Positions 1 to 64,000 of a stretch of DNA of 64,000 nt are shown here, one piece after another; position 1 is the stretch's first letter; each line of letters begins with the position of its first letter. The position numbers and the translations under genes are program-made. Under the pieces are notes generated by a model. That model ran no database searches. It had not been told where the DNA came from and saw only the letters and a list, made by a program, of their open reading frames with translations. The DNA comes from Candidatus Bathyarchaeia archaeon (lineage in GTDB: Archaea; Thermoproteota; Bathyarchaeia; Bathyarchaeales; Bathycorpusculaceae): positions 1-64,000 of the forward strand of contig JBEKWR010000001.1 in the NCBI GenBank assembly GCA_049512935.1, given 5' to 3'.

Positions 1-98
1 TTAACCAAAAAATCCATGACGAGGCGCTCAAGCCGTTTGCCGCCAAGCTCGTCTTTTTTCTTGAACCTTATCGTTACGCTCCACATTTTGAGTCTCAC
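1..98 (-). CDS. DUF190 family (PII-like) protein, 5' part only; runs off the window edge
   Basis: GTG at 98 overlaps the crcB stop (alternative ATG at 86). Translates MRLKMWSVTIRFKKKDELGGKRLERLVMDFLV, resembling the DUF190 N-terminus; DUF190 commonly follows crcB. Confidence 0.7.
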   Translation of the reverse strand, partial: MRLKMWSVTIRFKKKDELGGKRLERLVMDFLV

Positions 99-484
99 TA
101 TATTAGCCTCTCCATTACTTCGTTGCCGACCACTTTTCCACCTAACACCGCTCCTAAAGACAAGCCGACGTTGGCTATTATGTTCAGCGCCACTAGGATA
201 AAGCGGTTGTTGTCCATGAGGTTGCTGGTTTCCAGCGCGAAGGACGACATGGTTGTGAATGCGCCGCAGAAACCTGTAGCGATAAGCAACGTGTAGTTTG
301 AGTCTAAGTTTAACGCGACCGCCAGAACCGAGAACAACCCGAGAATGAAGCTGCCGATGACGTTTACGGCTAAAACGTTGACGGGCAAACCCGCGATGGT
401 TTTGGGTGAAGCAACAATTGCGTAACGGAGAAAAGCGCCAACTAACGCGCCGACCGCTAACAATGCGAATTCTATCATTTTCAT
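98..484 (-). CDS. crcB: Fluoride efflux channel CrcB/Fluc
   Basis: 128 aa, 4 TM segments; GA..GA.LRY, VNVIGSF.LG and TGFCGAFTTMSSF motifs. Confidence 0.95.
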   Translation of the reverse strand: MKMIEFALLAVGALVGAFLRYAIVASPKTIAGLPVNVLAVNVIGSFILGLFSVLAVALNLDSNYTLLIATGFCGAFTTMSSFALETSNLMDNNRFILVALNIIANVGLSLGAVLGGKVVGNEVMERLI

Positions 485-487
485 GTG

Positions 488-573
488 TGCCTACCTTGGT
501 CTTGTTTGGGTAGGCATTATCAGCTCGCTTGGAGCGGTTCAGACCCGTGCGGTCTAGGCTAATGCCATAGCGC
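488..573 (-). ncRNA. Fluoride (crcB) riboswitch with putative translational expression platform
   Basis: Minus strand GCGCTATGGCATTAGCC..GAACCGCTCCAAGCGAGCTGATAATGCCTAC matches the crcB motif: P1 GCTA/TAGC, pseudoknot GGCATT/AATGCC, AACCGC, terminal CCTAC. Directly upstream of crcB. Confidence 0.88.
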
Positions 574-685
574 AGATTTTTGCTTCCAAAACGAGCGGGA
601 AACTTTTATACCTATTGGCTCGGGAAAACAGGTTTTTGGTCCGTCAAGAAAGTTTGACTGCAATCAGTCAAGAATCTTTTACGGA

Positions 686-1216
686 TTAAGGCTTTAAGCG
701 AAGTTCCATGTTAATTTTATCTGCGTAGGTTCCGTCGGAAAACCTTATGTCACGGGTAAATTTCCCGCATATTTTGAAGTTACATTTCTTGTAAACATGG
801 ATTGCTCTCTTATTGGTTGAGAAAACGAAAAGCTGGACAGATTCAAGCCCGCTTTTTTCGGCGACTTCGATTAGCTCCTTTGCCAAAATGGTTCCAAGTC
901 CTAAACCGCGAAAATCGCTGTGAATGAAAACGCAGAATTGCGCTACATGCGCTTCTTTACCTGTGCCGGGTGAGAGGACAGCGCCGCCTACTATTTTGCC
1001 ACCTATCTTTGCGGCAAGATAACGCATTCCCGTCTTGTTGCCCATCTCGATGTATTGCTCGGTTTCGAGGTTGGTTAACTCTTTTTGGTCCAACCAGTAT
1101 TTCTCTTCCCGAATGACGCTGTTTAAAACTTCATTAATCTGTGGTGCGTCTTCTTTCTCCACTCAACTTAAACTTGCAGTTTGCCCACCCGTCAAATTCA
1201 CAACTTTGTGCAGCAA
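686..1216 (-). CDS. GNAT family N-acetyltransferase; in-frame TGA at 1163-1165 interrupts the likely full-length frame
   Basis: FRGLGLGT acetyl-CoA motif, N.RAIHVY.K..F motif. The frame continues upstream of the TGA to a TTG at 1216 preceded by a GGTGA SD. Confidence 0.8.
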
Positions 1217-1399
1217 CCAGCTTCACCGCTCAATTAACTGGAATGAGTCGGTTTGATAAAACCTTTCTTTTAAACGATGATAAACACTAAGCAACTTTTA
1301 GAATGGCGTTTACCGCCTCAACGCAAAACGGCTTCTCTCCTCGGTCAAAATTAGCGGTTTCCGAAAGCTAAAATAAGCTGGCGACAAAATTGTACCCAC

Positions 1400-2668
1400 T
1401 TGAGGTTTAAAGCCTTGTCATCCATCATCGAAGACCTCATTGCCCGAAAAGTTTTCAACAATCGCGGAGAAGAAACGATAGAGGTTGACGTGATAACCAG
1501 CGGCGGCTTCGGAAGAGCCTCGGCGCCAGCTGGAAAAAGCCGCGGAAAAGCCGAAGTGGTTTATTACCCGCAGGGCGGAGTTGAGGCAGCCATCAAGAAG
1601 GTTGACGATTTGATTGCTCCTGAACTCGCAGGGTTAAACGCTGATTTTCAAGAGGAAATTGATGATTCTCTGCATGAGCTGGACGGCACAACAGACTTTA
1701 GGAACATCGGTGGAAACACCGCCTTCGCCATTTCTCTCGCCAACGTTGAAGCCGCTGCGAACAGCCACGGGTTACTCCTATTCCAGTTTCTCGGCGGAAA
1801 CGCTGCGACAAACCTTCCGTACCCGCTTGGCAACTGCATAAGCGGCGGTGAACACGCACGGGGCAAGGCGCCTGACATTCAAGAGTACCTTGCATTGCCG
1901 CATGGTGCCGAAACTTTTCTTGAAGCGCAAACCGCTAACACCAAGATTCACAAGAAAATCGGCGATTCGCTGAAAAAGAGAAGCAGCACTTTTAACGGCG
2001 GCAAAAGCGACGAAGGCGCCTGGATAGCAAACATCGACACTGACTCCGCGTTCGACGTAATCGCCAAGGCATGCGAGGAAGTCGGCAACGAAGTTGATTT
2101 CGAATGCGGCTTCGGCGTAGACGTGGCTGCATCCGCGCTTTGGAAGCCAAAGGACGAAAAGTACGTTTACGAAAGCGAAGGCAAAAAGCTTGACACCGCC
2201 GAACAGCTTGAATACATGGTTGAACTGATCGAGAAGTACCACCTTGCCTACGTGGAAGACCCGTTCCAGGAGGAAGATTACGAAAGCTTCGCTGAACTAA
2301 CCCGCAAAGCCAAAAACTGCTTAATCTGCGGCGATGATTTGTTCACAACCAATACTGAAAGGTTAAATAATGGAATAAAGATTAACGCTGGAAACGCCAT
2401 CATAATAAAAGTCAACCAGATTGGCACACTAACTGACGCGGCGCTAACGATTGAGACGGCGAAGAGGAATGGATACGACCCAGTTGTGTCACATCGCTCA
2501 GGAGACACATGCGACTGGCACATCGCCCATTTGGCTGTAGCTTACAGGTGCCCCCTCATCAAGACGGGCGTGGTTGAAGGCGCACGCATAGCCAAACTTA
2601 ACGAGCTCATAAGAATCGAGCATTTCCTTGGGAACAGAGCCAAAATGGCTGACTTAAAAATACGCTAA
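1400..2668 (+). CDS. eno: Enolase (start may be TTG 1415)
   Basis: RGEETIEVDV, DEG, GDDLFTTN, IKVNQIGTLT, SHRSG and IKTG motifs. Confidence 0.93.
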   Translation: MRFKALSSIIEDLIARKVFNNRGEETIEVDVITSGGFGRASAPAGKSRGKAEVVYYPQGGVEAAIKKVDDLIAPELAGLNADFQEEIDDSLHELDGTTDFRNIGGNTAFAISLANVEAAANSHGLLLFQFLGGNAATNLPYPLGNCISGGEHARGKAPDIQEYLALPHGAETFLEAQTANTKIHKKIGDSLKKRSSTFNGGKSDEGAWIANIDTDSAFDVIAKACEEVGNEVDFECGFGVDVAASALWKPKDEKYVYESEGKKLDTAEQLEYMVELIEKYHLAYVEDPFQEEDYESFAELTRKAKNCLICGDDLFTTNTERLNNGIKINAGNAIIIKVNQIGTLTDAALTIETAKRNGYDPVVSHRSGDTCDWHIAHLAVAYRCPLIKTGVVEGARIAKLNELIRIEHFLGNRAKMADLKIR

Positions 2669-2684
2669 CAGAGAAAGTGAAAGT

Positions 2685-3488
2685 ATGTCTGAAGACGAAG
2701 TAAAAGATAATGAACCAGTAGAAAACGAAGAAGAAAATCAAGTGGAACCCGTAGAAGAGGAAGCTGCCCCAGAAGAGCAGCAGACTGAGGAAACTGAAAC
2801 TGAAGAGGCTCAGCCAGCTGAAGAAGAGACGGCTCAAGCTACCCCGACCGCAGAAGCGGCGCCTGGCGAAGAACTTCTCTTGCCACGCGACACGTTGCTT
2901 TCGGCAGGCATCCACATCGGGACAAGGATGAAAACCTTAGACATGGAGCCATTCATCTACCGGGTTCGCCCAGACGGGTTATTCGTTCTTGACGTTAAAA
3001 AAACAGATGACCGAATAAGGGTCACCGCGAAGTTTCTGTCACGTTATGAAGAACACGCCAAAATCTCAGTGGCGGCAACCAGACTGTACGCTCAAGAACC
3101 AATCAAAATGTTCTGCAAACTCACTGGCGCAACACCGCTGATAGGCAGATTCATTCCTGGGCAACTGTCTAACCCGCAGTATCCAGGCAGGATCGATCCT
3201 GAAGTCATAGTTGTCTCCGACCCCAGAGCAGACGCGCAGGCAGTCAAAGAAGCCAGCAAAGTCGGCATCCCAATCGTCGCGTTGTGCAGCACAGACAACG
3301 AATTCGCAGGCGTAGACCTTGTCATCCCAACCAACAACAAAGGAAGAAGAGCGTTAGCCGTCATATTCTGGCTTCTTGCAAGGCAACTGCTGCGTGAAAG
3401 AGGCGAACTTGGACCAGACAAAGACCCGCCAGCAACCATAGACGACTTTGAAGCCAAAGTGACACGCGAAGAGGAGGAGGAACCCTAA
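2685..3488 (+). CDS. rps2: 30S ribosomal protein uS2 with acidic N-terminal extension
   Basis: LSAGIHIGT, GRFIPGQLSNP, DPRADAQAVKEA, IPTNNKGRRAL. Confidence 0.97.
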   Translation: MSEDEVKDNEPVENEEENQVEPVEEEAAPEEQQTEETETEEAQPAEEETAQATPTAEAAPGEELLLPRDTLLSAGIHIGTRMKTLDMEPFIYRVRPDGLFVLDVKKTDDRIRVTAKFLSRYEEHAKISVAATRLYAQEPIKMFCKLTGATPLIGRFIPGQLSNPQYPGRIDPEVIVVSDPRADAQAVKEASKVGIPIVALCSTDNEFAGVDLVIPTNNKGRRALAVIFWLLARQLLRERGELGPDKDPPATIDDFEAKVTREEEEEP

Positions 3489-3492
3489 AGAG

Positions 3493-4344
3493 TTGCCGAC
3501 GATTCGGCGTCCAACCGTCGCAGGACAGTTTTATGAAGCCGACGCCGAAGAGCTCAGGGCACAAATTAAAGGTTGTTTCCTCAGCAAGATAGGTCCCCAG
3601 AAACTTCCAGAAGTTAACATGCAGTCAAAGCCCCGAAACATAGTTGGCTTGGTTTGTCCCCACGCTGGCTACATGTACTCGGGTCCCGTGGCTGCCTCTG
3701 CTTTTTACGAGTTAGCCCAAGACGGCAAACCCGACACGGTGGTTCTTATGGGTCCAAACCACACCGGCTACGGCAGCGCTCTTAGCATGATGCGGCAGGG
3801 CGTTTGGCAAACACCGCTCGGCAAAGTAGAAATTGACACGGCGTTGGCTGACGAGTTAAAACGTGAAACCAGCGTCATCGACGTTGACGAGGTCGCGCAC
3901 CGCTACGAGCACTCCATCGAAGTGCAACTGCCGTTTCTTCAGTTTCTCTACGGCGACGAGTTTAAGATCGTACCCATCTGCTTTCTGATGCAGGATTACG
4001 ACTCCGCCGTTGAGGTTGGAAGGGCGCTTGAGGAAGCTTTAGACGGGAAAAACGCCGTGGTCATTGCTTCTTCTGACATGACCCATTATGAACCCGCAAA
4101 GAAGGCTGCTGAAAAAGACCAAGCGGCGCTCAAGGCAGTTACAGATTTGGATGCTAAACGCTTCTACGACACAGTTGAGGCACAAAACATCACAGCCTGC
4201 GGTTACGCCCCTATAACGGCTTTGATCACCTACGCGAACGGCGTCTGCGCCAAGGCGCAACTGCTAAACTACCATAACAGCGGCGACATAACAGGCGACC
4301 ACACAAGCGTAGTCGGATATGCCGCCGTAAGCTTCAGGAAATAG
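3493..4344 (+). CDS. amrB: MEMO1 family protein (AmmeMemoRadiSam protein B)
   Basis: RRPTVAGQFY, PHAGYMYSG, GPNH, EHSIEVQLPFLQ, SSDMTHY, VVGYAA. Confidence 0.93.
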   Translation: MPTIRRPTVAGQFYEADAEELRAQIKGCFLSKIGPQKLPEVNMQSKPRNIVGLVCPHAGYMYSGPVAASAFYELAQDGKPDTVVLMGPNHTGYGSALSMMRQGVWQTPLGKVEIDTALADELKRETSVIDVDEVAHRYEHSIEVQLPFLQFLYGDEFKIVPICFLMQDYDSAVEVGRALEEALDGKNAVVIASSDMTHYEPAKKAAEKDQAALKAVTDLDAKRFYDTVEAQNITACGYAPITALITYANGVCAKAQLLNYHNSGDITGDHTSVVGYAAVSFRK

Positions 4345-4423
4345 ACTAAAATTTCCTGCAGACTTAAACAAGGGTTGCGACTGACCAGATGATGACCGCG
4401 GTTGAGATTTTAGTCCAAGGGTC

Positions 4424-5077
4424 CTAAATGGAGTCCCATCTTGTAAGGGCTTCCTGCTTTTTCTTTTCTTCCTTGAGCAGCTGAATCTCACCGTAAACCT
4501 TCATCGCCTCCACGTACTGCGCAGCGTATTCCCGAACCGTGTCCTCCATCGCGCTTGACCAACTTAGAAGATGCGGGTAACACGGAATGGCTTCGCGACC
4601 AGCGACTGGACGCTCAAACCAAAATTCATGGTACGCACCCGTATAGCCGCTGGCTGTGACGCGAAAACCAAACTTCTCCAACACCAACCCAAGACGACCA
4701 AGAACACGCCTCACTGCGCGGTCAAGAACTTCCGGGGGCTTATCCGCTACCTGCTGGTATCGATCAATGGATTCATGCAGATGCGGCTCCAGATGCCACC
4801 ACAACGCGGGGTTGTTGAATTCTGCCTGAACTATTCTTTCGGAGTCCTTGGCTAACTCGTTAACCCGAGTTTTCATCAACGCGATTTTTTCTTCAGTCAG
4901 GCTTAAGGTGACCTCGGGATACTTGATGATGTAGTCCTTCGCAGTTTTCCTGTACCATTCAGAGGCAAAAGCCACCGTTTCCTTGGCGAACTTTCCCCTG
5001 AAAATTTCCATGCGTGAGCAAAGAGGCAAAAGCTCTGCTTGTTTAGTCTCAATCAAACCGTCTATTTCTTCACTCAT
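4424..5077 (-). CDS. Hypothetical helical protein
   Basis: 217-aa ORF with ATG start and genome-like codon use; no recognised motif. Confidence 0.7.
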   Translation of the reverse strand: MSEEIDGLIETKQAELLPLCSRMEIFRGKFAKETVAFASEWYRKTAKDYIIKYPEVTLSLTEEKIALMKTRVNELAKDSERIVQAEFNNPALWWHLEPHLHESIDRYQQVADKPPEVLDRAVRRVLGRLGLVLEKFGFRVTASGYTGAYHEFWFERPVAGREAIPCYPHLLSWSSAMEDTVREYAAQYVEAMKVYGEIQLLKEEKKKQEALTRWDSI

Positions 5078-5713
5078 CCAGCGGAAACCTCAGCCAATCC
5101 CATTTAGACACTTTCGTGTGTATGCCTGTACGCTGTTTAAGCCATAAAAGCTTTTGAAAGCACAATTCATTTTCAAAATCCTGATTTTGCATTCAGAAAA
5201 AAACCCTGAAACGCCCTGTGAAGGCGTAGGCGTGGCGGGGCAAACGATGGCAGAGTTCTCCATTAGCAAGCGGTTGTTACATCAAAGTGTTACAACATTA
5301 TTTTATATTCTGATACCGCGTAGAGTGGTTCAGAGAAGGCGAAATTGTAAGGGATTGCCAACAAACAGTTGGGCGGTCGGGCTGCCAACTGAGATAAGAC
5401 ATCTGCCCACCAACTTCTTGCCTTATCCCGGCTGGCGCGTGGCCTGACCTCCCTAACACTATTTTTGCCAATTAACAAAAAATAATCCTCTGCACCAGCG
5501 CACGTTGCCTAAGAACAATTCAGTTTCAAAGTCTCGCCTGATTTTGGGATAAAAGCTTATTTTGCCTACTCTTGCGGTTTCCTCGCGCCTAACCTTGTTT
5601 GGCGCATTTCACATTCTAAAACGCAAGCGCCTACAGACCAAAGCTAAGCTGAAAAAGGTCAGGGGGAAACAAGCTTAATAAGCGCTGAAAGGTTCGGAAA
5701 GTCAGCGTTAAAA

Positions 5714-6157
5714 ATGAATGACAGAGTATTTGGAATCATATTGGCTGTGATCGTCACTGTTGGAGTTGGAATAGTGCTGGCAAAACAAGAAAACATTTGG
5801 AGTCCAGCTCCTGCCTCTTCACCGACAAGCACAGGAACGCAGACGCCTACGCAACATGGAAAGCAGCAATCAGACCTTACTCTTTACGTGGCGTCACATA
5901 CGACAAGCTCTTTTGAAGTTTTTGGCTTCCTAACGGCACAAAACCACATCTACATAGCCGACGCGACCGTAACAATCATCAACGCTGCCAGCGGCAAAGT
6001 CTACGGCAAACCATGGACAAATGCGGATGGCTACTTCATTTTCATCGTCAACGAAAACAGCACCACGACGGTGAAGGCGGAATTCGCGGGGAACAGCCAA
6101 TACTTACCGTCAAGCGGCGAAGTGACGTACAGCCCACCCGTGACAATCCAAGATTAA
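5714..6157 (+). CDS. Membrane-anchored exported protein with Ig-like/transthyretin-like beta domain
   Basis: N-terminal TM, Ser/Thr/Pro linker, T.ADGYF and AEFAGNSQYLPSS motifs typical of Ig-like repeats. Confidence 0.75.
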   Translation: MNDRVFGIILAVIVTVGVGIVLAKQENIWSPAPASSPTSTGTQTPTQHGKQQSDLTLYVASHTTSSFEVFGFLTAQNHIYIADATVTIINAASGKVYGKPWTNADGYFIFIVNENSTTTVKAEFAGNSQYLPSSGEVTYSPPVTIQD

Positions 6158-6319
6158 CTTGTCACTGCATCAACGCTTCTTATTTTGCCGCGCTCACAGC
6201 TTTGAGAAGCTAAACTTGAAGACTTCAAGAGGCTTGTGAACACCGACGACAACCGGGCGCCTTAAAAGAACATTTTTATCTAAACGGTACAATAGCTACC
6301 CTTCAAGGTGCAAAGTTAA

Positions 6320-7261
6320 ATGGGTAAGGGGTCAGGCTACGGGAAAGTGATTTTGTTCGGCGAACACTTCGTTGTCCACGGTGCGCCCGGCATCGTCTCA
6401 GCGATTGACGCTACAACCGACGCAGAAGTCAAAAAAGCCCTCAAAGGCATTAACGTGCGGGACGAGCGAAAAACAGCCAAGGGTTACAGCGAAGAAAAAC
6501 GCCTGCAGCAAATCGAATCCATCGAGCGAATAATGAAAGCCATGGGAATCGACCCTAAAACGGGGTTGGACATCTGGATCGGCGGGTCACTTCCAGGCTT
6601 CAGCGGGCTGGGCGCTTCCGCGGCAAGCAGCGTCGCCATCGCAAGAGCCATCGTGCAGGAACTGGGCATGCAAGTTTCTGACGAAAAAATCAACCAGATC
6701 GCTTATGAGGCAGAGAAAGCTTACGCTGGCAACCCGTCAGGCATCGATAACACCGCGGCGACGTACGGCGGTTTAATGTGGTTCAAAAGAGACGCGGCTG
6801 GCGGACCAGACAAGGTTGAGCGGCTACGGGTTCGCAGACCAATCGAAATCGTAATCGGCAGCACAGGCAAAGTCGCGAACACGAAAGCCATGGTTGAAGG
6901 CGTCGCGGAACGCAAGAAAAAGAACCCTGAAAAGTACGACCCGATCTTTAAGCAGGCGGAGAACCTGGCCTTCGCGGGCAGAAAAACTTTGGAAGCCTAC
7001 GACCTGAAAAAGCTCGGGGAACTGATGAACGAAAACCACCGTTTGCTCCAGCAGATTGAAGTGTCAAGCAAAGAGCTGGACTTGCTCGTGGATTTGGCGC
7101 GGAAACAGGGAGCTTTCGGCGCGAAACTCACGGGCGGCGGAGGCGGCGGATGCATGGTTGCTTTGACGCCTGGAAAGGATTTGCAGGGTAAAGTCGTGAG
7201 CGCCATCAAAGGTTTGGGGTTTGAAGTGCTAAGCACAAGGATCGGAACTGAAAAATACTGA
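6320..7261 (+). CDS. mvk: Mevalonate kinase
   Basis: GKVILFGEHFVVHG, GLGASAA, GNPSGIDN and GAKLTGGGGGG GHMP motifs. Confidence 0.95.
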   Translation: MGKGSGYGKVILFGEHFVVHGAPGIVSAIDATTDAEVKKALKGINVRDERKTAKGYSEEKRLQQIESIERIMKAMGIDPKTGLDIWIGGSLPGFSGLGASAASSVAIARAIVQELGMQVSDEKINQIAYEAEKAYAGNPSGIDNTAATYGGLMWFKRDAAGGPDKVERLRVRRPIEIVIGSTGKVANTKAMVEGVAERKKKNPEKYDPIFKQAENLAFAGRKTLEAYDLKKLGELMNENHRLLQQIEVSSKELDLLVDLARKQGAFGAKLTGGGGGGCMVALTPGKDLQGKVVSAIKGLGFEVLSTRIGTEKY

Positions 7262-7275
7262 GGAGTGTTGGCAAG

Positions 7276-8586
7276 TTGGGGTTTAGAAGCTTTTTAGAAA
7301 CGCTTGAGAAAAACGGCGAGTTAACGAGAATAACAAAGCAGGTTTCCACGGAGTACGAGTTGGCTGGGGTAATCAGCGCGTTAGGCGAGAAGCCAGTGTA
7401 TTTTGAGAACATTAAAGAGTCAGTTTACCCCGTCGTGGCGGGGCTCGTGTCATCTAAAGACTTGATTGCGAGGTCGCTTGGCATAAGCAAAAGCCAGTTG
7501 CTGCCAAAATTATCCAACGCCATAGAGCACCCCGTGCCGCCGCAGATGGTCAGCCACGGCGAATGCCAAGAAGTGGTGGAGCCCATCGTTGACTTAACCC
7601 GTCTGCCAATAATGCACTACACGGAGAAAGACGGCGGCAAGTACATCGCTTCAGCCGTGACAATCATCAAGGATCCGCAGCTGGGCAGAAACATGTGCTT
7701 CCACCGCCTCATGCTCATGGGCAAAAACCGCTTCGCAGCTCGCATCGTGGAAGACCGCGGCACCGACACGGCGCTCAAAAAATCTGGCGGCGAACTTGAC
7801 GTGGCGATCTGCATCGGGAACTCGACCGCGGTGCTGCTGTCAGCCGCTACTTCGCTGCCTAAAGGCGTTGACGAGCTGGGGATGGCGAACGCGCTGGAGA
7901 AAACCGAGTTGGTGAAGTGCAAGACGGTTGATTTGGAGGTGCCAGTGGACTGCGAGTTCGTGCTTGAGGGACGCATCACCAAGGAGAAAACGTCTGAAGG
8001 ACCGTTCCTGGATTTGACAGGCGTCGTTGACCGCGTGCGTCAGCAGCCGATAATCGAAATCAAATGCGTCACGCACCGAAAGAACCCGATTTACCAGACG
8101 ATTCTTGCGGGCAAAAACGAGCACAAGTTCCTCATGGGCATGCCTAAGGAGCCGACCATATACAACGAGGTTAACAAGGTCTGCCAATGCAAAGACGTTT
8201 ACATAACGCCTGGCGGATGCAGCTGGCTTCACGCCGTCGTGCAAATCAAGAAGCAGGGCGCGGATGACGGCAGAAAGGCGATTTTGGCAGCTTTCGAGGG
8301 GCACAAGTCGCTGAAGCACGTGGTTGTTGTTGATGATGACATCAACATTTACGACTCCGACGAGGTTGAGTGGGCGATTGCGACAAGGTTCCAAGCCGAC
8401 AAGAACACAGTCATCCTCTCTAACCAGCCTGGCTCCTCGCTTGACCCGTCAGGCGACTTGAGCGAGGGCAAAAAAGCCACAACTGCCAAGGCAGGCTTGG
8501 ACGCGACCATCCCGCTTGTGACGACTGGGAAGGGATTCAAGAAGGAAGAGTACGTTAAAGTGGATTTAGGCAGGTACCTGGGATAG
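7276..8586 (+). CDS. UbiD family decarboxylase, likely anhydromevalonate-phosphate decarboxylase
   Basis: EGPF, VVVVDDDI, V.WAIATR and GSSLDPS UbiD motifs; lies between mvk and the aconitase X genes. Confidence 0.88.
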   Translation: MGFRSFLETLEKNGELTRITKQVSTEYELAGVISALGEKPVYFENIKESVYPVVAGLVSSKDLIARSLGISKSQLLPKLSNAIEHPVPPQMVSHGECQEVVEPIVDLTRLPIMHYTEKDGGKYIASAVTIIKDPQLGRNMCFHRLMLMGKNRFAARIVEDRGTDTALKKSGGELDVAICIGNSTAVLLSAATSLPKGVDELGMANALEKTELVKCKTVDLEVPVDCEFVLEGRITKEKTSEGPFLDLTGVVDRVRQQPIIEIKCVTHRKNPIYQTILAGKNEHKFLMGMPKEPTIYNEVNKVCQCKDVYITPGGCSWLHAVVQIKKQGADDGRKAILAAFEGHKSLKHVVVVDDDINIYDSDEVEWAIATRFQADKNTVILSNQPGSSLDPSGDLSEGKKATTAKAGLDATIPLVTTGKGFKKEEYVKVDLGRYLG

Positions 8587-8588
8587 TC

Positions 8589-9788
8589 ATGAGGTTAACT
8601 AAGCAAGAGCAAAAGATGCTTGAGGGCGCCGAAGGACGCGCCGTGCGGAAAAGCATGGAGATCCTCGTCGCGCTGGGCGAGATTTACGGCGCAAAAAGCC
8701 TCATAGCCGTGGGCAGCGTCCAAGTGTCAGGCGTATCGTACAGCAACCTCGGCGACGCTGGACTGGAATTCCTCGACGAGCTGGCGCGGGACGGCAAAGT
8801 CCGAGTTCTCACGACGCTTAACCCGGCGGGGATGGATTTGGAAAACTGGCGCAACCTCGGCATCAGCCCAGAATTCGCCGAAAAACAGAACCTCGTCATA
8901 AAAGCCTTCGAAAAAATGGGCATTCTCGTCAGCTGCACGTGCACGCCCTACCTCATAGGCAACCTGCCGCTCTACGGCGAACACTTGGCATGGTCAGAAA
9001 GCTCAGCCGTCACCTTCGCAAACTCGGTGATCGGAGCAAAAACGAACAAGGAAGGCGGACCGTCGGCTTTGGCTGCGGCTTTCGTCGGCAAGACGCCATG
9101 TTACGGGCTGCATCTGGATGAGAACCGAGTCCCCGACGTTCACGTGCAGGTGAAGGCTGAATTGATGAAGCTCTCCGACTGGGGCGCGTTCGGATACGCC
9201 ATAGGCAAGAAGGCGGAAAACAAAATCGCCTACATCACAGGCGTTAAGTCGGCGGATTTAGACGAGCTTAAATCGTTCTGCGCCTCCGTTGTGACTTACG
9301 GGGCTAAACCCCTCTTCTACATCAAGGGCGTGACGCCTGGGTTTGAGCAGCAAAAGCAGCCCAGCCAAACCGTAACTGTCGAGCAAGCCGACATCAAAAA
9401 CGCCTACGACAACATCAACGACCAAGTAAGCGACATCGAACTTGTCTGCGTCGGCTGCCCACACTGCTCCATAAACGAAATCGCCAAAGTCGCCGAGCTT
9501 TTAGAGGGTAAAAAAGTGGCGGCGGGTACGGAGTTTTGGGTTGCAACCTCGCGGACGGCGAAGCAGCTTGCGGATAAACGGGGGTACACGGCGACGATTG
9601 AGGCGGCAGGCGCCAAATTCGCGTGTGACACGTGTATGGCGGTGGCTCCGCTCAAAGGCAGGTTCAAATCGTTGGCGACGACGTCGGCGAAAGGCTGCTT
9701 CTACTCGCGGCAGAACCTTATGAAAACCAAGATGGGAAGCATCGAAGAATGTGTTCAGGCGGCGGTGACTGGAAAATGGAGCAGTTAA
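8589..9788 (+). CDS. Aconitase X catalytic subunit (phosphomevalonate dehydratase large subunit)
   Basis: SCTCTPY, WSESSA, VGCPH and DTCM Fe-S motifs (DUF521 family). Confidence 0.9.
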   Translation: MRLTKQEQKMLEGAEGRAVRKSMEILVALGEIYGAKSLIAVGSVQVSGVSYSNLGDAGLEFLDELARDGKVRVLTTLNPAGMDLENWRNLGISPEFAEKQNLVIKAFEKMGILVSCTCTPYLIGNLPLYGEHLAWSESSAVTFANSVIGAKTNKEGGPSALAAAFVGKTPCYGLHLDENRVPDVHVQVKAELMKLSDWGAFGYAIGKKAENKIAYITGVKSADLDELKSFCASVVTYGAKPLFYIKGVTPGFEQQKQPSQTVTVEQADIKNAYDNINDQVSDIELVCVGCPHCSINEIAKVAELLEGKKVAAGTEFWVATSRTAKQLADKRGYTATIEAAGAKFACDTCMAVAPLKGRFKSLATTSAKGCFYSRQNLMKTKMGSIEECVQAAVTGKWSS

Positions 9789-10162
9789 AGGGCAGAATAA
9801 TCTACGGAGGCAAAGCAGAGGGAGAAGCGCTCGTGACAGGGCAGCCCATCTCTTTCTACGGCGGAGTCGACCCAGCCACGGGCGTCGTCATCGAGAAAGG
9901 ACACGAGCTGCAGGGTCAAAGCGTCAAAGGAAAAATCCTCGTGTTCCCCACTGGCAAAGGCTCAACCGTTGGCAGCTACACGCTGTACCGAATGAAGAAG
10001 AACGGCACCGCACCCGCAGGCATGGTCAACAGGGAATGCGAAACCGTCGTAGCCGTCGGAGCGATAATCAGCGAAATCCCCTGCGTAGACAAAGTCGATA
10101 TCTCGAAAATAAAAACGGGCGTCAAAATCCAAATAGATACCGATTGCATTATTCTATTATAA
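9776..10162 (+). CDS. Aconitase X swivel subunit (DUF126; phosphomevalonate dehydratase small subunit)
   Basis: ATG at 9776 overlaps the upstream gene; ISFYGGVDP.TG and GKGSTVGSY motifs. Confidence 0.9.
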   Translation: MEQLKGRIIYGGKAEGEALVTGQPISFYGGVDPATGVVIEKGHELQGQSVKGKILVFPTGKGSTVGSYTLYRMKKNGTAPAGMVNRECETVVAVGAIISEIPCVDKVDISKIKTGVKIQIDTDCIILL

Positions 10163-10236
10163 GAATTGTTTTTTCCAATTTTTTGGAACATTTGCCAGTC
10201 AAAGCAGATTAAAAATGAGACCCATCAAAACTTAGG

Positions 10237-10914
10237 CTACTTTTGGCTGGGCGCTTCGGCTCTTATATGACCCAAATGAGTTGCGAGGTAGGCGGACAGG
10301 ACTCCTATCCAGAGAAGAACAGACCCGAGGAAGAGCCTCTCGGTGAGCCCGCCTATTCGCCCGTTCAGATGCGGAAACGCGAAAGGCAACCCGAACTCGA
10401 CAACCCAAAGGACTATAACGATTATTGACAGCGGCAGCGCCACACGTTTCAAGCCTTCAAGCGTCCCTTTTCCCGGCAGTTTCTGCGAGATGGCCAGTGT
10501 TCCGAATGCTCCGCCGATGAAGGCGATGATGGCGACGACAAGGTGAATCGCCCCGTGCCACGACACCGGCGTTGCTGGAACGTCGGTTGGGAAAATTGCA
10601 AGGAGGATCGCTCCGACAGCCCACGCGCCGAGCAGGTAGGTGCCTGTTCTAAATTGGGAGCGGGCAATCCCAGCTAAGTCCATTGTCCGAAGGAAAGCGA
10701 AGATGAACAGCAGAGAGAGCACGCCTCGGTTAAGGAAGTTCAGGGTCATGATGAACCCGTACTTGCCCACTGCAAGGTCGCTTTCGGCTTGGCTGATTGG
10801 GCTATAATGCGGCGGCAAAAGCTGAGCAACCACGTCGAGAACCACGTAAAGAACAATTCCTAAGATGACCTCCCAGAAAAGCCTTGCAGAACCCGATTTC
10901 TCAACGTTACCCAT
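10237..10914 (-). CDS. DUF998 family membrane protein
   Basis: YSPISQAESDLA, FPTD, HG.IH and GLTER motifs; about 5 TM segments. Confidence 0.8.
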   Translation of the reverse strand: MGNVEKSGSARLFWEVILGIVLYVVLDVVAQLLPPHYSPISQAESDLAVGKYGFIMTLNFLNRGVLSLLFIFAFLRTMDLAGIARSQFRTGTYLLGAWAVGAILLAIFPTDVPATPVSWHGAIHLVVAIIAFIGGAFGTLAISQKLPGKGTLEGLKRVALPLSIIVIVLWVVEFGLPFAFPHLNGRIGGLTERLFLGSVLLWIGVLSAYLATHLGHIRAEAPSQK

Positions 10915-10974
10915 TAACTAAACCGTCAGCTATTCGAGCAATTAAACTTGTTGCTCCGTTCGGGAAGTTCTTTT

Positions 10975-11436
10975 TCAGTCTATCGGCTTTGTCCATCCGC
11001 CGTTGCTGAATCTTGCCAGGCACCCGAATGGGAACGACAGTAGCAGGTCAATTACGGCGATGGTTGGCAGAAACGGCAGGCTAAAGGTTATTTTTAAAAC
11101 AAGGTTCAGGGTTGTGAACGCGAGGAACAAAAATAGGCCGTTGAGCCATATGCCTACTTGCCAGCCTCTTGTTTTGTGCATGCTGTTGATTAATGCAATG
11201 TTGGTTGCGCCCACAATTAACGGCTGAACAAAATACGTGACTGCTAGCAAGATTGCGAAGCCTATCGGGGGCAAATAGTTCATAAAAGACCCTTGCACAC
11301 TGCTAAGCCACGCTTGAATCACGATTAAAATAACCACCACTATTAAGCCTTGAATGAACAGCTTTTCCACTAGGCGCATCTTTCTGAAGTGGTTAAACAC
11401 GGTGTTGTCACTTAGCGTTCTGTGCAATCCAGTCAC
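10975..11436 (-). CDS. Hypothetical 4-TM membrane protein (true start probably near 11379-11400)
   Basis: Hydrophobic ORF coupled to the upstream glycoside-hydrolase-like gene. Confidence 0.65.
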   Translation of the reverse strand: MTGLHRTLSDNTVFNHFRKMRLVEKLFIQGLIVVVILIVIQAWLSSVQGSFMNYLPPIGFAILLAVTYFVQPLIVGATNIALINSMHKTRGWQVGIWLNGLFLFLAFTTLNLVLKITFSLPFLPTIAVIDLLLSFPFGCLARFSNGGWTKPID

Positions 11437-12337
11437 CTACCGCCGTTGCAGTCGGCGTTCCCCGAATCCCATAATTGTCAAGGTCGCTGTTCCAGTACAC
11501 GATCCAGCAGCCTTTAAGCCCCATGCTCTTGAAGAGGTTAAGCCCGCTGATTATGTAGTTTGTCTGAGCGGCGCTGTCGGCGGTTGACATGCCGAACTCA
11601 GTTATCACAACGTCTTTGTGGGTTATCTGCTGAAGGTTTTGAATGAAAAGCGGAGAAAGAACAAGAAACGAGTTCATGTAAATGTCTAACCCGACGAAAT
11701 TGAGCTTTTGGCTGAGATCAATCGGAATGTTACTTCTCAGGACAAAGCCAATTCCGAAGTTGGTGTAAAGCTGCACGTTAAGGTTGTGAGATTCCACCGT
11801 CGCGTAAAGGTTGTTGAAGGTGGAGATGATTTCGTCGTCTGTGAATAGGGCGCCGACATCCCAGCTGGAGGACGTTTCAGGCTCATTCATGATTTGAACG
11901 TACGTCAAGTTGCCGCCCCAGCGGCCAAGGTAGTAATTGACGTTGGCGGAGGTTTCATCGTTCGGAATCACAAGAGCAACGGCTAACCCGTAATGGCTGG
12001 TGGCTGAGAAAAGCATGTCCGTCTTCTGATTTATCTGGTCATCATAAACCAGCGGGTTACACTGGAAGTTTATGCGTATAACCTTGAAGCCTAACTCGTA
12101 GATCTGGGTAACTTGCCCGTAAATCATGCTGAGGTTATCCTGCTCGTAAACGTAGTGGATGCCCACTTGGAAATCCGAGTCCGTGTTTCTGTGGGCTGAC
12201 GCGTAAAAGTTGTAAGGGTAGAAAATTTGGATAAAGAAGAACAATACGCACAGGGTTATGACGATGAGGTTTTTTACCAAGCTTTTGTTTGTGAACCTAA
12301 CTAAACCTTGAAACAGGTTTGAGGCAAGCTTGCTCAT
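11408..12337 (-). CDS. Membrane-anchored clan GH-A-like glycoside hydrolase (TIM barrel)
   Basis: N-terminal TM; LGFKVIRI, MNEP (acid/base) and ITEFG (nucleophile) motifs. Confidence 0.7.
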   Translation of the reverse strand: MSKLASNLFQGLVRFTNKSLVKNLIVITLCVLFFFIQIFYPYNFYASAHRNTDSDFQVGIHYVYEQDNLSMIYGQVTQIYELGFKVIRINFQCNPLVYDDQINQKTDMLFSATSHYGLAVALVIPNDETSANVNYYLGRWGGNLTYVQIMNEPETSSSWDVGALFTDDEIISTFNNLYATVESHNLNVQLYTNFGIGFVLRSNIPIDLSQKLNFVGLDIYMNSFLVLSPLFIQNLQQITHKDVVITEFGMSTADSAAQTNYIISGLNLFKSMGLKGCWIVYWNSDLDNYGIRGTPTATAVGDWIAQNAK

Positions 12338-12474
12338 AGCCTATTGTGTATAGCTATTCCCCTTTTATATGTTAACGAAAGCAAGGGAGAAAATCGGCTA
12401 GCCGCAACCGAGAGGCATAGTTTTCTTGCAAAAGTAATTTATATTTTGAGAACCAATAGCCAAGCAGTGTCTGC

Positions 12475-14010
12475 ATGAAACGTCTCGCCTGTACAATTCT
12501 GATTGTAACGATTCTGGTGAGCGGGCTGCTTGCGGTTCAAAACGTTCATGCCCAAACCGGAATTGAAACCTTAACAACTAACACGGAATGGACAACGTCG
12601 ATGAGCCCAATCAACTTTAACGAGTCCATGATGATCAGCAGCGGCGTGACGTTAACGATTGATCCAGGCGTAACAGTCAACCTCGGAATGTACTCGCTAA
12701 TGGTGTATGGCACCTTAACCGCCCAAGGCGCCACCAACAACCAAATCACTCTCACAGACTCCACAAACGTGGGCAACCAGACCTTACAAAACGGCGTCAT
12801 CGCCACCATAGTTTTTTTCCCCTCAAGTACACCTTGGAATCCCGCCACCAACTCGGGGTCAATCATTCAAAACGCCGTGCTAGACGGAGTAAACGTTGAA
12901 ATGTCTTCTGCGTCTCCAGAAATCGACAGCAGCCTGTTTAACTATGCAAACCCTTCCATACCGCCTATCTCCAACAATGGGGGTTCACCAATAATCTCCA
13001 ACAACGTTATAGACTACAACACCCAGGGCTCATTCAGCGGCGTCGACAGCATAGCCGTCTACGGCGGAACCCCCCAGATAACAAGCGACCAGTTTGAAGG
13101 AGCCTTTTCAGGCTCAAGCAACAACGGCGTCTACGTCAGTTCGGGGACACCCATGATTTCGGACAACACTTTCGGCGCAGCGTACGGCAACAACAGCGTC
13201 GGCGTAAACGTAATCTCGGGTAATCCAACGATAACCAACAACCAGATGAACGGCAATGGATACCTCACCGGCGTCCTTGACGCCTCGACTACTCCTTTCA
13301 TGATTTCCAATAACGTGTTTTCAAGCTGTTTGTCAGGCGTTACGGCTCAAGCTGGAAGCGTGCTTACCATTGAAGGCAACCAGTTCCTGCGGGGAAACGA
13401 CGGAATAGACATTGCGGACCAAGCGACGTTAACAATCACCGGCAACCTTATCGACGGCAACTCGCGCTTCGGAATCAGCGGCGGGGGAACCATAAACTCA
13501 AACACGATCACCAACAATCAAGTGGGAATACACAACCCGACGACAGGCACCATAAACGAAAACAACATCGTGGCCAACACGGTCAACAGCATTCAGACAA
13601 CCGTCGAAAACATCAACGCACAGGACAATTGGTGGGGAACAACTGACACGGCAACAATCAACCAAACAATCTACGACACAAAGGCCGATCCCCGCCTAGG
13701 AACTGTCACGTTCGTTCCATTCTTGACCCAGCCGAGCCCGTCGGCACCTGCGATTCCATCTTACACGCCCACCATTACGCCGATTCCGACAACTTTGCTT
13801 ACGCCATCTCCAACCGCGGTCCCTGTAGATGCAACTCCGACTCCGACGCCAGTGCCGTACACGCAATCGTTCGCTTATCAAGTCGGCAGCTTGATAAACT
13901 GGAACTTAATCACAACCGCCGTGGCAGTTATAATGGCGCTTGTTTGGGCAATCGTAGTATTGGGTTACGCTGCGAAAAGTGGCATTTCGAAATACAAAGC
14001 CAAGAACTAA
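12475..14010 (+). CDS. Secreted right-handed parallel beta-helix protein with Pro/Thr stalk and C-terminal TM anchor
   Basis: Signal peptide, TLTIDPGVTV, repeated I.NN.I, NAQDNWWG, PT-rich linker, TM with basic tail. Confidence 0.85.
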   Translation: MKRLACTILIVTILVSGLLAVQNVHAQTGIETLTTNTEWTTSMSPINFNESMMISSGVTLTIDPGVTVNLGMYSLMVYGTLTAQGATNNQITLTDSTNVGNQTLQNGVIATIVFFPSSTPWNPATNSGSIIQNAVLDGVNVEMSSASPEIDSSLFNYANPSIPPISNNGGSPIISNNVIDYNTQGSFSGVDSIAVYGGTPQITSDQFEGAFSGSSNNGVYVSSGTPMISDNTFGAAYGNNSVGVNVISGNPTITNNQMNGNGYLTGVLDASTTPFMISNNVFSSCLSGVTAQAGSVLTIEGNQFLRGNDGIDIADQATLTITGNLIDGNSRFGISGGGTINSNTITNNQVGIHNPTTGTINENNIVANTVNSIQTTVENINAQDNWWGTTDTATINQTIYDTKADPRLGTVTFVPFLTQPSPSAPAIPSYTPTITPIPTTLLTPSPTAVPVDATPTPTPVPYTQSFAYQVGSLINWNLITTAVAVIMALVWAIVVLGYAAKSGISKYKAKN

Positions 14011-14122
14011 AAAAACGTGCTTCTCACGGCTCTTTTCGTTTTATCGAGGCAAGGGCTTCTTGGCTGTTCTCGTAATGCTTTTCAATGAGAGATTCAATAT
14101 TTCATGTGAAGGTGCAAGAATA

Positions 14123-14923
14123 TTGAACGAAGCGAAACCAGTTATCCTCAAACTCGGCGGCTCAGCCATCACCGACAAAACAGAGGAGGCAACCCCCCGA
14201 ACCGAAATCATAAACCGCCTAGCGGAGGAAATCAAGCGGGCTGACCTTGACAACCTCATAATCGTGCATGGCGGCGGCAGCTTCGGTCACCCGACCGCGG
14301 CGAAGTACGGCATAAAAGACGGGTACAAGGAGGACCCGACGCAGAAACTTGGTTTCGCTGAGACTCACCTCATGATGACGGTTCTGAACGGCTTAGTGAT
14401 GGATGCACTTATCTGGCATGAAGTTCCCGCCCTAAGCGTTGCGCCGTCAACATGCGTCGTCACAGACAACGGGAAAATCAAGTATTTTGACGATTCAGTT
14501 CTTCAAGCAATGATGAAGATGGCGTTCACCCCCGTGCTTTACGGCGACGTGGTTTTGGATGAGAAACTGGGTTTCACCGTGGTTTCAGGCGACCAGCTGG
14601 TGGCTTATTTGGCAATCAAATACAAAGCCAGCAAAATCGTCATCGGTGCAGATACTGACGGCCTTTTTGACTGTGACCCGAAGACCAATCCGAACGCTAA
14701 ACCCTACAAGCATTTAACGCTGACTGAGCTGAAGCAGATTCAGCCTAAGCTCGGCAAAGCAGCAGGTACGGATGTCACTGGCGGCATGGCGGGCAAAATC
14801 GCCGAGCTTATCCCAGCCATTGAAGCGGGTGTTCACGTTACCATAACGGGAGCCACTAAGGGGCTTTCAATTTACAGGGCGCTCACTGACCAAAGCATAT
14901 TAGGCACTGAGATCGAGAAGTAG
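14123..14923 (+). CDS. ipk: Isopentenyl phosphate kinase
   Basis: LKLGGSAITDK, VHGGGSFGH, GDVV, SGD and DVTGGMAGK; TTG at 14123 after a GAAGGTG SD. Confidence 0.93.
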   Translation: MNEAKPVILKLGGSAITDKTEEATPRTEIINRLAEEIKRADLDNLIIVHGGGSFGHPTAAKYGIKDGYKEDPTQKLGFAETHLMMTVLNGLVMDALIWHEVPALSVAPSTCVVTDNGKIKYFDDSVLQAMMKMAFTPVLYGDVVLDEKLGFTVVSGDQLVAYLAIKYKASKIVIGADTDGLFDCDPKTNPNAKPYKHLTLTELKQIQPKLGKAAGTDVTGGMAGKIAELIPAIEAGVHVTITGATKGLSIYRALTDQSILGTEIEK

Positions 14924-14927
14924 CATT

Positions 14928-16028
14928 ATGGTTGAAGAAACAGAGAAGCGCAAGGCAGACCACATAAGAATCTGCTTGGAAAAAAAAGCCCAGGCTAAAA
15001 AAGCCACCGCGGGCTTTGAAGATATCCAGCTTATCCACCGCGCCCTGCCAGAAGTTGACCGAGAAAAAATCAGCCTATCCACCATTTTCTTGGGCAAAAA
15101 ACTCGCCGCGCCCCTTATCGTCGGCGCCATGACGGGTGGAACGGAAGAAGCTACAAAAATAAACGCTTCAATCGCCCAAGCCGTGGAAGACCTGCATTTA
15201 GGTATGGGGGTTGGAAGCCAAAGAGCAGCCATCGAAGACAGCAAGCTCGAAGCCACCTACGCGGTGGCGCGCAAAAAAGCGCCGACTGCATTCTTAATCG
15301 CCAACATCGGCGGAGTCCAGCTCACGCACGGGTACGGGTTAAAAGAAGTCAAGAAAGCCGTGAAAATGATTGATGCTGACGCTGTCGCCATCCACATGAA
15401 TGCCTTGCAGGAAGCGGTTCAACCCGAAGGACAAACAAGCTTCAAAGGGGTCTTGGCGAAAATCGCTGAAATCGCAGGCGAAGTTGGCGTGCCCGTGATC
15501 GTTAAGGAAACGGGCTGCGGCATTTCAGCGGAGGACGCAAAAATGCTGGAGGCTGCAGGCGTCAAAGCCTTAGACGTCGGCGGAGTGGGTGGAACGAGTT
15601 TCGCAGCGGTTGAATACTATCGTTCAGCAAAAGGCAAAGTCATGGATGAGGCGTTCTGGGACTGGGGAATCCCAACCGTGGTAAGCCTTATCGAAACGAC
15701 GCAGTCGGTGAAGATTCCAGTGATTGCCTCAGGCGGAGTGCGAAGCGGCTTAGACGCGGCGAAGTGTTTAGCGTTAAACGCGTGTTTGGCAAGTCTAAGT
15801 CAGCCTGTGCTTGAAGCGTCAGTTAAGGGAGCGAAGGACACGCGGGAGCTGCTTGGCTGCTTAATTGATGAGTTGCGCAACGTGATGTTTCTTGTCGGAG
15901 CCCAAAACGTTGAAGCCCTAACTAAAGTGCCAGTTGTCGTGTCGGGTAAAACGGCGGAGTGGCTGAACATCCGAGGATTCGAGACCGCGAACTACGCCCA
16001 AAGGAGACCCGTACCGTTTGAATATTGA
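14928..16028 (+). CDS. fni: Type 2 isopentenyl-diphosphate delta-isomerase
   Basis: RKADHI, AMTGG, GVGSQRAA, QEAVQPEG, VKETGCG, GGTSFAAVE. Confidence 0.96.
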   Translation: MVEETEKRKADHIRICLEKKAQAKKATAGFEDIQLIHRALPEVDREKISLSTIFLGKKLAAPLIVGAMTGGTEEATKINASIAQAVEDLHLGMGVGSQRAAIEDSKLEATYAVARKKAPTAFLIANIGGVQLTHGYGLKEVKKAVKMIDADAVAIHMNALQEAVQPEGQTSFKGVLAKIAEIAGEVGVPVIVKETGCGISAEDAKMLEAAGVKALDVGGVGGTSFAAVEYYRSAKGKVMDEAFWDWGIPTVVSLIETTQSVKIPVIASGGVRSGLDAAKCLALNACLASLSQPVLEASVKGAKDTRELLGCLIDELRNVMFLVGAQNVEALTKVPVVVSGKTAEWLNIRGFETANYAQRRPVPFEY

Positions 16029-17088
16029 AAAGTACCTTGAAGAAAAAGCTCCTCTAATCGACAAAGCCATTGAAAAATACATTCCGCGAAAATTCACCAA
16101 GGACTCGGTTCTTTTCAAGGTTGACCCGCCGATGTACAGCTACAACCTGGAGCCACTCAACAAGGCAATCGCCGACCCCATCTGGGACATGCTGGACCGA
16201 GGCGGAAAAAGGTGGCGCCCAGCGCTTTTTCTGCTCATTTGTGAAGCGCTAGGCAAAGACTCAGACTACTTTCTGGATTTCTCAATTATCCCAGAAGTTA
16301 TCCATAACGGCACGCTGGTCATCGACGACATCGAGGACGCCTCAGAGCTTCGGCGGGGAAAACCGTGCACCTACAAAATCTTTGACACGGACATAGCGGT
16401 TAACTCTGGAGACGCAATGTACTATCTGCCTCTTCTGCCGCTCATGGCGCAACATGCAAAGCTCACGCCCCAAGTTCGCGCGGACACCTACGAGGTTTAC
16501 GTGCAAGAAATGATCAACCTCAGCATGGGGCAGGCGATGGACATCGCATGGCACAAAGGCATAGCCAACGCTGACAGGCTACGCGAAGAAGATTACCTTC
16601 AGATGTGCGCTTACAAAACAGGAACCCTCGCGCGCATGGCGGCGAAAATGGCGGCGGTCTTATCGGGCGCCGACAAGCCGTTGGTGGAAAAACTTGGTCG
16701 TTTAGCGGAAAGCATCGGGGTAGCCTTTCAGATGCAAGATGACATCTTGGATTTGACAGGCGTTGACTTCGCGAAGAAAAAGGGCGGGGTAGGGCAAGAC
16801 ATCACCGAGGGCAAAAGAACCCTAATGGTCATCTACACGCTCAGCAAGGCGAACGCTGCCGACAAGAAGCGGCTTACCGAAATACTTGGCATGCACACCT
16901 CCGAGCAAGCCTTGCGTGACGAAGCCATTGCGTTGATGCAGAAGCACGGAGCCATCGAACACGTCAAACGCACCGCGGAGAGAATCGTTGAGGAAAGCTG
17001 GATCGAAGCTGAAAAGCTGCTGCCTACGCCTGAAGCTAAGGAAAAATTAAAAGCGTTCGCTGAATTCTTGATTAAACGAAATAAGTAG
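16018..17088 (+). CDS. idsA: Polyprenyl (geranylgeranyl) diphosphate synthase
   Basis: GGKRWRP, DDIED..RRG, GQAMD, KT and FQMQDD motifs. Confidence 0.92.
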   Translation: MNIEKYLEEKAPLIDKAIEKYIPRKFTKDSVLFKVDPPMYSYNLEPLNKAIADPIWDMLDRGGKRWRPALFLLICEALGKDSDYFLDFSIIPEVIHNGTLVIDDIEDASELRRGKPCTYKIFDTDIAVNSGDAMYYLPLLPLMAQHAKLTPQVRADTYEVYVQEMINLSMGQAMDIAWHKGIANADRLREEDYLQMCAYKTGTLARMAAKMAAVLSGADKPLVEKLGRLAESIGVAFQMQDDILDLTGVDFAKKKGGVGQDITEGKRTLMVIYTLSKANAADKKRLTEILGMHTSEQALRDEAIALMQKHGAIEHVKRTAERIVEESWIEAEKLLPTPEAKEKLKAFAEFLIKRNK

Positions 17089-17108
17089 TTTATGCGAGCG
17101 TAAACGGT

Positions 17109-18872
17109 TTGGCACTAGAAAACGATAATGACCTTAAAGAGCAAATTAGGAAAGCCGCCCTCCTCAACGCGGTTTCCCACGACGGCAAGGCTCAAGCAGG
17201 CGCCTTGATAGGCAAGATTCTCGGCGAAAGAGCCGACCTGCGGTCAAGAATCAAGGAGCTTTCAGGCGTCATCGGCACAGTCGTAAACGAAGTCAACAGC
17301 CTCTCTTTTTCGGAGCAGAGGGAGATTGTTGAGAAAAACTGGCCTGAAACGCAGAGGAAGGAGAAGGCTGAAGAAAAACGTCTCCCGCCTTTGCCGAACG
17401 CCGACAAGTACCCACTCATCGTGACGCGGTTTTCTCCGAACCCTGACTGCGTCTTGCATTTGGGTTCAGCCAGAGCCATCCTTCTGAGCCAAGAGTACGC
17501 GCGCATGTACAACGGGAAATTCATCTTGCGCTTCGAGGACACGGATCCGAAGGTGAAGCGTCCATCGCTGGTTTTCTACGACAGCATCAGGCAGGATTTG
17601 AAGTGGCTCGGCTGCAGAGTCGACGAGGAATACATCCAAAGCGACCGACTCCCCATCTACTACGAATACACGGAGCGGCTAATCGGAGACGGCAACGCGT
17701 ACGTCTGCGAGTGCCCTGCTGAACAGTTCCATAACACAACCTTGGCTAAACAAGCCTGCCCCTGCCGAAACCTGCCAGCCTCTGAGCATCTGGAACGTTG
17801 GCACCGCATGCTGAGCGGCGGCTACCAAGAAGGCGAAGCCGTGGTTCGCGTCAAAACCGAGATTGAACATCCGAACCCAGCCGTCAGGGATTGGCCTGCC
17901 CTGCGCATAATTGACACAAAGAAGTATCCTCATCCAAGGGTGGGAAGCAAATACGTGGTTTGGCCCCTCTACAACCTGGCGGCGGGCTTAGACGACCACC
18001 TGATGGGCATGACTCACATCATCCGAGGCAAAGAACACTACACCAACATGATCCGCCAAAAATACATGTACCAGCACCTCGGCTGGCAATACCCAGAAGC
18101 GATACATTACGGCAGACTAAAAATCACAGGCGCGTTTCTCAGCAAATCAAAAATCGTCCAAGGGGTAAAAGACGGAACCTACACGGGCTACGATGACCCT
18201 CGGCTTGGAACTTTCGCGGCTCTGAGGAAACGCGGCATCACGCCTGAAGCCATCAAGAAAATGATAATCGACGTCGGCCCGAAACCCAACGATGTCACCC
18301 TAAGCTGGGAAAACCTGTTCTCGTACAACCGAAAAATCCTCGACGCCACAAGCAACAGATACTTCTTTGTCGCCGAGCCTGTGGAGCTTAAAGTTTTAGG
18401 TGTGCCCAAAAGCTTCCAGCCGAAACTTCCACTGCACCCAGATAAGCCTGAGCGGGGCTTCAGAGAATATACAGTTGCAATAGAGGGTGAAGAGAAAGTG
18501 GCAAGTTTTTGGGTTTCAAGAAAAGATGCAGAAGCGATGGAAAATGGACAAGTTATTAGGCTCATGGAACTCTTCAACGTCAAAATCGAAAGCAAAGCCG
18601 GCTTAGTACTAGCTGATTTGGTGCTAGCAACATTCTCAAGCGAATCCTATGAGGACGTGAGAAAAATCAAAGTTCAGCTTATCCAGTGGATTCCCAAGGG
18701 TGAAGAGTTCCCGTGCCAGGTTGTTATGCCTGATGCGTCGGTCACCGAGGGGTTTGCGGAGAGCGCCTGCAAAAAGTTAAAGCCAGACGCCATTATACAG
18801 TTTGAACGTTTCGGATTCACACGCGTAGATGCGGTAGATCAGAAAATGGTCACGTATTACGCTCACAAGTGA
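17109..18872 (+). CDS. gltX: Glutamate--tRNA ligase (archaeal type)
   Basis: TRFSPNP..LHLG, RFEDTDP, HIIRGKEH, LSKS, QFERFGF. Confidence 0.96.
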   Translation: MALENDNDLKEQIRKAALLNAVSHDGKAQAGALIGKILGERADLRSRIKELSGVIGTVVNEVNSLSFSEQREIVEKNWPETQRKEKAEEKRLPPLPNADKYPLIVTRFSPNPDCVLHLGSARAILLSQEYARMYNGKFILRFEDTDPKVKRPSLVFYDSIRQDLKWLGCRVDEEYIQSDRLPIYYEYTERLIGDGNAYVCECPAEQFHNTTLAKQACPCRNLPASEHLERWHRMLSGGYQEGEAVVRVKTEIEHPNPAVRDWPALRIIDTKKYPHPRVGSKYVVWPLYNLAAGLDDHLMGMTHIIRGKEHYTNMIRQKYMYQHLGWQYPEAIHYGRLKITGAFLSKSKIVQGVKDGTYTGYDDPRLGTFAALRKRGITPEAIKKMIIDVGPKPNDVTLSWENLFSYNRKILDATSNRYFFVAEPVELKVLGVPKSFQPKLPLHPDKPERGFREYTVAIEGEEKVASFWVSRKDAEAMENGQVIRLMELFNVKIESKAGLVLADLVLATFSSESYEDVRKIKVQLIQWIPKGEEFPCQVVMPDASVTEGFAESACKKLKPDAIIQFERFGFTRVDAVDQKMVTYYAHK

Positions 18873-18875
18873 GAG

Positions 18876-19205
18876 ATGAATGTCATGAAAAAACTCGACA
18901 AAGCAATAATTTGGCCAATCTACTTTGACGCGAACAAAACCAGAAGAAACGGGCGCCGAGTGCCGAAGAACTTAGCCGTGCAGTCACCTAAAATTGACGA
19001 GGTCAAACTGGCAGTCGATCGATTGGGCTTAAAAAACGAGGTCAGGCTTGAAGCTCATTTCCCCAGGATTCCATGGGCTAAAACGGGAATGCTGCTTGTT
19101 GAGAAGAAAGAGTCGAAAGAAAAGATAATTCAGAAAATCGCTAAACAGCTAACGAAGATTAAAAGCGCGCAAAATGCGCCTGCAAAACCGCAACAGAAAT
19201 TTTAG
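18876..19205 (+). CDS. srp19: Signal recognition particle protein SRP19
   Basis: IIWPIYFDANKTRRNGRRVPK.LAV..P. Confidence 0.93.
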   Translation: MNVMKKLDKAIIWPIYFDANKTRRNGRRVPKNLAVQSPKIDEVKLAVDRLGLKNEVRLEAHFPRIPWAKTGMLLVEKKESKEKIIQKIAKQLTKIKSAQNAPAKPQQKF

Positions 19206-19597
19206 CTTTTCTCTTTGCCAATCAAGACCGCGTTGATGATGCCGTCGTTGCCTGGGCGACTGGTAACTTTTGCTAAGCCCAAGCTGGTTTCGATTTCTGC
19301 GCCTTTAGTGATGACGCCTCTGCGGTTGTAGTCGACGTTCGCTCCGTTGCGGACGACACGGGTGATTTCCGCTTTCTCGGTTTTGCCCGTTTTAGGGTCA
19401 GTTACCGAAGCGAACTTGTCGCTCAACACTTTGACTTTGGTGTTGCCGCCGAAGCCTCGGGTGGTCTTCCTTTTTGGTTCACCCAGAATGGTTTCCGCTG
19501 GGTACCCGCCTGCCTCATACTTTTTCTTGACGCGGTAGGCTCTTTTTTTGCCGCCTGTAAGTTTGCGTTTGCGTAAAGTGCCATGCCAAACAGACAT
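19202..19597 (-). CDS. rps8e: 30S ribosomal protein eS8
   Basis: RKLTGGK, RGFGGN.K, VITKGAEIET, VTSRPGNDG.INAVL. Confidence 0.97.
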   Translation of the reverse strand: MSVWHGTLRKRKLTGGKKRAYRVKKKYEAGGYPAETILGEPKRKTTRGFGGNTKVKVLSDKFASVTDPKTGKTEKAEITRVVRNGANVDYNRRGVITKGAEIETSLGLAKVTSRPGNDGIINAVLIGKEKS

Positions 19598-19706
19598 TAT
19601 TTCACATTTCCCTACGAATAGTTAATTCGAGCATTCACTAAAACAATGGATTTCCATATAAACATATCCGTTTCAACGCCGCGGGTTGCAGATTGTTTTT
19701 GTTAAA

Positions 19707-19793
19707 GGGCTCTTTCTTTTTCCCTTCCTCGACGACTACACTGAATACACTGGCTGAGGTAAATTTTCTTTTGGGAATTAGCTCCCTTAGCCC
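19707..19793 (-). pseudogene. Remnant of a PIN-domain (DUF3368-like) toxin
   Basis: Frame GLRELIPKRKFTSASVFSVVVEEGKKK aligns by eye with GL..FKELDGEKLTSLLVKSEVVDAGKNK of the 25969 toxin; no start or C-terminus. Confidence 0.55.
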
Positions 19794-19794
19794 A

Positions 19795-20103
19795 TTATTT
19801 TTCCTCTAAAGCTGCTTCAAAGTCCGCGCGGAAATCTTCGTATGTGTATTGAAGAGATATCTTTCGTTCCTTGACTATTTCCATCATTTCCCAGAGCGTT
19901 AAGCCGGAGATTTTTGCGGCTTTCTGCAGAGTTACTTTTCCGTCACAATAGAGATTCAGCGCTCTTTCAAGTTTCCAATCGGCAATTGCCCTCGCTAAGA
20001 GCTTTCTGACGACAATTGCGCGGCAGGTTTTTTCTTCCTTTTCGATTTCGCCCAAATCTTTTGCCATTTTGCTTGTAATCCGCGTTGTAATGATATCTGT
20101 CAT
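19795..20103 (-). CDS. UPF0175 family putative antitoxin
   Basis: RHH-like N-terminus, then W.LERAL.LY..GKVTL.KAAKISGLTLWE; paralog of the 25658 ORF. Confidence 0.85.
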   Translation of the reverse strand: MTDIITTRITSKMAKDLGEIEKEEKTCRAIVVRKLLARAIADWKLERALNLYCDGKVTLQKAAKISGLTLWEMMEIVKERKISLQYTYEDFRADFEAALEEK

Positions 20104-20168
20104 TTAGAATTTTACCTACAAATTTGGTATACAAAAGATAGAAACGACTACGCTTAAAAACGTCCTCT

Positions 20169-20795
20169 TTAACCAGAAGAATTCGCGCCACTTTTCTGCG
20201 TTTCTTGTTCGTCTTTTAGTGCTTCGCCAAAAATCTTTTTCAAGTTTCTTTTCATTTCGGTTATGTCATTGGGCAGACCGAAGTAATCGGCGAAGTCAGC
20301 CGTGGTCCTCAACATCATCGAGCGCCCGCTTTTTTCAGCCATAATCAAATGGCTCTCCTTCAGCTCCTTAATATGACCGTAGGCGTGTTGTCCCCTGACG
20401 TCGATGACTCGTTTTTGGCTGATAGGCTGCCTAAGTGCAATGTAAGAAAGCGTTTTGAGGGGACCTTGAGAAAGCAACGGTCGGTTCACCAGCTTCTGGA
20501 TTAAATGAGTGAATTCTGCCTTGACCTGCAGAACGTAGCGTTCGTCTTTTAAAGCTAAAATTTCAAGCGCCGTGCTTCTCGCATTATATTCCTGCATTAG
20601 GGCGTCTGCGTATTTCTGGGCTTTCTTTTTGCTGCGGCTACCTATGACTTGGCATAGCTCGTTCAAGTCCAGCGGTCGCCCGGCAACAAAGAGGGCGGCT
20701 TCTATGAGCACAATGCAGTGAGCTCTCCGCTCGTCATCCTGCGCCTGCTCAGCGTCAGGGTTCGGTTCAGCTGGTTGTTCCTTGGGCTTTTCCAA
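20169..20795 (-). CDS. scpB: SMC-Scp complex subunit ScpB
   Basis: IEAALF.AG.PL, L.TLSYIA..QPI, RG, TT..F.DYFGL. Confidence 0.92.
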   Translation of the reverse strand: MEKPKEQPAEPNPDAEQAQDDERRAHCIVLIEAALFVAGRPLDLNELCQVIGSRSKKKAQKYADALMQEYNARSTALEILALKDERYVLQVKAEFTHLIQKLVNRPLLSQGPLKTLSYIALRQPISQKRVIDVRGQHAYGHIKELKESHLIMAEKSGRSMMLRTTADFADYFGLPNDITEMKRNLKKIFGEALKDEQETQKSGANSSG

Positions 20796-21480
20796 CGTTC
20801 AGTTTCCCCACTGCGATGTATAATTCTTCAGTTTCCTCGTTCTGCCATAAACTCACTCGGGCATCCTGAGCTAAAAACAACAGGTAAATAAACGTTCTTA
20901 ACGCTTCGATTCGGGTGGCGTTTTTGGTGAGAGTTGAAAAATCAATTATTCCTGACCCCTTCACTTTCTCGCAAATCATGGCGTACAAACTTTCAGTTTG
21001 CAGTTCGATTTCGGCCATGAACTTGTCAAACTGCGGCATCAGGTCCGTCATAGACGGCAAAATCGGGTGCTCAACCACGCGGTCAAGATGCAGCAGCCTT
21101 TCACCCTTCAACACGTCGTCTAAGACTTCGAGGAGATGCTGAATGGTTGTGGAAGTTAACTCGTGCCTAAGCGGCAGAAACAGCGGCGGCGGAACATAAT
21201 CCAGCGGGCCCGTAGGCGGAGGCGCAGGCGGCTCTTGCAGGGTAAGCAGCAGCTTGGTTTTCATCAGGTAAATCAGGGCTGAAGAGTCCAATGCGACGCC
21301 TGAGGCTCGAAAATCCATCTTGTCGGTCCTCTCCATCTCGGCGAGAAATGACCGCAGAAGATAGGAGATGTTGATGTTCCATGGAGTCAGCTTCTCAAGC
21401 TTGCTGATTTCAAAAAGGATGTTCCATGGCGGGCGCAGGTAGAACGGCTTTCTAAGAGGCGCTGTGGATGCCGACGCCAT
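20767..21480 (-). CDS. scpA: Kleisin ScpA
   Basis: PWNINI, L..MKTKLLL and F..LLFLA motifs; between smc and scpB. Confidence 0.85.
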   Translation of the reverse strand: MASASTAPLRKPFYLRPPWNILFEISKLEKLTPWNINISYLLRSFLAEMERTDKMDFRASGVALDSSALIYLMKTKLLLTLQEPPAPPPTGPLDYVPPPLFLPLRHELTSTTIQHLLEVLDDVLKGERLLHLDRVVEHPILPSMTDLMPQFDKFMAEIELQTESLYAMICEKVKGSGIIDFSTLTKNATRIEALRTFIYLLFLAQDARVSLWQNEETEELYIAVGKLNVGKAQGTTS

Positions 21481-24400
21481 TTATCTTGGCGCCTCCGCTG
21501 GGAACTTGGCTGTCACAACGTTGGAGACGCCGTTTAGTTCGTAGACGCCGTAGACTTTCTGCGCCTTGTTAACCATTTCAGGTCTGAGCGTGATTACTAT
21601 GAACTGCATTTTTGCGGCTTCTTCAAGAAGCAACTCGGCAAGCCTTGTCGTGTGGTAAGCGTCCAAGTGCGCGTCCACCTCGTCAAGAATGTAGAACGAT
21701 GCAGGCGTGAACTCTCTGAGCGAGAAAATGAAGGCAACAGCCGACACGGAACGCTCCCCGCCACTTGCCCCGCTGACCACAATGGAGGGCTTGTTGGGGA
21801 ACTGCACAATCATGTCTATGCCGCCGCTGAAGGGTTCTTCCGGGTTTTCAAGCTTAAGCGTGGCTTCTCCGCCTCCGGTGAGTTTAAGGAAGTAGCCTTT
21901 GAGGCTGCTGTTGATTTTGTCGAAGGCGTCCATGAAGACCCTGCGTTTCTTAGCTTCGACTTCATCCATAAACTGAACGATGGCTTGCTTTTCCCGTTCC
22001 AACTCGTTCAATCGGACCGATAATTCTCGGTAACGTGAAAGCTGGTCTGCATAGTGGGAGAGTGCAAGCTGGTTTACGGCGCCTATCCGCTCCATTTCAA
22101 ACTGCATCATTCGGATGGTTGTTTCCGCCTCTTCAACCTGCTTCTGAGTGGTTTCCTGAATCTGCTCGAACCCGAACTGGCGAAGTTGATCCTGCAGCTG
22201 CTGCAGGCGCAGCTGGTTTGTTTCCACGCCCAGTTGCAGCTGGTTTAGAAGTCTGTCTGCCTGCTCGTACTCTGAGTCGAGCACACGCAGTTCGGAGTCG
22301 ATGGCGTCGATTTGCCCGGTGAACTTTTTGGATTCTTCACGAGCCGAAAACACGGCTTTAGACAGTTCAACACGGGTTTTCTCCTCCTCGTCAAGCTGCT
22401 TCTTGACGGTTTCACGTTCCTGCAGCGCGTCTGCCACTTCTTTCTCCAGTTTTCTCTGTTGCTGCTCAACTTTAACTATCTGAATTTTGATGTTCTTGTA
22501 CCCGTTGCGGAGCACCCTGTCGAACTGTGACTGGTAAGTTGAAATCTCCGTCTGGGTTGACCCCGAGTTTTGCCGCAGATTGTTAACTTCTTCCCCGAGC
22601 TTTTCCCGTTCAGCCTCAAGCGCCGATATGTGGGTCACGTCTGTTTTTAACCTTAAACTGGCTATTTCGGCACGCAGCTTTTCATCTTGTCTCCGAATGC
22701 TGTTGCGTTCGTTTCGGTACGTTTCCATGCGGCCCTTGTAAGCCGCCGCTTCACGCCCAAGTTTGCCACCGTACTTATCCGTGTGCCGAATGTTAAATTG
22801 GGTTCTCTTGACGCCGCGTTTGACCCGCACTATTTCCCTGTCCAGGGTTGCGATGCCTTCCACAAGCCGCGTCATATCGATTTTGGCTCGTTCAATCTCC
22901 TCCTCAAGACCTGAGATGTCGGTTCCTCTCTGAGTCAGGTGAGTCTGCAACGCGTTAACGGCTTCATCCAGGCTTTTCAGGGCGTTTTCGCTCGGGATGA
23001 TGGTTGAGAAGTCTATCGGCGCACGGTAATACCCGCTTTCGAAAGCGCCAGGCTCGTACAAGTCACCGTTAACCGTCACGGCGCGGTAGCCTTCGTTTGA
23101 AATAGCAAAAGCCGCTCTGTCGTTTGAAGCCACTACGGTGTCTCCGAAAACGTAGTTCACAGCCAACTCGTAGCTGCTCTCGTACTTCATGAAGCTGGTT
23201 AGGGCGCCGATGACGCCTTCGCGGCTAGGCGTTCCCTTGTTTTTCGGGTTGATAGCGCCCTGCAACGGGATAATCTTGATTCTGCCCAGTTTCATCCGCC
23301 TGAGCGTTTCGGTGCAGGTGAAGGCTGAATCCAGGTCTGCCACAACCAACGCGTCAAGCCAACCAGTCGCCGCAGCCTCAATGGCTTTCTTGTAGTTCTT
23401 GTCAATCTTAATCAGGTTCCGAAGCCTGCCAAGAATCCCGTTTATCGCGCCTACGTTGCCCATTTCCTCAATGCTTCTCAACGCTTTTTCTTCAGCAGCG
23501 ATAGTGGCGGCAAGATCCCTCTGCGTGGCAAACTCTATCACGGCATCTTTGGCGGAACTGGCTATTTTTTCAGCTTCACCGATTTCTTTTTCAACGGTTT
23601 CCTTCTGCGTTGTTTTGCGTTCGATCGTACTTTCAAGGTTTTTAAGCTGGCTTTTCTGGTCTTTCTGGACTTGCTCCAGCTCAGAGAGTGACTTTTCAAT
23701 TTCGGCTAAGCTTGTCTGGAATCTTTCTTTTCGCACGTTCAAGTTTTTTATTCTTCCCGTGCAGAGACGAAGCGCCGCTTTGTCTTGAGTGTACATCGAA
23801 CGCAGGTACGCCAAACGCTTAACGTGGCTATCGATTTCAGTCTGCTTTGCACGTATCTGCCCGTTGTTACCGTCAAGTCCACCCCAAAGCTCGGCTGTCT
23901 GCTTCGCCAGCGCTTCATGCTCAGAAGCCTTTTGAGCCATCTGTTCTTGAATTTTCCCGAGTTCACTTCGAAACGCCCTGATTTTCAAACGGTTTTCCCG
24001 TATTTCGCTTCGAATGGTTTCCTGCTGGGCAAGGTTGTTTTCTCTTATGCGCTTTAGGCTTTCCAGGGTTCCCTGACCAGAATTGATTTTCGTGGTTAAC
24101 TCGGTTAACTTGGATTTTAACTCGCCGATCGTTATTTGAACCTTAAGAACCTGTGAGCCGCCTTCTTCAAGGTTTTCGCCGCTGAGCTTACGCCATTCAC
24201 CCTCGATGTCATGACGTTTATTCCTGCGCAGGTCACGCTGCTCTTTGAGCTTGTCAACCCTAGCTTTTACTTTTTCAGTTTGGCTTCCCGCCTCGTTTAA
24301 TTTGGCGTTCACCTGGGTTATGTCACTTGATATCTTGATGGCTTGAAACTTTTTTGTTTCCTCTTGAATAAAGTCGTGACGCTGAAGCTGGTTGCGTTCC

Positions 24401-25032
24401 CGCTCCAAATCATCAAGGCGTTTCTGAACCTCGTCGATTCTTCCCATGGCAGTGCGGATTGAAATGTCTCCTGCGCGGAGTTTTTCCTCGGCTTCAGCCT
24501 TCTCCGAGTCGTACTGGCCTATCCCGACGAGGTCTTCGATTATTTTTCGTCGTTCCAAAGAGTTAATCTCTGTCAGCCTCGTCAGGGTGCCCTGCGGGAT
24601 GATATTTTGGCTCATGCTGCTGATCGAGCTCATAGAGAGGGTTTCCGTGATGTAAGCTCTGGACATTCTCCTGCCGTTTAAGCGGTAAACGCTTTGACCA
24701 TTCTTGAAAACCTCACGGGAAATCGTCACCGTAGTTGTGTCCACGGGCATTGTGCCGTCTGAATTGTCAAATTGAATAACAACCTTCGCCATCTTGGCTT
24801 TTTCCTGCCCCGCCTTCTCTGAACCGTGAAAAATCAGGTGAGCAGCGCTTTCAGCTCGAAGCCTCCGTGTGCTAAGCTCGCCAAGAGAGAACAGCACGGC
24901 GTCGATTATGTTGGATTTTCCGCTTCCGTTCGGGCCCGTTAAGGCAGTGAAGCCTTTGTCTAAAGATATTTTGACGGTCTGCGGCCCGAAAGACTTGAAG
25001 CCTTTCAACTCGATTTTTTTTATGTAGGGCAT
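21481..25032 (-). CDS. smc: Chromosome segregation protein SMC
   Basis: GFKSF, GPNGSGKSN, coiled coils, hinge, SGGERS, ILDEVDAHLD. Confidence 0.98.
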   Translation of the reverse strand: MPYIKKIELKGFKSFGPQTVKISLDKGFTALTGPNGSGKSNIIDAVLFSLGELSTRRLRAESAAHLIFHGSEKAGQEKAKMAKVVIQFDNSDGTMPVDTTTVTISREVFKNGQSVYRLNGRRMSRAYITETLSMSSISSMSQNIIPQGTLTRLTEINSLERRKIIEDLVGIGQYDSEKAEAEEKLRAGDISIRTAMGRIDEVQKRLDDLERERNQLQRHDFIQEETKKFQAIKISSDITQVNAKLNEAGSQTEKVKARVDKLKEQRDLRRNKRHDIEGEWRKLSGENLEEGGSQVLKVQITIGELKSKLTELTTKINSGQGTLESLKRIRENNLAQQETIRSEIRENRLKIRAFRSELGKIQEQMAQKASEHEALAKQTAELWGGLDGNNGQIRAKQTEIDSHVKRLAYLRSMYTQDKAALRLCTGRIKNLNVRKERFQTSLAEIEKSLSELEQVQKDQKSQLKNLESTIERKTTQKETVEKEIGEAEKIASSAKDAVIEFATQRDLAATIAAEEKALRSIEEMGNVGAINGILGRLRNLIKIDKNYKKAIEAAATGWLDALVVADLDSAFTCTETLRRMKLGRIKIIPLQGAINPKNKGTPSREGVIGALTSFMKYESSYELAVNYVFGDTVVASNDRAAFAISNEGYRAVTVNGDLYEPGAFESGYYRAPIDFSTIIPSENALKSLDEAVNALQTHLTQRGTDISGLEEEIERAKIDMTRLVEGIATLDREIVRVKRGVKRTQFNIRHTDKYGGKLGREAAAYKGRMETYRNERNSIRRQDEKLRAEIASLRLKTDVTHISALEAEREKLGEEVNNLRQNSGSTQTEISTYQSQFDRVLRNGYKNIKIQIVKVEQQQRKLEKEVADALQERETVKKQLDEEEKTRVELSKAVFSAREESKKFTGQIDAIDSELRVLDSEYEQADRLLNQLQLGVETNQLRLQQLQDQLRQFGFEQIQETTQKQVEEAETTIRMMQFEMERIGAVNQLALSHYADQLSRYRELSVRLNELEREKQAIVQFMDEVEAKKRRVFMDAFDKINSSLKGYFLKLTGGGEATLKLENPEEPFSGGIDMIVQFPNKPSIVVSGASGGERSVSAVAFIFSLREFTPASFYILDEVDAHLDAYHTTRLAELLLEEAAKMQFIVITLRPEMVNKAQKVYGVYELNGVSNVVTAKFPAEAPR

Positions 25033-25657
25033 TTAGCCTTGTCCTCACGGCAGCGGTCTATGTTATTTTAACATCTCATCCACATACGTATAAAAGCTTA
25101 TAGATATGCTACAGCGTTTATAGGAATACTTTTGAGATGTTGAGTTGTCCTAAGCGTTTGAAAATCTCTTAGGTTTTTTGTAGAAATGCATTGTGACCAC
25201 GTTGTATGTCTATCGGAGCTCCTGATTTAAGTTTAAAGAAACAAGTGGTAACGATCTTCACCGCCGCGTGAATCAAGAAACTGTTCTCATTCACTGCACG
25301 GGCCGTTCTAAGCCACAGCGCCAACAGGGTTCAGCACCAAATTTTCACCAAACCCACTGGACATAATTTACAGCAACATTTCAGGAAACTTGTATGCTTT
25401 AACGGTAAATACCAGTCCTAGCCTAAGTTCTGGCAATTACAACGTAAATGCTGAAGCCACCTTGACCATACCCATTCAAATGCTCGTTCCAAATAGCAAT
25501 TGGCGCGGTGTGATAGTTTGTCAAGTTACCAGCTGGGTGAATAGTAACATAGGGGTTCCCTTCGAGAGTTCGTTCATTATCAAAGAAGAGAGGATTTGTG
25601 CGTTTCGCCAAAAAGCACTTATGTATGCATTTGCTATCAATTGTATACGTGATATTG

Positions 25658-25987
25658 ATGACGCTTAAACCGTTAGCTGTAAGAATACCTTCAGAAGTCG
25701 AACAAGAAATCAGCGAAATCGTCGAGGAAGAAAAAGTGGATAAAGCAACAGTAGTGAGAAACCTTCTCGAAATAGGTCTCGCTGAATGGCGCAAGCAAAC
25801 CGCGCTGGATCTTTTGCAGGAGGGGAAAGCCACTTTTGCTAAGGCGGCGGAGATTGCTAAGCTTTCGCTTTGGGAATTTGCTGACCTTGTTAAGCAACGC
25901 AATATAGAGTGGGTTAGATTTACCCCTGATGAAGTAGAAAAAGAGTTCAGGGAAGCGTCGGCGGCGAAATGCGAGAGAAGCCGTTAG
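25658..25987 (+). CDS. UPF0175 family antitoxin
   Basis: LAVRIP RHH-like start, GKATFAKAAEIAKLSLWEF; overlaps the PIN gene. Confidence 0.88.
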   Translation: MTLKPLAVRIPSEVEQEISEIVEEEKVDKATVVRNLLEIGLAEWRKQTALDLLQEGKATFAKAAEIAKLSLWEFADLVKQRNIEWVRFTPDEVEKEFREASAAKCERSR

Positions 25988-26487
25988 TTTTTGATTCTAC
26001 GCCGTTAATTTACTTAACGAAGGCTGGGCTAAGTAGAATCTTCAAGGAATTAGATGGAGAAAAGTTAACCTCACTTCTGGTTAAAAGTGAAGTTGTTGAT
26101 GCAGGTAAGAACAAAGGTCTTCCTGATGCGCTTGTTTTAGATAAGTCGTTCATGAACGGTGTCTTCAAAGTGTGCGAACCCACAGATAAGAAGCTCTTGA
26201 ACAGGTTGTTGAGTACTCACGGGCTTCATGTTGCTGACGCAGAAGTTTTAACCCTTGCCCATGAACATGCGGGCATCGCGGTGATAGATGACGAAGTTGC
26301 CAGGAAGACAGCGAAAGTTTACGAGATTGAATACGCCGGTTCAGCTTATGTTTTAATGAGGGCGGTTTGTGAAGGGCTCATTTCGAAAGCGAAGGCTAAA
26401 CAAGCAGTTAATGACATGGTTTCTTCAGGTTGGCGGTGTAGTGTTGAGAGTTACATGAAGATCATAGAAGCTTTAGAAAAACTATGA
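25969..26487 (+). CDS. PIN-domain toxin, DUF3368 family
   Basis: VFDSTPLIYL, EVV, L..ADAEVL.LA, IDDEVAR..A. Confidence 0.88.
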   Translation: MREKPLVFDSTPLIYLTKAGLSRIFKELDGEKLTSLLVKSEVVDAGKNKGLPDALVLDKSFMNGVFKVCEPTDKKLLNRLLSTHGLHVADAEVLTLAHEHAGIAVIDDEVARKTAKVYEIEYAGSAYVLMRAVCEGLISKAKAKQAVNDMVSSGWRCSVESYMKIIEALEKL

Positions 26488-26494
26488 CCCGCTT

Positions 26495-26540
26495 TAGGGC
26501 TGTGAATCCTTTGTCTAAGGATATCTTGATGGTCTGCGGC
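26495..26540 (-). repeat. Diverged 46-bp copy of smc 5' coding sequence (24940-24985)
   Basis: 40/46 identical; encodes PQTIKISLDKGFTAL versus smc PQTVKISLDKGFTAL. Confidence 0.9.
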
Positions 26541-26877
26541 GTTCAATCTGCCTTTCTTCTTCTACTACGAGATAGGCTTTGCGTTCTTGAAGACTGAAAT
26601 GAGCGGCACGTTGTTTCACAGGTGTACCAGCACGATTGGATTCCGCTTTATTCGATTGCTGCCCTAAACGTAGTGGAGGCAGTAACCGTGATTCGAACCA
26701 AAAGATGCACAACAAATTCTAACCCCAAGTGAAAATGGAGGAGTTGGAACAAACAGAAAAATGAGGAATCTTCTTGTTTTGATGGCAGCGCATTCTTTTC
26801 GAAAGTGAAAACGGGTTCTCTTTTTCCTACAAAAAATTCCTTGAACTCTTGAAAAAACACAGATTACTTGAATTTAA

Positions 26878-26896
26878 ACAAAAAAAAGAAAAGGGG
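26878..26896 (-). terminator. Oligo-U terminator of the surface-protein gene
   Basis: Minus strand CCCCTTTTCTTTTTTTT about 20 nt after the stop. Confidence 0.55.
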
Positions 26897-26913
26897 TTTT
26901 GTTTGTTTTGTTC

Positions 26914-29598
26914 TTATGGTCTCTTTCTGAGGATAAGCAATCCGACTATGGCTATCGCGATGATTATGGCGATTACTGCGACGACCATGTAACCCATCAG
27001 GTCTGACGAGGTGACGTAGTTCGTTATGGGTGCTGCTGTTGGTGCGGGTGTTGCTGCTGCTGGTGAAGAGTAGAAGTGTGTTTCAGCGGTCGAGCCAAAG
27101 TAGCCGTTGTTGCCTGCGAAGTTGGCGTAGACTGTGAAGTTGCCGGGGATGTCTGGAGCCCATGTTAGACTGTATGAGCCGCTGCTGTCTGTTGTTGCTG
27201 TGCCTATCACTCTGGTGTTGCCGTTAGAGTCATGAACAGATATCACAACTGGTACGCCTGTGAAGTTGGTTGGCATTGGCTGCTGCTGGTAAACGTAGCT
27301 CATCCACTGGCTCATGCTAGCGTCAGAAGCGCATGGAACACCGTTCGGAAAGTCGCCTGCCTGCTGAGTTTGTTTCGTGCCTGCTGAGACGTCCATGACT
27401 GCGCCGCTTATCACTACATTGCTGCCAAAGGCTTCAACGTTAGCTGTGGTGCTGCTTGGTCCTCTGCCAACAAGGTAGATCTGGTTGTCGTAGCCGTTGA
27501 AGAATGTGTTGTACCCGTCTGCCACTGCATATGATGTGGCGCAGGCTGTGGCATCTGAAAGCGTCCAGATTTCTTGTCCAGTTGTAGCGTTAATGGCGCG
27601 TGTTTCTGCACCCTTATAGATTGGTGTTTCAAAAGTGTGCTCACCAGTAACCGTGTATACTACTCCGTTGGCTATAGCAGATATGTAAGTCGGGTAATTT
27701 GTTGCCCAGTTAAGGCCCGCGCTAGTGCTGTTGCCTTCGCCGCCGTTGCCGAATACCCAAAGCAGGTTTCCAGTAGTCAAATCATAACAGTAGACTATTC
27801 CGCTCATACCGCCGATGTATAGATTGCCGTAAGCCAATGTTGGACCTTGTCCGCTCCATCCTGTTGCGAAGAAGTTTAAGGCTGTCTGAGGTGTTGTTGG
27901 ACCCCATATTTCTTTGCCTGTGCTCATGCTGTATCCTACGTACTGCATAGTTTCAGTGCGGTATTCAACGAAGACGCCGGCGCCGCCATTAGCTGTTTGG
28001 TCGGCTCCGTTGTATGAGATAGTCAAGTTGCCAGGTGGCGGGGTGACTGTGTTCGTCCATAGTTGAGTACCGATTGCAGTGCTAGTTGGGTTGAGGTTTA
28101 GGCCGACGTAGGTGTAGGGAGTCCATGTTGGTGATCCGAAAACGCTGTCGCCAGCAGATGGCATGGCACCAGCCTCGATGATTGCCATATTGTTGTAGAA
28201 AGCGCTCTCTATAGTGGCTGTTACGCCTACAGGTACTGTTGTGTCAAGTGAAGTCTCTGAAACGTTCCAGTCAAGTAAGCTTGGATTGCCTCCGGCAAGT
28301 ATCGGTGGAACTACAGAAGGAGTCGTTGAAGGGCCTGAGTATTCATTGTCCCAAAGTCTTGACGAGTTCCATTCTTGCAGATAGTATTGATTAGGTCCTA
28401 TTTGAGTGTATATCGGACCAAAAGGACCGTACCCCGTTATTTGGGTTGGTGCGAGGTTTACTAGGCTAACTATCAGGTATTCACCTTCAGGACCCATGAG
28501 TGCTGTGCCCGCGGGAACACCAGTTACGTTGAACAGCGGCGTTCCTGTGTCTGCATCATAACACATCCATTCCAGAGGTACCGGAGGCCCTAAGAAGGAT
28601 CCGCCGACAGTTGCAACTAAGATTGGCGGCCAAACTCCGTGCTCGTTGGGGTCTTGCATGTCGTATACGTAGGCGAAAGATAGTGCAGGCATAGTATTGC
28701 TGCTCCAGATTTGCTGTCCTGTCTGCAGGTTGATGCAGACGGTGGGTCCACCTGTGGAGTCTGCGTATGATAATGGTTCGGTGTAGATGAGCATTCCGTC
28801 AATTATTATTGGGTTGGTGTATCTAGTGGCGTATGCGCTTCCTTCGGCATATGTGTCTCCCTGAATGAGGAAGTTGTTTCCTCCTACGACTCCTCCACTC
28901 TCCAGCGGCGTTGTCCACATAACGTGGCTAGTTACTGATCCAACATCATTTGGTTGGAAAGTAGCGCCAGCCATTCCGCTTGAGTAGCCTGGTGCACCTG
29001 TGCCCAGCCAGTTTGACGAGACCGTCCACCAATTAGAGTTCAAGCCATAGATTGGTCGTGTCCAGTAGCTGGTCGGAAGAGGCGTTGTTGGGTAATACTG
29101 TAGCTGCGCTGTTTGCACGGTTAGCGTTGTTGTTGCGGAGCAGGCTGCGTAAACGTTGCCTTGTGCATTGACAGGCCCGAAGGGACCCACAAAGGGTGCC
29201 CAAGTGTATGTTTGCCCTGGGAAATTGAAGGTTAGAGTGTACGTGCCGGTTGTTGAGGGCGTGAAGTGGTAGTCTTGGTTTGCCGTTGGATCCGAAACAG
29301 TAGCAAATGTCTGTGTTGTGTTTGAGCCATCAGGTGCCGTGATTGTGAGCTTGTAGTTTGCCCATCGGACACTGTTGCCGAACGCCGCTCCTGGCAATAC
29401 TATGCTTAGCCACATGTCAATGTTAACTGATTGACCGATGCCTACGGGGTTGGGTGCTACATTAATGTACGCGTATGGGTGGAATGTTGGTGCAGTCGTT
29501 GCTTTAGCATTTGGTATTAGCATCATTGAAGCTGTCATAGAAAATATAAAGAGTGTTGCGATTACAATTGCTAAACTTTTATTTCTTGCAATATTCAT
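26914..29598 (-). CDS. Large secreted PQQ-like beta-propeller surface protein with C-terminal TM anchor
   Basis: Signal peptide, PNPVGIGQ Ig-like start, repeated (A/C).N..TG..IW / YDLTTG.LLW blades, PT linker, TM ending RKRP; ATG at 29598 after GGAG. Confidence 0.88.
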   Translation of the reverse strand: MNIARNKSLAIVIATLFIFSMTASMMLIPNAKATTAPTFHPYAYINVAPNPVGIGQSVNIDMWLSIVLPGAAFGNSVRWANYKLTITAPDGSNTTQTFATVSDPTANQDYHFTPSTTGTYTLTFNFPGQTYTWAPFVGPFGPVNAQGNVYAACSATTTLTVQTAQLQYYPTTPLPTSYWTRPIYGLNSNWWTVSSNWLGTGAPGYSSGMAGATFQPNDVGSVTSHVMWTTPLESGGVVGGNNFLIQGDTYAEGSAYATRYTNPIIIDGMLIYTEPLSYADSTGGPTVCINLQTGQQIWSSNTMPALSFAYVYDMQDPNEHGVWPPILVATVGGSFLGPPVPLEWMCYDADTGTPLFNVTGVPAGTALMGPEGEYLIVSLVNLAPTQITGYGPFGPIYTQIGPNQYYLQEWNSSRLWDNEYSGPSTTPSVVPPILAGGNPSLLDWNVSETSLDTTVPVGVTATIESAFYNNMAIIEAGAMPSAGDSVFGSPTWTPYTYVGLNLNPTSTAIGTQLWTNTVTPPPGNLTISYNGADQTANGGAGVFVEYRTETMQYVGYSMSTGKEIWGPTTPQTALNFFATGWSGQGPTLAYGNLYIGGMSGIVYCYDLTTGNLLWVFGNGGEGNSTSAGLNWATNYPTYISAIANGVVYTVTGEHTFETPIYKGAETRAINATTGQEIWTLSDATACATSYAVADGYNTFFNGYDNQIYLVGRGPSSTTANVEAFGSNVVISGAVMDVSAGTKQTQQAGDFPNGVPCASDASMSQWMSYVYQQQPMPTNFTGVPVVISVHDSNGNTRVIGTATTDSSGSYSLTWAPDIPGNFTVYANFAGNNGYFGSTAETHFYSSPAAATPAPTAAPITNYVTSSDLMGYMVVAVIAIIIAIAIVGLLILRKRP

Positions 29599-30111
29599 GT
29601 TTAGTCTTTCTCCATAGTTTTTTTTGCTGAGAAGAGTAAAGTTACTACTCTTCCCAACAAGTTGCACCACTTTGTCTTTTTGCCTTTAAATAACTTGTGT
29701 AAAAATCGCTAAACAAACGTTAAAAAAGCGGTGGAAGAAAGGAATAAATAAGCAAAGTTAAATTAAGTTAGCCCTTGATTTTACAAAAATTAATTGTGGG
29801 ATTGATGAATTTTTATTAATAATGCGAAAATATAGCCGCATATTGGTTGTTTTTGATAATGCTTTTGGTCTTTTGGTGAAGCTGAACGCGCCTTGTCTCG
29901 TTTTGCCCTATGACTCAAAGTTAGTTACTGCCCGAACTGGGTTTCTAGCACGTTTAGCATTAGCCAAAATGGTTCAGCCCCTGATTTTTTACCGTCAGCT
30001 GTTGGATAGCATGCTTTCGCTGAAATACCTGAAAGTCCAAATCGGCTATAGGATTGACTACAGCCGACCTGAACTGGCTCTTCATCTTGTCGAAAACAGA
30101 CAGTAATGCGG

Positions 30112-30258
30112 CTACTCTTTCTTTTCTCCGCCCCGTCCCCGCCACATTTCCTGCATATGCATAGGCATCTTTTCTATCGCGTCTTTCGCCAGATCCATCA
30201 ATTCTTCGTTTACCTCAACCTCAACTGTAAGCTTGAGTTTACCCTTCTTTTCTTGCAT
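30112..30258 (-). CDS. Small 48-aa protein absent from the ORF track
   Basis: ATG 1 nt after the upstream stop, with a GGAGGTG SD-like sequence ahead; MQEKKGKLKLTVEVEVNEELMDLAKDAIEKMPMHMQEMWRGRGGEKKE. Confidence 0.7.
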   Translation of the reverse strand: MQEKKGKLKLTVEVEVNEELMDLAKDAIEKMPMHMQEMWRGRGGEKKE

Positions 30259-30259
30259 T

Positions 30260-30562
30260 TCAGTCATGGAACCACCTCCTGAACCTGCTTAACTGCCGTG
30301 GAAACAAGTTACCAAGAAGATGAACCGCCTGCATGCCAGTAAGATCCAAATCCACCTCGATACGGTAGTGGAACTTTGCCAGCCGTTTGGTCTTGGTTTT
30401 GTAATCTCCGATTGCCCCCGCCTCCTTGAACTTGTGCAGTTGCTGATTTACGAGAACCGTGATAGCCGTCGGCGCCAAGGGTTCGAAAACAAAAAGGAGT
30501 CTTAAAAGAACACGGATGACGCTCTCCAATAGGGATTCAGACACAGATTCTTTCTCAGTCAT
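30260..30562 (-). CDS. Hypothetical protein
   Basis: 100-aa ORF from ATG 30562, coupled to the small downstream ORF. Confidence 0.65.
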   Translation of the reverse strand: MTEKESVSESLLESVIRVLLRLLFVFEPLAPTAITVLVNQQLHKFKEAGAIGDYKTKTKRLAKFHYRIEVDLDLTGMQAVHLLGNLFPRQLSRFRRWFHD

Positions 30563-30695
30563 TTGTAGCCCTTCAAAATACGTAACGCAAATCCTTTTGC
30601 ATGCCTCATTAAGCAGAAGCAAGAACTCACTTAAGAATGCAACGCGATTTTTTTAAGGTTGTGTGACTGTCATAAGACGACAACAAGTGACTATT

Positions 30696-31205
30696 ATGGC
30701 GCTCGAAGAACTAGCCTATCAAATTTACGGGTGCAAAAAATGTAGGCTCTGGCAAGGTGCAAAACATGGCGTGCCAGGCGAAGGACCAGCGAGTGCTAAA
30801 GTCATGCTTATCGGGCAAAACCCGGGAGCACATGAAGATGAGGTTGGCAGACCTTTCGTTGGAAGGTCAGGCAGATTTCTAAACAAGGTTTTGGCTGAAA
30901 ACGGGTTGAAACGCGAAGAGCTCTTCATAACAAGCATTGTGAAGCATGTCTCGCCGAAAAACCGAAAACCTTACCCTGACGAAGTCGCGGCATGCTTACC
31001 CTACTTAACCGCTCAAATCAGCGTTATCAAACCAAAAATAATCGTTCTGCTCGGCCAATCAGCGAAGGAAACCCCACGGTTTGAGGGAATCGAGTACATT
31101 GAAGCCATTCATCCCTCGGCAGCCATGCGTTTTAAGAAGATGCGAAACAAGTTTGAAGGGCAAATTGCTGAACTAGCAAAGAGAATGGCAAGCCTTGACG
31201 CCTGA
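30696..31205 (+). CDS. udg: Uracil-DNA glycosylase, family 4
   Basis: C..C.L, VPGEG, GQNPG..ED..GRPFVGRSG, HPSA. Confidence 0.9.
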   Translation: MALEELAYQIYGCKKCRLWQGAKHGVPGEGPASAKVMLIGQNPGAHEDEVGRPFVGRSGRFLNKVLAENGLKREELFITSIVKHVSPKNRKPYPDEVAACLPYLTAQISVIKPKIIVLLGQSAKETPRFEGIEYIEAIHPSAAMRFKKMRNKFEGQIAELAKRMASLDA

Positions 31206-31369
31206 AAACAAAAAAGACTGAGATTCACCATTTTTGTGCATAATTCAAGCCGCTTTTTAGCGGCTCAACTGCTTTAATCACCGGTATTGACGCCAGTTCG
31301 AAAATTGCAGAACTGAACCTCTTTATATCAAGCGTTTATTTTCTAATTTAAGAAGCATTGAGAGGCGGC

Positions 31370-32298
31370 TTGGCACGATCGAGACTGAGAACCTTACGAG
31401 GAAGTTCGGCGACCTCATTGCCGTCGACAACTTGACCCTCCGCGTGAACAAGGGCGAAGTCTTCGGCTTCCTCGGACCCAACGGCGCAGGAAAAACCACC
31501 ACGGTGCGGATGCTCTGCTGCCTGATATCCAAGACAAGCGGCAAAGCCAAAATTGGCGATTACGAGATTGGCAGCCAAGAAAACGCCTTAAAAATCAGGA
31601 AGATGATCGGGCTTGTCCCCGACAACGTGGGTCTCTACGAGTCTCTCACCGCCTATGAGAACCTGGACTATTACGGGACGCTGTACAGGCGTACTGACGC
31701 CCAGCGGAAGGAGAGCAACGAGTACTTTCTCAAGTTGCTTGGTCTATGGGAGAAGAGGGACGCTTTGGCTGGGACGTTTTCGAAGGGAATGAAGCAAAAG
31801 CTTGCCATAGCACGGGCACTCGTGCATGATCCCGAAATTCTTTTCATGGATGAGCCGACGGCGAACCTTGACCCGGAGTCGGCGAAGACAGTTCGGGAAT
31901 TTATTCTTGAGCTGAAGAGCCAGAAGAAAACGATTTTTCTGAACACGCACAACCTCGATGAGGCACAGAGAATCTGCGATAGAATCGCGATACTGAATAC
32001 CAAGCTGATGGCGGTGGGCACCGCCCAAGAGCTCGAAAAATCTGTCCACGGAAGAAAAACCGTTATTCATCTAAGACAAGTGGATGAAGCGATTTTGGAT
32101 TCACTCAAGAAGCTACGGGTTAAAAACTTGGTCAGAGAGGGTAACAAGTTAACGGTTGATGTCGTGAATCCTGAAGAGGAGAACCCTGACATCGTAAGCG
32201 CTATAGACACAGCGGGAGGGCGCATCGAAACCGTTACGGTGATTGGCAGTTCACTCGAAGACGCATACCTAAAACTAGTGAGGGAAAATAAACAATGA
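31370..32298 (+). CDS. ABC-2 exporter ATP-binding subunit (start anomalous)
   Basis: GPNGAGKTT, FSKGMKQK, MDEPT. Homologous frame extends to about 31372 (GTIETENLTRKFG) but the TTG at 31370 is one base out of frame. Confidence 0.9.
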
Positions 32299-33026
32299 CC
32301 AATTGGATGCCTTGGAAGATAGCGCGCAAAGAGTTGAAGGTGATCCGCAGAAAAAAAAGCATAATGTTCTACACCATCGCGCTCCCCTTCCTCCTCGCGG
32401 CTCTTTTTTCACTCGTCATAAGAAACGACGTAGCCTCCGGAATCCCCAGTAATCTTCAACTTGGCGCAGAATCCATCCTTTACTTCTTCGTTGTTTTGGC
32501 GGCTGTTCTTCCCAGCACCATTGCAGGCTACAGTATAGTGGGCGAAAAGATTGAGAAGACATTGGAGCCGCTGCTCGCGACCCCAACGACAGACGGCGAA
32601 ATTCTCCTTGGAAAAAGCCTCGCAGCGTTCCTGCCGCCAATGCTTTCGATGTGGGCTGGAGCATCAACCTTCATGGCGGTAGCCGACTACATACTGCGCA
32701 ACGCAGGGTTAAGCTACTATTATTTTCCCAATTGGAACGCAGCTGTTATGCTACTAATCCTCGCGCCTCTCGCAGCCATTTTCAGCGTCGAAGCAGGCGT
32801 GCTTGCTTCCTCAAGGGTGACCGACGTGCGGGGTGCAAACCAGATCGCGGGGCTCATGTTTGTTCCGTTCATGGCTGTCTTCGTTGCAGGAGTGGAAGGA
32901 ATAATTACGTTGAGCATCACAACCCTTCTTATATTCGCGGGCGGTGTAGCGATTTTTGATGTGGGTCTTTATTTCGTGAGCAAAGGAACTTTCAGACGAG
33001 AAGAGATACTTACGAAGTGGAAATGA
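32295..33026 (+). CDS. ABC-2 exporter permease
   Basis: IARKEL, SIVGEK..KTLEPLLATP, ILLGK; about 6 TM segments. Confidence 0.9.
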   Translation: MTNWMPWKIARKELKVIRRKKSIMFYTIALPFLLAALFSLVIRNDVASGIPSNLQLGAESILYFFVVLAAVLPSTIAGYSIVGEKIEKTLEPLLATPTTDGEILLGKSLAAFLPPMLSMWAGASTFMAVADYILRNAGLSYYYFPNWNAAVMLLILAPLAAIFSVEAGVLASSRVTDVRGANQIAGLMFVPFMAVFVAGVEGIITLSITTLLIFAGGVAIFDVGLYFVSKGTFRREEILTKWK

Positions 33027-33099
33027 GGGTTAATTTAGTCTTAAATACATGAACGAGCAACATGGAAACCATTAGCAGCCTACCCATCGTGATCCACAA

Positions 33100-34101
33100 A
33101 TGAGCAATCCTGAAAATTCTTCGGTGAAAACCACCAATCCCAGTACAGCCAACATGCCGATGAGCCGAAAAAACATTGTGAACGTGAACCACCTCCGCAA
33201 GGTGTATGGCTCAACGGTCGCAGTTGACGATGTGTCGTTCTCTATTGCTGAAGGCGAGGTTTTCGGCATCATAGGACCCAACGGGGCAGGTAAAACCACC
33301 ACGGTTGAGTGTATTTCAGGGCTTCGTGTTCCAGATTCGGGGTCCGCCACTATTTACGGTCTTAGCCCAAAGAATGACCGCGAAGAAGTCCGCAAATGTG
33401 TAGGAGTCCAGCTTCAGGAAAGTGCATTGCCTCCCCGCATCAAAGTCTGGGAAGCCCTAGACTTGTTTGCGTCTTTCTACTCAAACCCTCTGGATTCCCG
33501 CGAGTTGCTGGAGACGCTTGGGATAGCGAATAAGCGAAACTCCACATTCAAGAAGCTGTCTGGCGGTCAAAAGCAGAGGCTTTCAATCGCGCTAGCGCTC
33601 ATCGGAAATCCTAAAATCGCCATTTTGGACGAGTTGACCACGGGTCTTGATCCCGAGGCGAGACGCGAAACCTGGGGTCTTATCGAGCGGATTAGAGATC
33701 GGGGCGTGACGGTGATTCTTGTTACGCATTACATGGATGAAGCTGAAAGGCTCTGTGACCGAGTAGCCCTGATCAACCGTGGCAGACTTATCGCGCTTGA
33801 TACTCCAGCGGCTATGGCAGCCCGCGAAGGAGGCGAAGTGCACATGCAGTTCGTGCCTTCAGGAACCGTGGATGACAAGGTTCTATCTGCCCTACCCGGC
33901 GTGACCTCGGTTGAGCACAGGGGATCACGCGTTGTTGTTGCGGGTTCAGGGGATTTGACTACTATCGTGCTCTATGCCCTCCTAAACATGGGTGTGCAGG
34001 CGTCGGATGTTCAGGTGAAAAGCGGCAACCTCGAAGACGCCTTCGTCAGACTCACAAAGACAGATGACAGCCCCAAAAAAAGTGAGGTGAGCAAACAATG
34101 A
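33100..34101 (+). CDS. ABC-2 exporter ATP-binding subunit
   Basis: GPNGAGKTT, LSGGQKQR, LDELTTGLDP. Confidence 0.92.
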   Translation: MSNPENSSVKTTNPSTANMPMSRKNIVNVNHLRKVYGSTVAVDDVSFSIAEGEVFGIIGPNGAGKTTTVECISGLRVPDSGSATIYGLSPKNDREEVRKCVGVQLQESALPPRIKVWEALDLFASFYSNPLDSRELLETLGIANKRNSTFKKLSGGQKQRLSIALALIGNPKIAILDELTTGLDPEARRETWGLIERIRDRGVTVILVTHYMDEAERLCDRVALINRGRLIALDTPAAMAAREGGEVHMQFVPSGTVDDKVLSALPGVTSVEHRGSRVVVAGSGDLTTIVLYALLNMGVQASDVQVKSGNLEDAFVRLTKTDDSPKKSEVSKQ

Positions 34102-34874
34102 CCACTCAGGATTCCAAAGCAGCGGTTCAAAAGCCCCAGAAGCCTTTCTGGGAACTTGTCAAAGTCCAGGGAAAGCTTGCTCTTAGGGAGCCGACCAGCC
34201 TGGTTTTCGGCGTTGCACTTCCAGTGTTCTTGCTGGTAATATTCGGCTTGATTCCAGCTTTCAACAAGCCCCTTGCCGGCACCAATCTGACAGTTTTCCA
34301 AATTTACATCCCCATCCTCATGGTGACCGCGCTGATAATGATCGGGCTGATAGGCCTGCCTATTCCAATCGTGAGAGACCGCGAGATCGGCTATCTCAGG
34401 CGAGTCTCCACCACACCCGTGTCGCCGACCAAGCTGTTGGCTGCGCAGGTGACAATCAACCTTATCCTTGCGGTGGTAGCCTTCGTGATAGTTGGGGCTG
34501 GAAGCGTCTTAATCTTCGGGGTGAAGGTAACGTTAGAGATTCCTGGATTCGTTCTCTCGATAGCGTTGGCAACGACCGCAATGTTTTCTCTGGGATTGCT
34601 TATAGCTGCGCTGGCAGGTACTCAGGGGGCGGCTAATGGGATGGCGATGGGTCTTCTTTATCCGCTGCTGTTTTTCGCGGGGGTCTACGTTCCCATGCAG
34701 ATTTTACCCGGTTACCTGCAGACAATCAGCTACTACACGCCCGTGGGCGCGGCAGTGAAAGCCCTCACAAGCACCATCCAAGGCAACTTCCCCTCGCCGA
34801 TTCCGCTGGCGGTGATGGCTGCCTACTCAGCGTTCTTCAGCTACATCGCCGTACGATACTTCAAATGGGAATAA
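34098..34874 (+). CDS. ABC-2 exporter permease
   Basis: RE.GYLRR..TTP motif, 6 TM segments, ends RYFKWE. Confidence 0.9.
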   Translation: MTTQDSKAAVQKPQKPFWELVKVQGKLALREPTSLVFGVALPVFLLVIFGLIPAFNKPLAGTNLTVFQIYIPILMVTALIMIGLIGLPIPIVRDREIGYLRRVSTTPVSPTKLLAAQVTINLILAVVAFVIVGAGSVLIFGVKVTLEIPGFVLSIALATTAMFSLGLLIAALAGTQGAANGMAMGLLYPLLFFAGVYVPMQILPGYLQTISYYTPVGAAVKALTSTIQGNFPSPIPLAVMAAYSAFFSYIAVRYFKWE

Positions 34875-34935
34875 GAACCCCGCCGAAACCCAACCGCCCA
34901 AAACCGACTATGCCGCCAACATGGAGTCAACATGG

Positions 34936-35066
34936 AAAGTCGCAACCCGACAAAGCTAAAGTCGCATCACACAAAAAGAATCAAACACTAAACCCAAAAA
35001 GCAACCCAAAACGCAAAAAGCCACGCGTGAAAGTCGCAACTTTCGCCAGCCGCGAAGTCGCAACTT
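34936..35066 (+). repeat. Four copies of (A/G)AAGTCGCA(A/T)C
   Basis: Copies start at 34936, 34958, 35030 and 35054. Confidence 0.85.
34981..35012 (+). repeat. Dispersed 32-bp intergenic motif, copy A
   Basis: TCAAACACTAAACCCAAAAAGCAACCCAAAAC; matches copies at 43236 (+) and 48517 (-). Confidence 0.75.
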
Positions 35067-35120
35067 AAAAAAACCTTGAAACTTTTATATATTTCAGATG
35101 CCAATTCATTGTTGAGTGTC

Positions 35121-35429
35121 ATGGCTGAAGTTTGTACAACATGCGGGCTTCCAAAGGACTTATGCGTTTGTGGAGAAATAGAGAAAGAGCAACAGAGAAT
35201 ACGCGTCCGACTTGAAACACGGAAATTTGGCAGACCAACCACCGTCATCGACGGCATGGAAGACAAAAACATAAACCTGGCAAGCATCGCTCAAAAACTC
35301 AAAACCTACTGTGCTTGCGGAGGAACCAGCAAAAACGGCCAAATTATGCTGCAGGGAGATCACCGAGACAGAATACGCGAATTCTTGTTGAAACTTGGTT
35401 ATCCACAGGAAAACATTGAAGTACAGTAA
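35121..35429 (+). CDS. Translation initiation factor aIF-1 (SUI1)
   Basis: CTTCGLPKDLCVC, LKTYCACGGT, LQGDHR; BRE/TATA GAAACTTTTATAT at about 35078-35090. Confidence 0.95.
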   Translation: MAEVCTTCGLPKDLCVCGEIEKEQQRIRVRLETRKFGRPTTVIDGMEDKNINLASIAQKLKTYCACGGTSKNGQIMLQGDHRDRIREFLLKLGYPQENIEVQ

Positions 35430-35459
35430 ACGCATGGTCTAAAACGTAAGGCGCAATTA

Positions 35460-35699
35460 ATGAAGTTAGATGACGTTCGCGAAGTATTCAAGTCCATTAA
35501 ACACCGTAAGCCAACGCAGATTTTTTGCCCATCCTGCGGCAGCCCGAAAATAAAGCTGGCAACAGGCCTCACCATCGGTGGATTAGCGCCTAAACAATAC
35601 TACTGCGAAAAATGCGGCTACGTGGGAACAGTAGTTATGGAACTTGAAGAAGACAAAAGCTTAAAGAACGAAAAAGAAAAAGAAGAAACTGACGCTTGA
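35460..35699 (+). CDS. Small zinc-ribbon protein
   Basis: CPSCGS and YYCEKCGYVG. Confidence 0.8.
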   Translation: MKLDDVREVFKSIKHRKPTQIFCPSCGSPKIKLATGLTIGGLAPKQYYCEKCGYVGTVVMELEEDKSLKNEKEKEETDA

Positions 35700-35719
35700 C
35701 TAAAAAAAGAAAAGCGCCT

Positions 35720-36658
35720 TTAGTCGGGCAACTCGAGATTTAGCTGTTTCTTAAGTGTCTTGTAGCGGTTACGAACCGTCACTTCTGTCACGCCTGCGGC
35801 TTCAGCGATGTCTTTCTGAGTCTTCTTCTCGTTATTCTGCAAGCAAGCAATGTACAAAGCAGCAGCAGCTAAACCCATCGGGTCCTTTCCCGCAGCGGCA
35901 CGCTTGCGCCTCGCGTCTCTGAGAATCTGGATGGCAGCACCCTGAGTTTTTCCCGAAATACCAGTTTTCTCCGCGATTTTTGACACGTAAGTCAATGGGT
36001 CAGCGATAGGCATGTGAACTTCAAGCTCACGAAGCAGCAGCCTGTAGCATCTTGCAACGTCTTTCTTGTCAACAAGGCTCGCTTCAGCAATCTCGCGCAA
36101 AGTTCGAGGCGTTCCACTTCCACGGCAAGCAGCATAAAGCGACGCAGCAGCTATGGCAGCAATTGATCTTCCCCGAACTAAGCCCTTGTCTAAGGCTTTA
36201 CGATAAACGACAGCGGCTTTTTCTTTGATTGGGGGTGGAATGTAGACTTTGTCTGAAAGCCTGTCGAGTTCCGCCATGGCTTGAGCAAGATTTCGGTCGA
36301 TAGACGAGTGAACACGGCTTCGTATTTGCCATTTCCTCAAACGCCACATTTGCAGCCTTGTGGAGAGGGGCAGTTTTCTTCCAAACGCGTCGCGATCTAC
36401 TTGGCTAATGGCTGTGGATAAGCCTTTGTCATGGACAGAGTAGGATGTGGGAACCCCAACGCGGCTCCTGGACGCTTTTTCTTCCTGCGTAAACGCGCGC
36501 CATTCAGGACCTTTATCCATCATTTGTTCGTACAGGACCAACCCACAATCGCCGCACACGGTTTCACCCGTGTCATAATCATGAACTAAGTTTTCGCTAC
36601 CGCATTCAGGACACTTATCAACCAAGCGCTGTTGTGGATGGACCTCTTTTTTGCTCAA
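35720..36658 (-). CDS. tfb: Transcription initiation factor IIB
   Basis: CPECGS zinc ribbon, GPEWRAF, cyclin repeats, VTEVTVRNRYK; TTG at 36658 after a GAGGTG SD. Confidence 0.98.
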   Translation of the reverse strand: MSKKEVHPQQRLVDKCPECGSENLVHDYDTGETVCGDCGLVLYEQMMDKGPEWRAFTQEEKASRSRVGVPTSYSVHDKGLSTAISQVDRDAFGRKLPLSTRLQMWRLRKWQIRSRVHSSIDRNLAQAMAELDRLSDKVYIPPPIKEKAAVVYRKALDKGLVRGRSIAAIAAASLYAACRGSGTPRTLREIAEASLVDKKDVARCYRLLLRELEVHMPIADPLTYVSKIAEKTGISGKTQGAAIQILRDARRKRAAAGKDPMGLAAAALYIACLQNNEKKTQKDIAEAAGVTEVTVRNRYKTLKKQLNLELPD

Positions 36659-37057
36659 TATTCTACACCTCATTTCAATATGCGTAGAACCGTCACTATA
36701 GTCCAAACAAGGGCAAGAAAATAGTAAATTCGGCCCGCGCAAACTAAGCAAAGTTGATATTTACCTATTTAAGCTTTGTGGTATTAATAAATGTATTGCA
36801 CAAGATGATTTCGATTATTCAAAGAGGAAACGCAAATCCACCATGGAAAAAACGCAAAAACTTGCTTAACAGAGCCCTTTTTACGCGCGCAAGACCCTGA
36901 AAAAAAGAAAACAAAAATTTGATAGGCAAGCTGCAAACGAACGCTAAGCGCCGAAACTGCTCAGTGGAGAAACTTCGGCATCACAAGTGCCTCAGCTTAA
37001 GTCTTATTAGCCAAGGTTCGCGTATGTAAGTGTACTTCGAGGAAAAAGGGGAAAAAG

Positions 37058-38239
37058 GTGGCTAAAAACAGCGGCTTCTTTGCTCCTGCAGACCTAATTC
37101 GAACTGTGGCAATCGTAGGGGTCATTCTGCTCCACGCATCCAACGACTTAACCCTCGAACAGATGAACTGGTTCGAAATCGTCCGCTGGAACACCGTCAC
37201 CGTCTACCAGAGTGTAGGAAGACTGGGAGTTCCCCTGTTTCTGTTGTTGACTGGCGCACTGCTGCTTCAACCGAGCAAAATCAGCGAGCCCATCGGGACA
37301 TTTTTTAAGAAACGCTTGGCTCGAATAGGGTTACCCTTCATTTTTTGGGGTGCCGTCTACTATGTCTGGGACTTCTTTGTCGTCCATCAAATCAACAGCC
37401 AACCGATCACTACAAACTCCATCATTCAAGGCATACTAACTGGCCCGTACTACCAATTCTGGTACCTCTACCTGCTTCTGGGTCTCTACCTTGTCACGCC
37501 GATCTTGCGCGTTGTGATTGCTCACGCGGAACGCAACCTCATCAAGTACCTTTTGATACTTTGGTTCTTAGGCGCCTCCCTCTTGCCAGTCATATACTTG
37601 GTGACGCCGTACCGTTTAGACAGCAACGTCTTAACATTCACAAGTTATGCCGGATACTTCATTTTAGGCGCTTACCTGATAACCGTCCAAATGCGCCGCC
37701 GCAGCCTTGCAATCTTGCTGACTCTTGGAGTCGCTTTGACAGTGCTCGGCACCTATCAGATCGCGCACACCATCGGAGGACCCGAAATGTGGTTCTTCCA
37801 AGATTACCTTAGCCCAACAATCATCTTGGCGTCTGCAACGCTGTTCATGCTGCTGATTTCTCTGCAGACACCTCCGGTTGAGGCACCCGCCATTAAAGCA
37901 CCTTCACTTCAGGCGTCGTCGGTTCAAGCGTCGGCGCTTCAGGCAACCACAGAACAGGCAACAAGCCCAAGTCAGAAAGAGACAAGCCAGGATCACCCCC
38001 GCTTATCCAACGGAAGAAAACTGCTCATCATAATTAGCGCAAACACTCTGCCGCTGTACCTGTTCCACGTGATGGTGCTTGAAACCCTTCAAAAAGGCTA
38101 TTTAGGCTTCGCAATCAACGGCAACACAATCAACTCCATCGTTGGCATTCCCCTGAACACGGTGATAGTCCTCTTCGTGAGCTTAGGAATAATCCTAGCG
38201 CTGAAAAAAGTTCCAGTTTTAAAACAGCTGGTCGGTTGA
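37058..38239 (+). CDS. Acyltransferase family 3 (OafA/WecH-like) membrane protein
   Basis: D.IR.VAI.GVILLH, VPLF.LLTG, KR..RI..PF..W, WYL, YLFH. Confidence 0.88.
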   Translation: MAKNSGFFAPADLIRTVAIVGVILLHASNDLTLEQMNWFEIVRWNTVTVYQSVGRLGVPLFLLLTGALLLQPSKISEPIGTFFKKRLARIGLPFIFWGAVYYVWDFFVVHQINSQPITTNSIIQGILTGPYYQFWYLYLLLGLYLVTPILRVVIAHAERNLIKYLLILWFLGASLLPVIYLVTPYRLDSNVLTFTSYAGYFILGAYLITVQMRRRSLAILLTLGVALTVLGTYQIAHTIGGPEMWFFQDYLSPTIILASATLFMLLISLQTPPVEAPAIKAPSLQASSVQASALQATTEQATSPSQKETSQDHPRLSNGRKLLIIISANTLPLYLFHVMVLETLQKGYLGFAINGNTINSIVGIPLNTVIVLFVSLGIILALKKVPVLKQLVG

Positions 38240-38348
38240 ATGCCCACTCGCTTGGCGGATGCGATGCACGCTTCAGGTTGGAATTGTAAGAACGCTTATT
38301 AGGAAAAAAATTGTCCTTAAACTCTAGCCCAGACTGAAAAAGCGTTGA

Positions 38349-38424
38349 AGCCCGGTGGTGTAGTGGTCAAGCATAGAGGGCTTTGGACCCTCCGACGAGA
38401 GTTCGAATCTCTCCCGGGCTACCA
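38349..38424 (+). tRNA. tRNA-Gln (TTG), CCA encoded
   Basis: AGCCCGG/CCGGGCT acceptor stem, GAGGG-CTTTGGA-CCCTC anticodon arm, GTTCGAATC. Confidence 0.96.
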
Positions 38425-38537
38425 TTCCTAAGCTATAATTTATACCGTTTTTGGAGTATCACTTGATTTCTGAAAACAAAAATGATGCAAACGACGACTG
38501 CTGCCACACGCAACGTGTTCATGTGAATAAGCACCAT

Positions 38538-40316
38538 CTAGTCCTTTGCGTGCTTTTTTTCTTTTCCTAAATACCAGTACAGGCCAACTAAAACTATTGC
38601 CCCAATAGCTACAGCAACCCCTACTCCATAAATTACTTCATGAAGCAAATTTGACTGCGCTGTAGAGTTATTAGAAGATGTTGTGAATACGATGGATATT
38701 TGGTGTGTACTGAAGTGGGTTGTGTACCATACGTAGTAGTTGCTGCTGTCTTGGGTGTAGCCTTGGTTTTGAGCTGGTTGACCGTCTATGTAGATTACCG
38801 GGGTGGTTCCATAAGGTACTGCACTTATTGGAATAGTTATATTACTAAAGCCTGTGGTGCCGCTTTCGCCTGTCACAGTGAAAGACACAGTTGTTGTGTT
38901 GTCGAACTGGTCTGTTGAGATTGTGACGTTGGACATCTGTGAACTGGTTATGTTTCCACTGATTGCAAGGTTAACCTTTGAGCCATTATCTATCGTTGCA
39001 GGCACAGTCGTTGGTGTTGGCGTTTGGGAAGGTGTTTGAACAGGCGTAGGTGTGGGTGTAGGATTATTTGGCGTTAATATTGTTAACGCAGCTTGTGCAG
39101 TCGGGTTGTTTTCATCACATTCTCCTCCGAGAACGATATTATTGTTGGTATCTAAGACTAAGGTATTATCATCGTAGTGTACTTGAATTCCAGTAAAAAC
39201 TTGTAGTTGTGTGCTGCCACTATACAAAGCCCAATAGCCTCCAACTCCGTATGCTGCGATGCTTGCATCGCATTTGTCTAATATTAGAACTTGACCGTTT
39301 AGAAGGGGTATGATGTTTGCGTAGCGTTGGCCATAGCCATTTGGCTCAATCATAGGCAAGCTTGCAAAACAGGATGTTGTTGTACCGTTATAAATGTAAT
39401 AATTGAATACTCCCGTGCTATTCATTGAACAACTAAAGTAAACATTTGTTCCGTCAGAACTGACAAAGCATCTATTTCCGCTGCCGCCGATAAAAGTAGA
39501 ACTATAGGAACCTGCTTGATATACGGAAGTCAATGTTGGCGTTCCTTTCATATTTAAGCTAAATAAATCGGCTCCATAACCAACTCTCCATCCTAATATA
39601 AAACCTAGTCCGAGAGATCGGTCATAAGTGAACATGTGCTCGCTGGATGTGAGATCTATGTTTGGGTCGGTGCTGGAAGTCATATTGAAATAAAAGTTCC
39701 AGTCGGCTTGATTGAAAAGATTATTTGGTGAAGCGGTTATTATGTCGCCATCATATGAGCCTGTGTTTACCGCAGTTATAACAAATTCATCAAGAGATTG
39801 AATGTAGTACAATTGTGTAACGTAATGACAGTTAGGTACAAGCTGCATATCATTGAATGCGTGTGTGCTAGTGTTAAAACTGCCTATAAAGCCACATAGA
39901 CTTGAATTGTTAATTTGTCCGCAAATGTAAATGGTATTGTTTGAAAATGAGGGATAAGTGTAGACATTGAAATCACAGTAACCTTGACTTGTTTGCGACA
40001 GCAGACTGACTGGTTGCCATGCATTATTGGCACTCCAAACTTGAATTATACCGTTAGCGCCGCCTGCACCGTTATAATTTTGCCAACTTGTTGTACTTAA
40101 AACAAAAATATAGTTTTGACCGTTGAGAACTGCAGGCTTCTGGTCTTGCGTATCGGGCGATGCGGATGTTACTCCAGCAAAAGACATAGTGTATAAGCCA
40201 CTGCCGCTTGTAGGGCTTTGAGCCTTACCCAAATGCACCGCAGTAACTCCAACCATCGTGAATACTAAGAGTGCCAAGATTAATGGTAGTGTTAATGCTG
40301 TCCTTTTCATAAGCAC
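38538..40316 (-). CDS. Secreted surface protein: AT-rich beta-rich passenger, PT linker, C-terminal beta domain and TM anchor
   Basis: Signal peptide MKRTALTL, PTPTPTP linker, YYVWYTTHFSTH domain, TM with basic tail. Confidence 0.8.
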   Translation of the reverse strand: MLMKRTALTLPLILALLVFTMVGVTAVHLGKAQSPTSGSGLYTMSFAGVTSASPDTQDQKPAVLNGQNYIFVLSTTSWQNYNGAGGANGIIQVWSANNAWQPVSLLSQTSQGYCDFNVYTYPSFSNNTIYICGQINNSSLCGFIGSFNTSTHAFNDMQLVPNCHYVTQLYYIQSLDEFVITAVNTGSYDGDIITASPNNLFNQADWNFYFNMTSSTDPNIDLTSSEHMFTYDRSLGLGFILGWRVGYGADLFSLNMKGTPTLTSVYQAGSYSSTFIGGSGNRCFVSSDGTNVYFSCSMNSTGVFNYYIYNGTTTSCFASLPMIEPNGYGQRYANIIPLLNGQVLILDKCDASIAAYGVGGYWALYSGSTQLQVFTGIQVHYDDNTLVLDTNNNIVLGGECDENNPTAQAALTILTPNNPTPTPTPVQTPSQTPTPTTVPATIDNGSKVNLAISGNITSSQMSNVTISTDQFDNTTTVSFTVTGESGTTGFSNITIPISAVPYGTTPVIYIDGQPAQNQGYTQDSSNYYVWYTTHFSTHQISIVFTTSSNNSTAQSNLLHEVIYGVGVAVAIGAIVLVGLYWYLGKEKKHAKD

Positions 40317-40362
40317 CAGTTAATAATATGTCTGGCGTGAATTCATGCTTTTCGCTTCAAAA

Positions 40363-41154
40363 CTAGTTGAAGGGGTAAATCTGGTTTTTCTCAAGGTAAG
40401 ACAGGGATTGCTTTGTTTTCTCTAAAGTAACTTGTTCCAGAACGATTTCAGGGCTAATTTGACATTCTTCAACAACAGCTGTGAATTCCCGCCAGTCAAT
40501 TTTGCCTTGGCCAACTTCTAAATGTTGATCTTTTTCTCCCAAGTTATCGCTTATGTGCACGTAAGAAATCTTTTCGCCGAGATTCTCTACCCATTCACGA
40601 AAGGGTACCTTAGAGTAAACGTTTAAGTGACCGATATCAAGGCAAACCATTAGCCTTGGCGAGCTGACTTCATCCAGCAGTTCTTTGAACATTTCATAGG
40701 TCGGTTCCCAAGTGTTTTCCAAAAGAATTGTGCCAGCGTATTTTTCCAGAGCTTCCCTCCAGAAGACAGCATTTCTTTCCACCCAGTTTTTCCTGAAATA
40801 ATTGTCCTTCACAAGCGGATTAAAGTTCCCATGGAAAACGACCTGAGTCACGTTTAGTTTTCTCGCAACTTCTAAGCTGTCGAAAATCCGCTCTTTTGAG
40901 ATTTCAGCTATTTTCTTGTCGCTGCTGTTCACGAGGACATCCTGGAATACTCCATGGAAGGAGAGTTTTCCTTTGAAGGCCAAAAGTCTCTCCTGATGTT
41001 CACGGAGAATCTTGTTCCAATCGGCGTCGTACACGTTTGCATAGGCGAACGTCGCAATTTCCAAGTTGAACTTGTTCTCTTCTGCGAAATCAACGAAGTC
41101 TGAAAAAGTCTCATGGATTAAAGGTTGCACATAGATCTTAGACATCGGCACCAC
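40363..41154 (-). CDS. Sugar phosphate isomerase/epimerase (AP endonuclease 2 TIM barrel) family
   Basis: SFHG, VVFH, LLEN, CLDIGH, VHISDN.G.KDQH, G.IDW, VLE. Confidence 0.88.
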   Translation of the reverse strand: MVPMSKIYVQPLIHETFSDFVDFAEENKFNLEIATFAYANVYDADWNKILREHQERLLAFKGKLSFHGVFQDVLVNSSDKKIAEISKERIFDSLEVARKLNVTQVVFHGNFNPLVKDNYFRKNWVERNAVFWREALEKYAGTILLENTWEPTYEMFKELLDEVSSPRLMVCLDIGHLNVYSKVPFREWVENLGEKISYVHISDNLGEKDQHLEVGQGKIDWREFTAVVEECQISPEIVLEQVTLEKTKQSLSYLEKNQIYPFN

Positions 41155-41208
41155 TTTCTATAACTCATCATCAGAGACTGCATTTATCTTTTAACAAGAC
41201 AGCAAAAA

Positions 41209-41601
41209 ACTGTTCTGCTGAATGTTAAGAGGGCTGAGCAAACTACGAACAGTGACCTTCTTGCCGCCGACGGCATAATCATAGGGTCACCTACTTATTT
41301 TGGGCAGATGTCCGCCAAGCTCAAAGCGGTCATCGACGAATCTGTGAAAATTCATGAAAAATTAACGGGGAAAGTCGGCGGCGCCTTCACAAGCAGCGGC
41401 GGAACAGCTTCAGGCGGCGAAACCACGCTTTTGTCCATCGTGCATGCGATGCTTATTCACGGCATGTTCGTGCAGGGCAGAGCCGATGACAAGCAATATG
41501 GCGTCGCAGTAACTGGCAAACCAAATGAAGAAGACTTGGCAGAATGTGAAGAACTCGGGAAACGGGTCGCCACCTTAGTCTTGAAGTTAACCCAGAGCTA
41601 G
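41209..41601 (+). pseudogene. 5'-truncated flavodoxin/WrbA-like gene
   Basis: Frame upstream of ATG 41308 reads DLLAADGIIIGSPTYFGQM, but the N-terminal FMN phosphate loop (S.TGNT) and a start codon are missing before the in-frame TAA at 41161. Confidence 0.75.
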
Positions 41602-41778
41602 CGGTTGCGTAAGTTAATTTTCGAAAGAGCCCCTTCCACCTTGCGAATTAGAGGTTGCCTGACCATCAAAGTATACTGTTCTTTAGCGGTGTTCTCTTCG
41701 AGAACAGAGTGAGAACGGTTTTGTTCTTAGGGGAGTATTATTAGGTGCCAAGATGATTAGCAACGCAGTGAAAAACCA

Positions 41779-42642
41779 ATGATCGAAAAGAAACTGATAC
41801 TTTGCGGAATTCTCGCCATAGCAATCGGGATAGCAACGATCGTACCGTTAGAATACATGATGGCTGCCGAAAACCAAGTAAACGCTCAAACGACCTTCAC
41901 GCCGTGGTTTAACGTCAGTGTCCCCTACGCCTACGTCAACCTTGACCAAAGCGGCGGAAACAGTACAATGACTTGGGATGCCGCTTCGATTGAAGCAATC
42001 GCAAACTTCTCTTTGACTCCTGACGCCATCGCCCTCAAGAATGCAGATGCCCGAATAGAGTTCTATCAGTTCCAAGTCTCTTCTGACCAAGGACCAATTG
42101 TTAACATAACCTACAGCGTCGCAGTATCTATAGAAAAACTAAACGTCACTGGAGTCCCAGGCGGTGTATACATGGCTATCACTGGGTCCGGAGGAAACTC
42201 ATTCACCTTCGCAGACGGAACCACTTACAAAGGTCCTAGCACAGGCAATTGCGGCGGCGACGTAGTCTTAGCAAACATACCTGGCGAACCCATGCAAAAC
42301 TTCACCAATGCAGTTGTAAGCACCTTTGTAGCTAGCTACAACGGAAATAGTGCGTCACAGTTGACTGAACTTAGAAACGCCAAAACATTGTACATCGATT
42401 TAAGCAGGATATGCTCGGTTTCATTTGAAGGCAACGCCATAACAGGTACTACCACAACTGTGTCAAGCGATAAAGTCCTACAGCATATAGTGCTAACAAA
42501 AGAAGGCAACGGATTCGTATATGGAACCTACACAGCGGGAACTGTACCGTTCCCAATAGAGACGCCGTCAAACCCCACAGGGAGTTCAAGTCTAAATCCA
42601 AACATACTCGAACCGTACAACTCTACTCTAGCAAATCCATAG
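41779..42642 (+). CDS. Exported/membrane-anchored hypothetical protein
   Basis: N-terminal hydrophobic segment; beta-rich Ser/Thr/Asn body. Confidence 0.75.
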   Translation: MIEKKLILCGILAIAIGIATIVPLEYMMAAENQVNAQTTFTPWFNVSVPYAYVNLDQSGGNSTMTWDAASIEAIANFSLTPDAIALKNADARIEFYQFQVSSDQGPIVNITYSVAVSIEKLNVTGVPGGVYMAITGSGGNSFTFADGTTYKGPSTGNCGGDVVLANIPGEPMQNFTNAVVSTFVASYNGNSASQLTELRNAKTLYIDLSRICSVSFEGNAITGTTTTVSSDKVLQHIVLTKEGNGFVYGTYTAGTVPFPIETPSNPTGSSSLNPNILEPYNSTLANP

Positions 42643-42654
42643 GTTGCGACAAAC

Positions 42655-43098
42655 GTGGCTAACGACGAACTCGAAGGCAACACATTAACCGTCTACGCGT
42701 ACATAGTTCACAACGCAAAGCCAGTGGGAACAAGAGAGGTCACAAGAGGCGCAAACCTAAGCAGCACAAGCGTCGCGTTCAGGCACCTGCAGAAGCTTGA
42801 GGACATGGGTTTAATCGAGAAAAACAGTTATGGCGATTACGTCTTAAAGGAGAAGACAAACATCAAGGGGCACGTGTGGGTTGGCCGAAACCTCATACCG
42901 CGGTTGATGTTCTACTCCTTCTTTTTTCTCGGCGCTTTCGCAGCCGAGACAGCAATAATATTGCTGAGCGTCCTAATAAACGGCATAGCCGTTCAGGTGA
43001 GCTTCTACTTCTTGACGGGCATGACTGGAGTCGCGATGACTCTCTTCTTAATAGAAGGCGTCTTGCTGTACAGAAAATTGAACCCGAACCGCACGTGA
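42655..43098 (+). CDS. Membrane-anchored winged-helix transcriptional regulator
   Basis: L.GNTL.VY.Y, GTREV.RGANLSSTSVA.RHLQKLEDMGLIEK; two C-terminal TM segments. Confidence 0.82.
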   Translation: MANDELEGNTLTVYAYIVHNAKPVGTREVTRGANLSSTSVAFRHLQKLEDMGLIEKNSYGDYVLKEKTNIKGHVWVGRNLIPRLMFYSFFFLGAFAAETAIILLSVLINGIAVQVSFYFLTGMTGVAMTLFLIEGVLLYRKLNPNRT

Positions 43099-43130
43099 CC
43101 TGGGCAACCCCGCGAACTGCTGCCAAGGCA

Positions 43131-43220
43131 GAGAGGAACGGAAAGGAACGGAAGCCAACGGGAAGCAACGGGAAAACACGGGAAACAACGCTAATCCACG
43201 GGATTCCACGGGAAAAAACG
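43131..43220 (+). repeat. Nine tandem degenerate 10-bp units, each ending in ACG
   Basis: gagaggaacg gaaaggaacg gaagccaacg ggaagcaacg ggaaaacacg ggaaacaacg ctaatccacg ggattccacg ggaaaaaacg. Confidence 0.9.
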
Positions 43221-43235
43221 TGACCTGCAAAAGCC

Positions 43236-43269
43236 TCAAACCCCAAACCAAAAAAGCAACCCAAAACAA
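43236..43269 (+). repeat. Dispersed intergenic motif, copy B
   Basis: TCAAACCCCAAACCAAAAAAGCAACCCAAAACAA. Confidence 0.75.
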
Positions 43270-43306
43270 ACCCAACAAAAAAGCCTGCAACCCACAAGAA
43301 GAGACG

Positions 43307-43834
43307 TCATTCAGGGTGTTCTTGATGATAAATTCTGCTGTGCAGGTACAGTGAAGCGGCTCCCGTGAATAGCGCCACGAGGCTAACTGCATAAAGCGGC
43401 AGGACAAGCTGGGCGCCGTAGCTTGCTATTTGCTGCTGCCAACTCCAAGGGTACGGCTGGTTCCACAGAGGCCAAGCCCCAATCACCACGAAGGTGAACC
43501 CAAGCGCAGTCACCAGCATCGCCGCGTGCTCCTTATCATCGACCCTTCCAGGCTGAACGCCTCTTATGCAGTAGTAGGTCAGCATCAACGTTCCAACCGC
43601 GCACATCACAAGAAGGATAGGAATCGTGTAGGTCCATTGAGCCACGATAAAGCTGAAGGCTTGCCAAGTCACGTAGTAGCCTGGGTAAGTGTCAGACAGG
43701 TTTGGCATGATGAACCATAAGTCGCTTACCCCGAAAAACACCAGCAACAAGCCAATTATCACTTGATGACTCCTCACAAACGACGCCACTTGGCTTGCCG
43801 AACTTGAATGATTCAGAGCACGCTTCACCCACAC
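43307..43834 (-). CDS. Hypothetical 4-TM membrane protein
   Basis: Four hydrophobic segments, GAWPLW motif. Confidence 0.7.
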   Translation of the reverse strand: MWVKRALNHSSSASQVASFVRSHQVIIGLLLVFFGVSDLWFIMPNLSDTYPGYYVTWQAFSFIVAQWTYTIPILLVMCAVGTLMLTYYCIRGVQPGRVDDKEHAAMLVTALGFTFVVIGAWPLWNQPYPWSWQQQIASYGAQLVLPLYAVSLVALFTGAASLYLHSRIYHQEHPE

Positions 43835-43856
43835 GCAGTAGCTACTTGAAGCTTAA

Positions 43857-43933
43857 TGGTGGGCCCGAGGTGATTTGAACACCTGACCAACAGATTATGA
43901 GTCTGGCGCTCTACCGAGCTGAGCTACGGGCCC
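43857..43933 (-). tRNA. tRNA with CAT anticodon, most likely tRNA-Ile2 (agmatidine)
   Basis: GGGCCCG/CGGGCCC Ile-type acceptor stem, CTCATAA loop, TTCAAAT, ACCA end. Confidence 0.9.
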
Positions 43934-44022
43934 ACAGCGCTTTCTCTTAATATTGCTGTTTCATACTCCATTTAAACATTTTCCGTTTACAAAGCTCACG
44001 GGCATTCTACGCATCGGATTTG

Positions 44023-45189
44023 TCACGTGTTCCAGTAGTAGATTTTTGAGTATTTTTCTTGAAAGTTAAACGCGGTATCGTTGTAGATTATGTCCAGCCT
44101 CAGCCCGTAAACGCTTAGGAGTTGGTTTAGGTTCGACCAAATTGTCGGGGATAACGCATCCGAATTCCATATGCCCCAAATCTTGTCAGTCGGAGTTCTC
44201 ACGCCCCAACCGTAATCTTGTGGAAGAACAAAGGCTGCCTGCGCGTTTAACGTGCCAAACGTGCCGTTCAGGCTGGAATGCATTTGACTCCAGAAGTTTT
44301 CCATCGCGCTGAATTGATCTGAAGTCAAGATTCCGTAGGGGTTCGTTTCTGGATAGTCGAAGACAACTATGTACTTGGCTCCTGCGTGGTAAGCGGTCTG
44401 CATGTCTTGAAGCATCAGGGTTCCGTTCTCCAAGTAAGGAGGCGTGTTCTGGGACCAAGTTATTATTGCACCCCACTGCTTGCCCTGCGCGTCTGCCGCG
44501 CCTCTGCAAAGGTCTATTTGCTGAATCTTGCTTGTCTCATTGGTGCCTCCCGTGCTCCCTAACTCCGCAAACACGCAGTTGTACCCTGCCAGGTAATCGA
44601 ACCAGTAGAGCGCGTAATCCGAAGTGAAGGCAGGTATACCCAGCGTTTTCAAGTCCTGCATGCTTTGAACCGAACCGAGGCTGTTGACGTATGTGCTTGC
44701 GGCTTCAGCATAGTTTGTATCATTTGAGAAAAGCGCCGTTTCGTTGTTCCATGCGCCTAGATCGATTTGTTTTCCGCCAGGTTCATCGTAATAGTAGATG
44801 CCCAAGAGCTTGCTTCCGTACCTTGCCCTGGCATCGGTGACCCAAATGAATTGCCACGGATAAATTATGTGCGAAATATACTCAAAATACACTATGATGC
44901 TCAAGCCTTGGCTTACGGCGTAGTCGCAGACCGCTGTGAGGGAGGTTCCGTTGACGGTTTCGTTGAGGGTGTCCAAGGTGAATGAAGCCACGATAAACAG
45001 GTTTGTGTACCCCTTCACCTTGTTTATCAACTGTTCTGCCTGGCTGACGGTGTTGCCTCCGAATGTGACTCCGAAGTAAACTGGGGTGTTTTGAACTGCG
45101 CTTTGGTTTCTGTAATGGAAATAAGCCGTTGGCGCAAGAATGGATACGATCAGAAGAGCACCTATAAGAACTATCCAAGCCTTCTTCAT
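44023..45189 (-). CDS. Exported TIM-barrel-like hypothetical protein
   Basis: N-terminal TM; YFGVTF, GIYYYDEPGG, TSDYALYWFDY.AGY, WGAIITW. Confidence 0.78.
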   Translation of the reverse strand: MKKAWIVLIGALLIVSILAPTAYFHYRNQSAVQNTPVYFGVTFGGNTVSQAEQLINKVKGYTNLFIVASFTLDTLNETVNGTSLTAVCDYAVSQGLSIIVYFEYISHIIYPWQFIWVTDARARYGSKLLGIYYYDEPGGKQIDLGAWNNETALFSNDTNYAEAASTYVNSLGSVQSMQDLKTLGIPAFTSDYALYWFDYLAGYNCVFAELGSTGGTNETSKIQQIDLCRGAADAQGKQWGAIITWSQNTPPYLENGTLMLQDMQTAYHAGAKYIVVFDYPETNPYGILTSDQFSAMENFWSQMHSSLNGTFGTLNAQAAFVLPQDYGWGVRTPTDKIWGIWNSDALSPTIWSNLNQLLSVYGLRLDIIYNDTAFNFQEKYSKIYYWNT

Positions 45190-45279
45190 TCTGTTTCATT
45201 CTTCATAGGCGACTTGGAAAATATTAGGCTTTTTGAAAAAACTAACTTGGCTATTGCCAGAGTCTTTTCATCTTTCTCT

Positions 45280-46221
45280 CTATTTTCGGTAGTATGGTCG
45301 TTTAATGTAGTTGTAGGCTTCCAACGCTGCGACGATGCCTTGACCGACCGCCGTGCCAACCTGCTTAATAGGGTGATCTGTAACGTCGCCTGCGGCAAAC
45401 ACGCCTGGCAGATTCGTTTTTTGCATCACGTCAACTTTGATGTATCCGTGCTCATCCGTCTCTACCCCGGCAGCTTTGGCGAGTTGACTGTTTGGCGCTT
45501 CACCGATTTGAACAAAAACCGCGTCCACCGCCAACTCACTTGTTTTTCCCGTAACATTGTCAACCAGACTTACAGCTTTCACTTGCCTGTCACCCATTAT
45601 TTCCTGAATTTCAGTGTTCCACATTACGCTCACGTTGCTCTTAGCTGAAATGTCTGAGACCAAGCTTTCTTCAGCCCTGAAAGCCTGCCGCCTGTGGACC
45701 ACGATAACTTGGGAAGCTAACCCTGAAAGGTAAAGGGTGGTGATGCAAGCGGTGTTTCCGCCGCCGACGACCAGAACCCGTTTGCCCTTGAAGAAGGGTC
45801 CGTCGCACACGCCGCAGTAGCTTACGCCTCTGCCTTTGAATTCCTTTTCGCCTTTGACGCCGATTTCCCTGTAATGCGAGCCAGTGGAGTATATCACTGC
45901 CTTAGCTTCATAGGACGCCCTTGAAGTCTTCACGGTTTTGTTTTCACCCGCCAGGTTCAATTCGATGACGGGTTCTAACTCGCGAATAGTGGCGCCGACC
46001 TTTCTGCAGTGCGAAGTCATTTTCTCCGCTAAGTCCCCGCCGCTAATCTCGGCAAAGCCGGGGTAATTCACCACGTTGGATGCGTCGGCGATTGTTCCGC
46101 CAGGCAGTTTCTCGTCTAAAACCAGCGTTTTTAATCCGCTTCTAACGGTGTAGACGCCGGCGGATAACCCTGCGGAGCCAGCGCCGATTACTATGACATC
46201 CCAGTTCTCCATAACGAGCAT
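45280..46221 (-). CDS. trxB: Thioredoxin-disulfide reductase
   Basis: IIG.G.AG-type start, GRGVSYCGVCDG, VGGGNTA, GVFAAGDV. Confidence 0.93.
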   Translation of the reverse strand: MLVMENWDVIVIGAGSAGLSAGVYTVRSGLKTLVLDEKLPGGTIADASNVVNYPGFAEISGGDLAEKMTSHCRKVGATIRELEPVIELNLAGENKTVKTSRASYEAKAVIYSTGSHYREIGVKGEKEFKGRGVSYCGVCDGPFFKGKRVLVVGGGNTACITTLYLSGLASQVIVVHRRQAFRAEESLVSDISAKSNVSVMWNTEIQEIMGDRQVKAVSLVDNVTGKTSELAVDAVFVQIGEAPNSQLAKAAGVETDEHGYIKVDVMQKTNLPGVFAAGDVTDHPIKQVGTAVGQGIVAALEAYNYIKRPYYRK

Positions 46222-46329
46222 CTCTCAAGGAATATTAGATTGGGCGGTTTATTTATTGTTCGGATTGTTGGTTTGTCGTCGCCAATAAGCTGATAAGAGC
46301 GAGCGCTGTTTAGTTTTGATAGACATTTT

Positions 46330-48108
46330 GTGGAGGCACAGTTTTTGGCGAGATACAGGTGCGCGGTTTGCAATTACGTTTATGACGAAGCAAAAGAAGG
46401 AAGGAAATTCAGCGATTTGCCTAAAGAATGGGTCTGCCCGATCTGTGGCGCGCCTAAATCCGCTTTTGTCCTGCTTTCTGAGCAGGTTGTGGAAGAGAAA
46501 AAGGCTGAGCACACGGTTTCAGAGGTTCTGATAAACCAGATTGCTGAGTGGGGAGTTCAGTACGTCTTCGGCATCCCAGGCACTTCGACGCTAGGCATAG
46601 TGGATGCCATCCGCAAAAGCAACGGGAAAGTCAAGTACCTGCAGGTTCGGCATGAACAAACCGCCGCGTTTATGGCTTCCGCCTATGGGAAGTTGACGGG
46701 GCATGTTGCGGCTTGCCTTGGGATTTCAGGTCCAGGGGCGACGAATTTGGCTACGGGCTTGTACGATGCGAAGCTGGATCACTCGCCTGTTTTGGCGTTG
46801 ACTGGCATGGTTGCTAGGGCTAAGATTGGCGCTGGCTCCATTCAGGAGGTTGATCAGCACGCGTTTTTTGAGCCCATCTGCGTTTTTAACGAGGTTTTGA
46901 TGGCTGAGTCCCAGACGACTTCGCTTGCCACTTTAGCGATTAAGCATGCGCTTCTTGACCAGGGAGTTGCGCACATAGGGGTTCCTAACGACGTGCAGAA
47001 GTTGCGTTACGAAGCGGAGATTTTACCGTTCGAGGGCAGAATGCCTAACCTTGCCTACGGTCAGGAGGAATGGCTGATTGAGAAGGCGGCGAAACTTGTT
47101 GACCAAGCCGCGCGACCTGTGATTCTTGCGGGGTTCGGAACGAGGGGTCAAGGCGGCAAACTGTTGAGGTTGGCGCAGAAGATTTCGGCTCCCATCATGA
47201 CAACGTTTAGGGCCAAAGGCGTGATTGACGAGCGTGACCCGTTGCTTGTCGGCTGCCACGGCGACATCGGTTCAACCGCGTCGGCCGAGCTTATGGGCAA
47301 GGCTGATTTGCTTATTGCCGTCGGCTCATCGTTTAGCGATTTTACAAATGTTCCGAAGAAGAGGACGGTGCAGATCGAGATTAACCCGCTTATGATGGCG
47401 CGCAGGTACCCGGTCGAGGCGGGGTTGCTGGGTAACAGTGCCGTGTTGATTCCGAAGTTGACTGAGAAGGTGCAGGAGAAGAAGAACCCTGACTACTTAA
47501 GCGAGGTTGCCCGTTTGAAGCAGGAGTGGCAGAGTCACCTCGAAAAGGAAGTTGACCGCGCCTCGAAGCCGATTAGGCCTCCATTCATCATCAAGGTGTT
47601 GAACGATAAGCTCGCTGAGGACGCGGTGATTTCTCTGGATGTCGGTGAGAACTGCTGGTGGTTCGGCAGGAACTTTCTGATGCGCAGGACGCAGAAGCTG
47701 GTTATGACTGGGACGTTGGCGACGATGGGCTTCGGGTTGCCAGGCGCGTTGGCGGCGGCGTTGGCTTACCCGGGCAGGCAGGCGGTCTGTTTGACTGGCG
47801 ACGGCGGCTTAACGATGGTGCTGGGCGACTTTTTGACGGCGCTCAAGTACAAGCTGCCCATCAAAGTGTTCGTCATGAACAATCAGCGGTTAGGCATGAT
47901 CATGCAGGAGCAGAAGATCGAGGGCTACCCAAGCTGGCAAACTGAGCTGCTGGACTACAACTTCGCGGACTTCGCGGAGCACGCGGGCGGCTTAGGCGTC
48001 AGGGTTTCCGAGCCGGGCATGCTTGAAGCGGCGGTTGACAGGGCGCTCGCGTCTGATAAGCCAGCCATCGTGGACATAGAAACCGACCCGAGAAGATTCC
48101 TACCGTAA
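46330..48108 (+). CDS. Rubredoxin-fused ThDP-dependent pyruvate oxidase/dehydrogenase-like enzyme
   Basis: [28 protein letters not shown], then FGIPG, VRHEQ.AAFMA, GPGATN, GDGG..NN. Confidence 0.9.
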
Positions 48109-48483
48109 GCCGCTTGCTTGCAGACCCGCTTTTTGTGGTGGAATTTTGTTTCAAAAAGTAGGGTCCCCTGTAGGGTCGGGAATTGTTCAACATGCTTCAT
48201 TCTTATGATAAAATTTGACCACAAACACTAGACCCCCTCCCCCGTCTTCGTGAACCCATATTTACAATGGACTTTTGATGTAAATACTAGACCCTCTCCC
48301 ATCTCCCTATCGAATAGGTCAGGGCTTGTTTCATGTTTGCTTTTTGGCTTAGAGCCCAAATTAAGCTCTAAAGAATTCTTTTTCCTGTGCGGAAAACAGC
48401 GAACGGCGTGAAAAAGCAGGTATAAATCCATTGATACCTGTTTTCGGAAGCTCCGCCAAGCGGCAACTCGCTTCATGCAGAGC

Positions 48484-48517
48484 TTGTTTTGGGTTGATTT
48501 TTTGGTTTAAAGCTTGA
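48484..48517 (-). repeat. Dispersed intergenic motif, copy C
   Basis: Minus strand TCAAGCTTTAAACCAAAAAATCAACCCAAAACAA; last 25 nt match copy B at 24/25. Confidence 0.75.
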
Positions 48518-48623
48518 ATCAAGCCCAATCAAGGGTGAACCCGCAAAATACTCTAAACGAGTTTTAGTAAAGACCCGCTGTTTTAAGCGGCGGTTTTTGA
48601 TTCAAGTGAGATGGAGAAGCTGT

Positions 48624-48648
48624 TGGTAGTGGGGAGTAGATTTGAACT
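48624..48648 (-). repeat. Degenerate copy of the tRNA-iMet 3' end (att-like)
   Basis: TGGTAGTGGGGAGTAGATTTGAACT versus 49380-49404 TGGTAGCGGGGACTAGATTTGAACT, 23/25. Confidence 0.85.
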
Positions 48649-48669
48649 GCTAACTTGCGACTTTGGGCT

Positions 48670-49015
48670 TTAAAGGAAAATTATTTTGTTTCGAATTTCT
48701 TCTTGCTTAGTGGTTTCAGCTATTACTTTGAGTTTTTTGACGCATTCGCCCACCGAAAACTTGCGTTGATGAACGTAAATTATGCCTAAGTGCTCTTTTC
48801 GTGATGCCATTCGAAGGAAATCCGCATCGTGGGTGAAAATTGCGGCTTTGTTTAGAGTCGCTATTTCCAATTGCTGCTCATCGGTCAGCCCCAACTTGCC
48901 CAGATCTTTCACAGAGAAGGCGACTATTCCTCTTCTTTTGAGCCCTTCTGCAACCGCCACGTTGACACTTTCATCAACGTAAATTCTAAATGTTTTAGTG
49001 GGGATAGCTATTCAT
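48670..49015 (-). pseudogene. DUF5615 PIN-like toxin, apparently +1 frameshifted near its start
   Basis: Frame reads FRIYVDESVNVAVAEGL..GLTDEQQL..IFTHDADF; the only nearby ATG (49015) is out of frame across a C4 run at 49000-49003. Confidence 0.75.
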
Positions 49016-49295
49016 CTGCCTTCTGCGCCTTACGCAACTTCCGAATGAATTGTTCGTCTTCCTTTATTTTCTCGTCAAGTTCCTCTCGATGCTCGTAGTA
49101 ATACGATAATGCATCATGCACCTGTTCAAGCTTCAAGTGGGGATGCGCGTTGATTATGTCGTCTGGCGAACAATTCATGTACTCATATTCCATAGCGACG
49201 TCAACAACCCTAATTCTGGTTCCAGCTATCACAGGGGAGCCGCTGCAAATCTCAGAGTTTATTTGAATATGAGGATGCTCAGTCTTCGTCAACAA
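49008..49295 (-). CDS. DUF433 family antitoxin
   Basis: ICSGSPVIAGTRIRV, HPHL.LEQVHDALSYYY. Confidence 0.92.
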   Translation of the reverse strand: MLTKTEHPHIQINSEICSGSPVIAGTRIRVVDVAMEYEYMNCSPDDIINAHPHLKLEQVHDALSYYYEHREELDEKIKEDEQFIRKLRKAQKADE

Positions 49296-49379
49296 TTCTC
49301 GGCACCATCACAAGCTAAATCATACCCAAAGAATCTCTTAACTTTTGTCATAAGCCACACAAAGAATAGAAACAATGTT

Positions 49380-49458
49380 TGGTAGCGGGGACTAGATTTG
49401 AACTAGTGATCTCTGGGTTATGAGCCCAGCGGGTTAATCCTGGCTACCCCACCCCGCT
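49380..49458 (-). tRNA. Initiator tRNA-Met (CAT)
   Basis: AGCGGGG/CCCCGCT with A1-U72, GGG/CCC anticodon-stem pairs, CTCATAA loop, CCA encoded. Confidence 0.95.
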
Positions 49459-49546
49459 ATTTTCGCCTAACAATTTTTTTAAGGTAACCTATAATTCATG
49501 TACGCCGAATATTAATAGTTTCTTTTCCCGATTCTGCATGCTTCCA

Positions 49547-49587
49547 TGGAGCCTCAGGGCTGGATTTTAACCCGCGACCAATAGCTT
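49547..49587 (-). pseudogene. Degenerate 3' half of a tRNA (Thr-like)
   Basis: Minus strand AAGCTATTGGTCGCGGGTTAAAATCCAGCCCTGAGGCTCCA: variable loop, T-arm, GGC-T-CCA end. Confidence 0.65.
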
Positions 49588-49681
49588 GGTAAGATAAAAT
49601 TCAGTTTCTTTGCGTTGAATTGTTTTCAAGAAAGAACACTGTTTTTGCGTCAAAGCTTATATCATTTAGGTTGTGTCTTCT

Positions 49682-49942
49682 ATGTTAAGAGGGAAATTCG
49701 TGGTGGAAATTAAGGGCAAAAAGTTCACGGTTATTCTCAGGGAAGAACCTGAAGGGGGATACTCTGCGCAGTGTGTGGAGCTTCCAGGAGCAATAAGTGA
49801 AGGAGAGAACCGTAAAGAAGAAGCCCTCGCCAACATAAAAGACGCCATCGAAGGCTATCTAGAAACGTTCCCCGAAGAACTTGACCGAATAGATCTTCGG
49901 CAGGATTGCACCCGCAACATTACCCCATCAAGAATAGCCTAA
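49682..49942 (+). CDS. hicB: HicB family antitoxin (orphan)
   Basis: FTVIL.EEPEGGYSA.C.ELPGAISEGE...EEALANIKDAI.GYL. Confidence 0.85.
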   Translation: MLRGKFVVEIKGKKFTVILREEPEGGYSAQCVELPGAISEGENRKEEALANIKDAIEGYLETFPEELDRIDLRQDCTRNITPSRIA

Positions 49943-50039
49943 ACAGTTTATCGCCGTCAATTTCGCCTGCGATATTGATAGCAATTGGGAAAGCATTTTA
50001 GAGGCGACCATTACTGTATGGTTGCATTGGTGTTTGCTG

Positions 50040-50717
50040 ATGGATAAGCCGTACTTGCGAAAACTGTCTGAGCCCACGTTGGAGAATCCCGTTTTCGTTC
50101 AGGGGCTGCCTGGGTTCGGAAACGTCGGCAGGATTGCGGCTCATCTGCTCATAAAATTCTACAACGCTAAACCCTTCGCCGAGTTGCATTCGCCCAGCTT
50201 TCCAGACTACGTTTCTATAACGCCTAAGGGCATCGCTCACCTGCCCCGCTACGAGTTTTATTATGCTTCCACGGAGAAGGAGAAGAACAACTTGGTAATC
50301 ATGACAGGCGAGATTCAGCCTTCTTTTGATGATGTTGTTGCTCATTACGAGGTCTGCGAGGAAGTGGTTGATTTCGCGGCGTCTTTGGGCTGCCACTTCA
50401 TCGTGACTATGGGAGGCATACCGATAACCGAGGAGAAGGCGCAGGTCTACATCGCCGCCACCTCGCCAAGGCTGGCAAGGGAGTTCATGGAAAAAGGCGC
50501 AGTCATCTACAGCAAAGGAAGAATCGTCGGCGCCACTGGGCTGACGTTGGCGATGGCGAAGGAAAAAAAACTCGAAGGCGTCGCCCTGCTTGGAACAACG
50601 ACGGGGTTTAGGGCGGATCGTGAGGCTGGATTTCTCGTTTTCAAGTTTTTGATGAAGGCTTTAGGAAAAGAGATAAAAGAAGGTTTGGTAGAAAACAATG
50701 CACCAGAAGAACAATGA
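50040..50717 (+). CDS. PAC2 family proteasome assembly chaperone
   Basis: GLPGFGNVG.IAA.LL, FP.YV, TG.IQP, IVTMGG, G.IVGATGL. Confidence 0.88.
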   Translation: MDKPYLRKLSEPTLENPVFVQGLPGFGNVGRIAAHLLIKFYNAKPFAELHSPSFPDYVSITPKGIAHLPRYEFYYASTEKEKNNLVIMTGEIQPSFDDVVAHYEVCEEVVDFAASLGCHFIVTMGGIPITEEKAQVYIAATSPRLAREFMEKGAVIYSKGRIVGATGLTLAMAKEKKLEGVALLGTTTGFRADREAGFLVFKFLMKALGKEIKEGLVENNAPEEQ

Positions 50718-50729
50718 GTTGGGTGTCGC

Positions 50730-50960
50730 ATGATGGAAAATGAAAACTTGAAAGTTACGGGTATTTACAGCAAGTTCTGGAGAATAACCTTAGTTGTCGT
50801 ATCGATGCTTCTGATCTTTGTCGGTCCAACTTACTTTCCATACGCCTTGACCAAGCTAAAGGTAGACTATTTCGCGTCCATAGGCATCGGCTTTGTCCTT
50901 TTCGTTATCGGCATGGGGTTCATGGCTTTCCTCATCAGAAAGAAAATCATTACCGTCTAG
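50730..50960 (+). CDS. Small 2-TM membrane protein
   Basis: 76 aa, two hydrophobic helices, in operon position. Confidence 0.7.
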   Translation: MMENENLKVTGIYSKFWRITLVVVSMLLIFVGPTYFPYALTKLKVDYFASIGIGFVLFVIGMGFMAFLIRKKIITV

Positions 50961-51118
50961 GTTTGCCTCAGATACCCTAGGGTGCATCATCAATCAGCGT
51001 TTTGGATTCTTCATCGGCAAGTCTCTAGAGACCGCGACTGTTTTATTTAACTATTCATTGAGCCTATGGTGCAAACTGATTCTAAATATTCTTTCTCAAT
51101 ACATAAGACATATTACGT

Positions 51119-51727
51119 ATGCATAATGAAATAACGGGTATGCAGGAAAACAGCCGAGCCATCCCCTCTTTGCCCAAATTGAAAAGCGAAGAAGCAAAAC
51201 GAACAACGATCATTCTTGAGCGGAACGAGCGTGAATTCATCGAATCGTTGATTGCGGACGGAAAAGAGGCGGGAATTAAACCGCTCATCTCCAAAATGCT
51301 CGACATCTACAAGAGCATGATGATCTACGACTGGCGTTTCCCAGGCGAATACTATTGCGGAATAAGCCGCATGGCACTCGTAAACGTTGAATTGTTCAAC
51401 ATCCTGACTCAGCAGATTCCCAAGGAGCAATGGCGTGACATCGGCAAAAAGATGGGCGACGCCCTCAAAGTCTCCATCCAATCAACCCTGAACATTGAGG
51501 CAAATGACCAAGCAAACTGGGAAAAAATCTTTGAACGGCTCAAAGCCCAAGGCTTCGGAGACTTCTACTTGAAAGACAAGTTTCTGCTCCTCAAAACACC
51601 TTTCATCAACGAGTGCGAAATTTGGAAGGGCATCTTGGAAGGTTTGCTTTGCGTCGAGTTGGAAACCCGAAATTCGGTTCCGCCGCTGGTTTTTGAAATA
51701 AAAAAGCGTAAGCAGCCTTCAGTTTAG
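51119..51727 (+). CDS. Hypothetical protein, possibly RHH-like N-terminus plus V4R-like domain
   Basis: KRTTIILE.NER start; W..IG..MG, L...GFG, GILEGLL pattern. Confidence 0.65.
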   Translation: MHNEITGMQENSRAIPSLPKLKSEEAKRTTIILERNEREFIESLIADGKEAGIKPLISKMLDIYKSMMIYDWRFPGEYYCGISRMALVNVELFNILTQQIPKEQWRDIGKKMGDALKVSIQSTLNIEANDQANWEKIFERLKAQGFGDFYLKDKFLLLKTPFINECEIWKGILEGLLCVELETRNSVPPLVFEIKKRKQPSV

Positions 51728-51799
51728 CTGCTTTTTGTCTTTTGATAAGTTAAATATTGGGAAACGATTTATTAGGAAGACAGGCGTTCAGGTGTCTTT

Positions 51800-51980
51800 C
51801 AGTGGTATACGATGAGGGATTGCGTTCATACAAGGCGATTGCGTTCATTAAAGGCAATCCGAACCCTTCAAGTTTAAAGACGAAAAGCTACTTGTTGGTA
51901 GGCGCCCTCCTTCCTCAAAGTACCGTTTTAGCAAAACAAAAAACCCTCAGAGGTTACTCTAAAAATTTAGGTGAAACATT
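51800..51980 (+). promoter_or_regulatory. Long his-operon leader with tandem repeat and potential structure
   Basis: TATA-like GATTTATTA near 51767; 19-bp tandem GATTGCGTTCAT-NN-AAGGC; AGGTGA SD before hisG. Confidence 0.5.
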
Positions 51981-52982
51981 ATGGATAAAATAAAATTTGC
52001 CATTCCGAAAGGCTCCCTGGAAAAAGCGACAGCGGATTTCTTCGCGAAATCAGGCTTCAAAATCGGTGGAACAGAACGGACATACCGCCCAAGCATAAAT
52101 GACCCACAAATCGAAATGAAGGTTCTTAGACCCCAAGAAATCCCTGTCTTCGTCAGTGAAGGCTTGCAGGACCTGGGCATCACAGGCGAGGACTGGGTTA
52201 AAGAAAACCGAGCAGACGTCGAAATTCTCCAGAACCTTGAGTACGGAAAAATCAGGCTTGTGATAGCTGTACCGAAGACAGTCAGAGAAGGCACTACGAT
52301 GGGCGAGTTCATGGAGTCCATTTGGAGCCAAGGCAAAAACTTCCGTGTCAGCACAGAATACCTCAACATAGCCTCGGAATACCTAAGGAACACGCCCGAA
52401 TACAAGAATCGCTTCGGCAACATGGAACCTATGATTGTGACGCCGTGGTGGAGAAAAGGCGACAACGCAAGAGCAAAGATTTTCCTGTCGTTTGGCGCGA
52501 CTGAGGCGAAGCCGCCTGAAAACTCGGACTGCATCATGGATGTGACTGAAACAGGCACGACCATGGAGGCAAACAACTTGAGAATCATTGAGACCGTCCT
52601 GAAGTCCGAGGCTGTCCTTATCGCTAACAAAAAAGCCCTCGAAGACCCAGAGAAACGGGAAAAAATCCACGACATATTAGCATTGCTCAAAGGAGTCGTA
52701 GACGGGTCAAAGAGAATCCACATATTTGTCAACGTCAAAAAATCAAACCTGCAGAAACTGCTAACTGAACTGCCCGCGTTGAAAAACCCGACGATATCGC
52801 CCTTAGCCGACGAGAACTGGGTCAGCGTTAACACAGTCATCGAAAAAGACTGCTTAATCGAGCTGCTGCCAAAAATCCGCAAACTAGCCCAAGGCTTAGT
52901 AGTTTACGAGCCGCGGCAGGTACTGGCGTTAGACGAAATTAGTAAAAGAGAGGAGAAATCGTGCAAAATCAAAGCCAAGTGA
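51981..52982 (+). CDS. hisG: ATP phosphoribosyltransferase, long form
   Basis: AIPKGSL, RPQEIP, DLGITGED, GATE, DVTETGTT, C-terminal PTISPL domain. Confidence 0.96.
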   Translation: MDKIKFAIPKGSLEKATADFFAKSGFKIGGTERTYRPSINDPQIEMKVLRPQEIPVFVSEGLQDLGITGEDWVKENRADVEILQNLEYGKIRLVIAVPKTVREGTTMGEFMESIWSQGKNFRVSTEYLNIASEYLRNTPEYKNRFGNMEPMIVTPWWRKGDNARAKIFLSFGATEAKPPENSDCIMDVTETGTTMEANNLRIIETVLKSEAVLIANKKALEDPEKREKIHDILALLKGVVDGSKRIHIFVNVKKSNLQKLLTELPALKNPTISPLADENWVSVNTVIEKDCLIELLPKIRKLAQGLVVYEPRQVLALDEISKREEKSCKIKAK

Positions 52983-54262
52983 AAATCTACAAGTCAGAAG
53001 CGCTACCGCCTGACTGGTTTAAACGGCAAAAAGCAGATGAAAAGGCAGCTCAAGAAGTTGAAAACAACGTTAAAGCCATCGTAAAGCAAGTTAGAGAAAA
53101 CGGCGATGGAGCGCTGGTTGAGTTTGCCCTAAAATTTGACAAAGCCGAACTGACCTTGAAAACAATCAAAGTCTACAAGGAGGAAATCAAAGAAGCCTAC
53201 AGGAGAACTAGCCGCGAACAAGTCTCTGCTTTAAAATTCATGATAGATAGGGTCAAAACTTTCCAAAAGCAACTGCTCACCCAAACCGAAGTAAAAACCT
53301 TGGGCGACGGCATATCGGTTCAGACTGTTCTACGTCCAATCGAAAGCGTCGGCTGCTACGTTCCAGGAGGACAAGCCGCTTATCCAAGTACACTAGTCAT
53401 GACTGTGGTTCCAGCCAAAGTCGCAGGCGTTCCAAGGATTGTCGTTTGTTCACCATCAGACGCAAAAGGAAGAGTAAACCCTCTTGTTCTTGTCGCCGCC
53501 GACATGTGCGGGGTCGATGAGATTTACAAGGTAGGTGGAGCTCAAGCCATCGCTGCGTTAGCTTACGGAACAAAAATCATTAAACCCGTGCGAAAAATCG
53601 TTGGTCCAGGCAGCAAATTCGTGACGGCGGCGAAGGTTCTGGTTTCAACGGATGTGGCGATTGACATGCCTGCTGGTCCAAGTGAAGTGGTCGTTTTGGC
53701 TGATGAGTCGGCTGACGCGCGGCTGATTGCTTTTGACATGGTTTCTCAGGCTGAGCATGGTGGAGACAGCGTTGCTGGACTCATAACAACCTCTGAAAGC
53801 GTCGCCCTGAAAGTTCAAGAGTATCTCGGGTCGGTTGCTGCTTCAGCTGAAAGGAGCGAAAAAATCTCAGAGGCACTAGCAAAATACGGCTTCATAATAG
53901 TGTGCAAAAGCATGGAAGAGGCGATGGGTTTAGTTAATCAGTTTGCGCCTGAACACTTAGAAGTCATGACTTCTAAGCCAAAGGAGATTGCAGAGAAACT
54001 AACCGCTGGCCTAATACTTCTAGGTCCATACAGCCCAGTTGCCCTAAGCGATTACGGCATTGGAACCAACCATGTACTGCCAACAGGCGGCTTCGCCCAG
54101 TCGTTTTCAGGCTTATCCACTTTGGACTTTATGCGGCGAGTAAGCATAGTTGAAAGCTCAAGAACAGCTCTAGAAAGAGTAAAAGACAGCATCAAAGTCA
54201 TGACGGAAGCAGAAAACCTTCCGAATCACTACAAAGCGATAGAGGCGAGATTCGAAAAATGA
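52979..54262 (+). CDS. hisD: Histidinol dehydrogenase
   Basis: GCYVPGG, GGAQAIAALAYG, IDMPAGPSE, SQAEH, APEHL, GTNHVLPT. Confidence 0.97.
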   Translation: MKIYKSEALPPDWFKRQKADEKAAQEVENNVKAIVKQVRENGDGALVEFALKFDKAELTLKTIKVYKEEIKEAYRRTSREQVSALKFMIDRVKTFQKQLLTQTEVKTLGDGISVQTVLRPIESVGCYVPGGQAAYPSTLVMTVVPAKVAGVPRIVVCSPSDAKGRVNPLVLVAADMCGVDEIYKVGGAQAIAALAYGTKIIKPVRKIVGPGSKFVTAAKVLVSTDVAIDMPAGPSEVVVLADESADARLIAFDMVSQAEHGGDSVAGLITTSESVALKVQEYLGSVAASAERSEKISEALAKYGFIIVCKSMEEAMGLVNQFAPEHLEVMTSKPKEIAEKLTAGLILLGPYSPVALSDYGIGTNHVLPTGGFAQSFSGLSTLDFMRRVSIVESSRTALERVKDSIKVMTEAENLPNHYKAIEARFEK

Positions 54263-55377
54263 GCACGTCTTACAGAAAATGGCTTAAGAACAAAATCGCA
54301 AAGCTCCAGGCGATAGACTGCTACTCGGCAGGAGCCACGCCTGAAACCGTAGCGAAACAGATAGGCGTCTCCCCGAGTAAGATCGTCAAGCTGAACTTTA
54401 ACGAGAGCATGTTCGTTGACAGGGCAAGGCAGATGGAACTGGTCAAAGAAGTGGCGAACGAATTGGACCTGCGATTGTACCCTGAGGATGAAGTGCCAAA
54501 GTTTCTTGCCAAGCTTTCAAGCTACATTGGGGCTCCAGAGAACTTCCTTGTTGTCGGCAACGGCGGCGACGAATTGATTGACCGCATGGTAAGACTCTTC
54601 ATGGAAAAAGGGGAAGCCGCACTTTCGTTTGCACCCACCTTTAGCATTCCAAAGCTTTGCGTGAAAAGGCAAGAAGGCGAGTACATTTCGGTGCCGCTTT
54701 TAAGCAACATGCAACTTGACGTGAAAGGAATGTTAGCGAAGTTCTCCGACAAGACAAGGCTCCTGTACCTCTGTTCACCAAACAACCCAACTTCAAACCA
54801 GTTCAAGATGAAGGACGTCGAAACTTTAGCCAAAGCATTCCCCGGCATAGTCCTATTAGACGAGGCTTACGGCGAATTTGCCGACTACTCATTTGTGCCG
54901 AGGATAAGGGAGTTCCCGAACATGATAATCCTGCGCACGTTCTCCAAAGCCTTCGGGTTAGCGGCTCTCAGGCTCGGCTACGCCGTGGCAAACCCGGAGC
55001 TGGCAAAGATTTTGACGGAAAAGACTCCGTTGCCCTACCCCGTTAGCGGTTTTACTTTGCGGATGGGCGGCAAAATGCTTGACAACATCGACTTGATGAG
55101 AAAGTCGGTGCATGAACTTGTGGCTGAACGGGGAAAACTGATAAAGTCGCTGAACCAGATAGATGGAGTGCAAGCCTTCGACTCGCAAGCGGATTTCCTG
55201 CTGGTCAACACGGAAAAGCCCGCGGACGAAGTGAACGAGAAGCTGCTGAAAAGGGGCATAATGCTGAAGAAATGGGGCGGAATCCTGCAGTACCCCAACT
55301 GCTTCCGCGTCACGGTGGGCTTGCCTGAAATGAACGCTAAGCTGGTTGAGGCGTTAAAGCAGATTCAGGGTGATTGA
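54259..55377 (+). CDS. hisC: Histidinol-phosphate aminotransferase
   Basis: KLNFNE, GNGGDE, SPNNPT, DEAY, RTFSKAFGLAALRLGY. Confidence 0.96.
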   Translation: MSTSYRKWLKNKIAKLQAIDCYSAGATPETVAKQIGVSPSKIVKLNFNESMFVDRARQMELVKEVANELDLRLYPEDEVPKFLAKLSSYIGAPENFLVVGNGGDELIDRMVRLFMEKGEAALSFAPTFSIPKLCVKRQEGEYISVPLLSNMQLDVKGMLAKFSDKTRLLYLCSPNNPTSNQFKMKDVETLAKAFPGIVLLDEAYGEFADYSFVPRIREFPNMIILRTFSKAFGLAALRLGYAVANPELAKILTEKTPLPYPVSGFTLRMGGKMLDNIDLMRKSVHELVAERGKLIKSLNQIDGVQAFDSQADFLLVNTEKPADEVNEKLLKRGIMLKKWGGILQYPNCFRVTVGLPEMNAKLVEALKQIQGD

Positions 55378-55379
55378 AG

Positions 55380-55955
55380 ATGAGGACCGAAGAAGTTTAC
55401 CGCAAAACCAAAGAGACCGAAGTTCAGGTGAAAGTGAACCTTGACGGGGAAGGAAAAGCAGACGTAGCCACGGGCGTGCCGTTCCTCGATCACATGTTAA
55501 CTTCGCTTGCAACGCACAGCCTAATCGACATATCAGCGTCGGTGAAGGGCGACTTGGTGCACCACTGCGTTGAAGACTTAGCCATAGGCCTCGGCGAAGC
55601 AATAAACAAAGCTTTGGGCACGCGGGAAGGCATCGCACGGTTCGGCAACGCCGCTGCCCCGATGGACTGCTCCTTAGCGTTTGCAGCCGTAGACCTTGTC
55701 AAGCGACCCTACTTCAAAATTGACCTGAAACTGAGGGGAAAAAAGGTGGAGAACATGCCGACGGAAGACATAGTGCACTTCTTCGAATCCTTCGCCACCT
55801 CGCTTGGGTCAAACGTCCACGTCTACGTCGAGTACGGCAGCAACGACCACCACAAGGCAGAAGCAGCCGTCAAAGCCCTCGCCCTTTCGCTTCGGCAGGC
55901 GGTGGCGTTGGATCCCAGACGCAAAGGCGTGCCAAGCTCAAAAGGAGTCATCTGA
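55380..55955 (+). CDS. hisB: Imidazoleglycerol-phosphate dehydratase (monofunctional)
   Basis: RKTKET, FLDHML, HHCVED, PMD, NDHHKAEA, PSSKG. Confidence 0.97.
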   Translation: MRTEEVYRKTKETEVQVKVNLDGEGKADVATGVPFLDHMLTSLATHSLIDISASVKGDLVHHCVEDLAIGLGEAINKALGTREGIARFGNAAAPMDCSLAFAAVDLVKRPYFKIDLKLRGKKVENMPTEDIVHFFESFATSLGSNVHVYVEYGSNDHHKAEAAVKALALSLRQAVALDPRRKGVPSSKGVI

Positions 55956-55957
55956 AC

Positions 55958-56563
55958 GTGGCGAAAGCAGTCATATTTGACTATGGCGTCGGCAACCTAC
56001 TCAGCTTAAGAACTGCCCTAGAGAAAGTAGGGTTAGAAGCATCAATCGGCACTACAGCGAAAGAACTAGCCAAAGCTGATGCAATTGCTCTGCCAGGTGT
56101 CGGAGCCTTCACCTCAGCAGTATCGCGGCTCGAGGAGATTAAAGAAACACTTATCAGTAAGGTGCAAGAGGGCACGCCACTGCTGGGTGTCTGTTTGGGT
56201 TTGCAGCTTTTCTTTGAATCCAGCGAGGAGGGACCAGGAGACGGCTTAGCACTCTTCAAAGGCAAAACCGTAAGCCTGCCAAACACGGTTAAGGTGCCGC
56301 ACATGGGTTGGAACACGCTCAGCATCATTGGGCAAAACGAGCTTTTCGACGGCGTAGCGGAAGGCTCGTACGTGTATTTCGTGCACTCGCTCTACCCAGT
56401 CCCCGCCGACAAGTCGATAGTGGCGGCGCAAACCGAGTACGGCGTAACATTCACTTCAGCAATAGCCAGCAAAAACGTCTACGGAACCCAGTTTCACCCA
56501 GAAAAATCAGGCGACCTCGGCTTAGCAATCCTCAAAAACTTCGCCAAAACAGTCGTAAGGTGA
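55958..56563 (+). CDS. hisH: IGP synthase glutaminase subunit
   Basis: DYGVGN, LPGVG, GVCLG, PHMGWN, YFVHS, QFHPEKS. Confidence 0.97.
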   Translation: MAKAVIFDYGVGNLLSLRTALEKVGLEASIGTTAKELAKADAIALPGVGAFTSAVSRLEEIKETLISKVQEGTPLLGVCLGLQLFFESSEEGPGDGLALFKGKTVSLPNTVKVPHMGWNTLSIIGQNELFDGVAEGSYVYFVHSLYPVPADKSIVAAQTEYGVTFTSAIASKNVYGTQFHPEKSGDLGLAILKNFAKTVVR

Positions 56564-56568
56564 CACGC

Positions 56569-57297
56569 ATGCAGTTGATTCCAGCCATCGACCTCATGGG
56601 CGGCAAAATCGTCCGCTTAACCCGCGGCGACCCAAAAACCGCCAAATTCTACGAAGCACAGTTCGGAACGCCAGTTCAAGCCGCGAAACATTGGCGAGAC
56701 GAAGGCGCGGGTAAACTGCACATCATCGATTTGGACGCCGCTTTCGGGATCGGCAACAACCACGCAGTCATCGCCGAGGTTGCAGAAGCCGCGAAATTGC
56801 CTATTCAGGTCGGCGGCGGAATCCGCAGTTTCGAAACGGCGGAAAAACTACTTCAGATGGGCGCGACCCAAGTCATACTCGGCGCATTAGCCTTCAGCGA
56901 CCCCTCAGCCATCCGCAAAATCCAAACCAAATTCGGCTTAGACTCCGTTATCGTCGCGTTAGACAACAAGGAGGGACTCGTGATGGTTGAAGGCTGGAAA
57001 ACCGCGACTCCCATGACCGTTGAAGAAGCCCTTGACAAGTACACCGAACTTGGTGCACACATTTTCCTCGTAACTTCCATAGCTCAAGACGGCATGCTCA
57101 GCGGACCAGACCTGCAAACGCTAAGCGGAGCCACGCAGCACCCAAACGCAAAAATCTTAGCGGCAGGCGGAATCGGCACCATAGGAGACTTGGCGGCTCT
57201 CAAGGACATCGGGGTGGAAGGCGCCGTCATCGGGAAAGCCCTTTACGAAGGCAAGTTCACTCTGAAAGAAGCCATAAGCAAGATAGGAGCCAGCTAA
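56569..57297 (+). CDS. hisA: ProFAR isomerase
   Basis: [38 protein letters not shown]. Confidence 0.96.
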
Positions 57298-57298
57298 A

Positions 57299-58102
57299 AT
57301 GCCGTTAGCCAAACGCATAGTGCCATGCCTCGATGTTGACCACGGGAAAGTGGTGAAGTGCATAAACTTCCTTAACCCGAAGCGGGCAGGCGACCCAGTG
57401 GAGTTGGCTAAACGCTACTCAGACGACGGCGCAGACGAACTGGTTTTCCTCGACATAACCGCCTCTTCCGAGAAACGCGACATCCTGCGCGGGGTGGTCG
57501 AAGGCGTGGCAAAAGCGGTCAGCATCCCCTTCACCGTGGGCGGCGGAGTACGCAACGTTTCAGACGCAAGGCTCGTGCTGTGCAGCGGCGCCGACAAGGT
57601 TTCCGTCAACACCGCGGCAGTGGAAAAACCCAAGGTCATCACGGAGTTGGCTGACGTTTTCGGCAGGCAATGCGTCGTGTGCGCCATTGATGCGAGAAGA
57701 AACCGCGCAGCCTGCGACGGCAAGATTATGGTTGAGACTGGCGAGGGCAAATTGTGGTTTGAAGTTGTCACTTACGGGGGCAGGAAACCCACGGGAATCG
57801 ACGCCATTGCTTGGGCGCTGCAAGCGGAGAAGCTTGGGGCAGGCGAGTTCCTTGTCACTTCGATGGATCGGGACGGCACCAAAGACGGCTACGACATCGA
57901 GTTAACCCGCGCAATCAGCGAACGCGTCAACGTCCCAATCATCGCAAGCGGCGGCGCTGGGACGCCTGAGCATCTTCTCGAAGTTTTCACCAAGGGCAAA
58001 GCGGATGCCGCGCTGGCAGCTTCAATCTTCCACTACAACCAGTACCCTGTTCCAGTCGTGAAGGATTACCTGCGAAAGATGGGGGTGATAATTAGAACAT
58101 GA
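57299..58102 (+). CDS. hisF: IGP synthase cyclase subunit
   Basis: [42 protein letters not shown]. Confidence 0.97.
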
Positions 58103-58452
58103 CAACGACATCGGAGCTGCTTGACAAGCTGGATTTCAAGAAGGGCAACGGACTCCTCCCAGTCGTCGTGCAGGACGCGAAGACCAAGGAGGTTCTGATG
58201 CTGGCTTACGCGAACCGCCAAGCCGTCGAGCACACGCTCAAAACGGGCAAAGGCACATATTGGAGCCGCAGCCGCAACGAGTTGTGGGTTAAGGGTGAAA
58301 CTTCGGGGCACACTCAGAAAATCGTTTCCGTCTCAACCGACTGCGACTACGATACACTCCTCTATGTGGTGGAACAGACGGGACCCGCATGCCACACAGG
58401 CAAATACAGCTGCTTCCACAACCCGCTACTGAAAAACACGGAAAAGCCGTAG
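58099..58452 (+). CDS. hisI: Phosphoribosyl-AMP cyclohydrolase (no HisE domain)
   Basis: [28 protein letters not shown]. Confidence 0.96.
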
Positions 58453-58454
58453 AC

Positions 58455-58742
58455 CTATCGGAGCTTGAACTGCTCCCTAAACTCTGTGCTCGACTCACTA
58501 ATAGCCTTCAAGTCATCTTCAGAGAGAAGTTTTCTAAGCTTGTGAAAAGCTCTTTCGCTTTTAAGTCGTTGCCAATCTGTGCACATTTCAAGCAGAAAGT
58601 CGCCCCATGTTTTATCCCCTTTCATAAGTTTCAAGTGTTCCTTTACTTCCATTGGAACCGAGATTGAGGCATATTTACTATTTTTCGGCAACTGATCACT
58701 CTGAATTATTTGTTCAACCACTCCTAAAATGCTTTGTCTCAA
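58455..58742 (-). CDS. VapB-like antitoxin (orphan; start uncertain)
   Basis: YASISVP.EVKE.L..MKG.KTW.DFL RHH-like segment; ends EFREQFKLR. Confidence 0.65.
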   Translation of the reverse strand: MRQSILGVVEQIIQSDQLPKNSKYASISVPMEVKEHLKLMKGDKTWGDFLLEMCTDWQRLKSERAFHKLRKLLSEDDLKAISESSTEFREQFKLR

Positions 58743-58805
58743 CTGATTGCTTAAGGCTTAGTCCAGAAAAGGCTTAAGTCTGCGTGATTCTTTAAGTAAG
58801 GAATC

Positions 58806-59132
58806 ATGGAAATTCAAGTTCAAAAGCTGCCTGAAGCATTAAAAAGGAAGGGGTTGGAGGAGAAGCTATCGGAGATTTGCAAAGCAAACGACATTGTTTT
58901 TTTGGCAGTGTTCGGGTCTTATGTCCGGGGCGAGCAACACCGAGGAAGCGATGTTGATATCGCCATTGAATTCGACCAATGCAAGGAAAAAAGCCTCTTA
59001 GACTTAATCCACATAGAATATGAACTAAGCAGAGTCTTCAAACGCAAAGTTGACCTTGGAATATTCAGCAGTCTGCACCCCTATGTAATTGACGATGTAA
59101 AAAAAGAGATGCGCGTCATCTATGAAAGATGA
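58806..59132 (+). CDS. mntA: Minimal nucleotidyltransferase (MNT) antitoxin
   Basis: VFGSYVRGE....SDVDIAIEF, RKVDL. Confidence 0.92.
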   Translation: MEIQVQKLPEALKRKGLEEKLSEICKANDIVFLAVFGSYVRGEQHRGSDVDIAIEFDQCKEKSLLDLIHIEYELSRVFKRKVDLGIFSSLHPYVIDDVKKEMRVIYER

Positions 59133-59460
59133 CAGAGTTTATCTCAAGCATATTTTAGATACAATCTGCGATGTAGAGCAATTCACGAAAGGGCTGTCAA
59201 AAGACGACTTTTATCGCAACAGAGAAAAACAATATGCGGTTTTGCGCGGATTAGAGATAATTGGTGAAGCAACCAAGAACCTGAGCAGCGAACTAAAGAA
59301 AGCAAACTCTGAGGTAAATTGGAAGGATATCGCTGGAATGCGTGATCAACTGATTCACGTGTACTTTGGCGTCAATTTGCCGATAGTCTGGAAAACCGTT
59401 GAAGAGGATCTGCCCTGCCTGAAGAAGCAAGTGCAGAAGTTACTGACGAGCCATGAGTAA
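59122..59460 (+). CDS. hepT: HEPN (DUF86) toxin
   Basis: LEIIGEA, W..IAGMRDQLIH.YFGV (RX4H). Confidence 0.92.
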   Translation: MKDDRVYLKHILDTICDVEQFTKGLSKDDFYRNREKQYAVLRGLEIIGEATKNLSSELKKANSEVNWKDIAGMRDQLIHVYFGVNLPIVWKTVEEDLPCLKKQVQKLLTSHE

Positions 59461-59531
59461 TATTGCGAGCAGGCGCTTGCACTCAATCCTTTTAAACAAA
59501 CCCGTGCCTTATTCTTTTGGTGGAATTGTTG

Positions 59532-60587
59532 ATGTCTCTTCATGAAGCTATGCTCTACGAGCGGCAGGAAGAAGGCAAGGTGAAATGTTGCCTGTGCGCG
59601 CGCCGCTGCCAAATCAGCGATGGAGCCACAGGGTTCTGTCTGGTGCGGAAAAACCAGGCGGGCGTTCTTTACACGCTTAATTATGGGAAAGCCGTTTCGG
59701 CTGGCGTTGACCCGATCGGCAAGAAGCCACTGTCACACTTTAACCCGGGCGCGCTGGTGATGTCCGTGGCGGCGGCGGGCTGCAATTTCCGCTGCCAGTT
59801 CTGCGACAACTGGATGATAAGCCAAGACCACGAGGTCGCTGGCAGACCGTTTCCGCCTGAGGAAGTCGTGAAGTCTGCGTTGGACAGCCAGTGCCAAGGC
59901 GTAAGCTTCACCTACACGGAGCCAACGATCTTCATGGAGTACGCCTACGACACGGCGAAGCTGGCGCGTGAGGCAGGCTTGTTCACCACTTTCGTCACCA
60001 ACGGGTACATGACTCCCGAGGCGGTCAGGACCATAGCGCCGTTTCTTGACGCGGCAACCGTTGACTTCAAGGGCGGAGGCGACCCTGAATTCTACAAGTC
60101 AGTCATGGCTGTGCCCAACGTCGAGCACATCTACGAAACGCTAAAAGAACTCAAGCTAGGCGGCGTCCACATTGAAATCACCAATCTGGTTGTGCCGAAG
60201 ATGGGTGACTCCATGGACAGGATAAAGCAGATGGCAATCTGGATAAAGGATTATTTGGGGGCGGACACTCCGTTTCACCTGCTGCGGTTCCACCCAGACT
60301 ACAAGATAACCACGATTCCAGCCACACGGGTTGAAGAAATGGAGCGGGCGTACATGACCGCCAAAAACGAGGGGTTAAACTACGTTTACCTTGGCAACGT
60401 GCCTGGGCATGCGGCTGAGAACACGTATTGCCCGAACTGCGACACGGCGTTGATCAGGCGCGAAAGCTTCGACATAACCCAGTGGAACCTCACAGCGGAC
60501 ATGCACTGCCCCGTCTGCGGACAGGCAATCCCGATAAAAGGCAAACTGTACCAGAACAACCTGCGCTACCCGTACTCGCTGTTTTAG
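59532..60587 (+). CDS. amrS: AmmeMemoRadiSam radical SAM enzyme
   Basis: C.LCARRC, DPI.KKPL.HF.PG, GCNFRCQFCDNW, YTEP, YVYLGNVPG, CPNC. Confidence 0.93.
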   Translation: MSLHEAMLYERQEEGKVKCCLCARRCQISDGATGFCLVRKNQAGVLYTLNYGKAVSAGVDPIGKKPLSHFNPGALVMSVAAAGCNFRCQFCDNWMISQDHEVAGRPFPPEEVVKSALDSQCQGVSFTYTEPTIFMEYAYDTAKLAREAGLFTTFVTNGYMTPEAVRTIAPFLDAATVDFKGGGDPEFYKSVMAVPNVEHIYETLKELKLGGVHIEITNLVVPKMGDSMDRIKQMAIWIKDYLGADTPFHLLRFHPDYKITTIPATRVEEMERAYMTAKNEGLNYVYLGNVPGHAAENTYCPNCDTALIRRESFDITQWNLTADMHCPVCGQAIPIKGKLYQNNLRYPYSLF

Positions 60588-60692
60588 TCGCCGATGAATC
60601 TGCCAAGCCAACGTCCTATGCCGCAAGAAGCGGGGATGATGGATTAAGTCTTATTAGTGTAAACTGGACTGCATTAACTCAGTGCCCAGTCA

Positions 60693-61553
60693 ATGACTAA
60701 GTATTACGCGTTGGCGGTTGCAACCAGCTACTGGAAACCCGGCGAAGACTACACCGAAAAAATAATTCGCGCCCTGAACGGAAAAGTAAAAGACGGCGAT
60801 TTCGTCGTTGTTTCCGAGAAGGCAGTTTCAACCGCAAAAGGCAACATCGTGGACGAAGCCGCCATTAAGCCAGGCTTTAACGCGTGGTTTCTTGCGGGGT
60901 TCTGGATGCGTATCGTCTGGGGTTACCCGCTTGGGATTTTGTGCGGTTTCGGCGGCAGGCTCCTGCAGAGGCTGAGGCGGTACCCTTTGGATTCGGGCGG
61001 TCGGCACAAGCAGTTAGCTTTGGAGCGGGCGGGTTTTTTGCAGGCGCTCATGTTCGGTTCGGAAGGCGGCATCGACGGCTCCAACCTGCCCTTCTCGTAC
61101 GTGAGCCTGCCTCTGAAAAACGCGGGCGAAGCGGCGAGGGAAATTCAAGCGCAGATACATGCGAAGCTGCAGAGAAACGTCTGCGTAATCGTTGCCGACA
61201 CCGACAAAACCTACAGGTTCCGCAACTTCTTTTTCACGCCAAGACCCAAACCCATGAAGGGGATACACTCTTTCGGCGGCGCCGCAACGTACGTCGCAGG
61301 CAGGATGCTGAGCCTTAGGAAAAGTTCTACGCCGCTGGCCGTCGCAGGGTGCCGTCTTCAAGCCAGCGAAGCATTAACGATAACCAACATGGCTGACAGG
61401 GCGAGGGGTCCAGGCTCAGGCGCCACGGTCTGGGACATGGCCTCGAGGTTCCATGTGGATGTCAACGGCGTTAGCTGGGAGATGCTGGGTAAAATCACGC
61501 ATAAGCCGTTGGTCATAGTTAGGAGAGGCGCGGTGAAGAAGGTTAATAATTAG
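60693..61553 (+). CDS. CofE-like (F420-0:gamma-glutamyl ligase family) protein
   Basis: DGDFVVVSEKAVSTAKG, GGIDGSNLP, V.VIVADTD. Confidence 0.78.
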   Translation: MTKYYALAVATSYWKPGEDYTEKIIRALNGKVKDGDFVVVSEKAVSTAKGNIVDEAAIKPGFNAWFLAGFWMRIVWGYPLGILCGFGGRLLQRLRRYPLDSGGRHKQLALERAGFLQALMFGSEGGIDGSNLPFSYVSLPLKNAGEAAREIQAQIHAKLQRNVCVIVADTDKTYRFRNFFFTPRPKPMKGIHSFGGAATYVAGRMLSLRKSSTPLAVAGCRLQASEALTITNMADRARGPGSGATVWDMASRFHVDVNGVSWEMLGKITHKPLVIVRRGAVKKVNN

Positions 61554-61636
61554 GCGATGGGTTGTGTTGTAATGGAAAAACGCGTTTTCGAAGGGTAAGA
61601 GATAAAAATGGGACTCTGAAGGCTTAGGGTTAGCAG

Positions 61637-63151
61637 GTGAAAAGTGACATGGAAGAATCGCTAAAGAAGCTGGATGCGTTCTTTAACCCACGCTCCGTAG
61701 CCGTGATCGGCGCGACAAAAAAAATTGACAAAGCAGGCCACGTCATCTTCAAAAATTTCTCAACAAGCAAACTGCGCGGCGTCTACAAGGGAGAGCTCTA
61801 CCCAGTCAACCCAAATGAAGATTCAATCTTGGGCTTCAAGTGCTACAAGACCTTAACTGAGGTTCCCGGCGATGTCGATTTGATTATCATCATTATTCCA
61901 GCAGCAGCCGTTCTAGGCGTGATGGAGGAGGCAGCGGCTAAAAACGTGAAAGCCTGCATCATAATCACCGCTGGCTTCAAGGAAGTTGGAAACGTGGAGC
62001 TTGAAGAGCAAGTGGTCGCGATCGCCAAGAAAGGCGGAATACGCGTTTTAGGACCCAACTGCTTAGGGGTTTACTACTCGAAAACGGGCATCGACAGCCT
62101 TTTCCTTCCCGAAACCAAAACTCTCTCGACGGGCGACGAGGTTGTCGCGACGCCAAGGCCTATGCCTGGGAACATCGCGATGATTACGCAGAGCGGCGCC
62201 TTCGGCTCGGCAGCCCTGGACTACTTGACTGGCAGGCAGATGGGCGTCAGCAAATTCGTAAGCTTCGGCAACAAATGCGACGTGAACGAGTCAGACATAC
62301 TCTATTATCTGCTTCATGACGAAGAAACCCATGTGACGCTCATGTACTTGGAAGATGTCAAGGATGGGCGCGAATTCATGGAAATCGCCAAGAAAGTTAC
62401 CCTCAAAAAACCCGTCGTCGTAATAAAGACGGGAAGAAGCTCTGCAGGCGCACGCGCCGCAGCTTCGCACACGGGTGCCATCGCTGGGTCAGACAAGATC
62501 TACGACGCCGCCTTTGAGCAGACTGGGGTAATAAGGGCAAACGATATGGAGGAGTTTTTCGACATGGGAAAAGCCCTCGCTATGCAGCCGCCAGCTGTCG
62601 GCAGAAACATGGGTATTCTCACCGACGCGGGTGGACCGGGCGTCATGACCGTGGACGAATGCGAATTCCTCGGCTTAACAGTGAACAAATTCACGCCTGA
62701 CATACTTCAGGAGTTCCAGCAGCTTAAGGACACAAATCAAATCCTCAAAATCTCCGCGACGGCAAACCCCGTTGACCTCACCGGCTCCGTCACCGACGAC
62801 CAGTTCGTGATTTCAGCGGACCTTATGTTTCGGGATCCAGAAATCAACGGCATAATATTGCTTGGGCTCCATCACATGCCTGGGCTGCGTGAAAAGTACA
62901 TTGACGGCATCGTCATGATCGCGTCGAGGTACAACAAACCCATCGTTATGTGCGACATCGGCGAAACAGAAATGGCGCTCTACACCCGCTCCAGGTTCGA
63001 CAGGCTCAGCGTTCCATCGTATCCTTCGCCTGAGGCTGCTGCCCGAGCGATGAAGGCGCTGGTGACCTACGGCGAATACCTTGCGAAGTATGGCGCTGTA
63101 GACGAACGCATCGCTTTCATAAAAAAGAACTGCAATGCAGTCACACAGTAA
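61637..63151 (+). CDS. acdA: ADP-forming acetyl/acyl-CoA synthetase alpha subunit
   Basis: PRSVAVIGA, GPNCLG, QSGA, AAASHTGA, NPVDL. Confidence 0.9.
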   Translation: MKSDMEESLKKLDAFFNPRSVAVIGATKKIDKAGHVIFKNFSTSKLRGVYKGELYPVNPNEDSILGFKCYKTLTEVPGDVDLIIIIIPAAAVLGVMEEAAAKNVKACIIITAGFKEVGNVELEEQVVAIAKKGGIRVLGPNCLGVYYSKTGIDSLFLPETKTLSTGDEVVATPRPMPGNIAMITQSGAFGSAALDYLTGRQMGVSKFVSFGNKCDVNESDILYYLLHDEETHVTLMYLEDVKDGREFMEIAKKVTLKKPVVVIKTGRSSAGARAAASHTGAIAGSDKIYDAAFEQTGVIRANDMEEFFDMGKALAMQPPAVGRNMGILTDAGGPGVMTVDECEFLGLTVNKFTPDILQEFQQLKDTNQILKISATANPVDLTGSVTDDQFVISADLMFRDPEINGIILLGLHHMPGLREKYIDGIVMIASRYNKPIVMCDIGETEMALYTRSRFDRLSVPSYPSPEAAARAMKALVTYGEYLAKYGAVDERIAFIKKNCNAVTQ

Positions 63152-63527
63152 CCATGACGCCGACTTCGCTGCCGTCCCTCAACCCGAAGCGTTCCCGCAA
63201 ATTCACGGCGGCAACAACCTCCAATTCATCCTGAGGATAGCTTGGGATCTGCGGGATGATGAATGCGCAACTCAAGTTTTTTATTTTCGCCTTGATCAAA
63301 ATTCCCGTGCAGTAGCCTTCTTCAGGCTTAATCTCAAATTTCTCCGCTTCCTCTAGCAGCTTCTTCTTTTTGGCGCTTTCTTTTGTCAGGCGGATGTTTA
63401 GGGTTCCAGCGTAAGGTGTGAAACCGAGTTTTTCCTGTATCTGCCGCGTGACCCATGGCAGGCTGATGAATTTTCGTCCGTCGCCGTTGCCTGAAAAAAC
63501 CGTGCCCCTCAGGGTTAACTGCGGCAA
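63141..63527 (-). CDS. ribK: CTP-dependent riboflavin kinase (no HTH domain)
   Basis: G.VFSG.GDG..F, LGFTPY.GTLN, LEVVA...LRE. Confidence 0.9.
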   Translation of the reverse strand: MPQLTLRGTVFSGNGDGRKFISLPWVTRQIQEKLGFTPYAGTLNIRLTKESAKKKKLLEEAEKFEIKPEEGYCTGILIKAKIKNLSCAFIIPQIPSYPQDELEVVAAVNLRERFGLRDGSEVGVMVTV

Positions 63528-63548
63528 AAAACTGCCTTCAGCTTGGGC

Positions 63549-63929
63549 TTACTTCGGCTGTTCTTTTAGCCACTGCGCAACCTGCTTCAGAACGGGATCC
63601 GAGGAAATGTCCACGACTGGAACAATCATCTTCTCCTTCGTCTCGATGATCGGCATGTACTTCGGCATAAGCGCGTAGCCGACAAACGTCCAGTAGACCT
63701 TGCGGTTCTCCAGCAGCTCCCTCGCCACCGCCGTTGTTGAGGCGGGAAGCGGAAAATACAGGAAAACGACGCCTTCAACCCAGTACAGCCCTGCCAGTTT
63801 GCCGCCTGCGATGACGCTGGTGAAGCGGGCGATGTCTTCGGGCGTGTTGAAGTAGGTTTTCTCCATGACGACGATTTCTTTGAAAGGTGAATAGGAAATG
63901 CTTACTTCGGGTTTGCTCATAACACTCAT
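63549..63929 (-). CDS. Hypothetical protein
   Basis: 126-aa ORF with genome-like codon use, LYWVEGVVF; upstream of ribK. Confidence 0.75.
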   Translation of the reverse strand: MSVMSKPEVSISYSPFKEIVVMEKTYFNTPEDIARFTSVIAGGKLAGLYWVEGVVFLYFPLPASTTAVARELLENRKVYWTFVGYALMPKYMPIIETKEKMIVPVVDISSDPVLKQVAQWLKEQPK

Positions 63930-64000
63930 CTCTTGGCTGGGTAGCTACTGTGTCGGCGGTTCCCTTTTAATATTGCCTTAAACCTTTTTGCCGCGCGCCT

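Follow-up and report, generated by a model that had tools for sequence, protein, structure and literature searches.

What is a second, slightly different piece of smc doing directly behind a toxin gene, upstream of smc itself? The question is raised by the window analyzed here, a 64,000-nt stretch of a Candidatus Bathyarchaeia archaeon (assembly GCA_049512935.1, contig JBEKWR010000001.1, positions 1 to 64,000), in which a small islet carrying a toxin–antitoxin (TA) cassette adjoins the 5′ end of smc. The initial annotation interpreted the repeated piece as an att-like scar left by an element that integrated into smc and supplied the gene with a replacement 5′ end, or else as a homology-guided capture from a relative. 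Our results support the presence of integrative elements at this locus but do not identify the smc fragment as their attachment site.

The smc fragment behind the toxin gene

A repeat search recovered the annotated direct repeat at 24939–24985 (copy A) and 26494–26540 (copy B), with 87% identity over 47 nt (41/47). This was the only direct-repeat family reported at the locus, and the runner-up between 23500 and 28000 was a repeat of 33 nt at 73% identity. Across the whole 2.30-Mb assembly, the sole match of copy B was the smc site (E = 1.2e-9). Translation of both copies (PQTVKISLDKGFTAL for A and PQTIKISLDKGFTAL for B) agreed with the annotation in that five differences are synonymous and one replaces Val with Ile. 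The spacing of 8 nt from the toxin stop was also accurate, with TGA at 26485–26487 and the repeat counted from 26495.

Comparison with the smc alleles of sister species extended the homology of copy B to 26486, where it abuts the toxin stop, and the copy thus comprises 47–55 bases. We refer to the extended copy as smc′ (Table 1). The extended homology contains a 2-nt insertion that breaks the reading frame. Read in the sense of smc, copy B is directly preceded by a stop codon; smc codons 1–16 are absent beside it, and the stop codon is followed instead by a fragment of another gene, memX′.

Table 1. Features of the smc locus and the adjoining islet (strand relative to the window)
Feature	Position	Strand	Description
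smc	21481–25032	-	1183 aa, from the ORF list; scpA (20767–21480) and scpB (20169–20795) downstream
Repeat copy A	24939–24985	-	Resident smc codons 17–31, PQTVKISLDKGFTAL, just before the Walker A motif GPNGSGKS
Attachment core (predicted)	25088–25103	+	16 bp, GTATAAAAGCTTATAG, 56–71 nt upstream of the smc ATG
Island left arm and integrase 3′ end	25104–25197	-	Last 16 codons, ending in VVTMHFYKKPKRFSNA, and stop (25150–25152)
X′	25312–25500	+	3′-terminal fragment of a gene for a secreted/membrane protein of ~330 aa
TA cassette	25607–26487	+	Intact; antitoxin, toxin and ~50-nt upstream region
UPF0175 antitoxin (predicted)	25658–25987	+	PF03683, 43.9 bits (cut-off 27.9)
DUF3368 PIN-like toxin (predicted)	25969–26487	+	PF11848, 34.8 bits (cut-off 27.3)
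smc′ (copy B)	26486–26540	-	smc codons 17–34, non-resident allele type, 2-nt insertion, non-coding
memX′	26535–26733	+	Frame-broken 3′ fragment of a multicopy membrane-protein gene (~315–345 aa)
Spacer	26734–26879		Between memX′ and the flank common to G098
Surface protein gene	26914–29670	-	918 aa, PQQ-like propeller, C-terminal membrane anchor

Composition of the islet

The islet is a mosaic in which pieces of several genes surround a UPF0175/DUF3368 cassette that is still intact. Next to smc lies a 16-bp core that overlaps a TTTATA box (TTTATA at 25094, minus strand). The adjacent segment (25104–25197) matches the full-length integrase genes of two relatives (genomes G071 and G073) at their 3′ end and in the spacer downstream of it, with 82% DNA identity. 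X′ corresponds to the 3′ end of genes that are full-length in G099 (contig C10) and G071 (contig C49), with 81–82% DNA identity, and its full-length homologue matched no Pfam family. Similarly, memX′ corresponds to the 3′ end of genes that are full-length at seven loci of relatives and on contig C21 of the same genome, with 72–78% identity. Relatives of X′, of the TA cassette and of memX′ are each located elsewhere in other genomes. Homology with G098 restarts at 26880, and the G073 homologue of the 918-aa surface protein gene lies inside an island bounded by predicted att sites.

In the cassette, the antitoxin gene comes first and overlaps the toxin gene by 19 nt (25969–25987). With both proteins scoring above the family cut-offs, the pair belongs to the type II UPF0175/DUF3368 systems, the toxin and antitoxin roles being predicted; we take DUF3368 to be PIN-like. 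Copies elsewhere in other genomes are 84% (G123) and 80% (G115) identical, and homology to these two copies ends at 25603–25607 and 26483–26485. The 0.88-kb unit occurs at varying places in different genomes, and nothing distinguishes the cassette of the window itself. At the smc′ joint, the toxin ends in TGA, compared with TAG or TAA in four close homologues (G123, G115, G049 and G095).

The two edges of smc′ differ in kind. The joint between the toxin stop and smc codon 34 offers at most 2 nt of microhomology. The joint with memX′ presents the 6-nt motif TGCGGC, common to the end of smc′ and the start of memX′, and both fragments are truncated there. The right edge of smc′ is a microhomology deletion joint.

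Other types of loci were also considered. ARAGORN detected no tRNA between 20000 and 31000, and Rfam returned a single sub-threshold match at the site (E = 0.58). The six A/B differences are not confined to template adenines, as they would be in a diversity-generating retroelement, and no RT-like ORF was found among the ORFs listed for 20000–31000. An explanation of the fragment ends by restriction sites (GGNCC) was unsupported and was dropped.

Integrase islands at the smc promoter of related genomes

The 16-bp core lies at positions -56 to -71 relative to the smc start. Two genomes (G099 and G072) possess an empty site, in which CACCTAC and then a gene of 480 aa come after the smc promoter and the core. 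G073 and G071 have this right flank after their distal core, and the smc genes of G099 and G071 are 97% identical. In four relatives (G073, G108, G087 and G111), direct repeats of the core bound 5.4–9.5 kb of variable DNA, and the same arrangement is spread over two contigs in G071, with one core at the integrase end (C1) and one beside the homologue of the G099 right flank (C29). The island of G073 spans 5.36 kb on one contig, with its second core at position 6291, and encodes the integrase, ORF108 and a 956-aa surface protein. Two cores were likewise found upstream of smc in G108 (9.46 kb), G087 (8.4 kb) and G111 (6.46 kb). Ahead of the distal core stands a motif conserved in the right arm, GCGGGAGAYG..TCGCCA. 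The cargo of these islands includes type I restriction–modification (R-M) systems, surface protein and glycosyltransferase-like genes, and TA systems.

The boundary is also visible in genomes aligned to an integrase-bearing reference, where homology ends 69–72 nt upstream of the smc ATG in 14 of 29 cases, and in runs X4 and X5 the contigs that belong to other organisms part from the window at 25103. In 17 of 120 genomes, the sequence directly upstream of smc matches the integrase 3′ end, as a full-length gene in two cases and as a remnant in the others. These sequences suggest that tyrosine-recombinase islands integrate at the 16-bp smc-promoter core in this genus, the core being the predicted att site. 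The suggestion that larger integrase-bearing elements might occupy this locus was therefore borne out, since an integrase family with variable cargo is tied to it. The position proposed for their insertion was not, as the core lies in the promoter region rather than just before Walker A, and the variable cargo is bounded by the 16-bp core and not by the 46-bp repeat.

The integrases of the relatives (430–442 aa in G071 and 388–391 aa in G073) adjoin one att site and present a tyrosine-recombinase fold. The family profile matches the HP1 integrase (E = 2.9e-5), and a Foldseek search with a structural model of mean pLDDT 65 returned XerA first (E = 2.5e-8), followed by IntI, Tn1549 Int, Cre and lambda Int. 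The N-terminus carries an IS1/IS1595-type zinc ribbon and the catalytic Tyr is followed by an extension of ~55 aa. No Pfam or NCBIfam family scored above its cut-off, phmmer against the PDB with the full protein yielded only zinc-ribbon noise, and Pfam returned nothing useful for the 114-aa remnant of G111. We predict that the protein is a tyrosine recombinase that bears a zinc ribbon at its N-terminus.

Because the att core overlaps the BRE/TATA elements of smc, each integration would rewrite the sequence upstream of the smc promoter. The assemblies of two relatives also show apparent lesions in smc: a 58-nt deletion at Walker A in G071 and a 30-nt deletion at the start codon in G073. These lesions fall in exactly the genomes with an intact integrase.

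A probable island remnant in the window

Behind the single copy of the core in the window come the left arm that G073 also has and 16 integrase codons. No second core was found in the window or in its genome, and the single copy therefore acts as an attL without a partner. The right-arm motif has no match in the window, and no direct repeats bounding an element were found in its genome. A search for a distal promoter/att copy, which covered the window and an initial 6 kb of the G073 contig, revealed neither a common 9-mer nor a meaningful local alignment. With one core and no right-arm motif, the window holds a remnant and not a complete element. We consider it fairly probable that a tyrosine-recombinase island at the smc promoter has decayed, leaving its left part as the TA islet, and that smc′ is a leftover of an imported allele.

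Two comparisons bear on the history of this remnant. G098 was initially taken as a clean empty site, but it retains a piece of the left arm without the full core, so that the 1.78-kb difference may be a deletion in G098 instead of an insertion in the genome of the window. The point of integrase truncation is nearly identical in G000 and G108; the integrase remnant may therefore be far older than the TA/smc′ part and unconnected with its arrival.

Allele affinity of the smc fragment

Over its 47 nt, copy B matches the smc of G108 at 44 positions, those of G098 and G072 at 43 and resident copy A at 41; the difference between 44 and 41 is not significant by itself, and the allele signal is limited to 47–55 nt. 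On the coding strand the A/B differences are G/A, A/G, T/C, C/A, T/A and T/C. Among the 19 sequences compared, B carries no private substitution, and A departs from the sister-clade majority at three of the six differing sites. An earlier polarization with four distant outgroups had assigned derived states to B; it was reversed after closer sister alleles were added.

The DNA identity of the resident smc to smc of other members of the genus is 79–85%, copy A diverges from the sister alleles as the rest of the gene does, and the promoter, codons 1–16 and codons 17–34 are all as similar to sister species as the gene body is. No phylogenetic discordance between the 5′ end and the gene body was found. 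In keeping with the initial annotation, copy B has the properties of a fragment from an smc allele other than the resident one. Its probable source is the smc 5′ region of a relative, from which it would have been imported recently and then trimmed by deletion. A scan of metagenome contigs with a 38-mer (one degenerate position) recovered no donor allele identical to B, its single match being a contig identical to the window.

Origin of the smc fragment

From the observed core, empty and occupied sites, integrase remnant, mosaic, microhomology joint and allele affinities, we infer an import from a relative and, as the most likely path, the following order of events. In a donor of a different, sister-species-like lineage, aberrant excision or circularization would have fused codon 34 of smc to the DNA just downstream of the toxin stop. 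The donor DNA would then have entered beside the resident smc through shared homology in the smc 5′ end, promoter and att region. Finally, a deletion between TGCGGC in smc codons 17–18 and TGCGGC inside the memX gene would have removed the duplicate smc start, the promoter, the att core and the 5′ part of memX. The intermediate predicted by this path (smc′, then codons 16–1, promoter and second core) was kept in none of the relatives. This path resembles two textbook mechanisms. Aberrant excision of the specialized-transduction type lets an element take a bit of a neighboring host gene into its next host, and in homology-facilitated illegitimate recombination, homology anchors one end while a microhomology of a few bases joins the other. 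The path proposed for the window differs in that it is reconstructed from the scar only.

The repeat could instead be an attR, if an element integrated within smc codons 17–34 and brought its own start codon and promoter, much as bacterial dusA islands target the 5′ end of a gene (PMC4482086). The repeat is direct and separated from the integrase remnant by the cargo, which would agree with this, as would the position of the integrase genes of relatives, directly upstream of smc and in the same orientation. Moreover, the deletion in G071 takes almost the same smc segment (24924–24981 of the window), which marks the stretch as prone to breakage. Against such a site, it is the promoter core that bounds the islands of five relatives, and not a piece of smc coding sequence. 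A clear second smc fragment was seen in none of 119 other genomes of the genus, where stray matches of 14–24 nt are at chance level, nor within 10 kb upstream in any of eight close relatives. Beyond copy B, a stop codon and memX′ stand where a displaced native 5′ end (codons 16–1) would be expected, and the resident 5′ end is concordant with the gene body and shows no sign of descent from an island. Hence neither the att-like scar nor the replacement 5′ end of the initial annotation withstood the comparison; an att site in the coding sequence is already largely refuted and very improbable, and smc′ is recombination debris, not an island attachment site. A purely local origin, through tandem duplication of 24931–26485, a later trimming deletion and divergence in place (or later replacement of the resident copy through homologous recombination), requires only two illegitimate events, accounts for the direct orientation and for the exact joint between toxin stop and codon 34, and includes a deletion joint that is documented. 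A non-coding copy should nevertheless diverge faster than a constrained gene, yet it is B that lacks private substitutions and at least three of the six differences lie on the resident side. With the rate of the constrained copy set at ~0.3 of neutral, a rough estimate puts the probability of this 3:0 split close to 0.01. There is also no sign that the resident 5′ end was replaced, and we regard a local duplication as rather unlikely.

Two further explanations concern what the fragment does and whether it exists. The fragment might be kept for a function, in that read-through RNA from the toxin gene would pair with codons 17–34 of the smc mRNA and link TA expression to the level of SMC. The predicted duplex between the RNA of 26480–26550 and the smc mRNA reaches -79.6 kcal/mol, compared with -29.6 +/- 4.3 for 200 shuffles, and a scan for bacterial-type terminators revealed no terminator-like site between the toxin stop and smc′. 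However, a duplex of this kind would form with any antisense repeat of 87% identity. The sequence of smc′ does not follow that of the resident allele, with three of the six differences being mismatches without even wobble pairing; it is unique to the genome of the window, and its size was set by an accidental deletion joint. An antisense function thus appears highly improbable. As for a chimeric assembly of two strains, which the initial annotation had itself raised, the genome is a metagenome-derived assembly of 49 contigs and smc′ resembles the allele of another strain. But Logan contigs from three other runs, of different samples and studies, cover the junctions between TA cassette, copy B and the next fragment with 0 differences (X3, 25985–27151; X4, 25011–26772; X6, 26323–26592), and the sequence recurs without differences along 8,038 nt of a metagenome contig of 145.7 kb. 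No alternative joints at the islet junctions were seen in the contigs of other runs, and A and B have exact runs of at most about 10–11 nt in common, too short for a k-mer mis-join. The junctions are not an artefact of one assembly, and a chimera is hardly credible. Import of a relative's smc fragment, followed by deletion, remains our preferred reading.

Relation to known islands and significance

Archaeal tyrosine-recombinase islands with intergenic att sites share several properties with those described here: an integrase at one end beside att, short direct repeats (here 16 bp) flanking the cargo, empty sites in close relatives, tandem or decayed copies, and defence genes such as type I R-M and TA systems. 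Among thaumarchaeal iMGEs, 15 of 68 occupy intergenic sites (PMC6563490). The smc islands differ in that their core overlaps the BRE/TATA region of smc, in the zinc ribbon and the ~55-aa post-Tyr extension of their integrase, and, for the window, in being a remnant without a second att. The dusA islands of Proteobacteria (PMC4482086) likewise associate an integrase family with the 5′ side of one housekeeping gene and with variable cargo. Their crossover lies inside the 5′ coding end, whereas the smc-island core is upstream of the start codon, and the smc coding fragment is a by-product and not an att. A non-exhaustive search of the literature found no mention of smc as an integration target. 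The integrase island family at the smc promoter is apparently undescribed, and we consider it a modest new find.

The island family and smc may be more closely connected. The SMC class of proteins restricts foreign DNA in other organisms, and the islands could be functionally entangled with smc, their activity repeatedly damaging or copying its 5′ end. This idea would fit three observations: the foreign smc fragment in the window and the deletions in G071 and G073. We consider it very improbable; if true, the element would lower or modulate host SMC, possibly with an additional antisense contribution from the fragment that follows the toxin gene.

The smc fragment itself is ordinary, the probable scar of a DNA import from a related species and of a microhomology-mediated deletion. 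The islands are of broader interest, since they bring to light, in an archaeal genus of peat and wetlands that is uncultured, an integrase family with a precise 16-bp core, conserved arms, both empty and occupied sites, and cargo that includes defence genes. They constitute a ready system for studying site-specific integration in such archaea and a possible genetic tool.

A second smc fragment beyond the toxin gene

A repeat search identified a single outstanding direct repeat, in which a segment of the resident smc gene (copy A) recurs after the toxin stop codon (copy B, or smc') with 41 of 47 positions identical; the runner-up within 23500-28000 spans 33 nt at 73 %. In its own assembly (2.30 Mb, 49 contigs), the fragment has no match other than the smc site (E 1.2e-9). 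Translating both copies reproduced the five synonymous differences and one Val/Ile exchange counted in the initial annotation, and the kinds of differences rule out a DGR-type repeat. No tRNA or Rfam family was found at the locus. The predicted antisense duplex between fragment RNA and smc mRNA (-79.6 kcal/mol) is unremarkable, since any 87 % repeat would give the same.

A chimeric assembly of two strains, which the initial annotation had raised against its own reading, is excluded because independent contigs carry the junctions unchanged. Logan contigs from three further runs, which are coded as separate samples and studies, span the junctions with 0 differences (X3, 25985-27151; X4, 25011-26772; X6, 26323-26592), and no alternative joints were reported among Logan contigs of other runs. 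Furthermore, a metagenome contig of 145.7 kb is identical to the window across 8,038 nt.

Features of the smc 5' region and the adjoining islet
Feature	Position	Evidence or translation	Context
smc	21481-25032 (minus)	ORF list	scpA, then scpB downstream
Copy A	24939-24985	PQTVKISLDKGFTAL	smc codons 17-31
Attachment core	25088-25103		Single in window and in whole genome
Integrase remnant	25150-25197 (minus frame)	..VVTMHFYKKPKRFSNA*	C-terminal end of integrase ORF
X'	25312-25500		Left of TA pair; 3' end of a gene of ~330 aa in G099 and G071
TA cassette	25607-26485		
UPF0175 antitoxin	25658-25987	Exceeds Pfam cut-off	Between A and B
DUF3368 toxin	25969-26487	Exceeds Pfam cut-off	Between A and B
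Copy B (smc')	26494-26540	PQTIKISLDKGFTAL	In-frame stop codon directly upstream; frame breaks past Leu31
memX'	26544-26733		Directly right of B; frame-broken 3' end of a multicopy membrane-protein gene of ~315-345 aa

Integrase islands at the smc promoter

In two relatives, G071 (430-442 aa) and G073 (388-391 aa), a full-length integrase ORF immediately precedes smc and shares its strand. The integrase family was found in 96 of 120 genus genomes, and 3'-end matches adjoin smc in 17 of the 120, all remnants apart from these two. The integrase passed no curated family cut-off; it gave a weak XerA match (E 2.6e-4) and has an IS1/IS1595-type zinc ribbon. A nine-member profile matched HP1 integrase across the R-H..Y box (E 2.9e-5), and the top Foldseek ranks for its AlphaFold model (mean pLDDT 65, core 70-90) were tyrosine recombinases only: XerA (2.5e-8), then IntI, Tn1549 Int, XerH, Cre and lambda Int. 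Integrase homology is lost in the window (~25190) and in G108 (L077) within ~3 nt of one point, after ..AGAAATG, and the sequences beyond are unrelated; this break would reflect either an old shared truncation that was later used again or a second hot spot of breakage.

The attachment site can be read from G099, which carries no integrase and has an smc 97 % identical to the G071 gene: the smc promoter is followed by GTATAAAAGCTTATAG, CACCTACAC.. and a 480-aa gene. The 16-bp core GTATAAAAGCTTATAG occurs twice in G073, at 932-947 before the integrase and at 6291-6306 before CACCTAC.. and the 480-aa gene; this island of 5.36 kb holds, besides the integrase, a 108-aa ORF and the gene for a 956-aa surface protein. 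The core of G071 lies both at the integrase end (contig C1) and beside the right flank shared with G099 and G073 (contig C29), with a type I R-M system among the cargo. Paired cores were also found upstream of smc in G108 (9.46 kb), G087 (8.4 kb) and G111 (6.46 kb). Comparison of the distal island ends (L077, L078, L085, L116, L117) revealed the conserved motif GCGGGAGAYG(0-10 nt)TCGCCA 10-15 nt ahead of every distal core of G073, G071, G108, G087 and G111, and this right arm is probably an arm-type binding site. The core is located 56-71 nt upstream of the smc start codon and contains a TTTATA box, which would be the archaeal TATA element. Homology to an integrase-bearing reference stops 69-72 nt upstream of the smc ATG in 14 of 29 genomes, and foreign contigs of runs X4 and X5 part from the window at 25103. 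The initial annotation had proposed an element integrating just before the smc Walker A; integrase-bearing islands do occur at smc in relatives, but their boundaries are copies of the promoter core, not a repeat in smc coding sequence.

Several observations accompany these islands. Cores with one mismatch lie beside integrase copies or remnants away from smc (G092:C6, G075:C25, G130:C21) and may be secondary sites of the integrase family or relocated whole att-int junctions. In its assembly, smc of G071 (L091, G071:C1 ~1895-1900) appears frameshifted by the loss of 58 nt, codons ~18-37 with most of Walker A, corresponding to window 24924-24981 and nearly coinciding with the segment duplicated there; no second smc copy was found in G071, the sole other match being a distant paralogue at 26 % identity. 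The assembled smc of G073 (L092/L111, G073:C60 ~900-935) likewise appears to lack 30 nt, a stretch that takes in the end of the 5'UTR, the ATG and the next two codons, and its open frame begins TVIKKIELKG. These two genomes are also those with a full-length integrase beside smc.

In the window, the core is followed by the left arm as in G073 and then by the integrase remnant; a motif search of the window found no right arm. One core, a left arm and an integrase remnant without right arm indicate a truncated, immobile remnant. The homologue of the G099 right-flank gene lies on a contig other than that of the window. An imperfect 29-nt inverted repeat (25070-25141, 72 % complementary) is centred on the core and pairs smc-side promoter sequence with the left arm. 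From 26880 to about 38400, G098 and the window are collinear, and only ~100 bp separate the G098 smc promoter from the surface-protein gene; its scrap of left arm and the absence of a full core indicate a further-reduced derivative and not a virgin site. An ABC ATPase/permease pair (31378-33026) is missing at the collinear position of G098; in G003 and G019 a homologous pair, inverted, adjoins smc on the upstream side, and in G016 it lies 3 kb upstream. The smc upstream region is rearranged in almost every species.

A mosaic islet

The TA cassette is 84 % and 80 % identical to cassettes of G123 and G115, both at unrelated places, and homology ends at both cassette edges. Full memX copies were found at seven loci in relatives and on contig C21 of the window's genome. 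Full-length memX genes read ..CTTGCGGCTAC.. just ahead of the homology start and B ends in ..TCTGCGGC, which places the joint within the 6-nt microhomology TGCGGC, with B and memX both truncated. These sequences mark a microhomology-mediated deletion joint, and the 46-bp length of the fragment is therefore accidental. Together with the outside homologues of the cassette, the fragments X', smc' and memX' mark the islet as a mosaic in which three gene fragments surround a single intact cassette. Another UPF0175 antitoxin-like ORF (19795-20103, minus; Pfam E 2e-13) lies just past scpB, without a DUF3368 partner and followed by the gene for ribosomal protein S8e, so the smc-scpAB operon has UPF0175 genes on either side. 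Finally, the 3' end of the surface-protein gene and the A/T-rich stretch downstream (26876-26999) match dozens of genus loci at 72-83 %, which suggests that the C-terminal membrane anchor is a module widely shared across the genus.

Origin of the smc fragment

The initial annotation viewed the repeat as an att scar of an element supplying a replacement smc 5' end, or as capture from a relative. The first reading fails on both counts: the islands end at the promoter core and beyond B there is no displaced smc start, and the resident 5' end is as divergent from four sister species (identity 0.83-0.89 over codons 17-34) as the gene body (0.82-0.90) and thus appears concordant with the rest of the gene. 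Nor was a clear second smc fragment found in the 119 other genomes: among the matches listed, the longer ones all lie at each genome's own smc and the others span 14-24 nt (E 0.01-0.1). None was found within 10 kb upstream in eight close relatives.

Capture from a relative fared better. Over 47 nt, B shares 44 positions with G108, 43 each with G098 and G072, and 41 with the resident copy, although 44 versus 41 alone is not significant and the sites are few; the resident copy itself shares 42/47 with G098 and with G004. With blastn-short, B matched G108 at 43/45 and G072 at 37/38. Toward codon 34, B has the sister-type GGT and the resident gene GGC. Among 19 sequences B shows no private substitution, its sole private change being a 2-nt insertion, and at three of the six sites where A and B differ, it is the resident copy that lacks the sister-clade majority state. 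This is the opposite of the faster divergence expected for a non-coding copy made in place, and these substitutions favor a functional smc in a different, sister-like lineage as the recent source of B. Alternatively, a purely local tandem duplication of 24931-26485, trimmed by the same TGCGGC deletion, would need fewer steps to produce identical joints, but the substitution pattern is a poor match for it. Import followed by deletion is the most likely history. With islands of the integrase family abutting the smc 5' end, aberrant excision or circularisation in the donor would have fused smc codon 34 to the DNA just past the toxin stop. On entering the resident lineage through ~260 bp of shared smc-5'/promoter/att sequence, this DNA would have left an additional, donor-type smc 5' region beyond the cargo, and the later TGCGGC deletion would have stripped the duplicate smc start, promoter and core and the front of memX.

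A limited literature search returned no report of smc as an integration target. Reported insertion sites of archaeal integrated elements are tRNA genes (39/68 in Thaumarchaeota), intergenic sites (15/68) and 3'-distal gene parts (14/68) (PMC6563490; PMC8371274), and bacterial dusA islands are the nearest analogue for targeting of a 5' end (PMC4482086). The smc fragment is an ordinary scar, and the islands at the smc promoter constitute a newly found family of an already known general kind.
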